Assembly: GCF_001194135.2 (NCBI RefSeq)
Contig: NC_068984.1
Span: forward strand, 119,108,285 to 119,172,284
Origin: Octopus bimaculoides
Lineage: Eukaryota
Reading direction: 5' to 3'
DNA: 64,000 nt
Of this stretch, positions 1 to 64,000 are shown piece after piece (position 1 is the first letter of the stretch; every line of letters begins with the position of its first letter). The translations under genes were made by a program, and so were the position numbers. The notes below the pieces were generated by a model. The model saw only the letters and a program-made list of their open reading frames with translations. It was not told the origin of the DNA and ran no database searches.

Positions 1-87
1 GTCTGTTATTTCCATTTAGCCGAGTGATACTCTCTTCAGTAAATCTTTTCCTATATTTCTGGGCAATGTGTCTATCTCGCTACTTTG

Positions 88-122
<35 letters not shown>

Positions 123-637
123 TCTCTCCCCCTCCTTTCTCTCTTGAATGATGTAGCAGCATATATTTTCTTGTTACCCCTCACCTTCTCTGTATGTACT
201 TTAGTTAACCCCCCCCCTCCTCTCCCTTCATCCAGCAGCCCCCCCCCCACACTCTTTCATTTCTCTTCTTTTTTCTCTTTCTTAGTTTCTCATTACACAC
301 ACACACACACGTGCATATACACAGAGACAGATCAACAGACAGAGCTGATTTTCTGTATGATCTTGTTTGAACCCCACGAGATGCAATGCTTGTTTATTCA
401 CAATGTTTTGAATTAATTGTGCTTTGAGATTTTGATGATGTTCAGTTTTTAGAATGAAACTGTTGGGTAGGTCTGACAGACCAAGTCTGTCCAGTTTGAG
501 TATAAAACAAGTAGAATATTTTGATTAGATATGGCCAATGTAAATGCTAAAGGGTTTATATAAAATGTTCAACAGAACATGCTTATTTAATATGAAATGT
601 AAAGTATATTACATATAGTATATACAGTATATTACAT

Positions 638-1026
638 AGGCACAGGAGTGGCTGTGTGGTAAGTAGTTTGCTTACCAACAACATGGTTCCAGGTTCAGTT
701 CCACTGTGTGGCACCTTGACCAAGTGTCTTCTACTACAGCCTCGGGCCGACCAAAGCCTTGTGAGTGGATTGGGTAGGCAGAAACTGAAAGAAGCCCGTC
801 GTATATATGTATATATACATATATGCGTGTTTGTGTGTCTGTGTTTGTCCCCCCACCATCGCTTGACAACTGATGCTGGTGTGTTTACGTAACATAGCGG
901 TTCGGCAAAAAGAGACTGATAGAATAAGTACTAGGCTTACAAAGAATAAGTCCTGGGGTCGATTTCCTCGACTAAAGGCGGTGCTCCAGCATGGCCGCAG
1001 TCAAATGACTGAAACAAGTAAAAGAG
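638..1026 (+). mobile_element. tRNA-derived SINE, family A (full length)
   Basis: A-box-like TGGCTGTGTGG and B-box-like GGTTCAGTTCC, central (TA)/(TG) microsatellite, 3' end ...gactgaaacaagtaaaagag. More than a dozen copies in the window. Confidence 0.85.
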
Positions 1027-2100
1027 TATATTCTTTTGCAAGTCACTAACAATCACTGCTGAATTTCTATTCTCTTTCTCCAACTAAAAGACAGATTCCA
1101 ATTCATTCAGAATTTTCTGAAAGATCCACTCACTTTGCCACTATGTAACTTTGGATTCAGTTCTACTGCACAGCACTTTGGGCAAGNNNNNNNNNNNNNN
1201 NNNNNNNNNNNNNNNNNNNNNNNNNNNNNNNNNNNNNNNNNNNNNNNNNNNNNNNNNNNNNNNNNNNNNNNNNNNNNNNNNNNNNNNNNNNNNNNNNNNN
1301 NNNNNNNNNNNNNNNNNNNNNNNNNNNNNNNNNNNNNNNNNNNNNNNNNNNNNNNNNNNNNNNNNNNNNNNNNNNNNNNNNNNNNNNNNNNNNNNNNNNN
1401 NNNNNNNNNNNNNNNNNNNNNNNNNNNNNNNNNNNNNNNNNNNNNNNNNNNNNNNNNNNNNNNNNNNNNNNNNNNNNNNNNNNNNNNNNNNNNNNNNNNN
1501 NNNNNNNNNNNNNNNNNNNNNNNNNNNNNNNNNNNNNNNNNNNNNNNNNNNNNNNNNNNNNNNNNNNNNNNNNNNNNNNNNNNNNNNNNNNNNNNNNNNN
1601 NNNNNNNNNNNNNNNNNNNNNNNNNNNNNNNNNNNNNNNNNNNNNNNNNNNNNNNNNNNNNNNNNNNNNNNNNNNNNNNNNNNNNNNNNNNNNNNNNNNN
1701 NNNNNNNNNNNNNNNNNNNNNNNNNNNNNNNNNNNNNNNNNNNNNNNNNNNNNNNNNNNNNNNNNNNNNNNNNNNNNNNNNNNNNNNNNNNNNNNNNNNN
1801 NNNNNNNNNNNNNNNNNNNNNNNNNNNNNNNTCATATATTGGTAGAATGTGTCATTTAAAACATCATTTACTCTTGGCGTTTTTAAGAAAATTCTTTATT
1901 TTCGAAGTTATTTCGTGTTAAAGTTGTCGTATTTCGGTAATTTCAACCAATCAATGACGTCTATTGAGGTGAAAACAATTACTGCTGTGATTTGTCAACA
2001 AGACGTTCTGGCGGTGTAAATTTATTTTGTCACTGTAATTTATGACATCGTTCATGCGTTTGTACTGGTTTTAGATTTAGGGTTTTAGAGTTAGGGTTTC

Positions 2101-2143
<43 letters not shown>

Positions 2144-3048
2144 CGTACATGTGTGCATGCTTGTGTGTGTATGTATATGAAATTATGCAGACTGGAGGAG
2201 AAAGCGCTTTCTCCAGCTTCAAAATTTCAAAACCCAAAAGGTACAACAGCAAAAGTAGATCAGATGAAAACAAGAAAAGAAACTAACAGAAAAACAGCTT
2301 TTGTTCACATTGCGATTTCTCAGCTAGATCATGCGCTGGTTTAGTAAGCCATACTCATGCTTATATCCATATTGCCTTTGGTGGCTGAGAACTCACATGA
2401 GGAGTCACCAGGTGAATTGTAAACATTGGTGAACAGCAGTAATAGTAGCGTGAGTGTGTTATTGATTGTCTTTTTGGTTGGATTTTTTTATCTGTTTATT
2501 CACTGAACACTCATGAGTTGTCTTCAATGGGAGAGTTCATCACATGTGTATATGCGTGTGTGTGTGTGTGTGTGTGTATGCATGCGCTAGAGTACCTGAG
2601 CTATCAATAATGACTGAGCTATTACAGGAAAATGTATATGATAAAGGTTACAAATGTGAGAACACAAGGTTGCAAATAAAAATGCTAAAATAACAGGAAA
2701 AAAAGAATATTAATATTTATCACTCCCCAAATATTATATAGGCTTGATTACTTTTATTATGTACAATCTATTGTAGTCAATGATTCACATGTTATTCAAC
2801 TTTATGTTATTTTCTCCACTAAATGCTCAACATAAATTCACAAATGTTGTACATGTATATGTATCCAAACTTCCAAAATATATGCATATTTACACATGAG
2901 TACATGATCTTACAAACAGGTTATATACATTTTCTGAAGGTTATCAAGTAACAACTGGTTTAGTTTATGCAAAATCTGCACATGTGCAACATATTTGACA
3001 AAACCTGTGCGAAAAATATGCATAATAAGTATTATTATTCACTTTCAC

Positions 3049-3271
3049 AAGGTGGTGAGCTAGCAGAATTGTTAGCACACTGGGCTAAATGCTTAGCGGT
3101 ATTTCATTTGTCTGCACATTTTGAGTTCAAATTCCACCAAAGTCAGTTTTGCCTTTCATCCTTTCAGGGTCAATAAAATAAGTACCAGTTGAGCACTGGA
3201 GCTGATGTGACTGACTTAGTTCCTTCCCTGAAACTGCTGGCCTTGTACCAAAATTTAAAACCATTATTATT
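3049..3271 (+). mobile_element. tRNA-derived SINE, family B
   Basis: aaggtggtgagctagcagaa..., B-box-like GAGTTCAAATTCC, ...ggccttgtaccaaaattt...(ATT)n tail. Confidence 0.8.
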
Positions 3272-3505
3272 CACTTTCATGGCAGAAGTTCATGACCATA
3301 TTCCTTGTATAGACATAAAGAGGAACCAACACATCTTAGGTCCCTTAAATTTCAATCTATAATTTCAAATTATTTTCATACTTTGTTCCGTTCAATCAAG
3401 AAATACATACATGTAAATAGGCCAAAGTTGGATACATGATACATCTTAAAAAATAGTAGCAGAATATATGAAGTAAATGAATTAATAGTGGAATTAGTGT
3501 AAATA

Positions 3506-4611
3506 TATCTGGTTGATAAAAAAATCCATTCAGTTTTTTATGCAAAAAGAAGACAAGTTTTAAAAACTAAGTGATTTATTCAATCAATGATCCAATAACT
3601 GTTTTGTTTCAATATTTTCTGCTATCTTGTGGGCAGATTTATTATTCCTTGTTCAAAGAATTTTCTGTCTTTACTTGTGCAAAACTTTTCCAGGTGAATT
3701 TTTACATCCTCTTCAGGGTTGAAGGTCTACCCATTCAATAAATTTTGAAGAAACAGGGAGAAATTTGAAGGCAAATATGGAGGGTGTGACAAAACTTCCC
3801 AGCTGATCCCCAGTAATTTCTGTCACATCTGCAAAGTGTGCAGCCCAGTATTGTTGTAATGAAAGATGATGCCCTAATAATTAGCAAGTGCTGGATGCTT
3901 CTGGCAGACTGCAGTGCTTAATTTGTCCAGGTAGTCACTGTATACATCTGAATTGATGGCCCTGTCTGTGAGAAGAAGCTCAGAAAAAGACAACACCCTT
4001 CCAATCCCACTAAATTGAAAGCATAACCTTCTTTGGGTGAAGTCCTGCTTTGGAGGTTGTTTATGGTGGTTCACTCCACTTCCCCCTTGATTGTTTGTGC
4101 TTCACATTGCTATAGACAATCCATTTTCCATCCCCTGTCACCATTCTATTAGAAAAAAGTATCATTTTCTGCATGTTTCTGCAACAAATCACAGATGGAA
4201 ATCCATTGGGTGAGGTTAGCTTTATACAATTGATGTAGAACCCAAACATCAAGCTTGCTGACATAACCAAGTTGATGCTGATGGTTTTGGGGGATATAAT
4301 CAGCAATCATCCAGGGTCATATAATGGGAGTCAATGTCATGGTTAATATCAGTTGACCAGCTAAAGAGAGGTGCATCTTGAACCCCAAATTTTCCCAATT
4401 GAATTCTTGAAAACCACTCCTGGCACACTCCTAGTTTTCCATTTTCAGGGTGATCCCAAGTGCACAAAATACAAGCTGTCTCATGACAAATTCCTGTCAA
4501 ACTATGTTGAAGTGTCAAGTATCTAACAAGCATGCATGTACAAGGGAAAGACTAAAGTGCATGAAGTTTAGTTTCAACAAAAGCTGAACAGACTTTTTGC
4601 CCAACCTAATA
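3506..4611 (-). mobile_element. Decayed mariner (Tc1/mariner) DNA transposon
   Basis: Frameshifted transposase: RMVTGDGKWIVYSNVKHKQS (first catalytic D motif), KAGLHPKK, ELLLTDRAINSDVYSDYLDKL. Degenerate TA-flanked TIRs (tatctggttgataaaaaaatccattcag versus reverse complement tattaggttgggcaaaaagtctgttcag). Confidence 0.85.
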
Positions 4612-4687
4612 GAAACAATTTTACATTAAACTGAAGAATTACTCAATTCGTCTTTTGTTTTCTGTAAATTTGAACTATATATATATA

Positions 4688-7145
4688 TCGTCATCATCGT
4701 TTAATTTCCGCTTTCCATGCTGGCATAAGTTGGACAGTTTGACTGAGGACTGGCAAGCCAGGAGGCTGGACTAGGCTCCAATCTGATCTGGTAAAGTTTC
4801 TACAGCTGGATGCCTTTCCTAATGCCAATGACTCCGAGAGTGTAGCAGGTGCTTTTTACATTCCACCAGCATGGGGTCTAGTCAGGTGGCACTGGTATCA
4901 ACCATGCCCAAATGGTACATTTTACATGCCACCAGCATCGGAGGCAGTCAGGCAACACTGGTGTCAACCATGCTCGAATGGTGCTTTTTACGTGCCACCA
5001 GTACAGGAGCCAGTCAAGCAGCATTGGCATTGACCATGCTCAAATGGTGCTTTTTACATGCCACCAGCACGGGAGCCAGTCAGGCAGCACTGGCATCAGC
5101 CATGACTACAATTTCACTTGGCTCAACAGGTCTTCTCAAGCACAGCATATTGCCCAACGATTGAAGGGTACTTTTAAACAGGCCAGTTATGGGACACTGG
5201 CATTGACTATGGCTATTATCTCACTCGGCTTGCCAGGCCTTCTCACGCACAGCATATCTCCAAAGGTCTCAGTCACCTTTGTTAGGACCAACATTCAAAG
5301 GTCATGCTTCACGACCGCATCCTATGTCTTCCTGGGTCTACTTCTTCCTCAGGTTCCTTTCACTGTTAGGATGTGATACAGCTGTCTTCATCCATGCGCA
5401 ACACATGACCATACCAGTGCAGTCGTCTCTCTTGCACACCACATCTGATGTTTCTTGTGTCCAACTTTTCTCTCAGGGAACTTACACTTTGTCGTGTGTG
5501 CACACTGACATTACACATCCAGTGGAGCATACTAGCTTCATTTCTTTCAAGCCTACTCATGTCCTCAGCAGTCACAGCCCATGTTTCACTGCTGTGTAGC
5601 ATGGCTGTTCACACACATGCATCATACAGTCTGCCTTTCACTCTGAGTGAGAGGCCCTTTGTTACCAGCAGAGGTAGGAGCTCTCTGAACTTTGCTCAGG
5701 CTATTCTTATTCTAGGAGCTACGCTCTCAGAGCAACCACTGCCACTACTGACTTGGTCACCTAGGTAACAGAAGCTATCATCTACTTCTAGTTTTACCCC
5801 CTTGCATATGATGGAATCTGTTTTCTGTACATCTTCAGTGTTTATTGCCCCTGTGCATCTTCCACACACAATATCTATCTTCCCAGTTAGCCTTCCTTTG
5901 ATATTGCTGCACCTCTTATGTGTCCATAGCTTACACTAGGTACAACTTATAGATTTTCTACCTACGCCTTTTCTACAGATCGAGCAGGGCCATCTACCTG
6001 AAGGGATTTGTGATTTGTTTGCCTTCCTACTTGCTAAGACTTTGGTTTTTGCTAGATTGAATCTAAGGCCCTTCGATTCTAGACCTTGCTTCCACACCTG
6101 AAACTTTTCTAGTTCTGATAGTGACTCAGCTATGAGAGCAAGGTCATCAGCACAGAGGAGCTCCCAGGGGCATGCTGTCTTGAATTCCTCTGTTATTGCC
6201 TGAAGGACTATGATGAATATGAGGGGGCTAAGGACTGATCCTTGCTGGACCCCTAACTCTTAGCCAGAATTCTTCGCTATAATCATTGCCAACCCTCACC
6301 TTACTGACAGCATCCTTGTACATGGCTTGTACAGCACTCACCAACCACTCATCTATTCCTAGTTTCTGCATTGACCACCAGATAAAGGATCAGGGACTCT
6401 GTCAAAGGCTTTTCTCATGTCAACGAAAGCCATGTACAGAGGTTTATCTTTGACTAGGAATTTCTCTGAGGCTGTCTTACCAGAAATATAGCATTAGTGA
6501 TGCTTCTCCCTGGCACAAACCCAAACTGCATCTCGTCTAAACTAACTCTCTTCCTAATTAGTAGGGCTGTGACCCTCTCCATGACTTTCATCATCTGATC
6601 CAACAATTTGATACCTCTGTAATTATTCTTATCTAATGTGTCACCTTTACCTTTGTAGCAGTTAATTATGGTACTGCTACACCAGTCATTGGGTATGACT
6701 CCTTTACGTATCACCTGGTTGACTATATGGGTAACTAGATTATAGCCAACACTGGCAGATATTTTAAGCATCTCTGCAGTGATTCCTGATGGGCCAGGGG
6801 CTTTCCCTGCCTTCATACCCTTAATTGCTTTATCTACCAAGGTAGTGTCAATTCAAATAGTTGGTCAATCTGTTGGGTCGACATTTGGCAGACTCTCTCT
6901 CATTCATTCTCTTCATTTAGCAACCTTTCATAGTGACGTCTCCAAGTCTAGTCTCTCTCCTTGTTGCCTCATTAAATGCGAGTGAGCCATCATCCATGCA
7001 GACTCGTTTCTCTCCTATGACATCACAATTCTCTCTCAGACACTGCCTTGCAATACAAAACACTTCAAGTCTTTGGTCCTCCCAATGCAGAACAATGGCA
7101 AATTTTTTCTTATCTGCTTTGCCAGAGCAGCTGTCTGGCTTCCGT
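4688..7145 (-). mobile_element. 5'-truncated RTE-clade LINE (dead RT ORF, 3' UTR and (GAT)n tail)
   Basis: Fragments KAIKGMKAGKAPGPSGITAEMLK, KGKGD...NYRGIKLL, QFGFVPGRS, LLCADD, HSSETWAVT and LHWYGHVLRMDE, with stops and frameshifts. The tail abuts (TA)n at 4678-4688. Confidence 0.93.
4849..5108. repeat. 66-bp tandem repeat, 4 units, inside the RTE 3' UTR
   Basis: Units start at 4849, 4915, 4981 and 5047 (gtgctttttac.tgccaccagca...ccatgctc.aatg). Confidence 0.9.
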
Positions 7146-7149
7146 GCTA

Positions 7150-7537
7150 GTGGCCCATAAATAGCACCATTTGAGAGTAATCGTTACCAGCGTTGCCTTC
7201 TAGCACTTGTGCAGGTGGCACGTTAGAAAACCATTCGAGCAAGGTCATTGCCAGTGCCACTGGACTGGCTCCCATGCAGGTAGCATGTGAAAAAACACCT
7301 TTTTGAGCGTGGCCGTTGCCAGTACCATGTGACTGGCCTTTGTGCGGGTGACACGTAAAAGCACCCACTACACTCTCGGAGTGGTTGGCGTTAGGAAGGG
7401 CATCCAGCTGTAGAAGCTCTGCCAAATCAGATTGGAGCCTGGTGTAGCCATCTGGTTTCACCAGTCCTCAGTCAAATCGTCCAACCCATGCTAGCATGGA
7501 AAGCAGACGTTAAATGACGATGATGATGATTATGATG

Positions 7538-7538
<1 letters not shown>
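7150..7538 (+). mobile_element. RTE 3'-UTR-derived short insertion with (GAT)n tail
   Basis: Reverse complement of the 4688-5110 type sequence. Ends ccatgctagcatggaaagcagacgttaaatgacgatgatg, then (TA)n. Confidence 0.85.
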
Positions 7539-7601
<63 letters not shown>

Positions 7602-7850
7602 CTAATTTCTGTACAGTTTCCATCTGCTAATTTTGTATGATAGAAAAACTGTGACATCTATTTTCTATATTCTTAATGTGCTTATACTGCATGGAACTCA
7701 TCTGTTTGGTAGGGTATATTTCATCTTATCATGACATAATTTAGTATGATATCTCATTTATTTATTAATTTGTACTATTGTAATAATGATTTTTATCAAA
7801 TAAATTCAGTGACCATATCAATATCATTTGCTGAAATAATATTATTGCTG

Positions 7851-7947
<97 letters not shown>

Positions 7948-9231
7948 CTCCCTCCCCCCTCTCTCTCTCCTGTCTCTGCTTCTCTCTCTCTGACAAAATT
8001 TGAGCCTTTATATATTCTTGTTTCTGTTCCACAGCAAAAATTCTTAATCATACAATGACTTCTGCCTGATTATATATGTACAATTCTCAGTTTGTTGCCA
8101 TTTGAAGATGAACTATAAATAAATTATGTGAGCTGAATGTCAAGGATTGCTAAGCTTGTTCAATAGTGATTGAACATACATACATACATATATATGTACA
8201 TCTATCTATATACATACATGTATTAACATGTATGCATGTATGTATGTATGTATGTATGTATGTATGTATATATATATATATTCTTTCTGTTGAAGAGCGT
8301 AGCTCGAAACGTCAAAGACTTTCCGTATTCCCGAGCGTCATACTAATATATACTTTTGTTATTTACACCACCTGTCCTCGTCTGTTGTTATTATTTGTAT
8401 ATTCTCCCATATNNNNNNNNNNNNNNNNNNNNNNNNNNNNNNNNNNNNNNNNNNNNNNNNNNNNNNNNNNNNNNNNNNNNNNNNNNNNNNNNNNNNNNNN
8501 NNNNNNNNNNNNNNNNNNNNNNNNNNNNNNNNNNNNNNNNNNNNNNNNNNNNNNNNNNNNNNNNNNNNNNNNNNNNNNNNNNNNNNNNNNNNNNNNNNNN
8601 NNNNNNNNNNNNNNNNNNNNNNNNNNNNNNNNNNNNNNNNNNNNNNNNNNNNNNNNNNNNNNNNNNNNNNNNNNNNNNNNNNNNNNNNNNNNNNNNNNNN
8701 NNNNNNNNNNNNNNNNNNNNNNNNNNNNNNNNNNNNNNNNNNNNNNNNNNNNNNNNNNNNNNNNNNNNNNNNNNNNNNNNNNNNNNNNNNNNNNNNNNNN
8801 NNNNNNNNNNNNNNNNNNNNNNNNNNNNNNNNNNNNNNNNNNNNNNNNNNNNNNNNNNNNNNNNNNNNNNNNNNNNNNNNNNNNNNNNNNNNNNNNNNNN
8901 NNNNNNNNNNNNNNNNNNNNNNNNNNNNNNNNNNNNNNNNNNNNNNNNNNNNNNNNNNNNNNNNNNNNNNNNNNNNNNNNNNNNNNNNNNNNNNNNNNNN
9001 NNNNNNNNNNNNNNNNNNNNNNNNNNNNNNNNNNNNNNNNNNNNNNNNNNNNNNNNNNNNNNNNNNNNNNNNNNNNNNNNNNNNNNNNNNNNNNNNNNNN
9101 NNNNNNNNNNNNNNNNNNNNNNNNNNNNNNNNNNNNNNNNNNNNNNNNNNNNNNNNNNNNNNNNNNNNNNNNNNNNNNNNNNNTATATATATATATATAT
9201 ATATGTATGTATATATATATATGTATGTATA

Positions 9232-9267
<36 letters not shown>

Positions 9268-9279
9268 TACATTTATGTG

Positions 9280-9332
<53 letters not shown>

Positions 9333-9333
9333 G

Positions 9334-9364
<31 letters not shown>

Positions 9365-9724
9365 ATGCATATATACATATATATGTGCATATGTACATAT
9401 ATATGTGCATATGTACATATATATGTATAAATATGTGCATATATGGGTACAGGACGTCACAAAACATAAACAACACGAGATACACAAACAACATGAAATA
9501 TGAAGACAACTTTAGTATACAAACAACAAGTGAAACAAATGGAAAACAAGACAAGTAACATAAAAAACGATCCTTCATCAGTTGTCGGCTGTCCATCTAC
9601 TCCTCATTTCGAGCAATTAATGACAATATGAGGCTTCAAAAAGGCAGTTGTTCCTGCAAACCAAAATAAAATTTGTGATTTGTGGATGGTCAAAGTTGGT
9701 AACAAAACCAGGAGTGGAGATGGT

Positions 9725-10468
9725 TACGGTCTCACTTGGCTTGCTGGTTCTTCTCAAGCACAGCATATCTCCAAAAGTCTCGGTCACTTGTAATCACCTC
9801 GGTGCGGCCCAACGTTCGAAGGTCGTGCTTCACCACCTCCTCCCAGATTTTCTTGGGTCTACCTCTTCCACAGGTTCCCTCTACTGCTAGAGTGTGACAC
9901 TTTTCACCCAGCTGTCCTCATCCATCCGCAACACATGATCATACCAGTGCAGTCGTCTCTCTTGCACACCACATCTGATGCTTCTTATGTCCAACTTTTC
10001 TCTCAGGGTGCTTACACTCTGTCATGTATGCACACTGACATTACACATCTGGCGGAGCATACTAGCTTCATTCCTTGGAAGCTTACACATGTCCTCAGCA
10101 GTTATGGCCCCTGTTTCACTGCCATGTAGCATGGCTGTTCGCACACATGCATCATACAGTCTACCTTTTACTCTGAGCGAGAGGCCCTTTGTCACCAGCA
10201 GAGATAGGAGCTCTCTGAACTTTGCTCAGGCTATTCTTATTCTGGCAGCTATACTCTCAGAGCAACCACCCCTGCTACTGGTCACCTAGGAAACAGAAAC
10301 TATCATCTGCTTCTAGTTTTTCCCCCTGGCATGTGACAGAGGCTGTTTTCTGCACAGGTTCAGTGTTCATTGCCCCTGAGCATTTGCCACACACAAAATC
10401 TGCCTTCCCAGTTAGCCTTCCTTTGATATTGCTGCACCTCTTATGTGTCCATAGCTTACACCAGGTAA
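9725..10468 (-). mobile_element. RTE LINE internal fragment (C-terminal ORF region)
   Basis: Close homolog of 5220-5940 (encodes ...HGSETGAIT..., RRLHWYDHVLRMDEDS). Confidence 0.9.
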
Positions 10469-11271
10469 AAACAGTAAAAAGCTTTTCTTTAATATTTTCT
10501 TTGATGCTAGAAATTCATATTCTGCACTTTCTATCTCTGCTGGAATACGTCCATGTCATGGAGAAAAGATTGAATGCATTCATTATCTATTTATTTATAG
10601 TAATACTTGCTGCAAAGATTTCTCTCCCTTAGACATCAACAGTGTCAGGCATCATAGAGCTGTGTGCTTTATTCATTAACACCAATCAAAATGTACAAAT
10701 ACATCAGACATATTATACAGGAAATTAGTGCAAAAGAAAAAACAAATTATTGATCTTGAAAGCTGTTTTCTTCTTTCTTTCCTTGTTTTTATTTGTTTTA
10801 TATTTGTTGGACTGATGACTACATGCACTGACATTCAGATCTTACTACTATCATTATATTTTTTTCTAAGCAAGGCACCTAACCCTCTTTTTTATTAATG
10901 GCTTAGTCAGAGGAGGAGGGGAAGCATCTATGACCTTTACAAGGCCTCTAAGACTGGGGTAGGGGAATTGAGGAAGAAGCCATGACTCATTGTTGCTGCA
11001 GTAAAATGTGATGCATTGAGTTACCAAGTGATTCTCTGACAGATGACCTGGTCCAGATACTTGTAACAAAAATGGATTCTACTAAAATGCACTCAGAGAT
11101 CAAGCAATAGTGTTAGATTGGAGAATGGATGAAGCTAAGTCAAACCATACAAGGACTGGTTCAGACTTGTAAGTTTCCATGTTGTTTCTATCCACCAAAT
11201 TCCATTTGCAAGGCTTGCATTAACCCGAGACTAAGGCTGAACATACTTGCCTGAGAAAACACTCAGTGGAA

Positions 11272-11600
11272 TCATCATCGTCGTCGTCGTCGACATCATC
11301 ATCATCATTTAACGTCCATTTTCTATGCTGGCATTGGTTGGACAGTTTGACCAGAGCTGTCCAGCCAGGGAGCTGTCCAGCCAAGGAGCTGTCCAGACTC
11401 CAGTTGTCTGTTGTAGCATGGTTTCTACCATTGGCTGCCCTTCCTAATACCAAACACTTTACAAAGTGTACTGGGTGCTTTCTACATGATACCAGCATGG
11501 GTGCATTTATGTAGCATTGGCACGAGTGCGTTTTATGTAGCACTGGCACCTGTAAAGGACAAGCCTATATGTGTAAAAGGCAAGCCTGTATGAGAAGACA
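11272..11600 (-). mobile_element. Older RTE 3'-UTR-derived element
   Basis: (CAT/CGT)n tail + ttaacgtccattttctatgctggcat..., and the ggctgcccttcctaa motif. Confidence 0.7.
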
Positions 11601-12200
11601 ATCTTGTATGTCAAATATCAAATATCAACCTGCATTACTATAAAGTAAACTTTCCAACCATGTAGCCAAGCCTGTACCTGTTGACCCCACTTGACCTGAG
11701 TGAATAGCAAATAGATTTTACTCTTTCACAGCTGAATTGTTTTTTTAGCCTCAGGCTGGTCTTGTTTGAACTGACCTATGATCAAAAGCGTTCCAGCCTT
11801 GATTGCCCCATCTTTTTCCTATGCAAAGGAAACCCAGGATCACATTATATAGCATCTTTGTTTCTGTTTTATTCTTAGACAGTATGGAATGATTTAAAAG
11901 AGATTTGGTTGCTGTTTCTAACTGGTTAATCAACCACATAGAAGCTCCTTGGTTTCTCATGGTTGAGTTGTTAGCAGTATGAAGGATAACAAACCTTCCA
12001 GCCTAGGGTTTATTTACTGAAGCACTAATCAGGAAAGAAACTATGTAAAAACTATTATTTTTATTATAAAATTTATCACAGTTCTAATCTGAGAGCAGGA
12101 AATTTTAAACTAGGAAAAAAATAAAACTTTGCTTATTGTCATATATTTTAGTGTTTCTCATTTTATCATAAAAAAAAAAAAAAATTATGGAAAATTCATC

Positions 12201-13300
12201 GTCGCTGTATGGTAAGAAGTTTGCTTCCCAACCATATGGTTCCAGGTTCAGTCCTTCAGTGTGGAACCTTGAGTAAGTGCCTTTTGTTATAGCCTTGAGA
12301 TGACCAAAACTTTATGAGTAGATTTAGTTGATGGAAACTGAAAAAACTGTTGTGTGTGTGTGTGTGTATGTGTTCAACCACACCACAACTAAACAACTGG
12401 TGTTGGTTTGTTTACTTGCCTGTAACTTAGCAGTTTAGCAAAAGAGACTGCTAGAATAAGTACTAGGTTTTAAAAAAAAAAACAAGTACTGGGGTCAATC
12501 CATTTGACTAAAAATTCTTCAAGGTGGTGCCACAGTCTAATGACTGAAACAAGTACAAGCTAGAAGATAAAAGATTTTTCCTTATATTTATAAATTTCTT
12601 TAATTATCTCTTTCAGAGACTGATGGGACACATACATTCCATGAATCTAACCTAAAATCTTAGTGAGAGATATATGCCTCCTAAAAGCCATTGTGGTTAA
12701 GAAACTTTCTTTGCAACCATATAGTTTCAAGTTCAGTCCCACTGTGTGACACCTTGGGCAAGTGCCATCTACTATAGCCCTGGACTGACCAATGCCTTGT
12801 GAATGAATTTGGTAGATGGAAACTGTATGGAAGCTCATCATATGTATGTATGTATGTATGTTTGTGTGAGTGTGTATATATGTATGTATGGATGTATGTA
12901 TGTGTGTATGTGTGAGTATGTATGTGTGTGTGACGCATGTATGTGTGTGTGACGTATGTATGTATGTGTGATGTATGTAGGTATATATGTATGTATGTAT
13001 GTAAAGCATGTGTAATGTATGTATTTGTTGCATGTATGCATATGTGTATGTGTGTGCACGCACACGTGTACATGTGTATATTTGTATTTGCATACTTCCC
13101 ACCACTGCTTGACAACCAGTGTTGGTTTGTTTATGTCCCTGTTACTTAGCAATTCAGCAAAAGATACCAATGGAATAAATACCAGACTTCAAAAAAAAAA
13201 TAATCATAAATAAAATATGTACTGAGGATGATTTGTTCAATTAAAACCCTTCAAGACATCACCCTAGCTGGCTGTAGTCTAATGAATAAACAAACTAAAG
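12201..13300 (+). mobile_element. Two tandem SINE-A copies (12201-12574, 12680-13300), the second with an expanded (TATG/TG)n core
   Basis: Homology to 638-1026. Confidence 0.75.
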
Positions 13301-13717
13301 GTATGAAAGATATCAATGCAAATTTGACTTTATTTTTATAGCTTATAGAGCTGTGACATTGTCTTTTGATAAGTGACAATAATGAAGGCAGTCAGAACCT
13401 GTTGCCCCAGATTTGTATGAGAGAGGTTATGTTTACAGTTCTCTTTAGAAATTGCTCTATTTTATCTTATATCTTTTATTTTTTACTTGTTTCAGTCATT
13501 AGACTGTGGCCATGCTGGAGTACTGCCTTGAAGGGTTTTAGTCAAACGAATCAACTCCACAACTGGTTTTTTTTTACCTAGGCCTAGTACTTATTCTATA
13601 GGTGTCTGTTGCTGAACTGCCAAGTTACAGCAAGGTAAACGCACCAACACTGGTTGTCAAGTGGTGGGGCAATGAGGACAAGCTCAAGCACACAGACACA
13701 CACACATAGATATATAC

Positions 13718-13985
13718 ATCATTGTTATCATCATTTTAACATTCATTATCCATGGTGGGATGGGTTGGATGGTTTGACCATGGCTTGTAAGCTGGGGAGA
13801 TACATGAGACTCTAGTCTGATTTGGCATGTTTTCTATGGCTGGATGCCCTTTCTAATGCCAAACACTTTACAGAGTGAGCTGGGTGCTTTTACATGGCAC
13901 TGCACAGGTGTTTTTTACATGGCGCCACTCAGGTACTTTTATATGACACTGCATGGGTGCTTTTATGTGGCACTGCATGAGCATT
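13718..13985 (-). mobile_element. Older RTE 3'-UTR variant nested in a SINE-A copy
   Basis: catcattttaacattcattatccatgg...ggctggatgcccttctaatgcc, between SINE-A halves 13484-13710 and 13988-14150. Confidence 0.7.
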
Positions 13986-15106
13986 TACAATGGATTTCTT
14001 CCAGTTTTCATCTACCAAATCCATTGACAAGGCTTTGGTTGGCCCGGAGCTATAGTAGAAGACACTTTCCCAAGGTGCCACGTAGTGGGACTGAACTCAG
14101 AACCATGTGGTTGGGAAGCAAATTTCTTACCACACAGTCACACCTATGCCTATTTTGTTCACTGAAGTAAATTTAGTACTCTCGTTTTATTACATAGCTC
14201 GCCATTTACATATATTTGTTTGGTTTGTATAGTACTACAGAAGAATGTTTAGTTGTTCTTTTGTGGATTTCTTGTGAATATTTATTCAGGGAAATTACAA
14301 CTCTGGGACAACACTGTCATAGCAGGCATGTCGCATTACTATATAAACACACACAAAAAAAATTTTTAACCTCAACAAATAGTTTATGTTTAGAAATTTG
14401 TATTTTTTTAAGTCAGACCTGAAACAGTTATGCTAGTTTAAACTGAGATCAACCACACTTATTTTCCTTCAGTTTTTTGGGGGATTGTAAGGTTAACAGA
14501 TGTAACAGCTACGGTTTCTCCATAACATAAAACTGCATTAAAAACATGTTCAAACTCATATACAATCTTTGTACTTTCCAAGGAATCTTCTGAAAAATTT
14601 GGCTAAGATTTAATAAGTACCAAATGCAAAGACAATTTTTAATATTCTAAGAGCTCCTTCCATCATTATGCAATATAATTAAAAAAAGTACAATTTTTAA
14701 AATATTTTATAATAGATTTAGTAGGTTATGTAATTATGATTACTATTACAATAAACATTTTACAAGAGAAATGAAAATAAATAAGTGTATTTTTGTTTTT
14801 ATAATGCATAAATTTCAAATAATTATATTTGCTTGTATTTTTTATTGTAAAACATAAAGGAAATTTATAAAGAGTATGAGAAATACTTCAAACATGCTAT
14901 CATTCTAGAAGTGATGTTGATGAAGAGAGGTATCTTCAAAATCTTCATCTCAAGACTTTCACCTATGCCAGCCATAATTTTTTGTCAAACAAATTGACCA
15001 AATATTGCGTATAACAGAATTCATTTCCAGACATTATTTTCTTCCTGTCCTGTAAATTTTTACCTTTTGAGTGTTAATTTACTCATGATTGAGAATTGCT
15101 GGTATA

Positions 15107-15299
15107 TCTATAATAATAAATGCAAAATTCTGTCTGTCAGTCTGAGACCCCTGCATCTCAGTCTACATTAGCTCTACAAAGACATATTATACCTTTTTCG
15201 AATCAGGATGATCCCAGGATTGAAAATCTGCTCTTCAACTGGTTCTTGAACACCCAGCATTGGGATCTGATTTAAAAGCATTTGGGTTACTATTTCTAG
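15107..15299 (+). mobile_element. Possible non-autonomous Helitron
   Basis: A|TCTATAATAATAAATGC...ctgtctgtc 5' end, small ccca-gcat-tggg hairpin, CTAG at 15296-15299 (followed by C, not the expected T). Confidence 0.35.
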
Positions 15300-16136
15300 C
15301 AGGTAAAGCTTGGCTGATTCACATCCTCTTGGTTGGTGTTTATCAGATGACATTAGAGATCAAGGGCGAGATAAATGACATTTACTTCATTCATTTTATG
15401 TCAAGCTAAGAACTTTGGGACAAATTGGCCAACAGTTGGAATTCAAATTCTGACTGGAATTTTACCTATTCCTCCTGTCTGTAATGATTGCATTACAGAA
15501 TTAATTCTCATCCATCCTTAACCTCTGACCAAACACCATTGGGGCATATAGTCATTATAGATGTATTATAGTCATGCTATTTAGCTCTCTTTAGCTTTGG
15601 ACCCAGACCCAATTAGCCCTCCACATGAGCTAGCTTAAATTTCGCAAAGAGTGTTGCTTTTAAGCTAGTATTCAATAAATTTGGGAAAATAATCTAGTAT
15701 TTAAAGGGATTTAGCAAAATAACTAACTTGTTTATTATTAGCTATTGTTTGAAACATAACTTAGTTCTTACATAAAATACACTTAGTTTAATATATACAC
15801 TTAGTTTAAATGCACTTAGTTTAAATATATACACTTAGTTTAAATGTGAACACTCTGAAGCAGGATGTTTTCTATTATAGAAACAAATGTAATTTGGTAT
15901 CACAAAGGTTAAATGATATTATGACTTCCAAGTTTAAATTTTACTTTTTCCTTTTATGTTCTTTTTTCTGAAAAAAAAAGAAAAGAAAAAAGAAAAAGGA
16001 AGAACTCTGAAGAGTTGATGTTGAANNNNNNNNNNTTTTCCTAAAAACACTTGAGTAAAATTTAGAGCTAGTCTGAGGTATATATGGAACAAACTTCAAA
16101 TTTACCATTATTTTTTTAATATGTAGGCATGCAGAT

Positions 16137-16800
16137 AAGGCAGTGGGCTAGCAGAATTGTTAGCACATCAGGTAAAATGCTTAGTAGCATTTTGTCCATC
16201 TTCACATTCTGAGTTTAAATTCCACTGAGGTCAACTTTGCCTTTCATCCTTTTGGGGTTGATAAAATAAGCAGCAGTCAAACACTGGAGTCAATGTAATT
16301 GACTTAACCACTTCTCTGAAATTGCTGGCCTTGTGCCAAAATCTGAAATCAATATGTAGGTATACAAAGGCAGCAAGCTGGCAGAAACATTAGCAGACCA
16401 GGCAAAATGCTTAGCGGTATTTCATCTGCCACTACGTTCTGTGTTCAAATTCCGCTGGGGTCGACTTTGCCTTTCATCCTTTCGGGGTCGATTAAATAAG
16501 TACCAGTTACGCACTGAGGTTGATATAATCGACTTAATCCATTTGTCTGTCCTTGTTTGTCCCCTCTGTGTGTAGCCCCTTGTGGGTAATAAAGAAATAA
16601 GAAACATTAGCATGCTGGGTGAAATACTTAGCGGTATTTCATCTGTCTTTACATTCTGAGTTCAAATTCTGCCGAGGTCGACTTTGCCTTTTATCCGTTC
16701 AGGGTTGATAAATTAAGTACCAGTTGCATACTGAGGTCGATCAAATGAACTGGTCCCCTCCCCAAAAATTCTGGGCCTTGTGCCTTGAGTAGAAAAGAAT
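16137..16800 (+). mobile_element. Three head-to-tail SINE-B copies
   Basis: Copies at 16137-16350, 16367-16600 and about 16600-16800, with a recurring flanking sequence aatatgtagg(t/c)at.ca..aagg. Confidence 0.85.
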
Positions 16801-17095
16801 ATGTAGGTATACAGATAAGGTATATTGTAATTTTAGTTTTTTCATCTCATTCTTTAAGAGATCAACTATTTTTTATCTTGTTTTTGTTTTTCTACAAAGT
16901 CAAACAGATGAATTTCCGTTTGCAATGCATACCCACTGGACCTTCTGCGTTGGATGTAGATCTGTTTGTCACAAGATACGTGTCAGATGACTGTGCTCAG
17001 GTTGTTTTATGAAAAGAAACCACACTTATGTCCATCTAAGTTGAAAATTTCACATGAAGTTAAATGATTATCCACTGATAACATATATGTATACG

Positions 17096-17258
17096 CACTA
17101 GTGTAGCTAGAGTGTGTGCCACCCAGGGTGGCCCTTCAATTTTCCACCCTGGATCCCACAAAAAACACATATTGCCTACAGCAATAGCCTACAACAGGAT
17201 TAAAAGTGCCACCCCTTTAAAAGGACCACCCCTGCCATTCCCACTAGCTACACTAGTG
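17096..17258. mobile_element. Small MITE with perfect 15-bp TIRs (hAT-like)
   Basis: cactagtgtagctag (17096-17110) and ctagctacactagtg (17244-17258). Confidence 0.7.
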
Positions 17259-18967
17259 TGTATATGTACAACAGGTGATACTCAAGAGTTACTTATATTT
17301 TACAATGTTAATCTGCATGAAATATGGAACAGAAATGAAATGTGATAGCAATTAAGAGGCATTAAATGCAGCAGCTAATATGTGCAGGAGATCTGTAGGC
17401 ATTGGTAAGGACATATGATTGAAAGAGACAATACTTGCTGGGTAAAAGAAAAAAAACAACCTGCCCAGTCCTGCTAATGGGAAAGATACAGGAAGAGGTA
17501 ATGAACTTTGGCTTCAGAGTTGAGATGAAACAGGAATTGAATGAATTTTAATCTACTTTTTTCAAACTGATGTGATCAATACAAAAGGTGGTGGACTGAC
17601 AGAACTGTTCATATCAGACAAAATAATATGTGGTATTTAGTTATGGTGCTTTGTACTCAAATCCTGCTGAGATAAACTTTGTTATCATCCTTCTGGAGTT
17701 AATAAAAGTAGCAGTCTGGAATCAATATGATAGACTTCAAGCTTATGGACAGTCTGTTCAGATCAGAAATAGATAGTTGTAGCACTATTTTCAGACAGTG
17801 TCTGAAAATGTTATGAGAATATGCAAAATGATATGAGGATATACAACGTGAATGCCTGCTGGCATTATATTGTCAAAGATAAAATGTGGAGAAACAGAAA
17901 AAATTGCAGAAATATCTATTTAAATGATAGTTATAATGAAGATTATAATCTCTCAATAATTTTTTTTGTTTTTTCTCTACATCCAAATTTTTTTGTGTCA
18001 TATCTATCTGTTTAATACATCTTTATCATGCTTAAACTACAACCTTGACTGTGCTAGACTTGCTAGAAATAGTAGCCAAATATCATTCAAATCACATCCT
18101 ACCATCTTTAAAAGAAAAGACACATTAGATAATCTTAGATACTCCTAAACATACAGGATCCATATAGCTGGAATGTTCATGATCATAGGTATGCTCTATC
18201 AGGATTGACCTGGCACTAAAACAACAACAACTATAATAACTATACTTCTGGTGAGTAACAGTCAATAGTGTTTTACCATTATATTGTACAATTAATATTT
18301 GAAGATGGAACTGATATACAAAACACTGACAATAACAGCTGTCAAATAATTTAGTTAATTATCAATATGGCTGGGGGGAAAGTACCTCAGGGGAATGTTG
18401 TGAAAACTAAATACACACAAGGTAAGATCTTGCATATGTAATATACTGAGTTAAAAAAAAAAAAAACTCAATTAATTGAGATTACTCAATGCTGCCAATA
18501 AGCAAAAACTTCCTCTAAGGGGTGTTTAAAATTTAAAAACAGCTAGCAAGGGAAATAACTCCAATAAAATCAACCAACAGAAGTTTCTGGAAAAGAAATC
18601 AGATGCAGATGGGAATGGATCTTATCCTTAAATTTGGCTAATTACTTGACTAATACTATAACAAAGTGAAGGCATACAGCTTCATGGTTAGGATGTTTGG
18701 CTCATAGTCACAATGTAATGAGTTCAATTCCTGACCAGTAATGTGTTGTTCCAGTCTATTCAGCTAAAAATGAGTACCAGCCTTGTACTAGCACAGCCCT
18801 CTCCTTCCAGTAGTTACATCCTAGATGTGCCTGTGAGTCAAAGGAATTAGAGAATTGAAAGGGTGTCCATGTCTGCTTAAGACTACATAAGTATATCTTT
18901 ATACAACTGCCATCATTCATATACAATGCATACCATGATCCATGATTTGTGGTGGAACAGGGACAGC

Positions 18968-19135
18968 TTGGTGAATAGGGACAATAAAAGAAAATTAAGA
19001 TACTAATGTCAGTATAGTAAGAGCTCTACCATTAAGGGGCATAAGATCATTCAGAAGGCCAGAGCTCTTATCATGCTGACACGCTGATATTAGTTAGCAT
19101 TTAAAATTTTTTTTTTTTGTCCCTATTCTCCCCAA
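18968..19135. repeat. Imperfect foldback palindrome (about 170 bp)
   Basis: ggtgaatagggacaa/ttgtccctattctcc, actaatgtcag/ctgatattagt, taagagctct/agagctctta. Confidence 0.75.
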
Positions 19136-19666
19136 ATCGCAGTAACCATACCAGATTAATCTTTGTCTTGCACATTACACCTGATACCTCTTACAGTATC
19201 CAGTTTTACTATCAACTCATTTTTACACAGTCATTCATGCACACTGATATTAAACATCTAGTCGAACATGTTTGTTTTATTTCTTTCCCATTTTTGCGAA
19301 TTCCAATGAGAATTCCAATGGCTCAGAAGCCACAAAGTGAGCTCACTCACTAATTCATCTTTGCTTCAATAGCAGTGACCAGCATACCGTATCCTCCACT
19401 CTTGAATGATTATTCTTTTATTCTTTTACATGTTTCAGTCATTTAACTGTGGCCATGCTGGAGCACTGCCTTAAAGGGCTTTAGTCCAAGAAATCGACCC
19501 CAAGATTTATTCTTTGTAAACCTAGTACTTATTCTATTGGTATCTTTTGCAGAACTGCTAAGTTACGGGGACATAAACAGTCCAACATCAGTTGTCAAGC
19601 GATAGTGGGGGAACAAACACAGACATAAAGACACACACACATAAATACATACATACATATATATAT

Positions 19667-19898
19667 ATCATCATCATCGTTTAACGTCCGCTTTCCATGC
19701 TAGCATGGGTTGGATGATTTGACTGAGGACTGGTGAAACCGGATGGCTACACCAGCCTCCAATCTGATTTGGCAGAGTTTCTACAGCTGGATGCCCTTCC
19801 TAACGCCAACCACTCAGAGAGTGTAGTGGGTGCTTTTACGTGTCACCCGCACAAAGGCCAGTCAGGCGGTACTGGCAACGGCCACGCTCAAAATGGTG
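19667..19898 (-). mobile_element. RTE 3'-UTR short insertion nested in a SINE-A copy
   Basis: catcatcatcgtttaacgtccgctttccatgctagcatgg... lies between the 3' half (19425-19650) and 5' half (19899-19982) of SINE-A. Confidence 0.88.
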
Positions 19899-20251
19899 TG
19901 GGCTTCCTTTCAGTTTCCATCTACTAGATCCACTCACAAGGCTTCAGTCAGCTTGAGGCTACAGTAGAAGACACTTGTCCAAGGCTGGATTGTAAAAAAA
20001 AAATGTTTTTCTTTTTACAACCCAGCTGTCCTTTCACATGGAATTTCATCTGTCTTTAAAGCAAAACTCTGAAGATACAAATGAATATGAATTGTTTATA
20101 AACCAAATAATGTATATAAGTCGAAACAAATTGTTGGCTATTTTGGTTTTTTAATGATTTTTTAATGTTATCTTATATTATATTATATTCGTAGTATATT
20201 ATGTTATAATATAAATAAATATTGGATTGTCAATTGAATCTCTCTATTTAA

Positions 20252-20257
20252 TTTATT
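20252..20257 (-). terminator. Candidate polyadenylation signal (AATAAA) for the PAP transcript
   Basis: AATAAA on the minus strand about 350 nt after the stop codon, followed by very AT-rich sequence. Not unique evidence. Confidence 0.35.
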
Positions 20258-20284
20258 GTTTTGTAATTTGCTGATGAATCATAA

Positions 20285-20457
20285 AAAAAAGAACTGACTC
20301 TGCTATGATTTTGAAGAATTCCTTTTTCATCCAATCAGGCAGAAGAAACTTCCAAATTATTCTTAATTTGTCCAGTGCACTCCATGCTTTTGCTATGTGA
20401 CTTGATGCGTTTTTTGCGGTGGATGAAATATCACTTCCAAGATAAGTAAAACATTTG
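20285..20457 (-). mobile_element. Old RTE-like LINE fragment in the putative PAP 3' UTR
   Basis: Minus frame FTYLGSDISSTAKNASSHIAKAWSALDKLRIIWK...KKEFFKIIAESVL matches the RTE F.YLGS...I.KAW...IWK segment. Confidence 0.7.
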
Positions 20458-20462
20458 CCTGC

Positions 20463-20542
20463 TCATACATACATACATACATACATACATACATACATAC
20501 ATACATACATGCATACATACATACATACATACGTACATACAT
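20463..20542. repeat. (ACAT)n microsatellite in the putative PAP 3' UTR
   Basis: Direct reading. One of many microsatellites; others include (CT)n 7853-7918, (TA)n 7548-7600 and 21680-21744, (ATT)n 38856-38911. Confidence 0.95.
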
Positions 20543-20608
20543 ATGTTTACTTGTAATAATGAAGGACAGTTAAAACAATGAATAAAGAGATATTTAATCT
20601 ACAATTCT

Positions 20609-20787
20609 TCAAGTTCGTGTAAGACGGAATTCATCCATCACAGCACTATTTTTACTTCTTATGTACTGAAAATGAAGAGCTTTTGGGAAAGCTTCCATGA
20701 TAACATGTCCAGTATCTTTGCCTTTAACGTAGAAAGCTCTCCATTTGGCTTTATTGTAGAAAGATTCATCATTTGGCTCAGGGTTAC
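20609..20787 (-). CDS. Purple acid phosphatase, terminal coding exon (GNPEPNDESFYNKAKWRAFYVKGKDTGHVIMEAFPKALHFQYIRSKNSAVMDEFRLTRT*)
   Basis: Minus-strand acceptor ttgttttacttccag| at 20788. Phase-1 splicing to 28284 rebuilds HLINGAGGNPE and a typical PAP C-terminal domain (W..., G, L+F+Y+, V+D+F+L). 179 nt, ending in TGA at 20611-20609, with no internal stop. Confidence 0.9.
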
Positions 20788-21676
20788 CTGGAAGTAAAAC
20801 AAGTAAATTATCATGAGACTGACTTGGTGTTAGTTATATTTCAGTCAGAGGAAACAAATAAGATCTCAAGCAAAAACATAAATAATAAACTTAAAAATAA
20901 AATCATTATAATTATAGAAAAGATAATTTAATTTTCATTGAAATCTAATAACTTGTCATTGACAGAAATATGTTTGTGCATACACATACACACTTAAAAA
21001 ACACACATTCACACAAACACATAGACACACATACACATGCACATATCCTGTATGTTGCATATGGCTAAGCTCATGGAGTACTGGACAAGCAGAAAGGCAA
21101 GATAGCTAAGGAATCTAGGAACATCCAGAAAGTTGCTCATTCTGCTAGAAACAGTAACCAAAACCTTGCCAAAATCTCACTAAAATCATGCCTATGTTTG
21201 CATATATATACATGCAGTTGTGTGTGTGTGTGTGTGTGTGTCTTTCTAGCATAGAGCAGGGATGACTATAGATCAAATGGGTACTCAGAATACATGTTGG
21301 GAAGAGTAGCAGTGTTTATTTGAAGCACAAGACCTTACAGAGTGCTCATCTGTTTCCTATTCATACGTGATTTGAGGAAGATATGCAGTAAAACAGGAAA
21401 CCTAAAGACAGTACATTACGCACTTAGATGGTCACCAGAATGCACAAACTCACAGACTAACAGGCATCTGCTGCTACATATGTACACATACACATTCTCT
21501 TACATATATATATGTACATACATGGATATGCATATATATATAGACACATACAAACATAGACATATGAGTCAAGTAATTGCTCAAGTTGACACCAGGCTCC
21601 AATCTAAATTTGGCAGAGTTTCTACAGCTGGATGCCCTTCCTAACACCAACCACTCATGTTTATATATATATACAT

Positions 21677-21748
<72 letters not shown>

Positions 21749-24700
21749 GTTTATATATATACACACACACACATAAATACATTACATATGTACAAACAAA
21801 TATAGTTACATAGGTAAGGAAGTAAACAGTTGAAAAACAGTTGTGGGCATAAGTATTTAAAAAGGTCAATACATAGGAATGCTTCTAAGTGTACTGGTGA
21901 AATGTCAAGAGAAGAATATAGAGACATATAACAAGAAACATAGGGGTGGCTGGAATTAATAAAATTAAAATTAAAAATGAAAGAAGAAAGAAGAGAGTAA
22001 TTGTGATCAGAAAAAAATAAAGAACTAGTTAAACGAAATGGGTTAACACAATAGAAATATAATTAAATTCTTCTCAAAAACAATAAAGAAAAACAACGAA
22101 TAAAAGTATTCAAAAATTGGTATTTTTAGGTTAATATGAAAATTGGGTGACCGGAAAGTGAGGTTCAAATGAAAAGAAGGGAAAAAGGTTAAATTGCTTT
22201 GAATGAGGTGGCAGCAAGGCTGATTTTAAGCCAATTAAATATATTTGTCTAAATTTGTCCCAGCGCCAAGAGAGGGCCCTGCACACATGCTGAAGTGGGG
22301 GATGCTAATATGGACTTTTAGCATTTTATTATGGTTAAAGGTGGAGCATGAAGCCCTCAATGCTTTTTGGTTGGGACTGGCATACTACACAAAGCATAAA
22401 ACATCAATGTTCAGCTTTTGTAGAGTAGAGGGCTCCACTGACAATTCTGTAATTAGGCCCCGCACTCCCTAGTGCTGGCCCTGCTTGGCAAGAACACATG
22501 AAACAAAGGCTGAATCAATCATTGTTCATTATTGAATGAAAATATGATTTATGTGCCTAAGCTACATAACCCTTTGCCTGTTCTTGGTGTCCATGTATAA
22601 CATATGATACACATTCCCAATTGTTTTCAACCGCCAGAGTAACTTACGATTTATGAAAGGCAAGCTTTATATTATTCAGAACATATGAAACAAAGACTGT
22701 CTGAAAGTCTGAAAACAAGCATGGATGTTTAGGATAAACTGATGAAAATGCTTTGGACAAGCAAAGGCTTAATTTGTAATAGGAGTTTTGGGCAAATTCA
22801 AAACACAAAGTTTCACTTCAGTGACCCACAATCACAGCACATATACAAGTTTGAAGGTCACTTTTTGAACTGATCTAGCAACACAAAAGATTACTTATTT
22901 GGTCTAGATAGGCCAATCATATAAGTCCACTTCACTCCTGTTCACTCTTCCATTTTATGAGTCATCTATCTTTCAACTGATAATTATAAAAGAGGGCAAA
23001 GATTGATCTTTTATTCGAGCAATCCCAAACCATTTTGCACCACAGACTGGTTTCAAGCAAGACAATTTTTCCACAATACAATACATATATATTACATATA
23101 TGTAAGTTACAGAGAAGGTCATAGCCCAACCAATTAGGGAGAGAGTTAGCCTAGATGAGATGCAGTTTGGTTTTGTGCCAGGTAGAAGCATCATGGGTGC
23201 TATATTTCTGGTAAGGCAACTGCAGGAGAAATATCTAGCCAAAGATAGACCTCTGCACTTGGCTTTTGTTGACCTGGAGAAAGCCTTTGACAGGGTCCCC
23301 TGATCTCTTATCTGGTGGTCAATGCGGAAACTGGGGATAGACAAGTGGTTGGTAAGAGCTGTACAAGCCCTGTAAAGGGATGCTGTCAGTAAGATGAGGG
23401 TTGGCAAAGAATATAGTGAAGAATTCCATGTAGAAGTAGGGGTTCACCAAGGATCAGCCCTCAGCCCCCTCTTGTTCATTATAGTCCTCCAGGTAATAAC
23501 AGGAATTCAAGACAGGCTACCCCTGGGAGCTCCTCTATGCTGATGACCTTGCTCTAATAGCTGAGTCACTGCCAGAACTAGAGACGAAGTTTAGGCTGTG
23601 GAGCAAGACCTAGAATCAAAGGGCCTTCGGATTAACCAAGCAAAAACTAAAATCTTAGTAAGTAGGAATGCTGTCAAATCACAAACCCCTTCAGGTAGAT
23701 GGCCCTGCTCGATCTGTAGAAAAGGCATGGGTAGAAACTCCATACGATGTACCCAGTGTAAACTATGGACACATAAAAGGTGCAGGAATATTATAGGAAG
23801 GTTAACCAGGAAGATAGTTTTTGTGTGTGGCAGATGCACAGGAGCAATAAACACTGAAGATGTACAGAAAACAGATTCCATCACATGCCAGGGGAAGATA
23901 CTAGAAGTAGTTAATAGCTTCTGCTACCTAAGCAACCAAGTCTGTAGTGGAGGTGGTCGCTCTGAGAGTGTAGGGGCTAGAATAAAAATAGCCTGGGCAA
24001 AGTTCAGGAAGCTCCGACCTCTGCTAGCAACTATGGGCCTCTCACTCAGGATGAAAGGTAGGCTGTATGATGCATGTGTGTGAACTGCCATGCTACACAG
24101 CAGTGAAACATGGGCCATGAATGCTGAGGACATGCGTAGGCTTGAAAGAAATGAAGCTAGTGTGATCCACTGGATGTGTAATATCAGTGTGCATACACGA
24201 CAGAGTGTAAATGCCTTCAGAGAAAAGTTGGGCGTGAGAAGTATGAAATGTGGTGTGCAAGAGAGATGACTGTGCTGGTATGGTCATGTGCTACATATGG
24301 ATGAGGTCAGCTGTGTGAGGAAATGCATGTCCAGCCCAGTTAAGTGCACCCCTGATGCATCAGGCGATATGGTATGCTTGAGGAGACCTGTTGAGTCAAG
24401 TAAAACCAATATTGTAGCTGTGGCCAGTGCTCCCTGACTGGCTCCTGTGCCAATGACATGTAAAATGCACCATCCAAACGTGGTCAATGCCAGGTCCGCC
24501 TGACTGGCTTCTCTGCCAGTGGCACATAAAAAGCACCCACTACACCGTCCAACCCATGCTAGCATGGAAAACAAACGTTAAACGATGTTGATGATGATGA
24601 TGATGATGATGATGATAAGGAATGAGTGCACGTACTAGGTTTGGTGGCAAGCAATAAGTGAAGGCATGCTACATACACATGCCAAGGTAGAGAGAAAAAG

Positions 24701-27700
24701 TTGATGGAGGAGGAGNNNNNNNNNNNNNNNNNNNNNNNNNNNNNNNNNNNNNNNNNNNNNNNNNNNNNNNNNNNNNNNNNNNNNNNNNNNNNNNNNNNNN
24801 NNNNNNNNNNNNNNNNNNNNNNNNNNNNNNNNNNNNNNNNNNNNNNNNNNNNNNNNNNNNNNNNNNNNNNNNNNNNNNNNNNNNNNNNNNNNNNNNNNNN
24901 NNNNNNNNNNNNNNNNNNNNNNNNNNNNNNNNNNNNNNNNNNNNNNNNNNNNNNNNNNNNNNNNNNNNNNNNNNNNNNNNNNNATATATGTGATGTAGCC
25001 CACTGGATGGTGAGGCATGCCTCTTGCAGCCTGCCTGGCAAAATAGTTGCCCATGCCTGACCTAGAAAGTCAAACCACAAACAAAAAAAATAATCCCAGT
25101 ATGAAATGAAAATTAACATCAATGAAAAAAATACTTACTATAGCTTTCTTCTTACTTTTAAGTTCTTGAAGATCTTGCTCTAGAGAAAAAGAGATCAAAG
25201 AAAATTAGAAGAGAATGATAAGTAAAACAAATACCAGTCACGTTTCAAAGGAGTTTTATTATGAATTTTTATTTTAGGCTATATATTTAATAAAAAGCAT
25301 TTAGTGATGTTTCCTGTATCGCTAAAATACATTGTTTCACAAACGATTGAAAAATGTAAATACCACAACAGAAACATTCCCACAGAACTGGAATTAATTA
25401 TGTATATTATTTACTGCTATAAATCACATAATTATTATTTCATGAAAACTATCTAATGCACATAGCAGTAAATGAAAAGCAAAGGTCTTCTAATAAAAAT
25501 AACATCTTTATATTACAGAAGGAAAAAAAATTTTTTATTCTTAATTACTAAATATTTATCCACTGAGTTATCTATGAGATTCAAAGCTATTTATTCACAG
25601 GCTGTAACACATGTGTTACACTCTTCCGAGTGTCAACAAGCTCTCGCATAACTTGCATGTCTTAATGAACGAAATTCCTTTTTCTTTTCCAACAGCATAT
25701 CAATTGACTAATTAACAAAAATCTAACTAGTCTTTTATTTCAGTTTAACTAGAAAGAAATATTTTCATTTCTAAGCATATGGATTAAATAACTTATTGAA
25801 TTATATCAAAAGTAAAAACACTTTAAAAAAAAAATGATTGAGAAATCCTATTTTTAAATACACCTTGAGAATAAAAAGCAAGTATGATTAAACCATTTTT
25901 ATTGACTTTGTTCAGCAGGAAGTGGTAAGATTCTCGGATTTTAAGAAAGAAGAAAATAGTTATCGTAAAAGTTAAGATGTAAATAGTCACACCTTTCCAA
26001 TTTTTATGGTAATTATTNNNNNNNNNNNNNNNNNNNNNNNNNNNNNNNNNNNNNNNNNNNNNNNNNNNNNNNNNNNNNNNNNNNNNNNNNNNNNNNNNNN
26101 NNNNNNNNNNNNNNNNNNNNNNNNNNNNNNNNNNNNNNNNNNNNNNNNNNNNNNNNNNNNNNNNNNNNNNNNNNNNNNNNNNNNNNNNNNNNNNNNNNNN
26201 NNNNNNNNNNNNNNNNNNNNNNNNNNNNNNNNNNNNNNNNNNNNNNNNNNNNNNNNNNNNNNNNNNNNNNNNNNNNNNNNNNNNNNNNNNNNNNNNNNNN
26301 NNNNNNNNNNNNNNNNNNNNNNNNNNNNNNNNNNNNNNNNNNNNNNNNNNNNNNNNNNNNNNNNNNNNNNNNNNNNNNNNNNNNNNNNNNNNNNNNNNNN
26401 NNNNNNTCTCTAGCTCAATAAGTACCAAGAAGAACTGCTGGTTTTAGTTAAGAATTTCTCATGCATTTAACTCATGCAAATGTGATATCTGTGATCCTTT
26501 ATCAATGTAGCAATCCAAACTGTATCTTATCCAATCTAACACTAGTGGGTGCATTTATCACAGCATTAGGAAGACTGCCTTGTCCTATGAAGAAGTCTTC
26601 TCTATGTTGTCAGTGTTCATTCATAACATGTCCATGAGGGAAACAGAAGAAAAAGTAATGAAAGTTAGAGTGATGGAGAATGAAGAGAAAGAGAAATTGA
26701 ATTGACAGTTATATGCTGATTGTTGGTAAGGAGATTGAATAGAAAACAGCATGTGTAATGCAGTAGGGTAGAAGGAGAGACAGGAAAGAAACAATGTGAT
26801 GGAAGGAGGAATGAAAATGGGAAAGAGAATGGGGAATGACAACAATGGGTATTAGAGGAAGAAGTAATATGAGATTGAGCAATGGACAGCAATAAAGATG
26901 GGTGATGGTAAAAGAGAAGGAGTGACAGATGTCAATCACTAATAGGGGAGGGAATAATGGGAAACAGGAGATATACACATTACCAAGTGCCTTAAAGAAA
27001 TGCACAAATACAATATTCTGAACAGTAGTGTTGACCTGTCTTTGTGGAAGTTATTTTGGTTCCATTGTAAGATTGGATTAATATGAGGGGAAACTGAGGA
27101 GCACTGACTTATAAATGTTTGAGACTAGAAGTGAGTGTAATTATGCTATAGTTCTGGGATCAGTGAAAATTACCTGTCTTTAAAAGTAGAATAACTGAAA
27201 CTGTGAATGAAGGGCAGATTGCATGAAGTATGATATCATCAAGTGATGTGTGCAGGGGTAAGCCATGGGTGCTGAACATAGAGGATACACAAATGTTGAA
27301 ATGACATAAGGCAAGCATATCTCATAAGATATGTAATATCAGCATGCATGAATGTAGTTGCATACAAATATCAAGTGCATACGNNNNNNNNNNNNNNNNN
27401 NNNNNNNNNNNNNNNNNNNNNNNNNNNNNNNNNNNNNNNNNNNNNNNNNNNNNNNNNNNNNNNNNNNNNNNNNNNNNNNNNNNNNNNNNNNNNNNNNNNN
27501 NNNNNNNNNNNNNNNNNNNNNNNNNNNNNNNNNNNNNNNNNNNNNNNNNNNNNNNNNNNNNNNNNNNNNNNNNNNNNNNNNNNNNNNNNNNNNNNNNNNN
27601 NNNNNNNNNNNNNNNNNNNNNNNNNNNNNNNNNNNNNNNNNNNNNNNNNNNNNNNNNNNNNNNNNNNNNNNNNNNNNNNNNNNNNNNNNNNNNNNNNNNN

Positions 27701-28180
27701 NNNNNNNNNNNNNNNNNNNNNNNNNNNNNNNNNNNNNNNNNNNNNNNNNNNNNNNNNNNNNNNNNNNNNNNNNNNNNNNNNNNNNNNNNNNNNNNNNNNN
27801 NNNNNNNNNNNNNNNNNNNNNNNNNNNNNNNNNNNNNNNNNNNNNNNNNNNNNNNNNNNNNNNNNNNNNNNNNNNNNNNNNNNNNNNNNNNNNNNNNNNN
27901 NNNNNNNNNNNNNNNNNNNNNNNNNNNNNNNNNNNNNNNNNNNNNNNNNNNNNNNNNNNNNNNNNNNNNNNNNNNNNNNNNNNNNNNNNNNNNNNNNNNN
28001 NNNNNNNNNNNNTATATATATATATATATACACACACAATGGGCTTCTACACAGTTTTTATCAACAAAATTCATTCACAACATATTAACTGGCCCAGGGC
28101 TAAAGTATGTTCCGAACAGTGGGGTTTAACCCCAAACTATATAGTTGCAACAAAACCAACTTCATAGTCACATACCCAGT

Positions 28181-28215
<35 letters not shown>

Positions 28216-28283
28216 ATGGCTCTCAAATCATAAATAATTTCTTTATATAAATTGAAGCATTATAAAGAGTTTTACTTTCTTAC
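20788..28283 (-). other. PAP intron (7496 bp, phase 1, GT-AG)
   Basis: GTAAGA donor at 28283 and CAG acceptor at 20790-20788. Contains an antisense RTE LINE, microsatellites and three assembly gaps. Confidence 0.85.
23107..24615 (+). mobile_element. 5'-truncated RTE LINE, antisense inside the PAP intron
   Basis: QFGFVPGRS, AFVDLEKAFDRVP, GVHQGSALSPLLF, ELLYADD, CSICRKG...CTQC...HKRC and WYGHVL, with in-frame stops. Shortened 3' UTR and (GAT)n tail at 24590-24615. Confidence 0.93.
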
Positions 28284-29529
28284 CTCCAGCTCCATTAATT
28301 AAATGTACTGGTGCCTTTGGATTATGGTAATTCCAGCTACTAACCACATTGTTTGCAACAGGATAACTTCTTTCATAATGGTGTACATGACCACTCACAT
28401 AAACATCAACATTTTTTTGTACTAGAAGATTTTCCAATGCAGCTCTGAGCTTTGTAGAGAGAGATTTGCAACTTATATTTGCATTGTGCGAGCTACAATA
28501 CAAAGGCCGATGTGCAAGGGCAATAACCCAGGGTACTTTGTCTCTGTTTAAATTAGCTTTGTTCAGATCATTTTCAAGCCACTGATATTGTATTGAACTT
28601 TGGTTTACGTCATGCTCAGTGGAAAACATACTGAAGTGAACACCCATATAATCGAAAGAATACCAGAATGGAGAGTCAGAGTCACTTTCCAAGTAGGGCA
28701 TCCGAAACCAGTTTAGATAAGCACCAAAGTTAAACTGAACTTCATGATTTCCTGGTAAAACCATATATGGAATTCTACTCGTTATTCTTTTTATTTTATT
28801 CATATATTCTGTCCATATATACGAATTGTTTCCTTCTCGTTTGCTGAAATTGTCTGCATAGCTGATGTCGCCAATATGTATAAGAATCTTCATTTCTAAA
28901 GAACGAGTAAAATTCCAAATTGATTCAATTGTTTCATCGCTATTTGTGACACCAAGGTCACCAACAATTCCAATCAAATTACGCTTCTCTGATTTGCTAT
29001 TTACACTGCTAATGTATGAATTTTCTGACTTTGAGATTGTGCAACTATTTACTTCTTTTGGAGTTAGCATATTTGGTTTTTGTAAACTAAAACTTTGGAT
29101 TGTGCTCCAGCCGTAAGCAGGATCACCACAGACGTAGTAAACAATATCGTATATGTTTTCAAATTTCTCTAATTTTAACACAGCTCTATTTAATGTTAAC
29201 TGAAACATTCCAGCTGTATATGTGTATGATTTTCCTTGTACTTTACTGGGCGTTTCAGAATGAATATTGCCATAGAGACATGCTGGAGAAAATGAATTAT
29301 TTATAAAAGGAACAGGAGTCAGCCATATTGCAAGTATTTCGTTGTGCCCTTTTAGTGCTAAGTGCAATCCTTGAACTGGTTCTGAACTTAAAATAATTGG
29401 TTCCTTCAAAGGATTAACAACTTTAGGTGACATGTCTGCAAATATTCTGTTTAGTTCCTCGTTATCAGAAACAAACGTAGTATAACACACAGACCAAAAT
29501 AAGCTTACAATGCCAAGTGATAATAACAT
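28284..29529 (-). CDS. Purple acid phosphatase (Fe/Zn or Fe/Mn metallophosphoesterase, secreted), coding exon 1 (415 codons + 1 nt)
   Basis: Open frame with all five PAP motif blocks in order: GDLG, GDISY, GNHE, ALAH(RPLY), GHVH. N-terminal QGLHLAL...AIWLT and YYVCGDPAYGWS match the PAP N-terminal (FN3-like) domain. First ATG at 29529 gives the signal-peptide-like MLLSLGIVSLFWSVCYT; the ORF track start at 29550 is TTG. Exon bounded by a pyrimidine tract + AG acceptor (exon starts 29551) and an AG|GTAAGA donor after 28284. Confidence 0.95.
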
Positions 29530-30504
29530 TTTTCTATAACTGACTTCCAATCTTGAAAATAAAGGAAAAACATAGAATTAGACATCTATATATAATGGGC
29601 AATACAAAAATATTTATTCATTTCTAATCCATAACAAATATTTAAATTTTAGTAGTAATAATATGCGCTGAAAAATTATTCTTTCAATTGTTACAATTAT
29701 ATGTGAAATAAATTCAATATTTTTATTTCAAGATTATATATATGTTGCAATTAAATTTCTGATGTGTCAAATAGGTGTACACATGCGATTTATAAAGAAA
29801 TATGAGTCTCAAAATAAGCAAATGTTCAAAAGCTACAGCCAACTTTGGAGCCTGTATATGGTTATTTATACCTGTTATATTTCTCTTTACATTAAATACA
29901 GCATGGAATCTAAAAATCAAAAATACGAAAGCTTATACAAATGTTTAAGAACATATGTTGGGATTTTGAAAATACCTCAAGGAGTGACAACCATATCTAG
30001 TATAGTTACAGGTTGCCCTTTGGCAAGGCATAGCACATATTCAGCCACCCAGCCAGGGATACAGCAAAGTCATGGAACTGCAGCATGGTAGATAATGAAT
30101 AGGTAGTGGAAGAGCTCAACTGAGCCAATGGTGATTCTTACATTGATACTGAGGAGAAGAATCCTAGAAGATCAAGTCAGGAATGCCAAGCTCTCTATCA
30201 AGAGAGTAACTGCCATGCATTGATAAGAGTGGCATCCATGATTGTGCAATCAGCTAATGAAAGATTCACTATAACTCAAGCTCCCAATTCAATTTCATAA
30301 TAATGGAATTGGATGGTAACAGAGAGTCATGGGAATCCACAAAAGCAGCATAACTGAAGACAGAAAGAACATATGCAGTCTTGCTGATTTTGGATATAGT
30401 TCTCAGCAAATATTAAAGGATGTCAAGATACAACATACACAATTCTTATATCACTTACCAGTTTCCATATTACTCCTCCATTTTGCTGAGAAAACAATAG
30501 CTTA

Positions 30505-30726
30505 TATGAGTGGGGTGCTGAAAAGTTCCTAGTTTTGAGTAAAAGAAAATACAGAAGGGTCAGTTAATTATGATTTTATTCAACATATTCCCCTCTCAGA
30601 TTCACATGTTTATTGCTGTGGTCCTTCAGTTTTTCTAAGCCCTATAAAAGAACTCCAAAGGTTGGGCCTCCAACCAGGCCTTTTGCAGTACCCTTAAAGT
30701 CAGGAATTTTTCAGCATCCCCTTGTA
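30505..30726. mobile_element. mariner-type MITE about 1 kb upstream of the PAP coding exon
   Basis: TA-flanked imperfect TIRs: tatgagtggggtgctgaaaagttcct versus reverse complement tacaaggggatgctgaaaaattcct. Confidence 0.75.
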
Positions 30727-31424
30727 GTTATGTAAAAACTGTTAAAAGCTTGACAACCATTTAAAAGTTTTTTTAATGCTGCTCATTGGTTTATGTTAAG
30801 CTCTGCTGCTCTGTCATTCCACAGTAATACTGCATATGTTTTGAACATAGACTTTGGTACTAAATATTTAGTTTCGATCTGGTCAAAGAAAATCTACTAC
30901 AATAAATTCCATCTGAACCATGCAAACATGGAAAAGTGGATGATAAATGATGATGACAACAACAACAAATTGCCAACAATAGTCAAAATATCTTCTGTAT
31001 GTGAGCCTGTGAGGAAGTTTTTAACTGGTTGTTCAATCTGCAAGAAATAGCAGCCAAATATCTCTCAAATACCACTATACCATCTTTAGAAATGAAGCAG
31101 ACATTAGATAATGCTATCTTAGATACTCTGTTCACTACATCTGATATTAATGATGGAGTGGTTTCAGTTGAAATGCCTTTGATGATAAGTCTATCCAATT
31201 ATCATATAATGTTGGATAAGAAATGGTCTGTTTGATATATCTTACACGTTCTAAGCCATTATTCTATCAGCATAATGGAGATTGATAAGAGATAAGAATC
31301 TCAAAACTAATTTTTATTACCTCATGCCATGTTACTAAGAACATGATTCCATTCTACAGTAAGACTTTATAAAATACACTTCAGTGTACTGAAATGTTAA
31401 GTGTGTGTGTGTGTGTGGGTGTGT

Positions 31425-31471
<47 letters not shown>

Positions 31472-32371
31472 GGGGGGAGGTGCCAAAAACAAAGAAGCAT
31501 GAAGCAAAAGAACAACAAACAGGGTGTATTAGGTTTGCTATCAGGAAAATTGGAAGAAGTCATTGACATTTCAAGCCTACGCTCTTCTACGGAATGGATA
31601 GATGAGGAGAGAAAAAATCAAACATATCTGAACTAAATAGTTAGGGCATTTCAATGATTTTTGTCTCAAACAAGGCTTGAGGCCTCTGTAGAGTAAAGAA
31701 CTACAAATAAGGCAAAGAAGGGGACCAATAAATTCAAAAGATGTCAACTAACAGAAAGCTTAAAAGAGTGAATATCATAGACCAGAGGAAAACAAGACAA
31801 TGTTAATGAGCTCCAGAGAGCAGTAGTTTGAAGAAAAAAGATATTAGAATAAAAGAGTCTATAACTAAACAGGAAACTCAAAAGAGAAATGATGCACATT
31901 TAAAGGTCTTGGCAGAGGGTACAAAACCAGAGAGTTCATCAGAGCAATGACCATGGATATACTTAGAGAAAAGACACCACAGAGATATATTTTAACAATG
32001 AGCCAAAGACTCCAACTTAATAGAATATTATTTTGATTCTCAAAATTCAGAATATTCACTTAAAACATTATCAACTTTTCTGAACAGATGATATGCATCA
32101 TTTTTATTCCAAAATGAAAGGGAGATTTTCAAATGCAAAAATTTCAACCATTCAAATACAATGAGGATAAACGTGTGAGTTGATTTAAAACTGAAAATTT
32201 CAAAAAAGCACATGAAACTAAACTACTTTAATGCAAAAATACGGTTTTTGTGTCTTGTTTGCAAGATTCTTGATGTGAAATCATGTGTTGAAAAAGATTT
32301 TGTATCTTAAGAAGGTTATTTTGTCTGTAATAAACAATGGTCCTGTTTCACTTACTTTATCATTATTAATC

Positions 32372-32649
32372 AACAAGTTAACCATTAAACCAATTAACTA
32401 ATTAATTGTTTGATTAATTGTTCAGTCAATTAATCAATCAGCTAAGTTCATCAGAGTCCTTTTGTCGCTGTTAGCAACTTTATCAATGATATACTCTGAG
32501 CGGGCTTGAAGTAGTGGAGCATATCATCGATGAGGTCACAAATGTATGACAAAAGAACTCTCAGGAACCTCACTGATTGAGTGAGTGACCAAATAATCAA
32601 TAAAATAATCTGTTAGGTGATTGGTTAACTGGTTGACTGATTGAATGTT
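32372..32649. repeat. Imperfect foldback palindrome (about 280 bp)
   Basis: Nested stems 32446-32466/32548-32568 and 32478-32496/32517-32535, plus degenerate outer arms. Confidence 0.75.
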
Positions 32650-33994
32650 AATCCTTTCTGTTATAGGATGGAGCTAGTCAATTATTTTGACCCCAGTGAG
32701 AGATGGGGTTAGTCAATTACTTTGACCCCAGTGCTCCCCAGCAGAAAGGTGACTGTGTAAATTTTATCAATTATACAAAGACACAGTCACTGCTCATATC
32801 AAGGAAACAGTTTTATGAATATCTTACTCTCTGTGGTTATCAACAAAGCACATTTAAAACCCTCAAATTAGTTACAAATGCCTGATAATCTCTCATGGTG
32901 TACCTACATCTACAGTATTGCTTGAACTGCATTTAAAAAATTAGCCTTCTGTTTCAGTGCCATAAAATGCTTTAGCTCTGGTTAGTTCTGAGCTTCTGCA
33001 AAGCTTAAGAAAGACTCAAATAGAGAACTATTTTTATATTTAGGATGGTCCTATTATACATTTCAAATAGCCTGGAACACATCCAAAAGTAAGCTGTCTA
33101 ACTGATTGGCAAAGACTCAATAACATAATACAACTTCTGATTTACTGTCATTCCTGGGTTTACTCTTACCCTGAGTAGTAGCACCTGTCAAGGTCCCAGC
33201 TATGAATTAATTAGCATATTAGGGCTTGCCAGCCTATGCATATGAAAACTGGATCCAATACATTCTACAGAAAGGTCTTACTAAGGTGTTACACAGTGGA
33301 ATTGAACCTGAAACCATGTGACTGTAAGTTAACTTCTCAACCACACAGCCAGACCCATGTATATCTTTTCCATAAAATTTAATCATGTTGTTGCGTAAGC
33401 AAAAATATTTGAAAATGTTTTATTCAGCAATTCAAATCTTCTGCCACTGCTGTTGTTATTTTTTATTTGACAGTCAAGCCAGCACTTATGACCTGTGGGT
33501 TGATATTATATTTAAAACATAACTCACACATACACACAGGCAAAATTTCCCATTCCGTAACATTCTCCACACTTTAAAGATCCTTAACTGAAAGAGGATG
33601 CACAACATGTCCTCCATTAAATCTAACAATTGCTTAATGTGGTTGGCATCCGTTAACAGATCACTTTCAAAAAAGAATCTGTTCCCTGATGAAAACACTT
33701 CCACCAGGGATCATGCAACCAAGTTTTGCTTCTCCATATATTGTGAGTCTTGTGAAAAGAAAGACTCTTCCATGTAGTGTGCTGTTAATTGATGTTGATA
33801 AAAGTGTTCTCACTAAGTGTACGGCTCCCAGAAGAATTACCTTCCACTTGCAGTTGGCTGGAAAGTCTTTCAGTTTCAGGTCTTTTATTTTTTTATATTG
33901 CTGTAACTTCACTTTCACACACAGGATAGTGCCGTTTGCTGGCAATGTAGAAACCAAACAGATTTACTGCTCTGATAATGCTACAGCTTCTTGT

Positions 33995-34223
33995 TTAACC
34001 CTTTTGTTACTGGATTTATTTTGAGATGCTCTGTGTTTCTTTCAATTATTTTAAATATAACAAAGAATTTAGCAAAATAACTTAGTTATCATTAAGCTAG
34101 TGTTAGGAGTATAAATTGTGACTAAGGTTTGGTGGAAGATTTTAATTCAAAACTTATGGAAATAAGACATTTGTACTACAGAGCCAGAGCCGGTTTCAGC
34201 CAGGTTGGTAACGAATGGGTTAA
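33995..34223. mobile_element. piggyBac-type MITE (family 1)
   Basis: TTAA-CCCTTTTGTTAC ... GTAACGAATGGG-TTAA termini. Second copy at 39972-40201. Confidence 0.8.
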
Positions 34224-35479
34224 TACTGCTTGTTTTAAAGAATGCTTTCCATTCCTGAATATTAGTAATAACTAGTGATAGTTGTAATGGCAGCAATAGC
34301 AGTTGTAAAAGTTTAATAAAAGCCATGTCTCGTGGATCCATCAAAAAATCAAATAAACTAATGTAAATAAATTGTGTAAAGCAAGAAATATTTCCAAAAG
34401 TTTTGAACAATGATTCTGCCATCAATCCAATTGTAATTTTTCTTTATTTGACTGGGCTTATGTAAATATGTAACATGGCTGTTATATTTAAAATGTCACA
34501 CACATATACACAAAACAACTTTCACATTTCACAACACATTTATTTCTTCTATTTTTACTGTCATAACCTTACTTAGAGCTGTTCCTTCTAAAATTGATCT
34601 GATGACCTTGACACCGGCAAGCACATGATGAAGTTTGACACCAGCCAGAGGAATTCAGCTATCCTACTCACCACAAGTATTGTCTTACATGGTGTAAAAT
34701 AATACATCGTAAGGACTTGATTTATACAGCATTGTGGCCCATCCGGTTTGAGAGCAAAGGAAAACAAAATGTTCTCTAATTTGTAAATTTTGTTACTCTC
34801 ATTTAACACTATCCTGCACCACAAAATTCCAATGTCTACATCAGAAGTGAAAACAAGCAAGAACAACTAAAGTATCTTGAGGCAAAAATTTATAGGAGAA
34901 ATGGGGTAGGAAATAGGTAATATTCCTCAGAAGCATTAGTAATATAAATGAAATGGTTTCAGCTGCTAATAGTAATTGTATTATATACTTGATTCACAAA
35001 GAACTTACCACCGTGCCCATTACATTATTGAATATATTTATCTTTTATCCTTTATATGTGCAACGAAAAGAATGAAGGTTCGAATCATGTCAGGGTCATC
35101 AAATATAACAAAAGGAATGAATGTTATCAAATGTAGGGTTTTAGTCAAACGAGTCAACTCTAATCCTTGTTTTCTAAATTCTGTTACTTATCCTATTGGT
35201 CTCTTTTGCCAAATTGCAAAGTTAAAACTAGTTGAATAAAAAATATTATCTCTAACAGATGAATTTTTAATATTTCTTTTAGACTTCCCATTCAGCATCT
35301 GTACAAGCTGAAACAAAGTTAAAAACAAAAGAAAGAAAAAAAAAGCAAGAAAATCATATCGCTTTTGATTATACTAAAAATTCTATCATTGGAAGCTATA
35401 TTTTTAAACTGTAAAAACAGTGAAGATTTAATATACTTTTAAATCTAATTTTTATATTTTATCCTTTGCGTAAATTTGT

Positions 35480-35845
35480 TATTTGACTGCACCCATGCTG
35501 GGGCACAACCTTACAAGGTTTAATCAAACAAATTGATTCCAGTACTTATTTTTTTTTAAAGAATCGTACTTATTCCAAAGACTTCTTTTGCCAAACCATT
35601 AAGTTACAGGGATGTAATCAAACCAACAGCAGTTGTCAAGTGGAGCAAGGTGGACAGACAAATAGATACATAAAGACATACATACATACATATATATATA
35701 TGACAGGCTTCATCAAATCAACTCACAAGGATTTGGTCAGCTTGCTGTTATAGTGGAAGACATTTTCCCATGATGCAGTACAATAGAACTGAACCCAAGA
35801 CCACATGGTTGGGAAGTAAGCTTCTCAACCACACTGCCATACCTC
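35480..35845 (-). mobile_element. SINE family A
   Basis: Diverged reverse-complement homology to 638-1026. Confidence 0.75.
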
Positions 35846-37189
35846 CACCAATCCATTTTGAATGATACTTGAGTGTTTTATTTGCAAATAGCAAGTAATA
35901 AAAATAATGTCTTTAAAAACTTATTTTAGGTTAATTAAAAGTTATTAAAAAAAATATCTTTATATAAAAAGGCGCCTCAGCTTTCCAGAAATAACTCTTT
36001 CTCATTTTAGTACAAAGCCAGCAATTTTCTGAGGAGGTGGGGCAAGTTGATTACATTGACCCCAGTACTTGACTGATACTCTATTTTAGCAACCTCAAAT
36101 GATAAAATGCAAAGTTGACTGCATTGGGATTTAAACACAGAAGGTAAAGTCAGAGTAAATACTGCTAAACATTTTGTCTGACACGTTAATGGTTTTGCCA
36201 GCTTGACACCTTCAGCTTTCGACAAACAATGATAATCAACTTGGACATTCTTGTATTTGCATAAAAAAACACACTCACTCATTTCATTCATGTAAAACCA
36301 GAAATTCAAGTCTCATTTAGAATGGTTTGTTATGATAAGTCAAACCAATTTTATTGACAACAAACCCAGTCTTCAAGTATTTAGGAAACAATTTTCACAA
36401 GAAATACAAATAATGTTTTTTTTCCTATTCAGAAACTTATGAATATGTACAAATATTTTCTGAGCAATTTCAAAAGCCAGCATTGCATAATATTTATGCT
36501 ATCATTGAGATTTTTAATCTTTGCTTTCTTTTGTTCCTTTCTTTTCTTGTCCAGTTTTTCTTTTTTTTAGTTATGCTAATTATGGTATGTTAAGTGCAAG
36601 CATGGCTCTGTGTAAGATGTTTACTTCCCAACCACATGGTCAACTATGTGACACATTGGGCAATGTCTTCTACTATAACCCTGGGCCAACCAAAGGCTTG
36701 TGAGTGACTTTTTGATAGACAGATGCTGAAAGAAACCTCTGTGTGTGGGTATGTGTATGTGTGAGTGTGTGAGTGGTAGTGTGTGCATATGTGAATGTGT
36801 GTGAGAGAGAGAGAGAGCATGTGTGTGAGTCTGTTTTTGTTTGATGTGTATATAGCTGTAAATGAGTGTCACTGTCATGCAAGTGGTGTTCTTTGTTTCC
36901 AATTTTCTATGAAAACCTGTTTGATTATGGGGAAATTACACCTTGGAAATAGATGAGAGTTGGTAACAGGAAGGGCATCCGACTATAGAAAATCTACCTT
37001 GATGATAGTCATCAATATAATAATGATGACGACTTTGAATTCCAAACATCTTCCACCTGACTACAGAAATAAAGTATGATCACCATATCACATGGCAGTA
37101 CAGTTTATTATTCACATGCCTAAAATCAACCAGTGTGGTACATTTAAACGTTTAGCATTTAGACTAGCAGTATCATCTCATCCCTTCTT

Positions 37190-37680
37190 CTTCACCCACT
37201 TATTCCTGAGAGGTTCTTGGGGACAGAGTCCTCAAACACATCTTCCATCAGGTCTTGTCAGAAGCAACTATCTTCAATTGATCTGGTTGTATCTAACGAT
37301 CTTGTTCATAGTGTACCCCTGAGTCTCCTACTGGTTAGTTTTTGCCCATAAAATCTGTCCAGCAATTCTTTCCTGGGGCTTTCTTACCACATGTCCATAG
37401 TATCGGAGTTGTGATCTCTCACTTCAGAGCAGTCACAGCTCTACCTGGAGCAATTCACTGATCTCCAGGCTATGCTCTTTATCAAGTACCATTACTCCAA
37501 AGACCTTTTGGAAGAACTCCATTTTGGCCACTTGTATTCATAATCATATTCTTTTGGTTATAGGTAAGGGTAGGCATGAACACTGAATTGTAGATAGCAA
37601 GTTTGACTTTTACGCCTACCTCCATTTCTCTAGTGACTGAATGCCATTTCCTGCCCAAATACCAAACTATTTTAGCATCG
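37190..37680 (-). mobile_element. Old fragment of a second RTE-like LINE family
   Basis: VKVKLAIYNSVFMPTLTY resembles the RTE post-RT motif K+KL.IY.S+F.PTLTYG. Heavily degraded downstream. Confidence 0.7.
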
Positions 37681-38172
37681 TTTATGTTTAAACCCAACAG
37701 TTCCGGAGTCTAACCATCCTACAATGTCATTCTAAAAACAAATAATCACATCAAAATCTCAAAACTATGAAATAATGTATGATTAATTAAAACAATGTGA
37801 ATAGATAAACATTACATTTGACAGAATAATCTGAAGACTAGATAGTTAAATTGTATTCAACATATCGAAGTCACCTTCTGCATTTACAGCCCTTCCAACA
37901 AAATTTGCTTTAGAATTCTTCTAGAAACAGCCAATTCTAGATAAGTATATATTTCTTCAAGACATCTATCAAAAAACATTGTTATTTTTTTTACATTCCT
38001 ATTGTTTTGGTAAGTGTGAAATCTGTTCTGTGACCATTGATTGCCCTAATTAACTAATATTGACTTTCTGTCATCTAGATTCTTACAAGCATACTTATCA
38101 TTGATTTTGTTTTAAACAAGTGACTCATTTAGTTTTTTTATTAATACTGTTGCTGTTGTTGTTGTTGTTGTT

Positions 38173-38855
38173 AAGGTGGCGAGTTGGCAGAATTGTTAGC
38201 ATGCCAGGCGAAATGCCTAGCAATCTTTCATTTGTCTTCACATTCTGAGTTCAAATTCTGCTGAGGTTGACTATACCCTTCATCCTTTTGGGGTTGAGGA
38301 ATTAAGCACCAGTTGAGAACTGTGATTGATGTAATCGACTATCCCCCTCCCCCAAATTTCAGGCCTTGTGCCTATAGTAGAAAAGATCATTGGTTATCAT
38401 TATTATTATTATTAAAGTGATTAACTGACGGAACCATTAGCATGCTGGATAAAATGCTTTGCAGCACTTCTCTCAGTTCAAATACCACTGAGGTCGGCTT
38501 TGCTTCCATCCTTTTGGGGGTCGATAAAATAAGTACCATTTGAGCAGTGGGATCAATGTAATTGACTTAACCCCTCTCCTTGAGCCAAAATTTGAAACCA
38601 GTATTGATGTTGTTGTTATTGTTGTTATTATCATTATTGTTAAGGCGGTGAGATGGCAGAATTGGTAGCATGTTGGACGAAATCCTAAGCAGTATTTTGT
38701 CCGTCTTCACATTCTGAGTTCAAATTCCACTGAGGCTGACTTTCCCTTTCATCCTTTCAGGATAGATGAAAAAAGTACCAGTTGAGTACTGGGGTCAATG
38801 TAATTGACTAGTCCCCTCTCCCAAAATTTCAGGCCTTGTACCTATAGTGGAAAGG

Positions 38856-38911
<56 letters not shown>

Positions 38912-39215
38912 CGCCACCGCCGCCACCACCGTCGTTGTTAAGGCAACAAACTGGTAGAATCATTAACATGCTGGATAAAATATTTGGTGACATTTCTTTC
39001 AGCTTTACATTCTAAGTTCAATAGCCACCAAGGTTTACTTTGCCTTCAATCTTTTTGGGGGTCAATAAAATAGTACCAGTTGAGCACTGGGGGTCGATGT
39101 AATCAACTAAATTCCCAACCCCAAAATTTCAGGGCTTGTGCCTACAGTAGAAAGACTACTACTACTTTGCTTTCCCCAAATCTGTGACCTTGTGCCTTTT
39201 TTAGACACCATTATT
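38173..39215 (+). mobile_element. Head-to-tail array of four SINE-B copies plus a tail stub
   Basis: Copies start at 38173, 38414, 38642 and 38940, each after an (ATT)n/(GTT)n tract. Confidence 0.88.
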
Positions 39216-39784
39216 ATTGGTGTTGTTGTTGTATTTCTAGTATTTTCATAAGAGTTGTAGTAGTGAAACTAGGGGCAGGGAAATAGGCAAGGGGCACAGT
39301 CCAGCCCAGTTGAAGGTTTTACAGTGACAGCACTTTTTGGGCCTGCTGTTTAAGCTTAGACAGACTTAGGGGACCACAGTCACAGATGGAAAAGCTACAC
39401 CACAGTTCTACTGTACTGCTAAGTACATTTCCATTTCCCTGAGTTGTGTGCAGCATTGATTTTTAGAAATATGGAATACATTTAATTCTCTGAGTGAATT
39501 GTGTTACTTTATTGTACAGAAAGTGTATTGTGTGAGTTTGTTTGTTTTTAAGTCTGCTTTTCCATGCTAGCATGGGTTAGAAGGAAATTTGTTAAGGCAG
39601 ATTTTCTACTGCTGGATGCTCTTACTTGTTGCCAACTCTCACCTGCTGAAGTGAAAGTTTCTTACATAAGTGGCTATGAGCAGTAGAGCTGTTTTCAAAA
39701 CTCTATGTAATGCGGATGCTGCAGTTGTTTAGCTCCCAGGTCGACATTAATCAAGTAGACCTATAATCCTTTCTACCAGAAACA

Positions 39785-39971
39785 CAAGGCCTGAAATTTT
39801 GTGGGAGGGGGCCAGTCAACAACATCAACCCCAGCACGTGTCTGGTATATATTTTATTGATTCCAAAAGGATGAAAGACAAAGTTGACCTAGGCAGAATT
39901 TAAACTCAGAACATAAAGACAGCTGCTAAGCATTCTGCTTGGCATGCTAACAATTCTGCCAGTTCGCCACC
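39785..39971 (-). mobile_element. SINE family B
   Basis: Reverse-complement homology. The 5' end abuts the TTAA of a MITE. Confidence 0.8.
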
Positions 39972-40201
39972 TTAACCCTTTTGTTACCATATTTCTGTTG
40001 AGATGCTCTGTGTTTCTTTCAACTAATTTTAAAGATAATAAAGAATTTAGTAAAATAACTTAGTTATCATCAAGCTAGTGGTAGGAACATAAGTTGTGAC
40101 TGAGGTTTGGTGGAATATTTTAATTCAAAACTTATGAAAACAAGGCATTTGTACTACAGAGCCAGAGGTGGTTTCAGCTGGGTTGGTATCAAAAGGGTTA
40201 A
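39972..40201. mobile_element. piggyBac-type MITE (family 1)
   Basis: TTAA-CCCTTTTGTTACC ... GGTATCAAAAGGG-TTAA, near-identical to 33995-34223. Confidence 0.8.
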
Positions 40202-40497
40202 GTGGACTTAATTAAGAGCATTCCAGCTGTGGTTATCTCATGTTTTAGGGATTTTTATTCTTTTATTCTTTTACTTGTTTCAGTCATTTGACTGCGGCCA
40301 TGTTGGAGCACCGCCTTTAATCAAGCAAGTCGATCCCAGGACTTATTCTTTGTAAGCCTAGTACTTAATATATCAGTCTCTTTTGCTGAACCACTAAGTT
40401 ATGGGGACATGAATGCACTAGCATCGGTTGTCAAGCGATGTTGGTGGGGACAGACACAGACACACAAACATATACACACATACATACATACATATAT

Positions 40498-40740
40498 ATC
40501 ATCATCATCATCATCATCATCGTTTAACGTCCACCTTCCATGCTAGCATGGGTTGGATGATTTGACTGAGGACTGGTGAAACCGGATGGCAACACCAAGG
40601 CTCCAATCTAATTTGGCAGAGTTTCTACAGCTGGATGCCCTTCCTAACGCCAACCACTCAGAGAGTGTAGTGGGTGCTTTTACGTGTCACCCGCACGAAA
40701 ACGGCCACGCTCGAAATGGTGTCTTTTATGTGCCACCCGC
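40498..40740 (-). mobile_element. RTE 3'-UTR short insertion nested in a SINE-A copy
   Basis: Same family, flanked by SINE-A halves 40262-40480 and 41061-41122. Confidence 0.88.
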
Positions 40741-41025
40741 AATAAATATATATATATATATAAATATATATATATATATNNNNNNNNNNNNNNNNNNNNN
40801 NNNNNNNNNNNNNNNNNNNNNNNNNNNNNNNNNNNNNNNNNNNNNNNNNNNNNNNNNNNNNNNNNNNNNNNNNNNNNNNNNNNNNNNNNNNNNNNNNNNN
40901 NNNNNNNNNNNNNNNNNNNNNNNNNNNNNNNNNNNNNNNNNNNNNNNNNNNNNNNNNNNNNATAAATATATACTTATATATATATATAAATAAATATATA
41001 CTTATATATATATATAAATAAATAA

Positions 41026-41062
<37 letters not shown>

Positions 41063-42707
41063 ACGGGCTTCTTTCAGTTTCCATCTACCAAATCCACTCA
41101 TAAGGCTTTGGTCAGCCTGAGGTATGTATAGGTCTGTATTATTTAATGAGTCCTTTCTTTATTAAAAACAGTAAGATGTGATCTGAGGGAGATTTGACTG
41201 CTATTTGTTGCAGATTGAGCAACATCTTAAATGTTCTTTGGTTGATTCCAATGTAAATTTATAAACCTTGGAGTGAGTATTTTTCATTCATTTATGTTTT
41301 TACTTTATCATATTCAGTGAACCAATTACTGTAGGCACTATTTCTGCACTAATACTTCCAAGGTTCTTGTACTTCAATAGCTTTTATTGACTTCATTAGC
41401 ATATATAGATTTTCATTCTTGTCTTTTATAATGATATCAGACGTTTTTTTTTGTTTTGCTTCATTTTTTTTTTCTCCTTGTCCATCTGAACAGGCAAAAT
41501 CGCAGACAATTGTAGGCAGGCCATTGTTACTGGATTTGGTGCATATTTATATCATTTATTGTTAGTGACAATATATTACCCAATAGACAGCTGTCAACCC
41601 AGGTTTGTTCAGGGATAAATTTTCTCTTTTCTAGAACTGAGCAGGCAGAAATGATGTAATCAATTGTTTCTTTGTGTTTATTGCACAGCCTGCAGCTGAT
41701 TGTTTCATTTTTTTGTTTTTTATAGATTTTTTTTTTTTGGTGAATGTATGTGTATGTGAGTATATGCGTGCATGTGAATGTATGTGTCTATGTGTATGTG
41801 TGTATACGTGTGCATATGTATGCATGCATCAGTGTATATGTCTGTGTATATGGTGTGTGCAGTGCCTAAGAATTGATTATGTGCAGCTAAAATCAGACCT
41901 TCCATTTCTGCTTTTAGCCCAGAGTTTTTGAGTCATTATTGGCTTTCATGCTGGCTTGCTTCCTCTTTATTTAGTATTTCCTGAATGTGATCTGTGACTC
42001 ACTGCAGAATTATAGTGTGACAATCAATACCATTTTGGCATTTGCTTTGTTTTCTTTGACAAGATGGGCAGATAGCGATTTGGTTATGTTGTTTTTTAAA
42101 ATGTTTTTTATGGTATAATTCAAGAGTGTTGTTAGCTTGTCTCTATATTTGCTGTAATTTTTACATGTAGTAACAGAGACTATGTCAGTTGGAGAAGACA
42201 ACAGTCATAAAATATACTTTTCTTTTGATTAGATGGTCTGTCGGGTTTTTGACTGTGTATGAGGTGAATGTGTGTGTGTACAACTTGTTAGGATGATAAA
42301 GAAAATGTTTGGAAAGTGTAGTCATTTTTGGAGATTTGCAATAGAAAAATTTATGGCATATGTATTCTTAGTATATTATTGTTGCAGTGTTGCACTCATT
42401 ATCGTAAGATCATGGTTTCAATTTCTGGTCTGGGTGATGTTTTGTGTTCTTGAGCAAAACACTTCATTTCACAATGCCCTGTGATCATTTGACATCTGAT
42501 ACATGGCATACTGTGCACCTTTACAAGTAATGTCAATTTGGAGTGAAAGAGTGAGCTAATGTACTGCAAAAATATTTGAACATCATCATCGTTTAACATC
42601 CAAACAAATCATCTGTGCAAGTTGTTTAGCAAGAGGTTGCAGAATCTTCACCTCTCGTTTATGACAGAATAACTCACTGTTATTACAGCTTACCTTATTC
42701 TGTCTAG

Positions 42708-43022
42708 TGAAGGCATGTGGCTAAGTGGTAAGGCTCATGATTGTAAGGTCATGAGTTCGATTCCAAGTGGTGCATTGTTTCCTTGAGCAAGACTCTTTAT
42801 TTTATGTTGCTCTAGTCCACTCAACTGGCAAAAATGAGTAGTACTTGTATTTCAAAGGACCAGCCTTGTCACATTTTGTATCACACTGAATTTCCTGGAG
42901 AACAATGTTAAAGGTATGCATTTCTGTGGAGTGCTCAACCACTTGCACATTAATTTCACAAGCAGACTGTTCCATTGATCAGATCAACAGGAATCCCGGT
43001 CATCGTAACCAACTGAGTGTCA
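42708..43022 (+). mobile_element. tRNA-derived SINE, family C
   Basis: A box gtggctaagtgg, B box GAGTTCGATTCC, CORE/Meta-like ccttgagcaagac.cttta. Other copies at 52936-53243, 18668-18900, 47405-47560 and 51810-51905 (minus). Confidence 0.8.
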
Positions 43023-43804
43023 GTAATATTCTACCTGAATGTTGTGCTCAGGAGATAATTGTAGTTTAATTATAGTTTTGCTTTAATTATTATGTCATCA
43101 GTGTATGGGTTGCCTAGAAATTTTGGTTAATAGTATTAAATTTGTAGGTTTTATGAACAGTGATAGTGCAACACAATAGTCTAGAGAATCGTTGGTTGGT
43201 AAGATAGCAGTTGGTTTCTTTGATTTATCTGTTCATGCTGCTGTTGGAGTAAGTGGCAGGAATATCACTGACATAGAATGCTATGCATACATTGTAAGAA
43301 GATTAAAGACAGGTTGTGCACATATGGGTTGAAGAGGGTAAATAATAATAATGAACCTTGTAGCATACCATTTACAAGGCCATATTCTTGGAAAATTTTG
43401 TTTCATTTCATGGTTTTCTGGTAAGTAACAAGACAACCAACATTTGGAGCTGCCAAGAAATTTTGCTTTGTTTTTCTAGTTATTTTTAACAGTATTGTTT
43501 TTAATAACTCAATCATTTTACTATGTTGCTGTTAGCCAACACTAAGAATAATGTACAATGGAGGATATTTTTATATTGTTGAAGCCATTTAGATATTTGT
43601 TGCGAGAGATTATGAGTAATGTTGATGTTGAGGGTAGAGGTTGGAACACACAATGAGTCACAAAGAGAAAAATGTGATATCACCGATATTTGAGGGTATA
43701 CACAGACAACTGTTGTGTCTATAAGATGTGGTTATATGAGTATTGTGAAAATTAGTAAAGGAAACATTTATTGAAACTATAGGGTTGAAGTCACTAAATT
43801 TCAA

Positions 43805-44035
43805 AGGAAACATTTCAAGAACTGAATATTAATATAAAGGATGGAAAGCTTTCAACAACTGAACTTTTATATATAGTTTCAAGATAGTTCTTATGCCTTA
43901 CACAATAGAGCAAAGGCAGGGCATGTGACTGTTTCAGTACTTCCAGCACTTCTGAAATGAGGAGAGGCAGTTGTCCTCCAATCAAGGACCTTGAAACTGA
44001 GTCGATATTGCAAACAGAACCCAATAAAAAGATGG
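43805..44035 (+). mobile_element. Highly decayed LINE fragment (region upstream of RT)
   Basis: Frameshifted KAGHVTVSVLPALLK*GEAVV...PIKRW resembles the KA.G.D.IPAELLK.GGE motif. Confidence 0.4.
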
Positions 44036-45576
44036 TAGTGTCAAACTGGGTGACAGAGTTAGTTTACCACCCGAAAACAGAAACAACCCATCTGATAGGC
44101 TTCCACAAAGTTTCCAACAAATAAATTTGACCCATAAAACTTTGGTCAATCCAAGGTTATGGTACACTTGCCTAAAATGCGCTGTAGTAGGATTGAACCT
44201 AAAACCACATTGTTGCAAAGCAAAATTCTTAGTCATGCATGCACTTATGACAATTAAGAAAAAGAGTTAATGTAATTATGGAGTCAGAGTATTATGACAT
44301 TTTAAAATTAAGTCCTATGAAAATATTTCGTTAAATTTTTAAATAGCAGAAAAGCTAGAGGAACAGAAAATGGTGTATTCATAAGATATAATTTTATATG
44401 ACTTTTTTTATATTTTGCACTCATGTTTTACAAAAACTTGATAGCCAGTATCATCTGCAGTGCCATCAGTTTAAGCCAAATCTTTTTTAGTTTCAGATTA
44501 CTGTGGATTCTATCTCTAATTCTACTTTCAAATGCTATCCTTCTGGACTTAAAATGCTCATACAAAAACAAAAGTGACAAGAAGTTTCATTAAGTAGTTA
44601 CTTTAACTTAAAATTCCTTACTTTTCCATGTTTATTAATCCTGAGTATTTCTGACCACTACATAAAATATTTCAAAATAATACAGTATTTTAATTCCTCA
44701 CTTCATACAAAATATTTTCGTTACCCTCTAGATAAGATTATAGCTCTATGAAAATCATTTAAATACTTTTTCATGGCTGGCAAAGATTAAATATTATAAT
44801 TTATACAACATAAATTGTCTTATTGCCTAAAATTATTTATAACATTCATGTAAATAATCCTTTAGCCTTTGCAGAAAAGTGTATTCTTGTACAAAACAAA
44901 GAATTAATATTTATGCTTCTCTCCAGTAGCAGTCTTCTTATCTCTATAAAATACATTGTAAATAGAAATATTGTTTTATGATTTAGCATTTTCAAGGACT
45001 TGGTATTTTAAAAATAATAGGATAATGATTGTTAAAACCCTTCTATATCATGCTTACTTATATTTTTGTATGTCACCAAAGTCTTTGTCTTTGTGAATTA
45101 CATCAAAGATAAGCCAGTCTGGTAGAAATAATCCCCCTGGAAATGTTATAATTAACTATGTGTGTCTATAAGTCTTTTAATCATACATACTGCTTAGTCA
45201 TAATTATCAAGTATTGTTTTTACAGTCTTTATCATAATACTGTACACCAGCAACTTTTAACTATTTTCAATCCATGACACACTGAATAAAAGTGCAAATG
45301 TTGTGACATCATACTCAAAGTTACTTAAAAGTTTTTCCATACAAAAGATGAGCATTAAAATTGTTTTACTATTTAAAAGCAAGTATGAAAATGTGAAAGG
45401 ACATGGCCTAGTACAGTCATGTACAAACTGCAGTTAGTGGGCCTTCCTGAATGGCAGGTTTAATGACAATTTACCTTGAATTTTTTTAGTAGCACGACCT
45501 ACTTGATGATCAGTCATATCTTACATAGCCCAATTCTTTAAAAAAAATGTTGCCTATGTCAGGCCTGGTGGTTAGA

Positions 45577-45882
45577 GAAGTGGTTCTGAACAGGGGTTCA
45601 TATGACCCCTGAGGGTCCATGCAAAAAAAAAATAGTAAATTAGGAATCTACAGTAGTATTTTAAGGGTCCACAAATTGTTTATTTCAAGAAATAACTAGG
45701 TTTCTTTCTCTAATGTTTTACATAGTTCAACTTTAAGCAAGTTATTGGGTGAAAAGCAAAATAGGAATTTTGAAAGAAGTACCTATAAAACTAGTTTTTG
45801 AACATCAAATGGCTATGGGGTTTCACAGAATAAAATCAAAGTGGTCCATAGATAAAAAAAAAAAAAAAATGGTTGAGAATTA
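45577..45882. mobile_element. Decayed hAT/Charlie-like MITE
   Basis: aagtggttctgaacagggg ... aaaatggttgagaa termini. Confidence 0.45.
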
Positions 45883-46059
45883 GACGGCTAGAGTGTTTGC
45901 CAGATGGTCATAAAATCATGGATTCAATTCTGGGACGAGGCATTTCATTTCATGTCTACTCAGCTGAAAATTAATACAAGCACTAGTGCTGATGCAACCC
46001 TCTCTCCCTCCAGCTTTCAGTTCTTGAATATTCTGCTGGGTTAATGGTGGAAGTGCTGG

Positions 46060-46436
46060 CTGTCTTTCTCTTCTCCTACTCTCTTTTACCTCATGTGCAC
46101 AGCTATTTTATTCTGTATATGTTTTGTCCTTTGCCCCATCACCCAGCCATCTCACTCTTCACTTAATTCACCCAACATGGCCCTCATGACCTTCCTCCCA
46201 TTTCAACTAGCCTGGTTCTTGCTGCTAACTTTTACCACCATTCCTTCGAACTTTGCTTCCTCTCACACTGCTCATCTTCTTCACTACTCATACCACTTTC
46301 CACACATCTCACACTCTCCTTATACTCTCTCTCACTCACTACACCTACCACTCCACATTATTCTTGCACCTCATTTGCCAGTCTATGAACAAAGATATTA
46401 ACCTCTATCCTTTCTCTTCAAAGAAAGACAAGTGTC
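46060..46436 (+). repeat. Dispersed pyrimidine-rich repeat, highly similar to 50495-50884
   Basis: Shared tcatgtgcacagctattttattctgtatatg ... cattattcttgcacctc ... gacaagtgtc. Confidence 0.85.
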
Positions 46437-47652
46437 ACTTGTGGATTCAGTTCCTGGACAAGGCACTTTATTTCATGTTTTATCACTCTACTCAGCTGAA
46501 AATTCATACAAGCACTGGTGCTGATGCAACCCTCTCCCCCCCCCCNNNNNNNNNNCCCAGCTTTCAGTTCTTGAACATTCTGTTGGATCAACAGTGGAAA
46601 TTCCAAGAGAATGTCTATATCAGCTTACTACTACATAGGCACCAAAAGCAATTAATGAAAGCATGGTACATGTTACCAAGTTATACTTGCTTGCAAGTAA
46701 CAGCTTTGCTTGCTTGTGATTAAAATTGTTGTTAAACAGTGATGAAAGCATGCATTGTATTTTGGCACAAAGGAACATTATGCATTAGTGCAGTGCATTA
46801 AAAAAACTCAAATATGCAAAAACTTGCAACATGCCTGCAGACAATAAATAACATTCAAATGTGTCTCAATAATGGTTGAAAACATCTGCTATATACACTA
46901 TACATTGTATATACATACAGTATTTGTAGATAGTATATGAATTTACTGTCCTATTTTTTATTTTGCATTATGTTATATTTCAGACTCCCAATTTTACATT
47001 CTGAGTTCAAATTCCACTGAGGTTGATTTTTACCTTTCACTCTTTTGAGGGTCAATAAAATAATTAACCTGTTGAGTACTGGGGTCAATGTCATCAACAA
47101 GTGTCTCCCCAAAAATTTCAAGTTTTGTGCCTATTATAGAAAGGATTAGGTTATATTTCAGTGTGTGCATGTGTGTGTGTGTGTGTGTGTGTGCATATGT
47201 GTGTGTGCCTGCATGTATGTGTGTGTATATGAGCATGTGTGTGTGCATGCGTGCATGTATGTGAGTGTGGTGTGGTGTGGTGTGTGTGTGTGTGTATGTG
47301 CATGTGTGTATTTGTGCATGCATGTGTGAGTGTGTGTGCATGCATGTGTGTGTGTATGTGAGCATGTGTGTGTGTGCATGTGTGAGTGTGGTGTGTGTGT
47401 GAAGGTATGTGGCCTTGTGGTTAGGGTGTTGCACTCACAATCACAAGATCATGGTTTCAATTCCAAGATTGACAGACCACTATGTTCTTGAGCAAAACAT
47501 TCCATTTCATGTTACTTCAAGCCATCAAGCTGTTAATGGATAACTCTGTCACAGATTGCACTTCATTCAGGAAGAGATTTCATACAATTATATGTATATA
47601 AGCATTTGTGTTGCAAGAATACTGATGTGAAGTCATGTGTTGAAACAGATAT

Positions 47653-47878
47653 TGTTGTATTTTGGGATGGTCATTTTCCTTTTTTTTTTTTTTTGCCAAA
47701 TAAACACATTCTTCACTCATTTATTACTGTTCTTATTCTAACTCATGTCAACTGCCCAGAGTTAAAATATGAACATGAGTTAAAATATGAACAGTAATAA
47801 ATGAGTGAAGAACAAATATATAGTGCATGTGTTTATTTGGCAAAAAAAAAAGAAAAATGACCATCCCAAAATACAACA
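47653..47878. repeat. Foldback inverted repeat (arms about 96 and 106 bp)
   Basis: 47653-47748 is nearly the exact reverse complement of 47773-47878, apart from a 13-nt insertion and poly-T/A length. Confidence 0.9.
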
Positions 47879-47974
47879 TGTATATATTACATTGCGTACA
47901 TTTGATGTGAGAAGTGATGCACATATAGTTACATAGATACATACATAGATATATGCATATACATATATATATAT

Positions 47975-48981
47975 ATCATCATCATCATCATCGTTTAACG
48001 TCCGCTTTCCATGCTAGCATGGGTTGGACGATTTGACTGAGGACTGGTGAAACCGGATGGCAACACCAGGCTCCAATCTAAATTTGGCAGAGTTTCTACA
48101 GCTGGATGCCCTTCCTAACGCCAACCACTCAGAGAGTGTAGGTGCTTTTACGTGTCACCTGCACGAAGGCCAGTCAGGCGATACTGGCAACGGCCACGCT
48201 CGAAATGGTGTCTTTTATGTGCCNNNNNNNNNNNNNNNNNNNNNNNNNNNNNNNNNNNNNNNNNNNNNNNNNNNNNNNNNNNNNNNNNNNNNNNNNNNNN
48301 NNNNNNNNNNNNNNNNNNNNNNNNNNNNNNNNNNNNNNNNNNNNNNNNNNNNNNNNNNNNNNNNNNNNNNNNNNNNNNNNNNNNNNNNNNNNNNNNNNNN
48401 NNNNNNNNNNNNNNNNNNNNNNNNNNNNNNNNNNNNNNNNNNNNNNNNNNNNNNNNNNNNNNNNNNNNNNNNNNNNNNNNNNNNNNNNNNNNNNNNNNNN
48501 NNNNNNNNNNNNNNNNNNNNNNNNNNNNNNNNNNNNNNNNNNNNNNNNNNNNNNNNNNNNNNNNNNNNNNNNNNNNNNNNNNNNNNNNNNNNNNNNNNNN
48601 NNNNNNNNNNNNNNNNNNNNNNNNNNNNNNNAGCACATTTCCAAAGGTCTCGGTCAGTAGTCATCGCCTCGGTGAGGCCCAATGTACAAAGGTCTTGCCT
48701 CACCACCTCAGCCCAGGTCTTCCTGGGCCTACCTCTTCCACGGGTTCCCTCAACTGTTAGGGTGTGGCACTTTTTCAGGCAGCTATCCTCATCCATTCTC
48801 ACCACATGTCCATACCAGCGCAATCGTCTCTCTTGCACACCATAACTGATGCTTCTAATGTTCAGCTTTTCTCTCAAGATACTTACACTCTGACGGGTAT
48901 TCACATTGACATTACACATCCAACGGAGCATACTGGCTTCATTCCTTGCGAGCTTACATATGTCCTCAGCAGTTACAGCCC
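47975..48981 (-). mobile_element. Young 5'-truncated RTE LINE (gap 48224-48631 inside)
   Basis: WAVTAED...RNEASMLRWMC...RRLRWYGHVVRMDEDS...RGRGRPRKTW plus 3' UTR and tail. (TA)n on both flanks. Confidence 0.9.
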
Positions 48982-49922
48982 ATATATATATATATATACA
49001 TATACATACATGTACATATATATGCATATACTCATATATTGTTTGTATCACGACAGAACGCATGCGTTACCTTTATACAGTAAGTTTTAACTATTTTTCT
49101 AACACGACTCTCTCTATTTCTATCTCCCCCTCTCATTCTTCCCTCTACTGTTCTTCGCCTCTACCTGTCACTACTTCTCTCTCTCTCTCTATCTCTTGTT
49201 ACTCGTCCTTCGCCTCTCACCGTTACTACTACTATCTCTCTCTCTCTCTCTACCTTTCGTTGCTCACTTTTATTCTACTTCCTCCCCTCCTTTTCCCTCT
49301 GCTACTCTTTCTCTTCACACAGCCTTGGTCACATGTGTNNNNNNNNNNNNNNNNNNNNNNNNNNNNNNNNNNNNNNNNNNNNNNNNNNNNNNNNNNNNNN
49401 NNNNNNNNNNNNNNNNNNNNNNNNNNNNNNNNNNNNNNNNNNNNNNNNNNNNNNNNNNNNNNNNNNNNNNNNNNNNNNNNNNNNNNNNNNNNNNNNNNNN
49501 NNNNNNNNNNNNNNNNNNNNNNNNNNNNNNNNNNNNNNNNNNNNNNNNNNNNNNNNNNNNNNNNNNNNNNNNNNNNNNNNNNNNNNNNNNNNNNNNNNNN
49601 NNNNNNNNNNNNNNNNNNNNNNNNNNNNNNNNNNNNNNNNNNNNNNNNNNNNNNNNNNNNNNNNNNNNNNNNNNNNNNNNNNNNNNNNNNNNNNNNNNNN
49701 NNNNNNNNNNNNNNNNNNNNNNNNNNNNNNNNNNNNNNNNNNNNNNNNNNNNNNNNNNNNNNNNNNNNNNNNNNNNNNNNNNNNNNNNNNNNNNNNNNNN
49801 NNNNNNNNNNNNNNNNNNNNNNNNNNNNNNNNNNNNNNNNNNNNNNNNNNNNNNNNNNNNNNNNNNNNNNNNNNNNNNNNNNNNNNNNNNNNNNNNNNNN
49901 NNNNNNNNNNNNNNNNNNNNNA

Positions 49923-50180
49923 ACCGCTAAGTTACGGGGGACATAAACACACCAGCATCAGTTGTCAAGCAATGGTGGGGGGACAAACACAGACACACAT
50001 ATATATATACATATATACAACAGGCTTCTTTCAGTTTCTGTCTACCAAATCCACTCACAAGGCTTTGGTCAGCCCGAGGCTATAGTAGAAGACACTTGCC
50101 CAAGGTGCCATGCAGTGGGACTGAACCTGGAACCACGTGGTTGATAAGCAAGCTACTTACCACACAGCCACTCCTGCGCC
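49923..50180 (-). mobile_element. SINE family A (3' end lost in gap)
   Basis: Reverse-complement homology to 638-1026. Confidence 0.85.
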
Positions 50181-51154
50181 TATATATATATATACATATA
50201 TAAACATGTATGTATGTACGTATGCATATTAACTAGTCTTATATAATGCATTAAAAATTTCAGCATTTGCTATATATATTGACTGCATATAGGCACTATA
50301 TATACTATGTTACTATACTATACACTATATATGTGTGTAGTTCTTACAGTTAATGAATATTCTACTGATCCATATTCATTATTTCAATCCCCTTCTCCAC
50401 TCCAACTCTTCTCAACACTTGTTTGCCTCCCTTTCTCTACGCAAAAATATTTCCTTTACATTCATACCATCCTTCAATGTTTCCTGCTTTCTTCATGCTG
50501 TCTTTCTCTTCTCCTACTCTCTCTCTTATCTCATGTGCACAGCTATTTTATTCTGTATATGTTCTTTTGTCCTTTGCCCCATCACCCACCCATCTCCACT
50601 CTTCACTTAATTCACCCAACATGGCCCTCATGACCTTCCTCCCATTTCAACTAGCCTGGTTCTTGCTACTAACTTTTACCACCTTTCCTTCTAACTTTAC
50701 TTCCTCCCACACTGTTCATCTTCCTCACTACTCATACCACTTTCCACACTTCTCACACTCTCCTTATACTCTCTCTCTCTCTCTCTACCACTCCACATTA
50801 TTCTTGCACCTCTTCTCTTTTCTCATTCGACTTTCTATGAACATGATATTAACCTCTTTATTCTTTCTCTCCAGGACAAGTGTCTAAAATATTGAATGTT
50901 TCACTTCTCACGTCAAACCAACTCAATGTAATTATTTTTATCCATGAAATTTTATGAATGGACTTTTTCCAGTGCAGACCAACAACAGTCTTCTTGGATT
51001 CCAGATTTTATAATCCATCTACAATCTATTGCCTTTGGTTAAAAATGACAGATATGAGGAATGAGAGAAGCTAAATGGCTCGATTAAATACTGAACATTA
51101 TAAATCACATATTTAGCTTACTGAGACTTACAACTGCTCAGCAGTGTTCATATT

Positions 51155-51292
51155 TGTTTCAAATTTTGGCACAAGGCCAGTAAGTTTAGGGGAGGGGATA
51201 AGTTGATTACTTTAACCTCAGTGCTCAGCTGGTACTTATTTCATAGACCCCAAAAGGGTGAAAGGCAAAGTCAGCCTTGGCAGAATTTGAAC
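51155..51292 (-). mobile_element. 5'-truncated SINE-B with 16-bp target-site duplication
   Basis: cagcagtgttcatatt is present at 51139-51154 and 51293-51308. Confidence 0.85.
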
Positions 51293-52282
51293 CAGCAGTG
51301 TTCATATTAAAAGATTATAGAAGGTAAAATATAAAATTGAATGCAATCCAATAGATTACAATCTGCAAACAATATGTACTATAATTTATAATTATAAAAA
51401 ATTCCATTAAAATTTTGATACTGTTTATGTTGATGTGGAATTCAAACTTTAGCAAATTAACCTCAGAACCAGATATCATCTGAAAACCCAAGGCTAAAAT
51501 CTGAACCATAATATCTTGCAGTTTCATGAAGCAAAACAGGCCTTACACATTTAAAAAACGTGGCTGCAATATACTTTACATCAACTTTTCTAATATATTG
51601 CAGTATAATATTATACACACCATATATAAATCACTAAATTACTAAATTATACTTGACACCATGTTAGTTCTTGTAAAATAACAGACACTTAAATGATATC
51701 ACTAGTATTTATGTTACACCAGCTGAGCACATCTAATATATTGTACTATGGTATGTAAATGTCAGTATTATGCTATTATTTGAAATTAATTGATCTGAAA
51801 TAAAATGTCTTGGTCAAGGATACAACGCACAGCCTGGTCTAGGAATTGAACTCACTACCTTATGATTGTGAGCCGGTGCTCTAAACCATTGAACCATGCA
51901 CCTTCACATATATGGTATTTCAGATAAATCTATAACTGATGTTGAATGTTCCCAATACCAGCAACTTATTCAAATAAAAAAATCTCATCTTTATCTCTGC
52001 TTTCAATAATTTTGCATGGTGATAAACATAAAATTTCTGTGAAATGGTCTCTTTAGCAGAGAACCCTATTGCAATCACTTGAATCAAGCATTCAGTTGAG
52101 GGATCTTTTGCCTATGAGCTGTGATCCTTCTGTGCTGACTAACAAATTAATAAGAGATAAACACATTTGATAGTTAACCAAGAAACCCGTTTTCAGATTA
52201 AGAGAAGTAACATTAAGTACTCTATTGAAGAATACATAAAATACAAGATTGTGAAGATTTTTCTGTATAGTTTCTTGATTTA

Positions 52283-52660
52283 TCTTGTATCTTTTACTTG
52301 TATCAGTCATTGAACTCCAGCCATGCTGGGTCCCCACCCTGAAGGGTTATGATCGAATAAATTGATCCCAGTACTTATTTTTTAAAAGCCAGTCTCTCTT
52401 GTTGAACTGCTAAATTACAGGGACATAAACAAACCAACACTGATTGTCAAGTGGTGGTAGGACTAACACAGGCGCGCACACACACACACACACACACACA
52501 CGGTGAGCTTCCATTTAGTTTCTGCCTACTGAATTCACTCGCTAGGCATTGGTTGGCCTGGATCTATAGTAGAAAATGCCCAATGTGCCACAAAGTAGGA
52601 CTGAACTTGAAGCCACATGGTTGAAAAGTGAGCTTCTCAACCACACAGCCATGCCTGCTC
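52283..52660 (-). mobile_element. SINE family A
   Basis: Reverse-complement homology to 638-1026. Confidence 0.78.
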
Positions 52661-52870
52661 AATGTAGCAGTTAAATATTCCTCAACATCACACACACTCT
52701 AAAATGTGCCTTATCAAATGACTGATGGCATTATAATCATGGGTATTATTAAACTGATAAGAACCACCTGCCCAAGTGCTAAATTCATCACAATATTCAT
52801 TTGAATGTAGTACTACTCAAATCTTCTACTTATATCTCATGTAGCATATAGAACTCCTTTATCAATAAAA

Positions 52871-53330
52871 TTAACCCCATCAAATGTAATGCCTATTTAT
52901 TCACATTGTTTTGGAATTAATCATACATTGTCTCAGTGGCTTAGTGGTTAGAGTAATCAGCTCATGCTCGTAAGATTGTGAGTTTGATTCCTGGCAGCAC
53001 ATTGTTTCCTTAATCAAGACACTTTATTTCACATTGCTCCAGTCCACTCAGCTGACAAAAATGAGTAGTACCTGCATTTCAAAGGGCCAGCCTTGCCACA
53101 TTATGTGTCACACTGAAATCTCCTTGAGAACTACATTAATGGTACATGTATCTGTGGAGTGCTCAGCCACTTACGCATTAACTTCATGAGAAGTTTGTTC
53201 CATTGATTGGATCAACTGGAAACCTCATCCAATGAAGTGCCATATACATTATCTCATAGCTTCAAGATTTCGATGATGTGACTATTTATTTTTAGAATGA
53301 CATTGTAGGGTAGGTGGGAGAGGCTGGATC
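52871..53330 (+). mobile_element. TTAA-type MITE split by a SINE-C insertion (52936-53243) with 13-bp TSD
   Basis: atacattgtctca (52923-52935) and atacattatctca (53244-53256) flank the SINE. The two MITE halves join to match 56293-56520. Confidence 0.8.
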
Positions 53331-53349
53331 TCTCTCTCTCTCTCTCTGT

Positions 53350-53676
53350 GCTTGAGAAGATATGTCAAGCTAAGTGAAATCATGTTCATGGCCAGTGCTG
53401 GTGACATGTAAAAAGGACCCATCCCAGTGACACATAAGTGGTACCCAAGCTGGTGACACATTAAAGGCACCTATGCCAGTGATACATATAAGGCTCCCAT
53501 GCCGGTAACATGTAAAAGATACCCAGTACACTCTGTAGAGTGATTGACATTAGGAAGGGCATCCAGCCATAGAAACCAAGCGAAACCAGAATCGAGCCTG
53601 GTGCAGCTCTCCAGCTTACCAACTCCAGTCAAACCATCTAACCCATACAGAGAACAGACATTAAAGGATGATGATA
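53350..53676 (+). mobile_element. RTE 3'-UTR-derived element followed by (TA)n and a SINE-A 3' half
   Basis: ttaggaagggcatccagc...ccatctaacccat...ttaaaggatgatgat, then (TA)n/(TG)n and a SINE-A tail at 53800-53995. Confidence 0.7.
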
Positions 53677-53696
53677 TATATATATATTATATGTGG

Positions 53697-53749
<53 letters not shown>

Positions 53750-54530
53750 GTGTGTGTGTGTGTGTGTGCATGCATATGCACATGTCTCTGTGATTGCTCC
53801 CTCACTGCTTAACAACCAGTATTGCTTTGTTCACATCTTTCCCCTTAACTTAGTGGTGCAGCAGAAAAAAACCAATAAAATAAGTACCAGACTTCAAAAA
53901 ACAAAACATAAATACAGGGGTTGATATGATAGATTGAAGCCTTCTAAGTTGTTCCCCAGCAATGTCACAGTCCTATGAATGAAGCAAGTAAATGAATAAA
54001 ATAGTCCCTCGAAACTGACTCAGTGATTTGGGTTTTCTAAGTTTCATAATCACTTGAGATTTAATGTTAACTCTAAGATAGATTATCTAAGATATTAATC
54101 CCACCAACTCTTTATAACCTGCAATGATTTTAAGCTGGAATCATCAAGCTCAGTTTGTCCTCTCTTCTTTCATTCTTGGGACCAAACAGCCATAAGATCA
54201 TCATTTCCAGCAATGTTTTCTATACAAAAAAAAAAAAAGAAAAGAAAAATGAAATGGAATAAAAATGAATGAAAATGTGTTTTACAAGTCTGTTTCATGA
54301 GAATATTCTCAGTATAATTAATTAATTGAGGTAAACAAATTTATTAGGTGTTTTTTTTTAAAAGCAAGCCAAATAAACAAACCCCCTAAAAAACTAAATC
54401 TCATCTATATATATTTATTGTCTTAGAAATATTAAAAACTCTTTCTTCTTTTCCCTGTTTTTTCTTTTTTGTTTTTCCTTAATATTTCACCAATAAATAA
54501 ACATGAGTAAAAAGGGTTAAAATGGCACTA

Positions 54531-55004
54531 CAGTTGAAAATCCTTTATCCAAAATTCCAAAATCTGAAAGTATGTTATTTAAAAAATAAAATGCTGACTT
54601 TTTTCCAGTTTTCCTTTTATTTACCTGTAATCATGTTCAATGCTTTGTTTTTATACCTTACATAAACCCTAACATCTATATAGTTAAAAAAATTAAGTAC
54701 AAATGGCAAACATGTACTGTAACCTGTAAATCAAAACAGGACATCATAGTGGAAACTAGTATTTTATCTTTCTGATAGAATTATGCATAAAAGGTTATTA
54801 AAAAATTATATAGAACTACATTCAAGATATATCTATAAGCTATATTATGAAATCTAAATGGATATTGTGTTTAGACTTGGGTCCCATCTCAAAGCTGTCC
54901 CAGTTTACAGGTGTTAATAAAAGAATATTCCAAAATAAAAACAAAATTCAAAGTTTGTAACAATTTCAGTTCCAGGAATTTTGGATAAGGGATTCTTGAT
55001 GTTA
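54531..55004. mobile_element. Tigger4/Zombi-like (pogo superfamily) non-autonomous element
   Basis: TA-flanked TIR cagttgaaaatcctttatccaaaattcc / ggaattttggataagggat. Internal gtgtttagacttgggtcccatc and aatattccaaaat match my recollection of the mammalian Tigger4a consensus. Confidence 0.65.
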
Positions 55005-55023
55005 TAAGAATTTTTCATATTAT

Positions 55024-55433
55024 AGGCACAGGAGTGGCTGTGAGGTAAGTAGCTTGCTTACCAACCACATGGTTCCGGATTCAGTCCCACTGCGTGGCAC
55101 CTTGGGTAAGTGTCTTCTACTATAGCCTTGGGCCAACCAAAGCCTTGTGAGTGGATTTGGAAGACGAAAACTGAAAGAAGCCCGTCGTATATATGTATAT
55201 ATATATATGTGTATGTGTGTGTTTGTGTGTCTGTGTTTGTCCCCCCCCCCACACACAACATCGCTTGACAACCGATGCTGGTGTGTTTACGTCCCCCGTA
55301 ACTTAGCAGTTCGGCAAAAGAGACCGATAGAATAAGTACTAGGTTTCCAAAGAATAAGTCCTGGGGTCAATTTGCTCGACTAAAGGCAGTGCTCCAGCAT
55401 GGCTGCAGTCAAATGACTGAAACAAGTAAAGAG
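55024..55433 (+). mobile_element. SINE family A (full length, young)
   Basis: Near-identical to 638-1026 and retains CpGs. Confidence 0.88.
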
Positions 55434-56292
55434 TATTATAGCTTTATCTGATAAAGAAAGACAGAGCCCATAGTTTATAGCCTTCCCATGTCCACTATAA
55501 GAAGGAATTTGAGAAGGACAAGAATGAATGAGGAAAAAGTGTTTAGTAACGCAGAGTGTATGGAGTGAAACAGTGAAAATCTCCAGAAGAAGAGTGCTGG
55601 ATAAAAACAAGCAAGTGGAAATGGAGGTGGTATACATCCATCATGTTTGGAAAAGCAAGGAAGACAACACAACATGGTGGTTTACAAGTGCTTGTGGTAT
55701 GTTAAGGAATAAAGGGGTTTGTTCCATCAACCGAGATGGCCTTGTTTATTTGTTATGATTAGCATTGCTTGGGTTAATAATAAATATCACAACTTAACAC
55801 AAAGCACAGCAAGGGGCTTCATTCTCTTCACAACTCTCAGAACATGGCAATGAACACAACTCCATGATGGATGGGCAGTCAAGGTCAGATTCACTTTTGT
55901 TGAAAGATTTGTGATTTTTCAGGATCTGTAGGCATTCTCATATTTAGGACTCCTACTTACTTGCAGGTTTTCAATTATGATTTTAAGGATCTTTAAGCAT
56001 TCTCAGATTTTGGGATCCTACTTGCTTGAAAATTTTCAAATAATTTATGTTACACTTGATGAATACAATTTCCAAAACAATGTTTTCTTTATACAGTGGA
56101 ACCAAAACACATTTGCTTCTTCAATATAATGTTCATATATAAGTCAGCATGTCATTAGAGTTCTTCTTTTGGGTTAATGATAAATATCACACATATATAC
56201 TATAATTTGAAACTAAAATTCTTAGTTAAAATTTACTTTAATTCTGCATTGAGCTTTTATTAATTGGCAGATGAGTAACATGGCTTCAAATT

Positions 56293-56520
56293 TTAACCCC
56301 TTAGCATCCAGATTACTCTATCAAATGTGATATCTATTCACATTGCTTTGAATTAATCATTCACTATTTTGTAGCTTCAAGATTTCAATGATGTGATTGT
56401 TTATTTTTCAGATTACATTGTAGGTGTGAGAGACTGAATTTGTCCGGTTTGAACATAAAGTCAGTAGATTATTTGGACCAGCTATAGCTGATTTAAATAC
56501 AATATAGCCAGTTTAAATAC
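56293..56520. mobile_element. piggyBac-type MITE (family 2; also about 383-558 and 37680-37849)
   Basis: TTAA-CCCCTTAGCAT start. The 383-558 copy ends ATGCTAAAGGGTTTA. Confidence 0.7.
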
Positions 56521-57379
56521 TATTTTGTTTTGATTAAGACTAATGTTTAAAAATGTTGATTGCTATCCATTGGAAAATACCAATTATCATTAACACCCTG
56601 CTGAAGTAACAGTTTGATGACTTGTCTCCAAATCTATGGTCAAAATACTAAACTCAAACCACCTTAGACACAAGGGAAATACCACAGAAAAGTACAAGTA
56701 TAGACAACTAATCCAGGCAGCTAGAACTGATTGGTTAAGTGTTTTATTAGTTTCAATAGTCAAAATCTGAAAAAAGAGCAAGTTTCTTTCCAGACTATGA
56801 AGTGTTTCTTAGTTACTGAATGTCATGGACAATAAGCTATTCCTGTGTACACCAATGCATGGTAGTAATTGTAGGAGAAACAGAATATTAAGTAAGTAAC
56901 CAATAGCCTTAATATTTTGATATCATTAGCAAGTTTGTTTTATGTTAAGGTCTACTTATGTTTTTTGAGCAACGTATTAACAGAATTTACTTTGCAATAA
57001 AACTCTCTGGACAATGTAATTTTAAATTTGAAACAGATAAAAATATTCCGTGAAAATAAGAGGAAGAAAGAAAGAGGAGGAGGAGGAGGAGGAGGAGAGA
57101 GACAAAAAAGAGGAGAAAGAAAGAAAGAAAGAAAGTTAAAGAAAGACTAGAAAGAAAGCGTCTGCATTTTTACTAACTGCATAGAATAACAAATTTAAGT
57201 TTTTACAAATATCAAATCAATGTTAACATGAGACGAAAACATAATACAAGAAACGTGAATAAAATCAGTTATAAAATAAATAAAAATAGCTTTAAATTTT
57301 GACTACAAAACTTGTGAAACTACATGAAATTATTGAATGGTTGAAAAATAGTTTGTTTGTTTGTTGGGTTTTTTTTTCG

Positions 57380-59880
57380 GTTGAGAAAATAAGTCGTTTG
57401 TAAATAAATTACGCAATTGTTTATTATTTATCATTGTTCATTTTTGTAAATTCAAACAGATCACAACTCACGTCGTTCCGAGTTACGTCTTTTTCAACTT
57501 TACACTCGACTTTACGTTTTTTTATTTTATCTTCGTTTTAACGAAATTAATGGAAAAAATAAACCTTAACGCCACACCATCTATCTGACTTGAAGTCGGT
57601 GTCAGTAAACATATTTAAAAGCATAAAAATTATTTTCAAAATCTAAAAACTAATACTGAAGTGGAAAATCAAATAAAATACAGGTGGAAATATGTATGAA
57701 CCATCTAGGATCGCTTCTGTTTGCCTTCACTTTTTGAAATTTAAAAATTAAGTGAAAATTTTCAATTACCCAAAATTTGCAAACTATTAACTGTTTATTT
57801 ATTGATTTATGACGTAAATGAAATGCATTTCAATAATTAGCATACAAAACATCGATACACCAAACCTGAAATCAATTGGAACAAAATTAAGGAAATTGAA
57901 AAGTGAAAGCCAAACAGACCATCTGTTAAAACAGATATAAGCTAATAAAATTTTTATTGTTTTTTGTGTGTGTGTGTGTGTTATGTCGGTTTTCGAGTTA
58001 AACTTCATGTTTTGTAACCAATTACAGACACAAATTGAAGCATGTCTGTAATATATATTTGTAAAAAATTTGAATTAAGATGACGCTGACAATAAATAAA
58101 TAAGCTGGGCGGCCGTCAGAGTTAGGAAGCACCAAGTTGGNNNNNNNNNNNNNNNNNNNNNNNNNNNNNNNNNNNNNNNNNNNNNNNNNNNNNNNNNNNN
58201 NNNNNNNNNNNNNNNNNNNNNNNNNNNNNNNNNNNNNNNNNNNNNNNNNNNNNNNNNNNNNNNNNNNNNNNNNNNNNNNNNNNNNNNNNNNNNNNNNNNN
58301 NNNNNNNNNNNNNNNNNNNNNNNNNNNNNNNNNNNNNNNNNNNNNNNNNNNNNNNNNNNNNNNNNNNNNNNNNNNNNNNNNNNNNNNNNNNNNNNNNNNN
58401 NNNNNNNNNNNNNNNNNNNNNNNNNNNNNNNNNNNNNNNNNNNNNNNNNNNNNNNNNNNNNNNNNNNNNNNNNNNNNNNNNNNNNNNNNNNNNNNNNNNN
58501 NNNNNNNNNNNNNNNNNNNNNNNNNNNNNNNNNNNNNNNNNNNNNNNNNNNNNNNNNNNNNNNNNNNNNNNNNNNNNNNNNNNNNNNNNNNNNNNNNNNN
58601 NNNNNNNNNNNNNNNNNNNNNNNNNNNNNNNNNNNNNNNNNNNNNNNNNNNNNNNNNNNNNNNNNNNNNNNNNNNNNNNNNNNNNNNNNNNNNNNNNNNN
58701 NNNNNNNNNNNNNNNNNNNNNNNNNNNNNNNNNNNNNNNNNNNNNNNNNNNNNNNNNNNNNNNNNNNNNNNNNNNNNNNNNNNNNNNNNNNNNNNNNNNN
58801 NNNNNNNNNNNNNNNNNNNNNNNNNNNNNNNNNNNNNNNNNNNNNNNNNNNNNNNNNNNNNNNNNNNNNNNNNNNNNNNNNNNNNNNNNNNNNNNNNNNN
58901 NNNNATCATTCCCAAGGGCAGCGTGAAAAAAAAAGAAAAAAATCTGAGAAATCCCCGTCAAAACGGAGAAATTCCAACCTGGTGCTCCCTAACTCCGACG
59001 TCCGCCAATAACTACTTTTCGATATTATTGGTTCTAGTACTTGATTGGTGTTTAACTTTAGCGACCCAAAAAGGATGAAAAAGAAAGTTGAGACTTCGGT
59101 GGAGTTTGAACTCCTGTTCATAAAAAGTCGGAATAAATACCGCAAAACATTTTCACCTACGAACTACTGATTCTACCAGATAGTGAGTATGTGGGCGATA
59201 GTATTGGCAATGAGGAGGAGGCAAAGGCTATGAAGAATCACCAATAAATAAATAAACAAATAAATGAATGAATGAATAAACAAAACAATCCTTAGATGGA
59301 GTTTTTTTTTTAGAGGTTCTCTTTTGCCTGACTGAATGATTGACAAAATATTTTGTTCGAATATAACTTAACAATGCTGTAAACAAATCACAATAAATTT
59401 TTCAAATAATGACCTGTATTTTATCCAAAGAGCCGGTTACGTTTAATTGACAAAACTTTTGAACAATCAACAGATGTGTATGTCGTATGTGTGATCATTA
59501 CACGCAATTTATTATTAGGACACCAAGTAATTTAATAAATTTCTATCAGAAATCGAGCATTTTTCTATATATCTAAGCATGTCTACCACTAAGATGTGAC
59601 TTGCGTGGGTTTGCAATGTGCTACAGAATAAGAAGTATTGCGTAATGTTAGAAGACAAACTACTGTAATGCTTGCAGCTGCAAAAAGACAAGCGTGATAA
59701 ACCAAAGAGTAAATTAATATGTAAAAGAAAAATAAATAAATTTTGATTTACGAAAATCATTATTTCATTAAGTGATAACAGATTCAAAATAAATTAAGAG
59801 CGAAATTTTATCTATTTTGTTTTCAGCGCATGTTGTTTGAGCACCGCTGACTTTGTAACAAATGACCAGCCCATGAAAAC
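57380..59880. promoter_or_regulatory. CpG-rich island, probable bidirectional promoter (centre hidden by gap 58141-58904)
   Basis: CpG dinucleotides are visibly dense here while the rest of the non-TE window is CpG-poor. GC box GGGCGG at 58107-58112, CCAAT/ATTGG boxes at 59005, 59027 and 59044, TGACGT at 57810. Outward-facing GTGAGT donors at 57471 (minus) and 59183 (plus). Confidence 0.6.
58141..58904. other. Assembly gap (one of 12 N runs: 1187-1831, 8413-9183, 16026-16035, 24716-24983, 26018-26406, 27384-28012, 40780-40961, 46546-46555, 48224-48631, 49339-49921, 58141-58904, 59931-60460)
   Basis: Runs of N. Confidence 0.99.
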
Positions 59881-60460
59881 GGTATATATACATACATATG
59901 TATGTATATATATATGTATATATATATATANNNNNNNNNNNNNNNNNNNNNNNNNNNNNNNNNNNNNNNNNNNNNNNNNNNNNNNNNNNNNNNNNNNNNN
60001 NNNNNNNNNNNNNNNNNNNNNNNNNNNNNNNNNNNNNNNNNNNNNNNNNNNNNNNNNNNNNNNNNNNNNNNNNNNNNNNNNNNNNNNNNNNNNNNNNNNN
60101 NNNNNNNNNNNNNNNNNNNNNNNNNNNNNNNNNNNNNNNNNNNNNNNNNNNNNNNNNNNNNNNNNNNNNNNNNNNNNNNNNNNNNNNNNNNNNNNNNNNN
60201 NNNNNNNNNNNNNNNNNNNNNNNNNNNNNNNNNNNNNNNNNNNNNNNNNNNNNNNNNNNNNNNNNNNNNNNNNNNNNNNNNNNNNNNNNNNNNNNNNNNN
60301 NNNNNNNNNNNNNNNNNNNNNNNNNNNNNNNNNNNNNNNNNNNNNNNNNNNNNNNNNNNNNNNNNNNNNNNNNNNNNNNNNNNNNNNNNNNNNNNNNNNN
60401 NNNNNNNNNNNNNNNNNNNNNNNNNNNNNNNNNNNNNNNNNNNNNNNNNNNNNNNNNNNN

Positions 60461-60521
<61 letters not shown>

Positions 60522-62589
60522 CCATACATATATGTATATATATGTATGTAGTCTTTTATTCTTTTACTTGTTTCAGTCATTTGACTGTGGCCAAGCTATA
60601 TAATATGTATACATATATATGTGTGAATATATATATATATATACACACACACACATACATATACAATTGCACTATACATACACACATATATGTATATATA
60701 TGTGTATGTGTGTGTGTGTGTGTACACATGTATATAAGTATGTATATGTGTGTGTGTATTCTTCAATTGTTTGAAGAATATAGATTACCAAAAATGGTAC
60801 CCATCTGTGACCAGTGAATATGAGGTTAAAGATTAAATTTAAGTGTAGGAAGATATACAGAAAATAGAAATCTATTGTTTTATTTACTGCAAAAAATCCA
60901 AATAAAGCAATAAAATAGTTTTAAATGCTGATAAAAATCAATATGTTTGTCATTTTCTAATGATGGTCTATTTTTATCAAGATCTCAGAAAGAAATTAGG
61001 TCAGAATAACATTTTAAGTGCTGTTGCCTTAATTACGTAACTATTTGCCTGGTGAGTTGACCGTCCCCCAATAAAAAATGTCTGCTTTTCTTTTCTTCTC
61101 CCTTTTATTTGCTGGAAGTTGTCATGTTGTAGAACAGCATATTTTATAGAAACAACATTATTGATTATTTAATCTATGAATATCGTAAATCATAAATATA
61201 TTTATATAATTGCTTGGGTGAAGTAAGTGCAATGATCAACCAAAAAATGATTCACAGATTTTAACACAAAAACAGGGAGGGGATGTCATAACCTGGCATA
61301 GATATGGTGTAGTTCCCTTGCACATGAATATTAATTAGACTTCCATGCAAATCATGCTTTATATGGATACAGAAGAAATATGATATAGAATGTCTTCCTG
61401 AATAAATAGTTAATTATATAATATGAGTTTAAGATGTAGGGAATTCAGTATAATGAAAATATGACATAACAGTCAGGGTATGTAATATGATAATATGAAT
61501 GCATGTGTATAGTTGATATGTATATATTATGGGAATTATATAAGGGGATCAGAAAAATTATATGTTGTTGGATGGGGTTGGTGTTATGGAAAATATTTAC
61601 TTAAGGAATATTGTTAGTAGCAGTTTGTTCAGTTTGTATAATCAAGATGTCTTATGAAAAATTGATTCACTCTGAAATAGAAATATGTGTATCAGGGTTT
61701 TGGGAGGCAGATTCTAATTTTATGGATATTGTTATGAGTTGTTTATTTTTGATAGGGTAGGGATCTGTATAAACATAGTAGCTGCTATTATGGATATATC
61801 TATGTTCTCCATGTATGAGCGAATATTTAGTGGGGAGGTCTTTAGATAAATGAGAGTTTCATGATATGGTTGCAAGGGTGTATTTTAATAGGTGTAATAA
61901 AGATAATGTAGATATAAATGTATACTGTGAATTATATGAGCAATTGTGATTTACGGTTGTAATTGTGTTTAAGTTCAAATGGATGGAACTGAGTAATGGG
62001 GAAAGTTAATGTGAATAAAAAAACAAAACTGGGTATAATAGGTGTTTTGAATAACTAAATAGGTGGTGTACATTAAAAATAAAGTGTTAAGATATGCTAT
62101 GGTGAAAAGAAAAGCCTGTAAATTTATAAGGTGAGAGCAGGATTGGAGAGAAAGTGTGAAATATAATGAAGCAAAGGTGGAAAAGAGATTTGGAAACAAC
62201 TTGTTTGTGCAAATGTGGTCAATTGAAAACTCCACATACTGGACACCAGTAGGATTCAGGTGGGGTCATCAGGAGAGAATGCACACCATTTTGGGGGCCT
62301 TCCTCTCGACAGCCTTACAGTACACTAGTGCCTCCTTACTGATTTAAGATCCTCACTAACTAGATTAATTGACTGGTATTTGATCTTATGTCCATTTTGA
62401 GATCATCAGCACCATTCACATTATGGAGTCATACAGGTTTGACCTGCCTTATAGACAAACAGATACTAGCCTCACACTCACATTTCGCCTTTCCAATCAA
62501 GTTTCATCATAAAACTTTTTTTTTGCCTCATTCAACAAGTATAAAGAGGTGTTATTAATTATATGCTTTAATATAGTAGGAACAATATA

Positions 62590-62805
62590 ATGCAGTGAGC
62601 TGGCAGAATTATTAGCACACAGGGTAAAATGCTTAGTGGCTTTTCATCTGTCCTTATATTTTGAGTTCAAATTTCGCTGAGGTCAACTTTGCTTTCATCC
62701 TTTCGGGGTCGATAAAATAAGTACCAGTTGAGAGCTGAGGTTAATGCAATCAACTTACCCACTCGCCTAATCTTGCTGACCTTGTACCAAAATTTGAAAC
62801 CAGTA
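62590..62805 (+). mobile_element. SINE family B (further copies or fragments at 36020-36210 minus, 46995-47145, 63030-63061, 63937-64000)
   Basis: Homology to 3049-3271. Confidence 0.8.
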
Positions 62806-63655
62806 TTGTAAAAATAATAATTTCTATTCCTCCAATAATAATATAATCGTTGAATATTCTCAGCAAATCATAAAGCTATTGGCACTTTAGATTTAATTTT
62901 CAGAATTGGATCAAGATCATTAGATGTATCATTAAAAGTTATGTGTATACAGAGAGTTAGGTCAACCGAGGTCTCTATCAAATATACAAAATACTGACAA
63001 CTAAGAGTATATATATATGTATATATATATAAGGTGGCGAGCTGGCAGAAACATTAGCATGCATTTTATCTGGGGGTTAATTATAACTGAAATGAGTACT
63101 ATCTTAAGGTATAGCCAGTCTAGGCAGTTGTCCAGGTGGTCTATGGGTCCAGGGGCCAAATGCTAATCTATGTATGCAGTGAATTTGTTTGTAGGGGCCC
63201 CAGAACATTGCTTTGCCTAGAGATCTATAATGACATTGAGATGACCCTGGATGGAATACCTTTGTTCATAAATCTACATAATTAGAACCGACAGTTCACT
63301 GCACTCCAATCTTCATTATGTTTCTTATTCCAAGATTCAGATCATCATCATCATTATCATCATCACCATTGCTATCACAACACCAACATCATCATCATCA
63401 TCATTTTTGGCCATTTTTCCATGCTGGCATGGTTTAGATGGTACTATTTGAGACAGTATTTTATTTATAGATATCCATCTTGTCACCAACCATTTTAGCC
63501 ACCTCTTACAACAAAAAGGAATATGGTGCAATTATTCTAAGTAAATCAGGATACAAACTAAGAGTAGTAACATTCTTATTTATTATACTGCTGCCATATG
63601 TAAGCTATAAGGATGCTATTAGTCTTAGTTTAAAAATAAAGGCTCTTACTTTCAG

Positions 63656-63764
63656 TCTGGTCTGATACACATCCTGCAATAAGATACTTGCAAGCAATTG
63701 GAATTGAAACCAAATGTAACAGTGTAAACATCAGTATTGAAAAATTTTTACATCTGAAGATGAG
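63656..63764 (+). other. Candidate spliced exon of an unidentified plus-strand gene
   Basis: cttactttcag| acceptor and GAG|gtgaat donor. One frame is open (WSDTHPAIRYLQAIGIETKCNSVNISIEKFLHLKM), with AAGATG near the 3' end. No recognisable domain. Confidence 0.3.
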
Positions 63765-64000
63765 GTGAATAATCTGCAAAATTATAATCTTATTAAATAC
63801 TCATCTCAGATATTTAGTTTCACAGACAATACTGTTGTTAACCTTTTTATTAACATATTTCTGTAGAAATACACAGCTTTTGTTTCACTTAATTTTGAAA
63901 ATAATGAAGAATCTAATATAATAACTTTGTTAATATTAAGCCGGTGTGAGGGTGGCAGGATCATTAGCACTTTGGGCAAAATGCTTAGTAGCATTTTGTC

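What the first reader, a model, noticed from the sequence alone, without database searches (positions are those of the whole stretch)
20609..29551. Complete two-coding-exon purple acid phosphatase; the real C-terminus lies 7.5 kb from where the ORF track ends
Seen: the 435-aa ORF runs past a perfect AG|GTAAGA donor into intron, so KKVKLFIMLQFI is spurious. A 179-nt exon at 20609-20787 with a strong acceptor splices in phase 1 and rebuilds INGAGGNPE...WRAFY...GHVIME...LHFQYIRS...VMDEFRLTRT*. The product is 474 aa with a signal peptide, six N-glycosylation sequons in exon 1 (NNS, NFT, NFS, NNS, NQS, NIS) and all seven PAP ligands (D; D,Y; N; H; H,H). Established: these ligands define binuclear PAPs. 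Inference: an active secreted or lysosomal phosphatase.
Basis: partly seen in the sequence, partly recalled or inferred. Interest (0 to 1): 0.7.

Follow-up and report, generated by a model that had tools for sequence, protein, structure and literature searches.

The report
Octopus purple acid phosphatase gene, already annotated

Summary
Confirmed and ordinary. On the minus strand, 29529..28284 joins 20787..20609 through a GT donor (28283-2) and an AG acceptor (20789-8). The intron is phase 1 and 7,496 nt long. The product is 474 aa with six N-X-S/T sequons.

This exact sequence is already public as XP_014778228.2, "acid phosphatase type 7 [Octopus bimaculoides]" (UniRef A0A0L8GTN8).

- **Domains:** Pfam gives Metallophos (71.7 bits) and Metallophos_C (45.3 bits). 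Exon 2 alone scores 26.5 bits against a cut-off of 23. The N-terminal PAP domain is below cut-off by sequence, but an AlphaFold model supports it (pLDDT 87, full-length Foldseek match to kidney-bean PAP).
- **Active site:** all seven metal ligands (D191, D221, Y224, N261, H340, H381, H383) align to kidney-bean PAP and are invariant in 35 homologues.
- **Gaps:** the three assembly gaps all lie inside the intron. The gap-free O. vulgaris locus is colinear across them, keeps both splice sites and holds no extra coding exon.
- **Intron age:** the same intron position and phase occur in Haliotis and in the hemichordate Ptychodera.
- **Selection:** dN/dS against O. vulgaris is 0.087.

Caveats: a 5' non-coding exon probably lies about 30 kb upstream in another gap (59931-60460). 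The 7.5 kb intron length is an estimate. Secretion and enzyme activity are inferred, not shown.

The parts
28284..29529 (-). Coding exon 1 (1,246 nt; residues 1-415 plus the first base of the Gly416 codon), from ATG 29529 to the last exon base 28284
   Evidence: tblastn of the spliced protein gives 100% identity over 29529-28282. Identical to XP_014778228.2.
29530..29551 (-). 5' untranslated start of this exon. It is preceded by a polypyrimidine tract and an AG acceptor at 29553-29552, which implies an upstream exon.
   Evidence: Sequence. The O. vulgaris model CAI9722265.1 splices a 5' exon onto exactly this acceptor (TTTTCAAG|ATTGGAAGTC).
29479..29529 (-). N-terminal hydrophobic segment MLLSLGIVSLFWSVCYT, a putative signal peptide (residues 1-17)
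   Evidence: Kyte-Doolittle 11-residue means are 1.6-2.4 over residues 1-7 and fall below 0 by residue 14. This stretch has low pLDDT and a helix at 7-17 in the model. Orthologues also start with a hydrophobic segment. No SignalP was run.
29089..29373 (-). N-terminal beta-sandwich domain (residues 53-147), Pur_ac_phosph_N-like
   Evidence: Pfam 21.1 bits, below the cut-off of 30. The AlphaFold model shows beta strands with pLDDT above 90. Foldseek matches full-length two-domain plant PAPs, TM-score 0.79-0.81 normalised to kidney-bean PAP.
28375..28974 (-). Metallophos catalytic domain (residues 186-385). It holds the ligand codons D191 (28959-7), D221 (28869-7), Y224 (28860-58), N261 (28749-7), H340 (28512-0), H381 (28389-7) and H383 (28383-1).
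   Evidence: Pfam PF00149, 71.7 bits. Motif-by-motif alignment to kidney-bean PAP 2qfp. All seven ligands are invariant in 35 homologues. Coordinates.
20788..28283 (-). Phase-1 intron of 7,496 nt as assembled, GT at 28283-2 and AG at 20789-8. It contains the three assembly gaps (1,286 N).
   Evidence: Both splice sites are conserved in O. vulgaris. The same position and phase occur in Haliotis asinina and Ptychodera flava.
24716..28012 (.). Block holding all three gaps (24716-24983, 26018-26406, 27384-28012) and two sequence islands (24984-26017, 26407-27383). It has no counterpart in O. vulgaris.
   Evidence: Window 28018 aligns to L001 49840 and window 24715 to L001 50040, about 200 b apart in O. 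vulgaris. The islands match nothing else in L001 or in the window.
20609..20787 (-). Coding exon 2 (179 nt; rest of Gly416, residues 417-474, stop TGA 20611-20609). It encodes most of Metallophos_C.
   Evidence: Alone it scores 26.5 bits against PF14008 (cut-off 23). In the spliced protein PF14008 is matched end to end (profile positions 1-63, residues 406-468) at 45.3 bits. Alignments to 34 homologues have no indel at the junction.
23595..24283 (+). Transposon debris inside the intron, antisense to the gene: an ORF with a PHD-like zinc finger, typical of the C-terminal part of a retroelement polyprotein
   Evidence: ORFs. Pfam PHD 23.9 bits, just under the cut-off of 24. Related copies lie at about 4832-5765 and 9794-10629.
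59931..60460 (-). Assembly gap where the 5' (probably non-coding) exon of the gene is expected
   Evidence: The O. vulgaris 5' exon is L001 10001-10119. L001 9682 aligns to window 60491 and L001 10274 to window 59930, so the exon's place is the gap.

Best explanation
This is the Octopus bimaculoides gene for a two-domain ('plant-type', about 55 kDa) purple acid phosphatase of the ACP7-like group. It is already annotated as XP_014778228.2.

The coding sequence sits in two exons on the minus strand (29529-28284 and 20787-20609). An old phase-1 intron of about 7.5 kb separates them and has collected repeats and assembly gaps. A 5' non-coding exon probably lies about 30 kb upstream.

Inferred mechanism:
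1. The N-terminal hydrophobic segment takes the protein into the ER, where some of the six sequons are glycosylated.
2. The Metallophos domain binds an Fe(III)-M(II) pair through D191, D221 (bridging), Y224 and H383 on the Fe site, and D221, N261, H340 and H381 on the M(II) site.
3. A metal-bound hydroxide hydrolyses phosphate monoesters or anhydrides at acid pH.

Shown here: the gene structure, domain content, ligand conservation, fold, purifying selection and identity to the annotated protein. Inferred: secretion or lysosomal location, metal content, activity and substrate.
For: - The exact 474-aa sequence is in NCBI and UniRef as acid phosphatase type 7 / purple acid phosphatase of O. bimaculoides. 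474-aa orthologous models exist in O. sinensis, and a 473-aa one in Argonauta hians.
- Pfam: Metallophos 71.7 bits and Metallophos_C 45.3 bits.
- The best PDB sequence matches are plant PAPs, E 2e-31 to 1e-26, with all five motifs aligned (GDLG, GDISYAD, GNHE, AHRP, GHVHHYERS).
- The seven ligands plus H262 are invariant in 35 homologues.
- AlphaFold model: pLDDT 87.1, pTM 0.86. Foldseek top hits are wheat purple acid phytase, lupin PPD1 and kidney-bean and sweet-potato PAPs at E 1e-34 to 1e-29. Mammalian 35-kDa ACP5 matches only the catalytic half.
- Splice sites are conserved in O. vulgaris, and dN/dS is 0.087 (30 synonymous against 11 non-synonymous changes).
- The intron position and phase are identical in Haliotis and Ptychodera.
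- The gap-free O. vulgaris intron contains no further PAP-coding segment.
Against: - No transcript evidence was examined here. The Logan contigs encoding P0003 and P0100 read through the donor into the intron, as unspliced or genomic sequence would.
- Pur_ac_phosph_N is below Pfam's cut-off.
- The second-sphere His295/His296 loop of kidney-bean PAP is replaced by a Cys-flanked loop (YCSSHNANISC). The only His there (H348) is two positions from the His296 column and is not conserved in the clade. PMC2267794 treats His296 as conserved among the PAPs it compared. Catalytic detail and substrate are therefore uncertain.
- The O. vulgaris annotation starts 47 residues further upstream, which would bury the hydrophobic segment.
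Confidence: 0.93

Rival explanations
1. The protein starts further upstream, as in the 521-aa O. vulgaris model or the withdrawn 548-aa O. bimaculoides model. The hydrophobic segment would then be internal (a signal anchor, or none), and the product would not be a simply secreted enzyme.
For: CAI9722265.1 carries a 47-residue in-frame extension from a 5' exon. The reading frame in the window stays open from the acceptor at 29551 to the ATG. The corresponding exon in this assembly is hidden in a gap.
Against: The current RefSeq models of O. bimaculoides and O. sinensis, and the Argonauta model, all start at the MLLSLG/MLSVG methionine. The extension is low-complexity (QQQQ, LLLL, SSLSL) and has no counterpart in Argonauta, Haliotis or Patella. 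The ATG has an A at -3.
Confidence: 0.08
2. The gene is a decaying or catalytically dead PAP-like copy rather than an active enzyme.
For: No His296 equivalent at the aligned position. No expression data were seen here.
Against: dN/dS is 0.087 against O. vulgaris, and the frame is intact in the four octopod gene models seen (O. bimaculoides, O. vulgaris, O. sinensis, Argonauta hians). All seven ligands and H262 are intact. Lupin PPD1 (3zk4), named as an enzyme in its PDB entry, also shows no His pair in this loop of its alignment to the query.
Confidence: 0.05
3. A coding exon is hidden in one of the three intron gaps, or the scaffold is misjoined, so that the two exons do not belong to one transcript.
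For: 1,286 unread bases lie in the intron. The 3.3-kb block that holds them has no O. vulgaris counterpart.
Against: The O. vulgaris locus has no N and is colinear on both sides, with the same two coding exons and no third PAP-like segment. Alignments to 34 homologues and to kidney-bean PAP run through the junction without an indel. Ptychodera has the same two-coding-exon layout.
Confidence: 0.02

Closest known systems
XP_014778228.2 / UniRef100_A0A0L8GTN8, acid phosphatase type 7 (purple acid phosphatase) of Octopus bimaculoides
   Same: Identical 474-aa sequence from first to last residue, so it is the same gene and the same exon join.
   Different: Nothing in the protein.
Octopod orthologues: O. 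sinensis XP_036357617.1 (474 aa), O. vulgaris CAI9722265.1 (521 aa), Argonauta hians 'probable purple acid phosphatase 20' (473 aa)
   Same: 98% identity (O. vulgaris, O. sinensis) and 84% (Argonauta) over the full length, with the same C-terminal exon.
   Different: The O. vulgaris model has a 47-aa N-terminal extension from a 5' exon 38 kb upstream. Its intron is 8,274 nt rather than 7,496 nt.
Plant two-domain purple acid phosphatases with solved structures: red kidney bean PAP (1kbp, 2qfp, 4dhl), sweet potato PAP (1xzw), wheat purple acid phytase (6gja), lupin PPD1 (3zk4)
   Same: Same two-domain fold: an N-terminal beta sandwich plus a Metallophos domain with a C-terminal extension. Same five motifs and seven ligands.
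   Different: Only 22-23% identity in the structural alignments. A disordered, Ser-rich linker (residues about 150-184, pLDDT below 50) is present. A Cys-flanked loop replaces the His295/His296 loop. Metal content and substrate are unknown.
Human ACP7 (PAPL), the 'plant-like' human PAP of Flanagan et al. 2006 (cited as ref. B47 in PMC2267794)
   Same: NCBI names the octopus protein and its mollusc, hemichordate and sponge relatives after it. It is a two-domain animal PAP.
   Different: Orthology to vertebrate ACP7 was not tested here. No vertebrate sequence appeared among the 96 hits, which may reflect that search's word filter.
Mammalian ACP5 / TRAP (1ute, 1war, 1qfc)
   Same: Same catalytic core. 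The seven metal ligands are conserved between animal and plant PAPs according to PMC2267794.
   Different: A single-domain 35-kDa enzyme. It covers only the catalytic half of the octopus model (TM-score 0.42-0.44 normalised to the query).

Membership tests
Purple acid phosphatase (binuclear metallohydrolase) | Seven invariant metal ligands in the motifs GDXG, GDXXY, GNH(D/E), VXXH and GHXH (kidney-bean PAP D135, D164, Y167, N201, H286, H323, H325) | tested here: met
   D191, D221, Y224, N261, H340, H381 and H383 align motif by motif to kidney-bean PAP chain 2qfp. All are invariant columns in 35 homologues. PMC2267794 states that the seven ligands are invariant.
Purple acid phosphatase (binuclear metallohydrolase) | Calcineurin-like phosphoesterase (Metallophos, PF00149) domain above the gathering score | tested here: met
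   71.7 bits against a cut-off of 21.5, residues 186-385.
Two-domain (plant-type / ACP7-like) PAP | C-terminal Metallophos_C (PF14008) domain | tested here: met
   45.3 bits against a cut-off of 23, profile positions 1-63 of 63, across the exon junction. Exon 2 alone scores 26.5 bits.
Two-domain (plant-type / ACP7-like) PAP | N-terminal Pur_ac_phosph_N (PF16656) domain by sequence | tested here: inconclusive
   21.1 bits, E 4.7e-4, below the gathering score of 30. Several orthologues also lack a precomputed PF16656 hit.
Two-domain (plant-type / ACP7-like) PAP | N-terminal beta-sandwich domain packed on the catalytic domain (fold) | tested here: met
   AlphaFold model has beta strands at residues 53-147 with pLDDT above 90. 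Foldseek aligns about 460 columns to the 424-residue kidney-bean PAP, TM-score 0.79-0.81 normalised to the target. This rests on a prediction, not a solved structure.
Kidney-bean PAP / ACP5-type active site | Second-sphere histidines (kidney-bean PAP His202 and His296) that bind substrate | tested here: inconclusive
   H262 (the His202 equivalent) is invariant. At the His296 column the query has A350. H348 lies two residues upstream in a loop that is variable in the clade (YC...C). The loop alignment is uncertain, and the model's coordinates could not be inspected.
Purple acid phosphatase (biochemical definition) | Fe(III)-M(II) centre with Tyr-to-Fe charge transfer (purple colour) and tartrate-resistant acid phosphatase activity | not testable with these tools
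   Needs purified protein.
Secretory-pathway protein | Cleavable N-terminal signal peptide | tested here: inconclusive
   A hydrophobic stretch spans residues 1-13 and is conserved in kind in orthologues. The n-region has no basic residue, no dedicated predictor was available, and the start codon depends on an unseen 5' exon.
Annotated gene 'acid phosphatase type 7' of O. bimaculoides | Same protein sequence as the public record | tested here: met
   The exact-sequence look-up finds XP_014778228.2 / A0A0L8GTN8.
Vertebrate ACP7 orthologue | Reciprocal best match or phylogenetic grouping with vertebrate ACP7 | not tested
   No vertebrate sequence was retrieved. The name is NCBI's.

The most novel reading that the evidence does not exclude
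The mollusc-hemichordate-sponge PAP clade to which this gene belongs replaces the His295/His296 substrate-binding loop of classical PAPs with a Cys-flanked loop. In octopods that loop has a His and an N-glycosylation sequon (YCSSHNANISC). The clade might therefore have a substrate range or mechanism distinct from the characterised plant and mammalian enzymes, for example nucleotide-diphosphate or phytate hydrolysis. No animal two-domain PAP has a solved structure among the hits seen here.
Probability: 0.15. Interest if true: 0.25.

Novelty: already known. Interest (0 to 1): 0.1.

Why it matters
It matters little beyond quality control. It shows that a reader working from raw sequence can recover a correct splice across 7.5 kb and three gaps. 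It also shows that bacterial-style ORF tracks mis-end eukaryotic genes.

The small additions made here are:
- The last intron of this PAP lineage is shared by Octopus, Haliotis and Ptychodera, so by inference it predates the protostome-deuterostome split.
- The gene's 5' exon is hidden in an assembly gap.
- The 47-aa N-terminal extension in the O. vulgaris annotation is probably an artefact.

Animal two-domain PAPs are biochemically little studied, so the enzyme itself could be of modest interest to metalloenzyme specialists.

Tried and rejected
- **Second PAP copy or alternative terminal exon:** tblastn of the spliced protein on all six frames of the window found only the two exons. The other hits had E above 1.
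- **Coding exon hidden in the intron gaps:** rejected. The gap-free O. vulgaris locus shows the same two coding exons plus one 5' exon, and homologue alignments have no indel at the junction.
- **O. vulgaris 5' exon in the window:** not found. Its flanks bracket the gap 59931-60460.
- **Origin of the two sequence islands between the gaps:** no match in L001 or elsewhere in the window, so it is unresolved whether they are a species-specific insertion or misplaced contigs.
- **Other genes or RNAs in the window:** only transposon debris was found. There were no Rfam families at gathering score and no tRNAs.
- **Literature search for ACP7 or PAPL in molluscs:** only incidental mentions in transcriptome papers. 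None was read beyond its abstract.
Full report
**1. What is in the sequence**

The region was read on the minus strand. The mechanical ORF list holds a 435-aa ORF at 28243..29550 (-). It starts at a TTG and ends ...INGAGGKKVKLFIMLQFI. The first ATG is at 29529 (AGAAAAATGT).

The donor is GGAGCTGGAG|GTAAGAAAG, with the last exon base at 28284. The acceptor is TTGTTTTACTTCCAG|GTAACCCTGAG, with the first exon base at 20787. The stop TGA is at 20611-20609.

Joining 29529-28284 (1,246 nt) to 20787-20609 (179 nt) gives 1,425 nt in frame and a 474-aa product ending VMDEFRLTRT*. Gly416 is split after its first base, so the intron is phase 1. Six N-X-S/T sequons are present (N77, N206, N227, N234, N309, N351), all in exon 1.

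**2. The gap test**

The three N runs (24716-24983, 26018-26406, 27384-28012) lie wholly inside the 7,496-nt intron. No reading frame has to be carried across them. The remaining questions were whether the two sides belong together and whether a coding exon could be hidden.

The orthologous O. vulgaris locus was fetched as L001 (68,057 b, no N). It carries the same two coding exons, separated by an 8,274-nt intron with the same GGAG|GTAAGAAA donor and TTTCCAG|GTAACCC acceptor. tblastn finds no third PAP-like segment in that intron.

blastn shows that the window and L001 are colinear, in the same order and orientation, on both sides of the gaps:
- window 29931-28018 aligns to L001 47954-49840;
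- window 24715-23875 aligns to L001 50040-51033;
- window 22491-21710 aligns to L001 53437-54209;
- window 21241-20464 aligns to L001 57067-58204.

The stretch 28018-24715 contains all three gaps and two sequence islands. It corresponds to only about 200 b in O. vulgaris, and the islands match nothing else in L001 or in the window. It is either an O. bimaculoides-specific insertion or misplaced contigs. Either way it is intronic, so "7.5 kb" is an estimate.

**3. What it is**

An exact-sequence look-up shows that the 474-aa product is already public. It is XP_014778228.2, "acid phosphatase type 7 [Octopus bimaculoides]", and UniRef100_A0A0L8GTN8, "Purple acid phosphatase". Its 90% cluster also holds O. 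sinensis XP_036357617.1 (474 aa) and O. vulgaris CAI9722265.1 (521 aa).

Further relatives are Argonauta hians (84% identity) and then gastropods, hemichordates and a sponge at 38-46%. Next come unnamed metagenome and protist-transcriptome sequences, followed by oomycete and fungal PAPs.

Pfam gives:
- Metallophos, 71.7 bits (residues 186-385);
- Metallophos_C, 45.3 bits (residues 406-468, profile positions 1-63 of 63, spanning the junction);
- Pur_ac_phosph_N, 21.1 bits, below its cut-off of 30.

Exon 2 alone scores 26.5 bits for Metallophos_C against a cut-off of 23.

**4. Active site and fold**

phmmer against PDB sequences finds only plant-type PAPs at E 2e-31 to 7e-26, including wheat purple acid phytase, kidney-bean PAP, sweet-potato PAP and lupin PPD1.

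The residue-level alignment to kidney-bean PAP pairs the motifs as follows:
- GDLG with GDLG;
- GDISYAD with GDLSYAD;
- GNHE with GNHE;
- ALAHRPLY with VLMHSPLY;
- GHVHHYERS with GHVHAYERS.

It runs through the exon junction (INGAGG|NPEPND against ITIGDAGNYGVID) without a gap. In a 35-sequence alignment, D191, D221, Y224, N261, H262, H340, H381 and H383 are invariant. PMC2267794 states that the seven ligands are invariant between plant and animal PAPs.

An AlphaFold model built on that alignment has mean pLDDT 87.1 and pTM 0.86. It shows a confident beta-sandwich at residues 53-147. Segments of pLDDT below 50 cover residues 1-3, 16-22, 24-38 and 161-175, and the ten-residue block means are 46-51 over residues 1-40 and 47-49 over residues 161-180.

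Foldseek against the PDB returns the two-domain plant PAPs over the whole length (E 8.5e-34 to 3e-29, TM-score 0.79-0.81 normalised to kidney-bean PAP). The 35-kDa mammalian ACP5 enzymes match only the catalytic half. This settles the N-terminal domain that the HMM left open.

One difference deserves note. The loop that carries His295/His296 in kidney-bean PAP is here YCSSHNANISC. The aligned position of His296 is A350, and H348 is two residues away. The wider clade has a variable Cys-flanked loop without a conserved His. Lupin PPD1, named diphosphonucleotide phosphatase 1 in its PDB entry, also shows no His pair in this loop of its alignment to the query. So this does not argue for inactivity, but it makes substrate and catalytic detail uncertain.

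**5. Gene-structure context**

The phase-1 intron in the Gly codon before NPE is at exactly the same place in two other species:
- Haliotis asinina: GCTGCCG|GTACGT ... TTTCAG|GGAACCCGGAA;
- Ptychodera flava: GCTGCAG|GTAATA ... TTTCAG|GAAATCCGGAA.

Ptychodera has the same two-coding-exon layout. Haliotis has one extra intron. The intron is therefore old and is not a peculiarity of this assembly.

Upstream, exon 1 is preceded by a polypyrimidine tract and an AG at 29553-2. In O. vulgaris a 5' exon 38 kb upstream (L001 10001-10119) is spliced onto that acceptor. The window is colinear with L001 through that large intron, and the exon's expected place falls in the gap 59931-60460. "Complete" therefore applies to the coding sequence only.

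The 47-residue N-terminal extension in the O. vulgaris model is low-complexity and is absent from the O. sinensis, O. bimaculoides and Argonauta models. I read it as a 5'UTR that happens to be open.

**6. Is it a working gene?**

Against O. vulgaris there are 30 synonymous and 11 non-synonymous differences (dS 0.112, dN 0.0098, dN/dS 0.087). The frame is intact in four octopod gene models. This indicates purifying selection.

No transcript evidence was available. The short Logan contigs encoding P0003 and P0100 read through the donor into the intron (GGK...), as genomic or unspliced sequence would.

The N-terminus MLLSLGIVSLFWSVCYT is hydrophobic and orthologues share that character. No signal-peptide predictor was run, so secretion or lysosomal targeting and glycosylation remain inferences.

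**7. Surroundings**

No other credible gene lies in the 64 kb. There are only retroelement fragments: an RT-like ORF at 6457-6852 (-), and a PHD-like zinc-finger ORF at 23595-24080 (+) inside the intron with related copies near 5 kb and 10 kb. Microsatellites are also present. There are no Rfam or tRNA hits.

**8. Verdict**

The feature is an ordinary gene that is already annotated. Novelty: already known. Interest is low.

Noticed in passing
window 24716-28012: A 3.3-kb block inside the PAP intron holds all three gaps and two sequence islands (24984-26017, 26407-27383). It has no counterpart at this site in the gap-free O. vulgaris locus (about 200 b there) and no other copy in the window. 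It is either a lineage-specific insertion or misplaced contigs.
   Followed up: partly
window 59931-60460 (gap); L001 10001-10119: The 5' exon used by the O. vulgaris model maps into an assembly gap of the window. The first intron of the gene is therefore about 30 kb here (38 kb in O. vulgaris).
   Followed up: partly
L001 10001-10119 (O. vulgaris CAI9722265.1): The O. vulgaris annotation adds a low-complexity 47-aa N-terminal extension that the other octopod models lack. It is probably a 5'UTR read as coding. An earlier O. bimaculoides model (XP_014778228.1, 548 aa) had a different extension.
   Followed up: partly
window 23595-24283 (+), 4832-5765, 9794-10629, 6457-6852 (-): Retroelement debris. 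A PHD-like zinc-finger ORF lies antisense inside the PAP intron, with related copies at two other places. An RT-like ORF is also present (RVT_1 19.8 bits, below cut-off).
   Followed up: partly
L002 (Haliotis asinina) about 7755/9001; L003 (Ptychodera flava) 4210/5893: The last intron of this PAP lineage has an identical position and phase (phase 1, in the Gly codon before NPE) in a cephalopod, a gastropod and a hemichordate. Ptychodera shares the two-coding-exon layout.
   Followed up: yes
window 28465-28497 (-), residues 345-355: The animal clade has a Cys-flanked loop (HRPLYC...xRC) where kidney-bean PAP has His295/His296. In octopods the loop reads YCSSHNANISC, with a sequon in place of the usual (E/D/S)RC.
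   Followed up: partly
window 20464-20543 and L001 58197-60231: A (CATA)n / (TATG)n microsatellite lies just downstream of the stop codon. It has 20 copies in the window but is expanded to about 2 kb in O. vulgaris.
   Followed up: no
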